Below, one piece after another: positions 1 to 64,000 of a stretch of DNA of 64,000 nucleotides. Within the stretch, counting starts at the first letter, position 1. Every line of letters begins with the position of its first letter. This DNA comes from Pocillopora damicornis (taxonomy: Eukaryota). Under the pieces are notes generated by a model. It saw nothing but the letters and a program-made list of their open reading frames with translations, did no database searches and was not told the DNA's origin. A program made the position numbers and the translations under genes. The stretch spans positions 186,001 to 250,000 of the forward strand of contig NW_020846595.1 of the NCBI RefSeq assembly GCF_003704095.1, written 5' to 3'.

Positions 1-25085: not shown

Positions 25086-27419
25086 GTTGCCTGATAAAAA
25101 GAAGAAACAAATTATAGCAAGTTCATTCAAAGCTTTGCTAAGGTTCTTTCCCTACTTTCCAAGTAGATTAAATTATTTTCTCCTCGTTATGGTTTCTCGT
25201 TAAGAGATCTTTCCAAATCGCCGTTATCGCCGTAACGATTGTCAAATATTCGACGAAACTACACCAACACAGATGTACAATTATTCTTAAAACATTGCTG
25301 AACTTTCTTAATAAATACATTCTCTTAACTATTCTGCCAAACAGGGAGGTTAAAATATTTACCCTCGGACATTCAGCTACAAATAAAGTAGTAATTAGGT
25401 TTAGATTTCCATTTCAGATTATTATAATCGATAACATTTAAGACACACAGTGACGGGGCCTCAAGTTGATAAAATAAACACAACTTACGAGATAATGCAA
25501 TTCGTACAATTCGAGTGGTTGAGTAACAGAAACAGAAAAAAACTGTAGTTATATTGCTATATTATAATGTTAAATGAGAAACAAGTTTTGAGTTAAATGT
25601 CTTTTTTGATTATCACTATGGCAATTATGTAAAATCTGAGACAAAGACGCCTACCTTTTTCTCAGGAAAACCTAAAATCCCTGATTCCTCGGGCAACACA
25701 ATCAAGAAATTGCTTCTTTGCTTTAAATGGGAGACGTTAGGATGCGCTAATCGTTTGCACTACCCGTTCGGGGTTAAAGCTTTTGATTGGCTTGTGAATG
25801 GTTATTCATGCATGACCAAACGATCCAATCTAACGACGTAATCGAAAAGCAATGGTCTATGACACGAGGCGCCCGTTTACACCGCTGGCCATTAATCATT
25901 CACGACTTACCGGTGGTCTGTCTCTAAGAGGCTGGTTCTATGCAAACAATCCTATATCCAAGTCTTTCATAACAGTTTTTCAACACTTTCATGGTGTTTT
26001 CATTGAGACGATGAAAACAACCTGTAAGCTATGAATCCATATGTATACCAAGATTTATGGACCATGAAGGAATATAAAAACCTTTGCTTAGGGGAGTCAC
26101 CGTTGAAAAATTGTTTGGTGCAATAGTCCGTAAAGGTCGTTCCATGCAATTTCCAAACCATAGCTTTAACCGTTTTATGTTACTGTCACAGACAATTGTT
26201 TTTTTAATTGACCGCTTGTTTTTTATCATTTGACTTCTTGACCTGTTATAGACTGATCATGAAATATCTGCTATTCAATTGCAGAAGATTCAAACTCACT
26301 TATCAAATAAAATCAACATTAAGGGTACTGATGCATCTAAAGCAACTTAAAGGCGAGGAAAACTTTTTATGATTGCCAGCAAAGCAAAAATATGAAAGAT
26401 GTGTCCGACAATACAAGAAGACAAATGTCCTCTTTCGAGTCATTTTCCAGGAATAGGCTGCAAGGAAATTTGGCGTTTCTGCACTGTCCTTTTCTTCCTT
26501 AAAATGAAGTGCCTAAGGAATGTTTAAAAACGTAATTCATAAAATAATAGCGTTTCTAAACCCACTCATGTCTAAATGGCTCCTGTATACACCATTTTCT
26601 TTGAGTAGCTATGCGGTTATCTACGTTTTTCTACGAGTTCATCTTGACATTCGTTTATGGTAAATTACCAACATTTTCTCCACTTTTATGAAAGCTACTA
26701 AAACAAACAGAAAGCAAAGAAACAAATTGAAGTTGAGAGTGAGGAGCGTTCAACGCGTCTTTTAATTTAGAACATTTATCGGTCTAAAAGAGTTTTGTTT
26801 TTTCATTCTTTTCTAGGAATTACTGGAAAAACTTTGTTCATCTTCTCGAGATTTCGCGTGGCGCAATATTTTCACTTTCAATCCGGTCATTCCATTTTAG
26901 TTTAGTGATTTTTGTTGTTGTATTTTTTGTTTGTTTGTTTGTTTGTCGTGATTGTTTTGTCTTTTTTCTGCTTTGTTTATTTATTCGGTCCTGCAGCAGG
27001 TATGTTGACTTACCTATTTACTTGGCAGAAACCTACCAAGTAAAGTGAATAACATAGGAAGCGTTTCATGAGCGCAGGAAGTGCAACTGAGCGGAAAATT
27101 CTTAACTGTATTGTAGAAAAGTACAATAAACCACTCAATATGTTTCTCATTAACAACATTTTATTAAGTTATTTGAATTCTGACGGGAACTTCAAGCTTC
27201 ATAAAGGAGCACACAAATTTGTCACTAGAACGCAAAATATTCTACAAAACGTCCGTACATAGATGTTATTATTACGTCAACGTAAAGAGTTTCCATTCGG
27301 TCGTTTTCTTGGCGAAGTAGAGTTCACCGCCGACGCCATAAAGATACACCATAAAACAACCCCATATATCACAACATCTGGTTCGCAGTCACTGTCCCTG
27401 TATGTACACGGCTGATAAC

Positions 27420-28583
27420 TTATGATGATCGCTTCTTGCAGCACATGGGTGGACAGGCTGGTGGACAGACTGGGGCGGGAGCGCAGCATTGTGGCGTGCA
27501 GGGTGGTGGGCATGGTGGGGCAGGCACGACTATTGGGGGAGGAGCCGGGACTGGACATGGGCAAGGTGGTGGTGGTGGCATGTATTCCCATACGTGTTGC
27601 TGGCTCTGAACGGTGGCTGGTGGAGGTGCTGGCTGAGGAGGAGCAGGCATAGCTGGAGCCTGAGGTCCCATATGGTGAACGTGGTGATGGTGGATGTGGG
27701 TGGTGTGGTGAATCTGCTGTGGTGGGGGAGGGGGTGGTGGTGGTGGGGCACAGCAGTAAGTTGGGCAAGTTGGTGCACACATTGGGGCGGTGCATTGGTA
27801 TCCGCATGGGATGGCTCCTCTCTTTTCTGTTGAGATACAACGTTATACTTTGGGTCACTTCATCGACGACTTCATGTGGTATAACTTTACACTTCTGTTA
27901 AAATCCGTATATTAGTGTAAGAACAAATATGAGTAATTTTTAAACAACTCATGATATTAATTTTGAATGATTTTCCCTGGAGACTACTCCAACCCATGAG
28001 AAATTCTACAAAAGCTGTGTCTATAATCATTTTCTAACTTTGTCACCACTGTCATCTTAACTTTACAGAAAAGTCTCAAAACCTTTACATGCAGCAAGAG
28101 GTACTAGGAATAGTAAAGGCGAAGGTCGTTACAATTTTACTTATAATCACGTGGTTATTCAACACAGGTACTGCGACATCACACAATTTGTTTTGAATTG
28201 TTCAGCTTACTGTCTTGTGTCGTGTAGATAGCAGTACATGGAAACTTTTTAAGAAAGTAAACTAAATGGAGAAATTCTGTTTAAAGGATTTTTTTCGCTC
28301 TAAAGAAGCGATAAACTGTCCAATATCCCTATCAATTGTGATTTGAAACCGTGACAACACAAGCATGAAATATTAACTGATTTCCTCTGACCTTAGCGAA
28401 ACCCTAGAGTACAAGTTCGCTCCGGATTTCCTCAATCCTTCGCGATTAGCATGATAATCAAGAAGAAATTCTACTTTGATTATTACGTAAAGAAGTAAAG
28501 CGAATTCGGTAGTACGCACCTTTAAAAGATTTGGCGCTGACGCACACGACGGCGGCTAAAAGGAGAACAACAAGACGGGCCAT
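27420..28583 (-). CDS. Minicollagen-type CRD/polyproline protein with His-rich insert, no collagen helix (gene CPP-B)
   Basis: Exons 28583-28520 (MARLVVLLLAAVVCVSAKSFK) and 27826-27420, giving EKR-GAIPCGYQCTAPMCAPTCPTYCC-polyP-QIHHTTHIHHHHVHH...CPPACPPMCCKKRSS*. 5'UTR donor at ~28873; AATAAA (minus strand) at ~27161. Confidence 0.9.
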
Positions 28584-31008
28584 TTCTGCAACTGAAAAAG
28601 AGAAGAGATTTAAAAGAGTCAACACGAATTATGAAGAAATCGTGAAAGATATTCCTGAGTGTTCAAAAAGTATCTTACGGTACTAACGTCAACAGATAAT
28701 GTTAAGAACACTTTATGATCTTCAAACAAACATTTAAAACGCGTTTTTACAATTGATTCTCTTGGATAATGATGATCGCAAGCAGAACAATTAAATTAAA
28801 ATCCAAACCTACAAAGTCACTCAAGTCGTAGAACCACTTGTCGTTATCGGCTATGAGGTTGTTAGTAACTTACCTTCTAGTCAGAGCTTGGATCTCGATC
28901 TACTGAGCGCGCTGAGAACTGATTTCGAATAGAGGATCTTATTAATTATGTCGACATTTGACCAGTCGCAGGTCTTAGCCAGATCAGTGGATTCCCATTG
29001 GCTGGCGATGACTTCGGATCACAAGATTTGAAGAAAGTCTATGAGTTATTCATAGTTTTGGTTGATTTCATTGCACACCTATGAGACCCTATGCAAGCCC
29101 CAATGACTCAAGAATTAAGTCATCGACATCACTGTGTCAATGTGGAAGCTGTGAGGCGCCGGCGCGTTAATTTCGTGGAAAAAGCATCCATAGGGACCTC
29201 GTGAATGCGTCCAGTTCTGATTTTTTTTGTGCGCGGCGATATTTTATTGCTGTTTGCCTTTGATCGATTCAGAAAATGCACGAAAATAAACTCTTTGTTT
29301 GTCGTTTGGCACCTGGTTATTGTTTGACATAAACCAAAACATTTTCGTTTGAAGATCAGGTACCAGTATGATGGGTGTAGCCAACCGTTGCATCACAGGA
29401 GACCGAAAAACTTGTCGCAAAATTCCTAATGTTCTACTAAAATCTCCAGTTTTCTTTTTAAGATATTTTATATTTCCACGAAATATTGAAAGTTCTCCTA
29501 CTGATGTAGGTGGAAAAAATTTGTTGGCACAATGTTATGTTATGCTGACTGAAGGACTGGTGCTTGTATTTAGCAAATTCATTTGGCGTTAAAGGATCGT
29601 TTCAATTTTAAGACGGCCTTGTCAACAAGATCAATTTTTTTCTCAAGATATAAATATTCGAGGTTAATTTCCATGGAAATACTTTGAGTCACGAGTGCCA
29701 TGTTCGATACCTAGGTAATTAAACTTTGCGAGAGATTCGATTTCCATTGAAAATATGGTGTCATCATAACAAGGAAAAAGTCTTGCAACTTTACATGACC
29801 GTTAAACAAATGAATACTTCATATTTATAACACCCTGGATTTTTGCCTTCAGTAAATACTGTACCCATGTTTACTTTCACTTTAAAATTAGGAGATAGCA
29901 ATATATGAAGTCTAGGGAGGAGCGAGAACAGACACAAGTACCAATTTTATCCAAACACCATGACCATAAAATTGAGCAACGTGCAGTATTGATCTTAGAA
30001 AAGACAACGGGATTCAGGGGAATAAGGACAATTAATTGAATAATTTCCCATTCTGTCTGGATCTGACTTTTTTTTTGTTACTCTTTGTTTATTGGTAAAC
30101 AAATAAGTCATGACCATGTTTACTAGGGTCACTGACCCTTATGAAATTTCAAATATCATTGTTAACCTAAGTACCAATGAATTAGATGGACAGGGGATTG
30201 TCTACTCACTGTATATAGATACTCTTTTATGGATAATAACGTAAAATCGGCTATACTATAACGGAGGACTAAATTGCTTGTCTTTTCTTTTTTGAGTAAA
30301 CGACTTGTGTACAGATTTCTGCGAAATACCAGATAAGATATGTGTTTTAATATTTCCTTTGTTTACCAAGTAAGGAGGGGACCCCTGAACTCCTGTCAGG
30401 TTGGGGCTGCGCGAAACAGTCTAAAGCTGGAAAATAATACCGAACAAACAGAAATTGATGTTATTTCAACGCACTTTTACCGCTCGATATGTGTGGCATG
30501 CAGTTACTCAACCTAAGATGGTAGACTTGGTTAAGACAAGAAGGACTGGGGGGGAGGGAGTGTGGCTGGTTAAGTTTTTCCTGTTTTTCTTTCTTGTATT
30601 AAAAATGATCTCTTTCATTGATGAAAGTTTATGTTCTAAAGGAGACCAAAAGTCCAGATATAAATATGCCGAATGTCTGAGGAGCTCAGTATTTTATTTT
30701 CTTCCAATATTGTCATAAAAACTATATATTTGGCTGCGGTCCGCTACTCTTGAGAATATACGAATAAACACAGTAAAATAACAAAAATTATAGTTTAAAA
30801 CGTTTCACCTTTAATTAAATACCAACAATAAGCACATGTACAACTTCGCTGAAAACTTCACATTGGTGAATCGAGGACTGCGTTTATATTCACAGGCGTA
30901 CAAGCATGCCAAATAAAGGCATATCGCATCGACAGCGCATCGTCCTGGACGCTAGACACCTCGTGTAACATACACCGAAAATAAACCTATCTATGAAGCT
31001 CCGAAAAG

Positions 31009-32531
31009 TTAATCGTCATCATCGTCTTTGTCGTCTTTCTTTTCTTCCTTCTGTTCCACAGCCTTATCTGATTTTTCTTCCTGTTTATCTTCCTGTTTCT
31101 CTTCTTTTGTGTCTTCTTGTTTATCTTCCTGTTTATCCTCTTGTTTCTGCTCCTGCTTCTCCTCCTCATTGTCCTCCTGCTTGGCAATCTCCTCTTCCTT
31201 CTTTTCTTCCTGATCATTGACGTCATCGTCATCATCAGCATTACCAGAGGCTTCATCCTCGATCTTTACCTTGTTCTTCTTACAACAGGCCACTGGGCAG
31301 GATGGTGCACACGTTTGGACACATGGGGGAGGGCAGGGTGGAGGTGGTGGTGGTGGGTGGACAATGTGGTGGACAACCTGGTGAACGTGGTGGATTCTCT
31401 GGGGAGGAGCAGGAGGGAGACAAGGAGGTGGGCAGGGTGGAGGTGGAGCAGGAGCCCATTGGTGGGAGTGATGGTGCATAACACTAGCGGTGTGGCATGG
31501 TGGAGGGCATGGCAGAGGTGGAGGTGGTGGAGGAGGTGGCAGCATATGGTGATGTGTTACATGGTGGATGTGGTGAACAGCCTGAGGGGGAGCTGGAGGG
31601 AGGCATGGTGGGGGGCATGGTGGAGGAGGAGCAGGTGCCCACGCATGACTATGAGAATGTTGCACACTATGGGTCATACAAGGTGGTGGGCATGGGGGAG
31701 GGGGTGGTGGGCATGGAGGGGGACAAGGGGGAGGACAGGGTGGTGGGCACGGTGGGGGTGGTGGTGGGGGACAGCATGTAGGAGGACAAGGAGGTGCACA
31801 TGACACTGCACATGGGCCGGCGCATTTCTTGGATCCTGGACTGGCCTTAGCTGCAAGATAAAAAAACGAAAATATGAATAATTGCATTCAATTTAAAGAC
31901 TAATTCGTTCTTGTAACGCTTTGTGCCGTTTATCACGGGTTTAATATGAACCAAATGATTATTTACACATTTGGCTTTGCGTAACAGGTGGTACACGGTG
32001 GACTACATGTGGCAAGAATTTTTCAGTTTCCTTTACAAAATGTGAGATTATATAATATATATATTTTCTGTCCACTTTTGCCTCTAGGTTCAATTTTTTT
32101 AAAATAATATCATTGTCAAAACTAAACAAGGATGCTACAAATACCAAGGATATGTTTTGAAAGTGTCCTATAGATCTCTTTGTCTCTCCAAGTGGAAAGA
32201 TCAAGATCTGATGATAAACACACAATTACAAGTCGCGAATTACCAATTCTTGCCTTAGATGAAGGAAAGATATCCATTGACATAATTTCTGACATTTCGG
32301 TTTCTTCGAAAACCTTCGATCAGAGTTTACCCCAGTATCTCTTTTATCTCGGGAAGTGATATTCTAAAAGTGATCGGTTATTTCACAATTCAAAATTCTG
32401 TCACTAATTTAAATTGAATTTAAAACTGAAAGCTTACCTTTCTTGATTTTATTAGCTTTTGGATGTTTGCCGGCTTCTACGAAGACAACGGCCGCTATTA
32501 AAAGACAGACTAACAGGGCCTTTGTAGCCAT
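31009..32531 (-). CDS. Minicollagen-type CRD/(CPPP)n protein with four His-rich blocks and an acidic tail, no collagen helix (gene CPP-C)
   Basis: Exons 32531-32438 (MATKALLVCLLIAAVVFVEAGKHPKANKIKK) and 31850-31009. N-terminal CRD CAGPCAVSCAPPCPPTCC, C-terminal CRD CPPPCVQTCAPSCPVACC, then a ~85 aa D/E/K/Q tail. 5'UTR donor at ~32893. Confidence 0.92.
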
Positions 32532-35500
32532 GATTGGGCTCTGAGAATATGCAAAATTAAAAGCCATATATTAGATCTGAGTAAATCACATAGGCAAGAT
32601 GAGTTTCACTATTTGATTTACGAGTGTAAATTAAAGACCGCGCTGAGACTTGGTGATACGTAAGTAGGTTGTCTACAGTGGGTTGACAAACACTTCTTTT
32701 CCTTTAACAAGTCTGAGGTAGGCGGTTCGTTTCCCTTTCTTCTACCAAGTCACAATCCCACGCTGTATTGTAATAAAAGTGAAAAACGCGGTTTTTGGCT
32801 CGTCTGTTTTCTATTAGCCTGGCTAGCTGTACCAATTCCCTTGAGCTTAGTCTCTCCATTTGGAAACTGTATCATAAAACTTGCGAAACTCACCGTATCT
32901 CTGTGGCTACTCCCGCAAACTCGGATTGAATTATGATAAACTGCAATAAAACGTTTTATGCCAGGGCCCCGGTAACACTAAATTATTTACCAGTCTTTGT
33001 AATCCCTGATTCACTAAGGTCAGGACCGTAGGGCGTTAATTATTCACGACCAGTGAGGTGATTTGGGTCTCGCGCGTAAGTTCATATTTCGGGAAAAAGA
33101 CGAAATTTTTGCTGCTGGACATTTTGATTTCGCTTGAAATATCCACCAATGTTATCATGTAATTTTCAGTGATAGAGATCCATTAGTATTGTTTTTAGAA
33201 AGGTCATTATCTAAGTTTACAGTTCTCGGATCAGGTCAGTACGTGTTGTTAATATTTCAGTATTCACCAGTTGTGTCGTTAGAAATGACAAGGAAACACC
33301 AGAAATTTGTAGGAAAACCGCTTTGGGAGCCCATTTATCCTCTATTGTGCGTTTAAACCTTAGATAATTACTAATCTAGACCCCTACATCTTTATAGAGG
33401 AAAGTTATTACCACGTGAAATAAACTTTATTTCGCAGTCCGAAATCACTGAGATTCCAGCGTATAACAAAATAATTTCGCACCAAGACATTTTATTTTGA
33501 CTTTCGTCTGGAATACCTGTTAGTGGAAAAGAGTTAATCGTTTGCTATTTAACGTTATTTCAATAACTGAAGTGCTTTTCCAACCATCATTGGCGTGATA
33601 ATGATACGACATTAAGAAAAGGGGGAAGTTTATCGAGGGTACACGCCCTGTTGTTAAACCACGACTACCAAATTTGATGTTCATACGGATCATTCGATTT
33701 GAAGACACCTCGCTTTGTCTGGCAGAAATCAATATTTGGATCTTTTATCTTTTACAGTCGTATCTTAATATTTGGAAAGTGGAAGAAAAATTACGACAGA
33801 GGGCTGTTGACAATGTGCTAACAGATAAATTGTTTGTAGAAATCAATGATAAACAAACCTATAACTTGTAAGTCGATGGGCGAGTGAAACCTGAATGCAA
33901 TCTTTTGTTCGCTTTGCTTGTGGTTTTTGTTAATTGTCAAGCGAAGATTCTTTAACTACAGAAATCGGGGTATTGTTTCCTGGACAAGATGCATTTTATC
34001 TGAACGATGCAATTTATTTTGAATGCAAACTTTTAACAAAAAAAATTATCGCAACTCAGTGTGTTGTGAAAAATTGCTTTGACTTTCATGTCATCCAGAC
34101 GGTTTTTTTTTCTTTTAACCTTGTGTTAAGTTATGAATAATGTTCATACTTGAAAGAGCCTTTACTCAGGAAAATTGACATTTGAATCAGTTAATTCGCA
34201 TGGGTGCATTTTGGTAAGAGAGTTTTCAAAGAGGCAATTAACAAACAGACCGAAAGGCAAATAATTAAACTACCGACGCAATTCTCCTTTTCTTAACCTA
34301 TCAAAAGGCGTGGAAGAATTCAACAGAAAACTCGTTCGAATTTAGCAGCAAAGAAAAATTTCACCCTCTGAACATGGTCACCTAGCTTCTATCAACGGCT
34401 TAATCTTGAGTGATACACACGCGAAAAAAAAAACATTATTACTGACAAGTCCTAGAGTCAGTTATATTTAAATTTGTTTTGTCGCTCAAATCAGGCATAT
34501 GATATTTGCAGTTTCTGTGGAGGCTATTTAGAAGAGTTTCATTGCAAAAGGTTGCTACTTCCACTGTAACAAGATGGCTATGCTGGAGAAATAAAACAAA
34601 TCCTTCTTAGACAAAAAACAAATAAATAAATTCAATTCAGCGTCACACTGCATGAGAAGACTGTCAGTATAACCAGGTGCTTTTGAGTAACAGCTCATCC
34701 TCCATCGCAAACGATGTTGGTTTAAAAGGAAAATTAACCACTATATATCAAATGAGGAGTTATTTTCTCTGGGGTGTACAAATCGTCTAAGGTGCAGCGA
34801 AAGTAGTTTCGCATTTGGCTGATGCGCGAGTTTTTTAAGTGCCAACGAAAAGTAATTAAAACCAACACCGAGCAGTCTAGCATCACTTGAAACTCTCAAT
34901 TTAAAGTTACCCTATCATTCTTGCTTTTTTATTCATTATGTTCTTTGAAATAAATTAAAGTAAAAAATGAGGAAAAGCTGACAGCACATGCCCCAAACGT
35001 GGCGGACGCGATGCTCTACGCCCTCTGCAAAACCAGGTACTGTTCAAATGTTTTTAAGGTACCAGTGACAAAGGTAGTGAACCAGGCATTTTAAAAAACA
35101 AGCAGCTGTCTAGGAGACAAACACAATATAGAGGGCTTTTCGATTGACATTTTCTTAATTTTTTATTATTAAAAATACAGTTTTCCGACCAACATTTTTA
35201 TAACCTCATTATCTATATGTACAAGACTTTCGCCAACACGAAAATGTAGATTGTGTTTTAATATTGAACTAAATTTCAGCAGTTTAGCATACTGTTAACG
35301 TTGTCGATACATCTGAACCTTCGTGTACAAAAATACGTCTATATGGTGTAAATCTAAGAGCTCTATTGAAATGTGGGTGGGAATGTTGAATTAAAAGCAT
35401 CACTTTCTCTGTTTGGATTTCCGTTTTGATAAGTTGACTTTTAAAGAATCTTGACAGAATGTCGCAAACGTTTACCAGTAACGCCAAGTTCTGTTCACTT

Positions 35501-36309
35501 CAAAACTAAGCTATACATTAAAACCTATTCATCTCTGAGGATTACCTCAGGGGAGCATCGGGCTAAGAGACCAAGAAGAACTCATTACAGAGTTAATTCC
35601 CTCGAGTTATTTTTAGATTCGAGGTATCTGTTCTCCTAGGGATCATGCTGCACGTGACAAGGGAGTCGCTTGAATCCTTTGTTGAAGAAACACAAATCGC
35701 TGCATGGAATATCCAAACACAACTTGCGACACATGATTAGTTAATGTACATCTTTAGGAATCACTACACACGAGAGAATCCGAGCATTATCATTATTATT
35801 ATTATGACGCGCGAATGACATCTCCAGTTGATCCTCTCTAATCAGAACTGAAATTTTGAAGTATTCTTCCTTATTTGGATTGCACACGACAGCCCATACA
35901 AAGCTTATAAAACTGACTATGCTAACAGAATCACTTATTATTGACTGCTGGACAGAATATCCTGCAGAGTCCTACAAATACTATAAACTACCAACAATTG
36001 TGAGCCGAAAAGTTTCAGAGGGAAAAAAATAATCATTAAATCTGTTACTAAGTCAGTACCACTGTTCCAAAACAGTGTTTACTCTAAGTTCATGTTGTCA
36101 TTGCAAACTTGCACTTTTTCAAGGACATCATAAAAACCTCTTAAATCGTAGTCTTCTAGTTGCTGTATTCCTCCCGAATTATTTTCATGACTTAAAAAAT
36201 AGTTCTTTAAAATTAAGTAACGCACCGGGGTTTCACTTAGGTGTCACGCAACATTCCTAGTTACAACTCAAAGGGATAACTTTTTTTGCAACGTTTTTAT
36301 CCTCCAACT

Positions 36310-38694
36310 TCATGAAGATGAGCCGCTGCTTGCATCTCCCGACGAAACCAAGAAATCACTGCTTCGCAAAAAGCCTTGCTCACTATCATCCTTATGAGCT
36401 TTTTTATGCGTTGCCAAAGTTACTTTCTTTGCTGTCTGTTTTGATTTCACCTGCTGAATTTTAGACCTCTTACTAGCTTCATAGAGAGCGTCCTCATCAA
36501 GGTCAGAAGTTGTTTCACCTGACGCAGACTCAGAGCCTTCAGCTCCACCCGACACCTGCGCAGATTCAGGTGCTTTTGTGGGAGCAGCAAGTTTGGGAAG
36601 AGGCGAAATAATAAGCGCTGCCATTTCCATTCGACTCATGTCTGAAATAAAAGACAAATAGTATCGCTGTAGATATAAAGATTTTCAAGTGGGCGTATGA
36701 ACACGACGTTGTATTTCTTGGAAAGGTAAAGTTAATTTGGATATTTGTGATCAATTGATGGTTTCTCTTTGGGCTAATGCAGCTTAGAACGTAATACGAC
36801 AAAGTGTTCAACGAAAAAAGCCAGCCATCATTTTCCATGACTTTGAAGAAAAATATAGCTATACCGTCGGAAAAAAAAAATTATAAAAAAACATTTTGAT
36901 TGATATGTTACCTGCAGTCCTTTCATTCCACTGTTGCCACAGAGGCTGCAAACTAGCTGGGATGCGAGGAGCGCAGGTCAGAGGTTGACAGGTGTGAGTA
37001 CATGGGCTGCAGACTGGTAACGAGCATTGAGCACACGTGTTACACGGACTACACGGGTCTGGTGGAGCCATGTAAGGACTCGATGACATGAGATCCGGGA
37101 CTCCCATACCAGGGGCATATGCCGGGGGAGGCTGGGCTGAGAATGTGATAGATATTACTGATATGAGATTTAGTCATGCTAAAATCCAGTAGATTTATCG
37201 TGTATAATTAGAGAGGTTAAGCATTGCATTCACGGTGAACAGCAGTTATTGAAGTTGATGTTGTCTGTTAGGGTAGGCATGAAAGTGATGTACATTCAGA
37301 GTGAAGAAGGGATCCTTTTACGATTTCTCTTCAGAGATCGATAAATCATTATGAGGAAAGTAAACAGAATTGGAAATAATTTTTGCCGTTTGACACTCTA
37401 ATCTTACTCAACAACTCACAGACAAACCCAGAAAAGTTAGAAATAATATCACTCACCATAAGGAGCTGGGGCATAGGCGGCCGGAGCTGGAGGGGGCTGG
37501 TAACTAGCTGTAAAGAAAATTTACCCAACTTCCAATGACATAAAAAGTTATCCTTAGATAGAGAACGAAAAAACGTCTTTAATTTACTGAACACATTATT
37601 ACGGGTAATTGGCGCTCTCAGATCAACCAAATGGTGGCTTTTTCTGTTCGATGGGATCTTTATGAGAGAAAAATGGTTGTGGTTTTTTTTTATCTAGCTA
37701 TTAATAGGGTAATTCTCTGCTTTTACTTAGCAATTTTCTCATAAAGTGAGACCTAATTTACTTTGGGAACATAGTGCATCATTGGAGAAGATGATCTGAA
37801 CAGGGACCCTTAGTAAAAGGAAAATTCGAAATACTAAAACGAATTTAATCGTTTAAAAATTTCGCCCAACGTAAATCCACATTTACTTACAACTCTACTT
37901 GAAAAACGTTTTAGCGTTTTAGCACGTTAGTAATTCTTTGTCAAAGCTCCCATGATTATGATCACTTTCACGCCTATAATACGTTCACTGATGGCAAAGA
38001 ATAAGCAAAGATCTTACTCAAGCGCTACATGAAAAAATATGTTAAAAGCACAAAGTAACTATGGACACAAGTTTTTATCTTATTGTGACAATTTACTTAG
38101 ACTACAATACGGCTCCAAATAACTCACCTTGACTAAATCCCGCAGCAGGAGGGGCCGGGTAAGGCACTGTAACAAAAACCCAATAATACCATGAGATTAC
38201 AAACAATACCAACAGCAACAGCTTCAAAGATCTTTGAAAACGACATTAAAGCACATGTAAACACCTTGGAAAATAAACTGCGGTAATTGAATTATTGACT
38301 GGAGCGGACCAGGTGAAGATTGGACTATCGGTTGTGCTGGCGGCTCGCGTTTTTCGCTTGCTATTGATACCGATATAAAATTACCAAAAATATCAGTCAT
38401 GGAAATTAATCCGTACACGAAAGATCAAGACTCATAAACTCTGATCTATCCATTAAAACGAGCTTAAACCTTGTTCATTAGGCTTTGAATGGTATTTCCA
38501 AAGATCGTACCACTGAAGTGACGGAGCTGAAAAAAATACGAAAAATGATCAAGAGTTCCGACTCCTAGGCACATTTTGTTGAAAAAAAATCTAGCCAATT
38601 TGGTATTCGATACTCGAGTTGAAATACCTGCAAAAACAAAATTTAAAAACGCAACAGAAACAATAGCAAAAATTTCCACTTCGGAATTCCTCAT
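36310..38694 (-). CDS. Secreted Pro/Tyr-rich, CxxC-rich, Ser-Gly-rich protein built from micro-exons (gene F)
   Basis: All-phase-1 exons: 38694-38628 (MRNSEVEIFAIVSVAFLNFVFA, putative signal), 38526-38470, 38360-38265, 38166-38128 (VPYPAPPAAGFSQ), 37507-37457 (ASYQPPPAPAAYAPAPY), 37136-36912 (DPCSPCNTCAQCSLPVCSPCTHTCQPLTC), 36641-36310. The 5' end is uncertain, and the gene may be joined to gene E. Confidence 0.7.
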
Positions 38695-39332
38695 CGTGTC
38701 GCCCGAAGTTTCATCCAGATCAAAGCTTCCAATCTACAAAATGTTTATTTTTATGTCAGGTTACGTATTTCCCCTAAGTGTCTGTTTTGCGGGTAGATAT
38801 TAATTTTAACTCCACGTGATTGGTTGATGAAAATCAAGTCATAATAGCTCTTTTGGGATGACATTACGCGCTCAAAGCAGGACGTGTTAATTGATTTATC
38901 GAACCCAAATATATTTTCGCCCCGGTTACGCAAATAGCAAGAAAAAAGAAATGAACGCTCAGTTGACACAAGAGAAAGATCTAGAGTTATTGTAGGCCAA
39001 AGTTTCAGGAAATATTCAGGCTTTTTTTCCGTTTAGCAATTTCTATGCTGAAAAAATTAGTTATATAGTTACTTTTCGAAAAGAACATTCCTGAAGATTA
39101 TCTCCACTGCAAGTTTAAAATCCCTGGGTTTTCCTCTAATTAGTTAGTCTTTTTTTAAGTTCATAGCCAGAACAAGAAATTATAATCTCTTGGCCAGTAC
39201 CATAACAAACGATTCATTTTCACTCTTTAACCTGTAGACGTTTAAAGGTGCCATTATATTCTTTGCCGAAGGGAAGAGCCTTTTAAGAACCTGTGGACAA
39301 CAGCTACAACCTCTAAACATCTGAGACAACAA

Positions 39333-42300
39333 CTAAACATCATCAGCCTTCTTAATTTCTAGCCCTTTCTTTGTATCGCACCTTTGCAGAGTGATGAAAA
39401 GAGACATAAGAAAGAAAAAACTTCGAACAAAGCTTCTATTTTTTAACCTGTCACCCTGATGAGTTAATTCAATTGTCAACCAAGGAGTACTTTGCTGCTC
39501 ATTAGGGCTTAATAGCAGAACTGAGAGAAAGTTATTTTTAACTTCGACATAACGGGACATTCCAGATCCGAAATATTTGAGATACTCAGTCTTATTTCTT
39601 CTCAAAAGGAAATCTAACTCCTCGGGTCTATAAAAGACTGGTGCTTCTGCCTTATCACCTGGATTTAAAAAAAACACTTGTTTATTGTAATTCACTACCG
39701 CCCAAAATCGAATGCGTCTCCGGGCTTTGGAGATGCGGTAGAATTATAGCTGGGAAGAACTGGACTGGACTCTAAGTTCAAGCCCCGCCCCGCGTCATTT
39801 ATTTGTGTTCTTGGAAAGAGGTCATTTTCTCCCCCAGTCCACTCTCCACCCAGGAGAATAAGTGGGTGCTAGTAATCTGTCAGAGAAACCTGACGAAATT
39901 CTAGGGGAGGGGTAGACTCGGGTGGATAAGCATCCAATCCATGTGCGAATAGCAATACTTCGTGTCCCTTCTTCTGATCGAAATAAGCTGCCGGAGACCA
40001 TTTAAAGCAGTCTCGAATACAGACCTCATTTTACCCATCAGTTTACTTACCCGGATTATTCACGCAGTCGTAGTTGACATCCAAATACTTGTTAGCGTCC
40101 GGGCACGCATCGCCAAACCAGTCATTACTCGCAGCCAAATCACAGCCCTCCAGACCATCACACCGTTTCTTCACCTTTTCGTAAGTTCCAGGAGTGCGGC
40201 AGAATCCCACCGGCATCGGATTGTTTTCCTTTAGGCAACCGACATCACCCATGTCACCAAAATCAGCATTTAACACCCTTATCCTATGTTCGGGCGGGCA
40301 AGATATTTTCTGTATCGTGTCTTTGCATATGATGGCTCTTTGAGATGGGGCGGAAAAGACTCCACTTTGACGAGCTGAAAAGAGAGGTAAGACAGGAATC
40401 AACTTTTGTCAAAATCGGCCAAAATAGTTCGATGGCGCTTATGAGGCAACGCTCATTCACGATAACCATATTGCAGTTACAAACCGAATGCGATCTTGCC
40501 TTAGCCAGGCGTAATCTTCCGCCAGGTTTGCTCTTGATACTTATTTTTTTTGTTTGTTTTCCTTGGAGTGCTTGCGTAAAAAAGTCCTTTTTTTTGTTGT
40601 TGTTTGTTTTTATGGTAAGTTTAAGATTAAAAATATAATTCGAACGTTTAAAACACTGCATCTGACGATGATTTTCTGATGCTTAGCAACGAAGCAAGCC
40701 TCAGGTCGAGTTTAAGCTAGATGTAGAATGTAATACACAAACAGATATTGGACAACATTCGACAACCTCATAAACTTTTTAAAAAACTCTTAACTCTTAC
40801 TATTGGCAAGATAGGCCAAGGCTTTTTCTTGTTGCTGATCGGCAGCATATTTTGACTGCGCCTCGGCCATTTGTTTGGTCTCGTCTATAGGGGGATTTTC
40901 ATTTTCTTGAGCAGCGGAATCACTTCTTTGCGTGTCACTATCAAGTGGTGGGGGCACATCTGCATCAATGTCCTCGACTGTTTCAGGTTGTTCTTCCTCG
41001 TTTTGTCCCTTCTGACCATCTTCTTCATCTTTAACACTGTCACTGTCAGCTTTTTTAGAAGTTTCATCAATTGCTTGTGCTTCTTTAACTTCCTTTTGAG
41101 GCTCGCTGGCAAGTTTCTCTGAATCGATTTTCGTTTTGTCATCATCACCTTGGACCACCTCATTGTCTTTACTATCTGATTTTTCAATAGGTAACTCTGA
41201 TTCGCTGCCAGATGCTTCTGCGTCACTAATTTCCTGGCCACTAGCGATCAGTTCCCCGCTTGAAGCAGCAAGAGCTTCCTTGACGTCATTGTCACTTATA
41301 GTTTCGTCATCGTCCTCGCTATCGTCGTCATCAGTACCTTCGTCTACAGCATCATCACCTGATCCTGCTTTGTCAATATCATTGCTATCTAAAACAAAGC
41401 AAGTTGGAACATATTAGGATAACGTATCATGCTGAATAAAACAGTTAAACTACAGAGGGTGAAAGAGTCGTTATAATAATGCTTAGGTTTGGTAGACAGT
41501 AGCTTGTAGCAAAGTACTAAGCTTAAGTTTTGTCATTTTTATTTCTATTTTTACATTCATTTAGTACGTAATGGGCCGTCGGTTTGTAGCTTTCTCAAGT
41601 GAATGTACATGTCATGTCTTCCGTCGTACTTTCCTGACTCACTCAGTGCAGTCGAAGGCGTGAACCTGAACCACCTCCTCTGTCAGCAAAGTTTGTTTTC
41701 AGTTATCGTAGTGGATCATTGTAAGATGCTGTTCACGGAATGTCCACGTAGCGTCTAATTCATGTGGTGTCCTCATGATCACTCTGAACAGTTCGTCCAA
41801 TTCATAGAGAATTCGAAGCGCTTAAAAAGTGGATTTGTCTTTCATGATGATTTGTCTTTTATCCCTGTGATGTACATAAAATGACTTAAGCGATGGTTCT
41901 GTCATTTGTATTGTGTCCCTCTTAGAGTTATTGTTGTCTTCATCTGTCTTGAATTGGTTGCTGTCATCTCAAGAGTAAAGTCTTTGTCATAATATCTTGT
42001 AGGGAAAACACAAAGGCGATGAGACCATGTAAAAAAGCGAAAAAACTATTAATCTATTAAACTATTAATTTCGATCTTTATTCATTTTTTACTTGTTTGA
42101 GCCGTAAATTTTTTTTGGGAAGTGATCTTCGATCACTCAATTTTTTTATTTCTATTGAAATTTCTGTCGAAGAAAACTCTTCGAACAGTTATTTTGTCTT
42201 TTGCTCAATTGTTTGCTACTGGTGGACGAAAAGTCTCATCGCACATCGTGTCAACTACTCACCATCTCCTTGCAGCAGACCAGCGAAGTACAAGGCTGAT

Positions 42301-44705
42301 TTATAAATATCAATGGCCTGTTGACGCGTCAAGTTCATGGGAAGGCCTGGCACTGGAAATGGAGGCATATTTGGGTTATCATTCGTGCCTGCTAACATGA
42401 ATGCCACTTTGGAAATATCGTCTCTTAAGTCCTTTTCGTCATATCCGCTTCCACGTCCGCTGAATTCCGGCTCTGGCTCTTTCAGGTCAGCCGTATCATC
42501 AAATTCCGGCTCTGGTTCTTTTAAGTCAGCGTTATCATCCATGTCGTAAGATTCGTCAAATCCAGACCCCGAGCTACCAGAGCCGGAAGTCGGAATATCA
42601 TTCGGAAGAACGAAAGGGGTCTGAATGCTTGGGGTTGTACTCTTTGTGACAGTTTTGATGGGAAGTTTTATTTGCATCGAAGATGGCTGAGGAGACAGCA
42701 TACCGTGAAATTTACCCTGCATAGCTTTATCATTGTCTCGGAAATAACTTGTCACTGGAACGTTCTTCACCTGATCTGCAGGGACTCTATCACGAACGTC
42801 TTTTACGACTGGAAAAGCACTCTTTGGCATCATTCCCGGATAATTTTCTTGGTGACCAGGACTTGCTGTGTATCCACGCGTCCATCCTTGTTGTTGGTAG
42901 CTTGAGTACCATGGAAGGCCAGAATACCGTCGGTAGCTAAGTTTGCTGTGATCCATAGGTTTCTGAATGTTACGCATGTGCGGGTAGGATTGTTGACTAA
43001 TATCTGTCTTTTTAACAGCTGAGGATTGACCTGAAACTTTCCTAAAATTTTCGACTATTTCTGGGCTGAAAAAGCCAGGTGGAGGCCAGTAAATTGTATT
43101 TTTCCTATCCAAATTTGATTGTTGTCTGTAAACGTTTGTGATGATACCACTTTGATCTTCCTTAGAGGTTAGACCGTCGTTGAGCGAGGTAGGAAACATG
43201 GATGCACCAGTATCCCCTAGGTTTGTCGAATAATTAGAAATTTGTTTGGTTCCATTTACACCGGAGGCTGATAAAATTCCAACTGACAAGTTTCTTGTCG
43301 ACGGATTTCCCACCGGTTGATCTTTACTCGATGGGTTCCCTGTTGATAGGATTCCCGCCAGACTTCCAGTCAGTTGTTCACCCATGGGTCGATTCCCTGC
43401 CGTAATAACTCCCGCCAATTGTTTTCCTGGCGACTGATTTCCCACCAGTTGATTACCCACCTGCTGCTTTCCCGCCACAATATTTCCCGCCAGTTGAGTT
43501 GTCAGCGGTGGATTTCCCGCAAGTTGGTTCCTCTCCAAAAAATTTCCCGCCATTTGGTTTCCCACTTGGAGATTCGTCATTTGTCGATTTCCCGCCAATA
43601 AAACTCCTGCAAGTGGATTTCCCGCCATTCGGTTTCCCGCCAGTGTGTTACCCGTATAGCCAGCAACCGATGGAACATATGATCGTCGATTGTTTTGATC
43701 GTGTATTGTTTGATTCTTTTGATTAATGATTCTTAACGGAACTGTTGTGCTGTTTAAATCGGATTGGTTCCGCGAAACTAAACTTGCGCCAGTTTTTATA
43801 CCCTTTGTCTCCGGAATAAATGTTCTTCGAATGTTTTGATCGCTTCCTTGATCAACCTGGCTCAAGTTCTGTAACCTTTGAGCTATCAAGTTGTAGATAG
43901 CCGCGTATTTATCACTACTTTTGGCTGCGAAAAAATCAGACCCTTTCAAACATGGCTGCCCACTTACTTGTAGCCTGTGAGTCGATATCTATAAAGATAG
44001 CTTAATGGAACGTACGGCTTATTTGCATCAGACCTTACTGGAAATAAACTCACATTTAAGGATTTTTCCTGGAAAATTTATAAACTTTTTCTCAATTTTC
44101 ACTTTTTTTATTTCTTTCGTTCAGCTCCTAGACGGAAGGGAGAATGGGCACCAGATCTCGTATGACCTCAAATTGACTTATTATCCCATTACACTCCCGA
44201 ATCCACAATCAACCAGTAACACAAGCCTAGCTCGTTATAGTAAACGAAAATTGAGCTGGCTGTCGGATTTTTCATGTCATTTTGTCACAAGTATTCCAAT
44301 AAATTTTGTGCAACTTCCAGAAGATATAATTCTGTACGCCTTTTTCTTCATTCTCTTTTGCTGGCCACCTGTGTTTTTGCTTGTTTATACATGAACAGAG
44401 GTCACTAAGTCAAAAAAACTAAAACAAGATCTCAGGGATTTTGAGAAGGATGAGAAAACAAATTCAATGCTTGGTTTCAAATCACATACACTTAAGTGAT
44501 TTTAGTTGATTGTGGAAATTGGAAAGTGTTCGGTAAATGTTCCTTGTAGAAGGCCTACTTTGGCATGCAGGTATGATAAACGGGCATTTACAAAAACATA
44601 GTCTAACATCTTACCTCCCTCAATTGGCATCGAGGAGGACGGTCGGATACCAAAAGCCAATAGAAGTCCAAACAAAAGCGCCACAAGAAATCTGAGACTA
44701 GGCAT
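39333..44705 (-). CDS. Large secreted low-complexity/acidic protein with a C-terminal SUEL (rhamnose/galactose-binding) lectin domain (gene E)
   Basis: Exons: 44705-44615 (signal MPSLRFLVALLFGLLLAFGIRPSSS), 43988-43968 micro-exon, ~43882 (or 43924)-42263, 41388-40801 (acidic), 40374-40051 (SUEL: C..ISCP..IRV.NADFG..C..C..VKKRCDG..C..ASNDWFGDACP..KYL.V.YDC) and an exon starting at 39658. The 3' end is uncertain; an in-frame stop lies at 39333. Confidence 0.75.
39725..40035 (+). mobile_element. Degenerate tRNA-derived SINE (intronic)
   Basis: Decayed B-box-like gttcaagccc and central ctctccacccaggagaataagtgggt typical of cnidarian SINEs (from memory). A related 3' fragment lies on the opposite strand at ~55224-55306. 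Confidence 0.55.
43330..43655 (-). repeat. In-frame 15-bp/pentapeptide repeat x-(L/M/V)-(A/V)-G-N within gene E
   Basis: TLAGN RMAGN PLAGV LLAGN RQMTN LQVGN QMAGN FLERN QLAGN PPLTT QLAGN IVAGK QQVGN QLVGN QSPGK QLAGV ITAGN. Confidence 0.85.
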
Positions 44706-46204
44706 GACAAGTTGGGTGGTAATGTTCCCGGATTCAAACGACGATGAAAATAGGTTTTCTTAAACCTACAGGACCAAGAAAAATAATGTCAAACAGGTAA
44801 TGAACAAACAAGTAACATAACTACAAAACAACCCAGTTTAAGTCCTTGTGCCAGAACGGAAGACATCGAACTAATTTTACATATCTTGTTTATACCTGTT
44901 GATCTCTTAGCTCGAATGGCTAAAAAAAGTTAAAACCAAGATTGTCAGAAAAGTCCCCTAGTTGCTAACAAAATGCTTGCTCAAAGCTTCAGAGGTTAAA
45001 AATGACTGTGATCACCGACGCGTAAACTTCTGGGTGTCAAAACTGGTACGCCTTTGAAGTTGAATGTCAACGAGACAGCTCAACCTTTCAGCAAAAACGA
45101 GAACCTTAAATGCAAGAATTACCAACGTTTACCTTTATCCGTGTGTCTTGATTCCAAATTTTGTTGAAGGGGAATTATTTTCACTTACAACATTTTATTT
45201 TCGAAACAGTCTAACATCCACCAGAACGCTTGAACGCACCACAAGGAAATAACTGAAGTAATCTTTACTGGTGCCGTGGCGCCCCTACAAATCAGTGACA
45301 TAATATCCGAGTAATTCTAATTATAACTCGCAAGTTGATTGGTCGGGTTTTGCAAGGGTTAAAGCAAGCTGACACTTAAGTCTTAGCAAACACAAAAGCT
45401 TTTTTTCGCATCATTTCCTCTAAGTACGATTTTAAACGATTTTTTATGGCCAAAATATCAAGTGTTAGAAACCTCTCAAGCGTTTGAGAATATTCTAAAT
45501 CCTGACAGTGGGGAGTAATCTGCGTTCCCTTCTCGCGAATTGATTGGTTCGACAAACTGAAGCATGTTGTTGATTTCAAGGAAGTTGCAACCGATTTCAA
45601 CACGAAAACTACTTGATCTGTACGTTCAATGAAACATCGACAGATCGGACGAGATACATCTCAGTTTTTTTCTTTGTCCCGTGCTCGTGAATACTTCATT
45701 TAATCCTCAAATATCAAACTAGAGTTTTGAGCAGGGCTAGCTTTAGGTTTCCGGTAGGTAGTGGCGGACGACCGGACAACCGGTGTCATGAGTGTGATGA
45801 CATTGATTCACGTCGGGCAGTGAGATCATTACTTTGAGTCGCGTTTGTGGCTGTTAATCATAATTTTGTTTCAGTCTTTTTTAACATTCGCAGGCCTTTT
45901 TTTGAAGTGAGGGCGGGTTATTGAACGCAAATTTGAAAAGCTAAATTAAATTTTGCAGTAATTGGTTTGAACCCAGTAGCAATAGACATTCCGTCAGTCC
46001 GTTTGTTCAAGACTTCAACCATTTCTTTTTCTAAAAAAAAAGGCAATTTTTAGGCACTTTTAAATTTTTTCTTTCTAGGAGTCTTAATTCAGAATTTCAC
46101 TGGTGTTGTAAAGCGCCTTTAAACATTAGGATACTGGCGCTGTATAAATCTTTTATTTATTATTATTATTATCATTATTAGTATTAATATTACTATTATT
46201 AACA

Positions 46205-46405
46205 TACAATCGTGTAGCCTGTTCGTCCGGGTGAGGGTAGTCCTGAGTGGAAATGCCATCGGTGGCAGCGAATGACGTTTCGTCAACTTTTGCGGACGTC
46301 ATTATATAAGACCTGAACCCTCTCGGGTTTCTTAACGGTCAGTCATTACAACAAACAGCAGTCCTTCTGCAGACTACTCTCCTTCACACGATCAGCCTAA
46401 ACGAT
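46205..46405. mobile_element. Degraded inverted-repeat element, resembling Penelope-end-derived repeats of corals
   Basis: cgtccgggtgagggtagtcctgag..gacgtttcg pairs imperfectly with gtcagtc..cagtccttctgcagactactctcc..cacgatc. The family assignment is from memory. Confidence 0.45.
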
Positions 46406-47384
46406 CTCAACAAATTTTTGAACTACGAAGAAGCTCCAAAAGATATTCTGAATACTGTAAAACTTCCAGATCTTAAATGTGTAACAATTACTTTGGGGAT
46501 CAATAACTAATATGAATGTTGTATCTTAAAAATTTAACAAAATTCTAAGGATAATCAGTGAGCACAACGACTAGGGGCGGAAAACCATAGTTTCGAAGCC
46601 GCTTCGAAAACTGCATGTCAGCTGTTTATTCACGTGCTTAGCGGCGCATCGTTGCATTTAATAATGCACTTGTTGTGTGTCTGTTTCTGATTTGCCTTGC
46701 GTATTTGTGCCGAGTCTTTCACCGTTTTTGCGAACTTCTTGCGTCTAGAAGTACGGAAGAGGTAAGGGCCACATATAAGAGGTGGCGGCGCCTTGTTTCA
46801 AACATTTTAGTGAGACTTACAGTACCATGGTAACTTGCACAAAACTAGTCGAACTCATTACAGAAAACGAGCAATGTATTTTAAATGTTTTGCCATTCTT
46901 ACGTGCTTTGGTTCTACTCTTGGATTTGCACAATTAAATTTCGTAGAAATGATTGTTCGTTTCCTAGAATGAGATCGGATAACTTTTTTAGTGACCCAAT
47001 AAAAACTGTGAGCCGTAAAGGGAACTGAGCCACGTAAAAGTTAAGCGGCGTCTCCAACACTAAACTCCAATCAAAATGCTAAAAATGACTCAATATTTAT
47101 CTGATCCCTTCCATTCTTTTTTTTCGAATCGTCTGTAAACTATGGATGCTGTTGGGGTTTCAGTTAACCACTGAACAGGAAGTAAAGAAAATCAAGACTC
47201 TCTAAACAAGCCTACAACTTGGAATCTTTTTTTTTTTTTTTCCAAAGAAAAGTAAGACTTACAAAGGAAGTATTTACATGCTAAAGGATGAAAAACATAG
47301 GTTTTACATCTCAGTGCTTTTTACTTGAACTGTGCTTTGTATAAGTAATAGTTACGATCAACGTGAGTACTCAATTTTGACCGT

Positions 47385-47672
47385 TTCTCATGTCACTGAG
47401 TGTCGCAGAACCAAAACCAAAGTCATGTAACAGTCAATCACAGCAGAGGTAAACCAAAGTCATCTCGATGGCCAATCAGATCACAGGTGTCACAACAAGC
47501 CGATAACAACTCGAACTAAAAACAAGAAAGTGACTGAGTCAAGGGCGGTTTTCGCTGTGCTTCTGATTGGCCATTGGATGTAGCGCGAGTTTCCCAATCC
47601 AATCACAGAGCCCACTAAAGCAAAACAAATGTAATTCGCATAACTAACGACCCTCAGTTGAAAATTGCTCTC
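47385..47672. mobile_element. CCAATC-rich MITE (..tgagtgtcg..aaccaaaaccaaagt...cgaccctcagttgaaaattgctct); a more decayed relative at ~34760-34910
   Basis: Imperfect inverted ends and repeated ccaatca/tgattgg motifs. Confidence 0.45.
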
Positions 47673-47982
47673 CAAGAGTGACTAGCAACTACTTTAGCCG
47701 TCGCACAATCTTGAACTCAAAAGCGTGACGTGACTGTGACTGATACGTGACAAGAAAAGAGAGTCTACCGAGGCGGGCGAAGTTAGGTCTCTGAGTTCAT
47801 TTGCTCCTCTACGAAAGCGTAGATTTATAAATTTTTCTTAATATTATAGAGACGTGTTACAACGTGATGGCGACTTAGGGAAACAGCCCTGTCAGGATAT
47901 CCCTAGCACAGAGTGTGGTCACTAGGCAACTGCTAAATACGCGAAAATCTGTAGTATGGTGTCCCTTTAACAAGCAGGTAGA

Positions 47983-60484
<12,502 letters not shown>

Positions 60485-60702
60485 TTTGGAAAACGTGCAG
60501 CTAACGTTAGGAGGAAGACTGAAACGAGATTTGGTTGTCTAGTCCCAGGGCTACTCAAGCAAGACGATAAATCACTAGTCAGCGGAATTTCCCTTTAGAG
60601 GTATTTTGCAATATGGCGGACCATTTAGGCGAACACGTGTAATGAGAGAATTCGCTTCTTCGTTGGTCTGAAATAACCTCATTATTACAAAAAGCCGAAG
60701 TC
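60485..60702. promoter_or_regulatory. Bidirectional promoter region between EFTUD2 and DHX37
   Basis: The two ATGs diverge with only 218 bp between them. A YY1-like AATATGGCGG lies at ~60610-60619. Confidence 0.75.
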
Positions 60703-63685
60703 ATGGGTCGCATGAGGCAGAGGCATAACTGGAAGGCAAGGTTGCAGCCAGAGGCTTCGAAAAAGGACACGAATTCAGCGCTTACTGATGACCAGAAAGG
60801 TGTTTTGGAAAAGACTACGGTAGATGACGACTACAAATTTTCCCATGACGATTCCAACATTCTCGTCGCCCCGAGTAAGAAAGGCAAAGTTAAGGTAGCC
60901 ATTAAGAACCCAATTGATAAGCGAAAGAAGCTAACAAAGAAACAACGAAAAAGACTGGAAAAAATTGTCGAGACGAAGAAAAAGAAAGCTAAGCGAGCAG
61001 AGTTACTTAAAGCGCTCTCCGAGTATGCTGTCAGTGATAAAGAGTTGTCTCAAATGAGTTCTACGACTGATCTAGGCCAGTCTAACACAACAAAGAAAAG
61101 AACGATTTCGGAAGTTGAAGAAAGTGCAGCCAGAAAAGTAGTCATCTCAAGTGTTCGCTGTGGTCGTAAAAAAGGCAAAAGACTGCGATTAGAGAGAAAA
61201 GCCCTCGATCCTGCTTCTGCTAAGATTGCAAAGACGATAGAGGAAGAAATAGAATCTGGAGAATCATCAGAAAGCGAAGAAGAGGATGGAGGTAACCCCG
61301 ATTCGTTGCAGGAGGAGAATCTACTCGCGGAAAGTTTACCTTTGAATGAACAGACTACAGACATAGAGGAAAAAGATGAAAACAAAAGTGATCGTTCAAA
61401 ATCTAAAGAGGATGCAGGGGAAAATTCTGCAGAATCAACAGTTAAAACGATCTCAGAGAAAGTGGAGACCGTAAAAAAGGAATCGAAGCCGGCAATTTTC
61501 ATGGAAGTAAAGAGGAACTCAGAAATTCAGACTGCAAGGCTTCAGCTTCCGATCCTCGCCGAAGAGCAAGCTGTTATGGAAGCGATCCACGATAATGACG
61601 TAGTTATCCTTTGTGGTGAAACCGGAAGTGGAAAGACCACTCAAGTACCTCAGTTTTTATACGAAGGTGGATACACTACACGAGGACTGATTGGCGTGAC
61701 AGAACCACGCCGGGTAGCTGCCGTGACAATGTCACGTAGGGTAGCACTAGAGCTGAATATGAGTACCGAGCTGGTGTCTTACCAGATTCGTTATGAAGGT
61801 GACGTGACAGAAAATACCATCATGAAATTTATGACAGATGGTGTGCTACTCAAGGAAATTGAAAATGACTTTTTCTTGTCAAAATACTCGGTCGTTGTGA
61901 TCGACGAAGCCCATGAGCGAAGTGTATTCACTGATATTTTAATGGGACTGCTTTCAAGAATAGTTCCAATGCGTAAAACTCAAGGTAAACAGCTCAAACT
62001 TATCATCATGTCCGCCACACTTCGTGTGGAAGATTTTACAAGTAATACGCGTCTTTTCTCCATCCCACCCCCGGTTGTGACCGTGGAGTCCAGACAGTTT
62101 CCTGTAACTGTACACTTTAATAAGAGGACGCCAGATGACTACCTAAATGAGGCATTCCGTAAAGTTTGCAAAATCCACCGCACCCTACCCCCGGGAGGGA
62201 TATTGGTGTTTGTGACAGGTCAGGCCGAAGTGCACGGTTTATGTAGAAAGCTGAAGAGAACATTTCCTTGCAACCTGCGCAAGGAAAATTCGAAACAAAA
62301 GGTAGATGCAAGCGATGAAAACTCAGGTGATGATGAAGATCACTTCGATCTTGATAGTTATTCCGTAAACCCGGCTGTGGAAGATAGAGACGCTGAAGAC
62401 GAAGATCTTGGTGAATACAACCTCAACGACAACGACAGCGATAGTGAGTTTAATCTCGACGACGGCGCGTTTACGCCGTCGATCGATAAAAATTTACCCA
62501 TGTTTGTTCTGCCGTTGTATTCGCTTCTCTCGAGCCAACAACAAGCTAAGGTATTTCAGCCACCCCCCGACGGGACTCGGTTGTGCGTCGTAGCGACCAA
62601 TGTAGCAGAAACGTCGTTGACAATTCCCAACATCAAGTACGTAGTGGACACGGGCATGGTAAAGAGGCGTTATTACGATAAAATCACTGGAGTGTCTTCT
62701 TTTAAAATCACGTGGACATCCAGGGCCTCAGCCAATCAAAGAGCAGGTAGAGCTGGCAGAGTGGAGCCTGGACACTGCTATCGTTTATATTCTTCGGCCG
62801 TGTTTACCAACGACTTTGAAGAGTTCTCAGCACCTGAAATATCACGTCGTCCAGTGGAAGACCTTGTGTTGCAGATGAAGGACTTGAACATTGACAAAGT
62901 AGTAAACTTCCCCTTTCCTACTCCGCCTGACCTAACAGCGTTGCAAAGCGCAGAGAGGTTGCTGTTAAATCTAGGCGCGCTGGAGGAGAAGAAGACGATG
63001 AAGGGAAATGTGAATGCAGTGATTACTCCTCTTGGACGCGCCATGGCTAAGTTTCCTGTGTCTCCGAGATACGCAAAGATGCTCTGCCTGGGGCATCAGG
63101 AAAATTGCATGGAATACGTCATCGCTATTGTATCCGCTCTCACGGTGAAAGAAATCTTTGCAGATGACAATGACAGAGAAACGAGCCAGGTAACAAAGGA
63201 AGATCTGCGAAAGATATCTCGCTTGCGGCGGACTTGGGCAGGTCAAGGTGACTCCCAGAAGCTCGGAGACGCGATGGTTCTTCTTAGAGCTGTTGGGGCT
63301 TGTGAATATGCCGGCTGCACAGAAAAGTTCTGCTCTGAGAATGGACTTCGTCACAAAGGAATGATCGAGATCAGAAAGCTCCGTGCCCAGCTTACAAACT
63401 CGGTAAATCTTGTCAATGCTGATGCAAAAGTGATGCTTAACCCTCGGATGAGCCCGCCATCACCCGCCCAGTGCGTTGCCCTTCGGCAGATATGCCTATC
63501 GGGCCTTTGCGGCCATGTAGCCCGCAAGAACCCCACAGGAAATGACCCCCAACGAAAGAATGCTTACAGCTGCATGTCCCTGGGTGAGCCTGTCTTCATT
63601 CACCCATCCTCTGCGCTCTTTGAAGTGTTACCAGAATACGTGATTTATCAAGAAATCGTCGAGACCTCAAAACTTTTTATGAAAG
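60703..63685 (+). CDS. DHX37: DEAH-box RNA helicase DHX37/Dhr1 (kurz), first coding exon; gene continues beyond the window
   Basis: N-terminal [13 protein letters not shown], then [61 protein letters not shown], an HA2 region and FIHPSS. The ORF ends at a GTTAG donor (63686) before the C-terminus is complete. Confidence 0.95.
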
Positions 63686-64000
63686 GTTAGTCTGTAATGG
63701 TTTGAAAGTGTTGTCAAAACGAAACTACAAGGAAGGAAAACTTATTCATGACAGTGAAACTAAGAACAGGCCTTATTTTACTAAGATATCTGTCGCGCAG
63801 GTCAGTAGGCCAAACGTATCCCACCTCCGCGTCTCAGTGCGGCGGGAAATTCTTTGCGCCGATTTCTTTGAGCTCGCGGGCCCGATTAGCCCCCTCTCCC
63901 CCCAAGAACTTTTTACCCTCTGGATTGAATGCAGGCATTAAAAAAGCATTGTTAAAGTAACTACATGACATGTCCATTGCATAATGCTGCAAGCCAAGGT

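Follow-up and report, generated by a model that had tools for sequence, protein, structure and literature searches.

The locus analysed here, in a 64,000-nucleotide window of the Pocillopora damicornis genome, raises the question of whether a coral gene encodes a glycosaminoglycan (GAG)-bearing core protein that serves in cnidae. Passages in PMC9205923 and PMC4195985 describe a nematocyst tubule sheath in which non-sulfated chondroitin occurs together with nematogalectin and minicollagen; the cnidarian chondroitin work was carried out in Hydra, a medusozoan. A literature search, outside the primary Hydra papers and their supplements, found no paper naming a core protein for this chondroitin. 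The first-pass annotation of the locus had proposed such a core protein, spanning positions 40051..43988 and ending in a SUEL lectin domain, by analogy with nematogalectin.

RNA contigs revealed a longer gene (Table 1). An exon carrying the ATG and a predicted signal peptide lies upstream of the span first proposed, and four exons lie downstream of it, encoding a Pro/Tyr linker, an eight-cysteine (8-Cys) motif and a Ser-Gly tail. The bounds were redrawn: position 43988 is only the start of an open frame, the acceptor being 43924, and the ATG/signal exon (44705-44615) falls outside. The SUEL domain itself was confirmed (PF02140, E 6.8e-18, above the Pfam cut-off), whereas its terminal position was not. 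In 4/4 RNA runs, a donor at 40051 is spliced to 38166, and since the frame continues past 38166 through three further exons to a stop at 36310, the domain is internal. The signal peptide was predicted by eye from a hydrophobic, conserved N-terminal exon that is spliced in frame. Two additional exons proposed from splice-like motifs, a 21-nt mini-exon (43988-43968) and one near 41970, had no RNA joint and were dropped.

Table 1. Exons of the candidate gene and neighbouring genes, in positions of the window
Feature	Position	Strand	Basis
5' untranslated exon	45131..45260	-	upstream end approximate; joint 44763-45131 in 3/4 RNA runs
Exon with ATG (44705), predicted signal peptide and phase-1 donor	44615..44763	-	RNA; conserved in orthologues
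Cassette exon, in-frame, 1,662 nt	42263..43924	-	RNA joints
Acidic exon, 588 nt, 196 codons, 31.8% D+E	40801..41388	-	RNA joints, composition
SUEL/RBL domain exon, internal	40051..40374	-	PF02140 match; RNA joint to 38166
Alternative first coding exon, second predicted signal peptide	38628..38694	-	joint 38526-38628 in X1
Short isoform exon 2	38470..38526	-	RNA (X1); 72-78% identical in L017, L018, L019, L022, L024
Short isoform exon 3	38265..38360	-	RNA (X1); cross-species comparison
Pro/Ala/Tyr linker exon, 39 nt, in all isoforms	38128..38166	-	joints in 4/4 RNA runs
Pro/Ala/Tyr linker exon, 51 nt	37457..37507	-	joints in 4/4 RNA runs
8-Cys motif exon (spacing 2,2,2,4,2,3,4) and start of conserved predicted helix	36912..37136	-	RNA, alignment
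Last coding exon: conserved helix, Ser-Gly sites (36514-36555, 36322-36345), Lys-rich stretch, stop	36310..36641	-	RNA
Neighbour A: predicted secreted, Pro/His-rich, two CxxxCxxxCxxxCxxxCC domains, acidic tail; CPP-1-like	31009..32531	-	splicing from sequence alone
Neighbour B: predicted secreted, Pro/His/Cys-rich, variant Cys spacing	27420..28583	-	splicing from sequence alone
Neighbour C: predicted secreted polyproline protein, three CxxxCxxxCxxxCxxxCC domains; CPP-1-like	21096..23173	+	splicing from sequence alone

Three splice forms were seen, the usual product having 549 aa and the one with the cassette 1,103 aa. The joint that skips the cassette exon occurs in 4/4 RNA runs, and both inclusion joints occur in 1/4 (X4, with sides of 29-30 letters). 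An internal start yields a 288-aa form without the SUEL domain, which another coral shares; this alternative-first-exon build recurs in transcript L017 and in L018. The joints for cassette inclusion and for the alternative start each come from one RNA run, plus other species. The RNA contigs are bulk, and their depth, being unfit for ranking genes or isoforms, was not used as a measure of expression. Within the cassette are low-complexity [AV]GN repeats, two Ser-Gly clusters (42444-42587) and a conserved C-terminal segment (42273-42308). Its counterparts include a 475-aa open frame in L018 (39% identical) and Oculina X1/X2; alignment with the Nematostella protein is weak (best E 0.08-0.24) and amounts to positional resemblance, not homology.

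Orthologues occur in four named coral genera, with Stylophora, Oculina (LOC144659840) and Acropora among them, and in the skeleton-less anemone Nematostella, whose protein P0248 (LOC5521307; fragment EDO49050) is 39% identical over 325 columns (E 3e-53). Sequence searches, incomplete in coverage, returned no named medusozoan orthologue, which counts against a cnida role given that the chondroitin work comes from Hydra. Pfam detected no domain besides SUEL in the window protein (P0001) or in P0248; in the ESM Atlas, P0001 matched only generic SUEL clusters under 0.8, and the Cys/helix part of the Nematostella protein gave no usable match. The 8-Cys motif has a single match in the P. damicornis genome. 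AlphaFold2, run on a 7-sequence alignment, gave a mean pLDDT of 38.9, a helix at residues 200-229 alone coming near 70. The gene is a real, conserved and uncharacterised proteoglycan candidate of hexacorals.

The Ser-Gly peptides on which the original proposal rested are all four in frame on the minus strand (SGSGSSGSG, 42561-42587; FSGRGSG, 42444-42464; KAGSGDD, 41351-41371; ASSGELIASG/EASGSESE, 41195-41266), and the acidic exon that it put at about 195 aa was recovered. The first two peptides sit in the skippable cassette exon. The acidic exon contains four Ser-Gly sites, one of them matching [ED][GA]SG (41195-41218), and ends in a conserved predicted helix. Compared with shuffles in 40-aa blocks, the 549-aa form has 9 Ser-Gly dipeptides against 4.0 expected (p=0.0096) and 5 acid-flanked ones against 1.8 (p=0.026). 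The same test placed Ser-Gly above expectation in 9/9 proteins (p<0.05) and acid-flanked Ser-Gly in 8/9, these being non-independent sequences from about five lineages; for acid-flanked sites, P0208 gave p=0.06. The Nematostella orthologue has 7 acid-flanked sites (2.1 expected, p=0.004) and 3 [ED][GA]SG motifs (0.17 expected, p=0.001), its total Ser-Gly content showing no enrichment (15 against 11.2, p=0.13). Among six coral sequences, invariant columns make up 6/8 of the Ser-Gly columns in the acidic region, against 23/156 of the others, and 8/8 in the tail, against 38/82, counts to be read with the tendency of aligners to anchor on short motifs.

According to passages of PMC8418075, [ED][GA]SG is the chondroitin attachment motif of C. 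elegans, and attachment motifs by themselves are ambiguous. The 549-aa form has one strict motif (p=0.12), and none is found among the cassette motifs of the window. Across the family, the motif occurs in 8/10 proteins, the other two having none, against 8/131 other SUEL proteins, which, being folded lectins, make poor controls for a protein that is disordered and acidic. The part of PMC5992326 that concerns XT1 indicates that the enzyme requires Ser-Gly/Ala and prefers an acidic context. The coral genome encodes a xylosyltransferase (Xylo_C, PF12529, on contig C1619) and CHGN proteins (PF05679, on C3972 and others). GAG attachment at Ser-Gly sites of the secreted protein, with either chondroitin or heparan, is likely because acid-flanked Ser-Gly sites are both enriched and conserved and because the genome holds xylosyltransferase and chondroitin-synthase genes; we consider that the protein probably bears at least one chain. 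The idea of a GAG core protein thus survives in putative form, with support from sequence. Among known systems, C. elegans chondroitin proteoglycans such as CPG-12 (C-type lectin domain protein 180) are, in the portions of PMC8418075 that treat them, likewise secreted and endowed with a domain of lectin type, and the [ED][GA]SG motif of that family occurs once in the 549-aa form. The likeness is one of motif and build: no sequence homology was seen, the coral domain is a SUEL domain, and attachment, proven there, is predicted here.

The suggested role in cnidae rests on circumstantial grounds, namely the CPP-1-like neighbours and a Pro-rich and Cys-rich build. CPP-1 is described in a passage of PMC6910907 as a capsule-wall protein of Hydra. 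Microsatellites dominated the matches to a broad six-Cys DNA pattern (at least 447, against 121 in the control), and the tighter CxxxCAPxCxxxCC pattern was therefore used. Its nearest match lies 4,498 bp from the stop of the gene; the matches fall on 10 contigs, and the ±10 kb around them represents 0.16% of the genome, the test of proximity being post hoc. A housekeeping EFG_C-domain gene is about equally close on the opposite side. On contig C1392 of the same genome, Cys domains of this kind and a comparable Pro/Ala/Tyr linker share a reading frame with the start of a SUEL domain. Proximity to the CPP-1-like genes, seen in this coral, is the main cnida evidence, and from these neighbours and the build of the protein we regard a cnidocyte product as plausible, the balance being even. 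Like CPP-1 and minicollagen-like CRD proteins (passages of PMC6910907 and PMC12549020), three of whose kind adjoin the gene, the coral protein has a Pro-rich linker beside a Cys-rich motif. It differs from them in its eight cysteines and the absence of a long polyproline run; the six-Cys CxxxCxxxCxxxCxxxCC domain, present in neighbours A and C, is absent from P0001.

We tentatively propose, with less than even confidence, that corals and anemones share a conserved, predicted secreted and mostly disordered protein that would be both GAG-bearing and a structural scaffold of the developing cnida vesicle. Chains primed on some of its serines by a Golgi xylosyltransferase would build up into a hydrated, polyanionic layer. 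Anchoring or oligomerisation of the protein could fall to the 8-Cys motif and the short conserved helices, and the SUEL fold may bind protein instead of rhamnose or galactose. Forms that include the cassette would gain Ser-Gly clusters, and those made from the internal start would lack four sites as well as the SUEL domain. A more specific and unlikely version would make it the core protein of the chondroitin sheath in hexacoral cnida tubules (nematocysts or spirocysts), lying within a cnida-structural gene cluster; the GAG load would be adjusted to the cnida type through the optional 554-aa exon and an internal promoter, much as versican is spliced, and the SUEL domain, blind to sugar, would dock the protein to those of the capsule. 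Lecticans such as versican combine a lectin-like domain with a large, alternatively spliced exon that holds GAG sites. The coral protein has neither link nor C-type lectin modules, and the comparison is one of analogy, not homology.

All the sequence evidence for GAG would fit equally well a proteoglycan that is secreted elsewhere and has no link to cnidae, be it in the cuticle or mucus of the epidermis, the mesoglea, the egg coat or a granin-like matrix of gland-cell granules. Passages on Hydra cuticle report chondroitin and chondroitin sulfate (PMC3531485), acidic granule prohormones are described as carrying CS in part of PMC8418075, and the coral protein lacks the canonical capsule CRD. 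We nevertheless hold this reading to be somewhat unlikely, as three CPP-1-like genes adjoin the gene, the Pro/Ala/Tyr linker and Cys-rich motif resemble cnida proteins, and the passages of the Hydra cuticle study report no large core protein (PMC3531485). Conversely, a cnida structural protein without GAG, in which Ser-Gly would provide flexible spacers, O-GalNAc sites or phosphorylation sites, would suit the genomic neighbours, the single strict motif of the main isoform and the presence of 2-5 Ser-x-Glu motifs per protein. It appears quite unlikely, given that the order of Ser-Gly is kept beyond composition and neighbouring columns and that Nematostella has more strict motifs than expected.

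An acidic protein of the skeletal organic matrix, binding Ca2+ at the calcifying front, would account for the composition of the acidic exon. The first-pass annotation had named this alternative; as an ancestral role it is weakened by the orthologue in skeleton-less Nematostella, which shows that the family is not confined to calcifying corals. We know of no SUEL plus 8-Cys protein in the published coral skeletal proteomes. As the acidic exon has no significant alignment with the anemone protein, recruitment to the skeleton specifically in corals is possible; overall, we regard a skeletal function as improbable.

The best PDB matches of the SUEL domain are rhamnose-binding lectins, and the lysine of the KYL motif is retained. 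Nevertheless, the equivalent of Glu42 is Lys (40322-40330) and that of Arg65 is Asp (40253-40261). The residue at +1 from the first Cys is Lys in 10, Gln in 4 and Glu in none of 14 family sequences, against Glu in 305/379 control domains, and the Arg65 equivalent is Asp in 14/15 family sequences, against Arg in 341/379 controls. In the latrophilin RBL, as passages of PMC2430599 report, rhamnose binding falls about 80-fold with E42Q and is lost with E42R. Since the Glu needed for rhamnose or galactose binding is absent in 14/14 sequences, the domain is probably a pseudo-lectin and not a nematogalectin. The key Glu is likewise substituted in the non-carbohydrate-binding RBL domains of EVA-1, PKD1L2 and C. 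elegans Lat-1 (also in passages of PMC2430599), from which the coral protein differs in being predicted as secreted, not a membrane receptor, and in the additional replacement of Arg65 by Asp. Despite the Pfam score, the PDB matches and the retained lysine, an active rhamnose/galactose-binding lectin for recognition of microbes or symbionts, with a long acidic stalk, is thus very improbable.

With nematogalectins (Hwang 2010, as relayed in passages of PMC4195985 and PMC9205923), the protein shares a cnidarian origin, a signal peptide, one SUEL/gal-lectin domain and several isoforms per locus. In contrast to them, it has an internal SUEL domain, long acidic Ser-Gly regions, the 8-Cys motif and a tail, and no Gly-X-Y collagen (no run of at least four G-x-x in P0001); with the sugar-binding Glu also lost, the analogy is weakened.

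Together with its Nematostella orthologue LOC5521307, the gene offers a concrete candidate for a core protein. Should a role in cnidae not hold, it would still represent an uncharacterised hexacoral protein of proteoglycan type that combines a pseudo-lectin SUEL domain with an 8-Cys motif of no known class and a conserved switch between isoforms. Literature searches under the accessions of the gene and its orthologues found no paper on it among the matches listed, and the portions of PMC6161364 and PMC13581030 retrieved by term contain no passage on the gene. Among public gene models, pdam_00008166 has incorrect splicing, and the Acropora copy carries the name Latrophilin Cirl.

Splice joints from RNA contigs (four runs, three studies) were used to correct the gene model, and the gene was found to extend at both ends beyond 40051..43988, the limits set by the first-pass annotation. 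All joints are GT-AG, the coding introns are all phase 1, and one chain (44615>41388, 40801>40374, 40051>38166, 38128>37507, 37457>37136, 36912>36641) was recovered in all four runs. The main product, of 549 aa without internal stop, comprises in order a predicted signal peptide, an acidic region, a SUEL domain, a Pro/Ala/Tyr linker, an 8-Cys motif, a predicted helix and a Ser-Gly/Lys tail, and equals in length an independent protein from transcript data (P0001). The four Ser-Gly peptides quoted by that annotation are present on the minus strand, as is its acidic exon of about 195 aa (588 nt, Asp+Glu 31.8%). Its SUEL domain was confirmed (E 6.8e-18), but not as the terminal domain: the joint chain carries the frame on through the linker, 8-Cys, helix and tail exons, so SUEL is internal. 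The window exons are 100% identical to P. damicornis pdam_00008166 across residues 385-505, and the product clusters with P. verrucosa (67 members). The genome holds a single match for the 8-Cys exon and a single one for the cassette end, and AlphaFold prediction yielded no reliable fold (pLDDT 38.9).

The public model pdam_00008166 itself omits the acidic exon's first third and places the alternative-start exons, fused, behind SUEL, contradicting the RNA joints. In Acropora cervicornis the orthologue bears the label 'Latrophilin Cirl', and Pfam shows no receptor domains in it. At window positions 43371 and 44429, contigs of all four runs pass into unrelated sequence, probably repeats or other transcripts with a short common stretch.

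Coordinates in the window of the variable exons and of the neighbouring genes
Feature	Position	Strand	Remarks
Cassette exon	43924-42263	-	1,662 nt; carries the first two Ser-Gly motifs of the first-pass annotation
Internal-start exons	38694-38628, 38526-38470, 38360-38265	-	second hydrophobic leader
Neighbour A	31009-32531	-	predicted secreted, Pro-rich
Neighbour B	27420-28583	-	predicted secreted, Pro-rich
Neighbour C	21096-23173	+	predicted secreted, Pro-rich

The cassette is skipped in all four runs; both inclusion joints, with short sides of 29-30 letters that are weak alone, occur in one of the four (X4), and inclusion yields 1,103 aa. Another coral's contig holds a counterpart (475-aa open frame, 39% identity) with both Ser-Gly clusters kept, NCBI Oculina models have 891 aa with the cassette (start within the exon) and 570 aa without it, and an Acropora model contains its end. 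The internal-start form, of 288 aa, lacks the acidic region and SUEL; its joints occur in one of four runs (X1), four genomic loci show conservation of exons two and three, and another coral's transcript shows the identical splice build with a complete open frame. This switching may be likened to the exon switching of versican type, although the candidate is not of that family. Within the cassette (42264-43922, minus strand), 11 [AV]GN repeats are spaced mostly by 5 or 10 residues, and a duplicated acidic 14-residue unit lies between the two Ser-Gly clusters; at a similar position, tandem repeats of another kind are found in the Nematostella protein.

Judging from sequence, we tentatively favour a secreted, largely disordered scaffold that may be xylosylated at some Ser-Gly sites and belong to the cnida vesicle matrix, where the 8-Cys/helix block would serve as anchor and the isoforms would alter the number of Ser-Gly sites. 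Tubule chondroitin is reported in passages of PMC9205923 and PMC4195985. Neighbours A-C share the Pro/Cys-rich build of the Hydra capsule protein CPP-1 (excerpts of PMC6910907) and resemble the proteins called 'minicollagen-like' in Nematostella, of which two show spirocyte expression (portions of PMC12549020). Reading of their exons revealed canonical CxxxCxxxCxxxCxxxCC domains in two of the three and collagen in none. The tight six-Cys pattern has 32 matches in the 234-Mb genome, on 10 of 4,393 contigs (control, 0), the nearest 4,498 bp from the candidate's stop; in this post hoc proximity test, the ±10 kb around all matches make up 0.16% of the genome. At a second locus, on contig C1392, a SUEL start lies in frame with six-Cys domains and a similar linker. 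It also counts against the cnida link that an EFG_C housekeeping gene is equally close on the upstream side, and that the candidate's own 8-Cys motif differs in type from the six-Cys domain. A proteoglycan of another compartment (cuticle, mucus, mesoglea or granules) is possible but rather unlikely beside such capsule-type neighbours.

Two of the three neighbours (21096-32531) are His-rich, the last Cys domain of A is followed by a long acidic tail at the C-terminus, and an assembly N gap (about 23478-23577) separates C from B. Six-Cys capsule-type genes flank the SUEL exon at C1392:91811-108613 (loci L025, L026), where frame 93457-93981 (minus strand) joins Cys domains, by way of a Gln/Pro/Ala/Tyr linker, to a SUEL start with Cys-Glu intact, possibly a CRD-SUEL fusion protein. 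Long six-Cys arrays occupy C570:139251-140984 (at least 10) and 191344-192555 (at least 12), with further clusters on C2024 and C2983.

Relative to 40-residue block shuffles, P0001 carries 9 Ser-Gly where 4.0 would be expected (p=0.0096), and its acid-flanked sites number 5 versus 1.8 (p=0.026). The test was passed by nine of nine proteins for Ser-Gly and eight of nine for acid-flanked sites, several being near-duplicates; of two other family proteins, P0213 passes and P0208 is borderline for acid-flanked sites (p=0.06). The Nematostella protein passes only for acid-flanked sites (7 versus 2.1, p=0.004; total Ser-Gly, p=0.13). Across six coral sequences, Ser-Gly columns were invariant in 6/8 cases versus 23/156 other columns in the acidic region, and in 8/8 versus 38/82 in the tail, a count without the Acropora row of alignment A3, whose acidic region is misaligned. 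According to excerpts, Ser-Gly/Ala is essential for XT1, with acidic surroundings favoured (PMC5992326), and [ED][GA]SG is a C. elegans chondroitin motif, with the caution that motifs alone are ambiguous (PMC8418075). Among family proteins, 8 of 10 contain this motif, versus 8 of 131 controls (other SUEL proteins among the best 150 of 2,335 hits), with three copies in the Nematostella protein (p=0.001), one in the window's 549-aa form (p=0.12) and none among the cassette motifs. Repeated Ser-Gly runs of the cassette type are reported to favour heparan sulfate, so the chain type may be other than chondroitin. The genome encodes xylosyltransferase and chondroitin-synthase domains. A cnida protein without GAG would accord with the single [ED][GA]SG of the 549-aa form and sits poorly with the Ser-Gly excess; we hold it improbable. 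By analogy, the candidate would work like the lectin-domain proteoglycan CPG-12, yet it is no member of that group. Accession searches of the literature found no papers on this gene, and topic searches (listings and abstract starts) none in which a core protein for cnida chondroitin is named.

Two word searches gave 29 and 79 candidates, of which 5 and 6, respectively, were family members, from Pocillopora, Oculina, Acropora, Montipora and further corals. The best 150 of 2,335 profile hits comprised 19 family fragments and 131 other SUEL proteins; one fragment, Nematostella EDO49050, led to the full-length LOC5521307 (1,498 aa, one of four candidates), which aligns across SUEL, linker, 8-Cys motif and helix (39%, E 3e-53). 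The family is thus at least hexacoral-wide and predates the coral skeleton, which makes an acidic skeletal protein, for all its Asp and Glu, a poor prospect. Neither the word-search candidates nor those best 150 of 2,335 hits included a named orthologue from octocorals or medusozoans, which is weak evidence because the profile library listed not even full-length coral proteins.

Rhamnose-binding lectins and latrophilins make up the PDB matches to the SUEL domain, and every one has Cys-Glu and Tyr-Gly-Arg wherever the alignment covers these positions. Passages of PMC2430599 report that the latrophilin RBL needs the Glu after the first Cys (Kd 1.8 mM for wild type, 141 mM for E42Q; binding abolished in E42A and E42R) and that Arg65 is a buried structural residue. 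The family has Lys (10/14) or Gln (4/14) at the Glu position, two sequences representing one Nematostella gene, versus Glu in 305/379 controls (those of 440 with the Cys aligned); the Arg65 equivalent is Asp in 14/15 family sequences versus Arg in 341/379 controls. We infer a pseudo-lectin, or a lectin for another ligand. An active rhamnose/galactose-binding lectin, for all the SUEL fold matches, is very improbable with that Glu replaced in 14/14 family sequences. P0001 contains no Gly-X-Y collagen, and the product is therefore not a nematogalectin, a family defined in part of PMC4195985.

Elsewhere in the window, 2535-8247 (plus strand) holds exons of a secreted matrix-type gene, which encode three VWC domains and match WSC weakly. 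The EFG_C gene end (47985-48861 and upstream, minus strand) presumably resembles the spliceosomal GTPase EFTUD2, and 60646-63690 (plus strand) is an intronless 1,014-aa open frame for a DEAH-box helicase, which we take to be DHX37-like.
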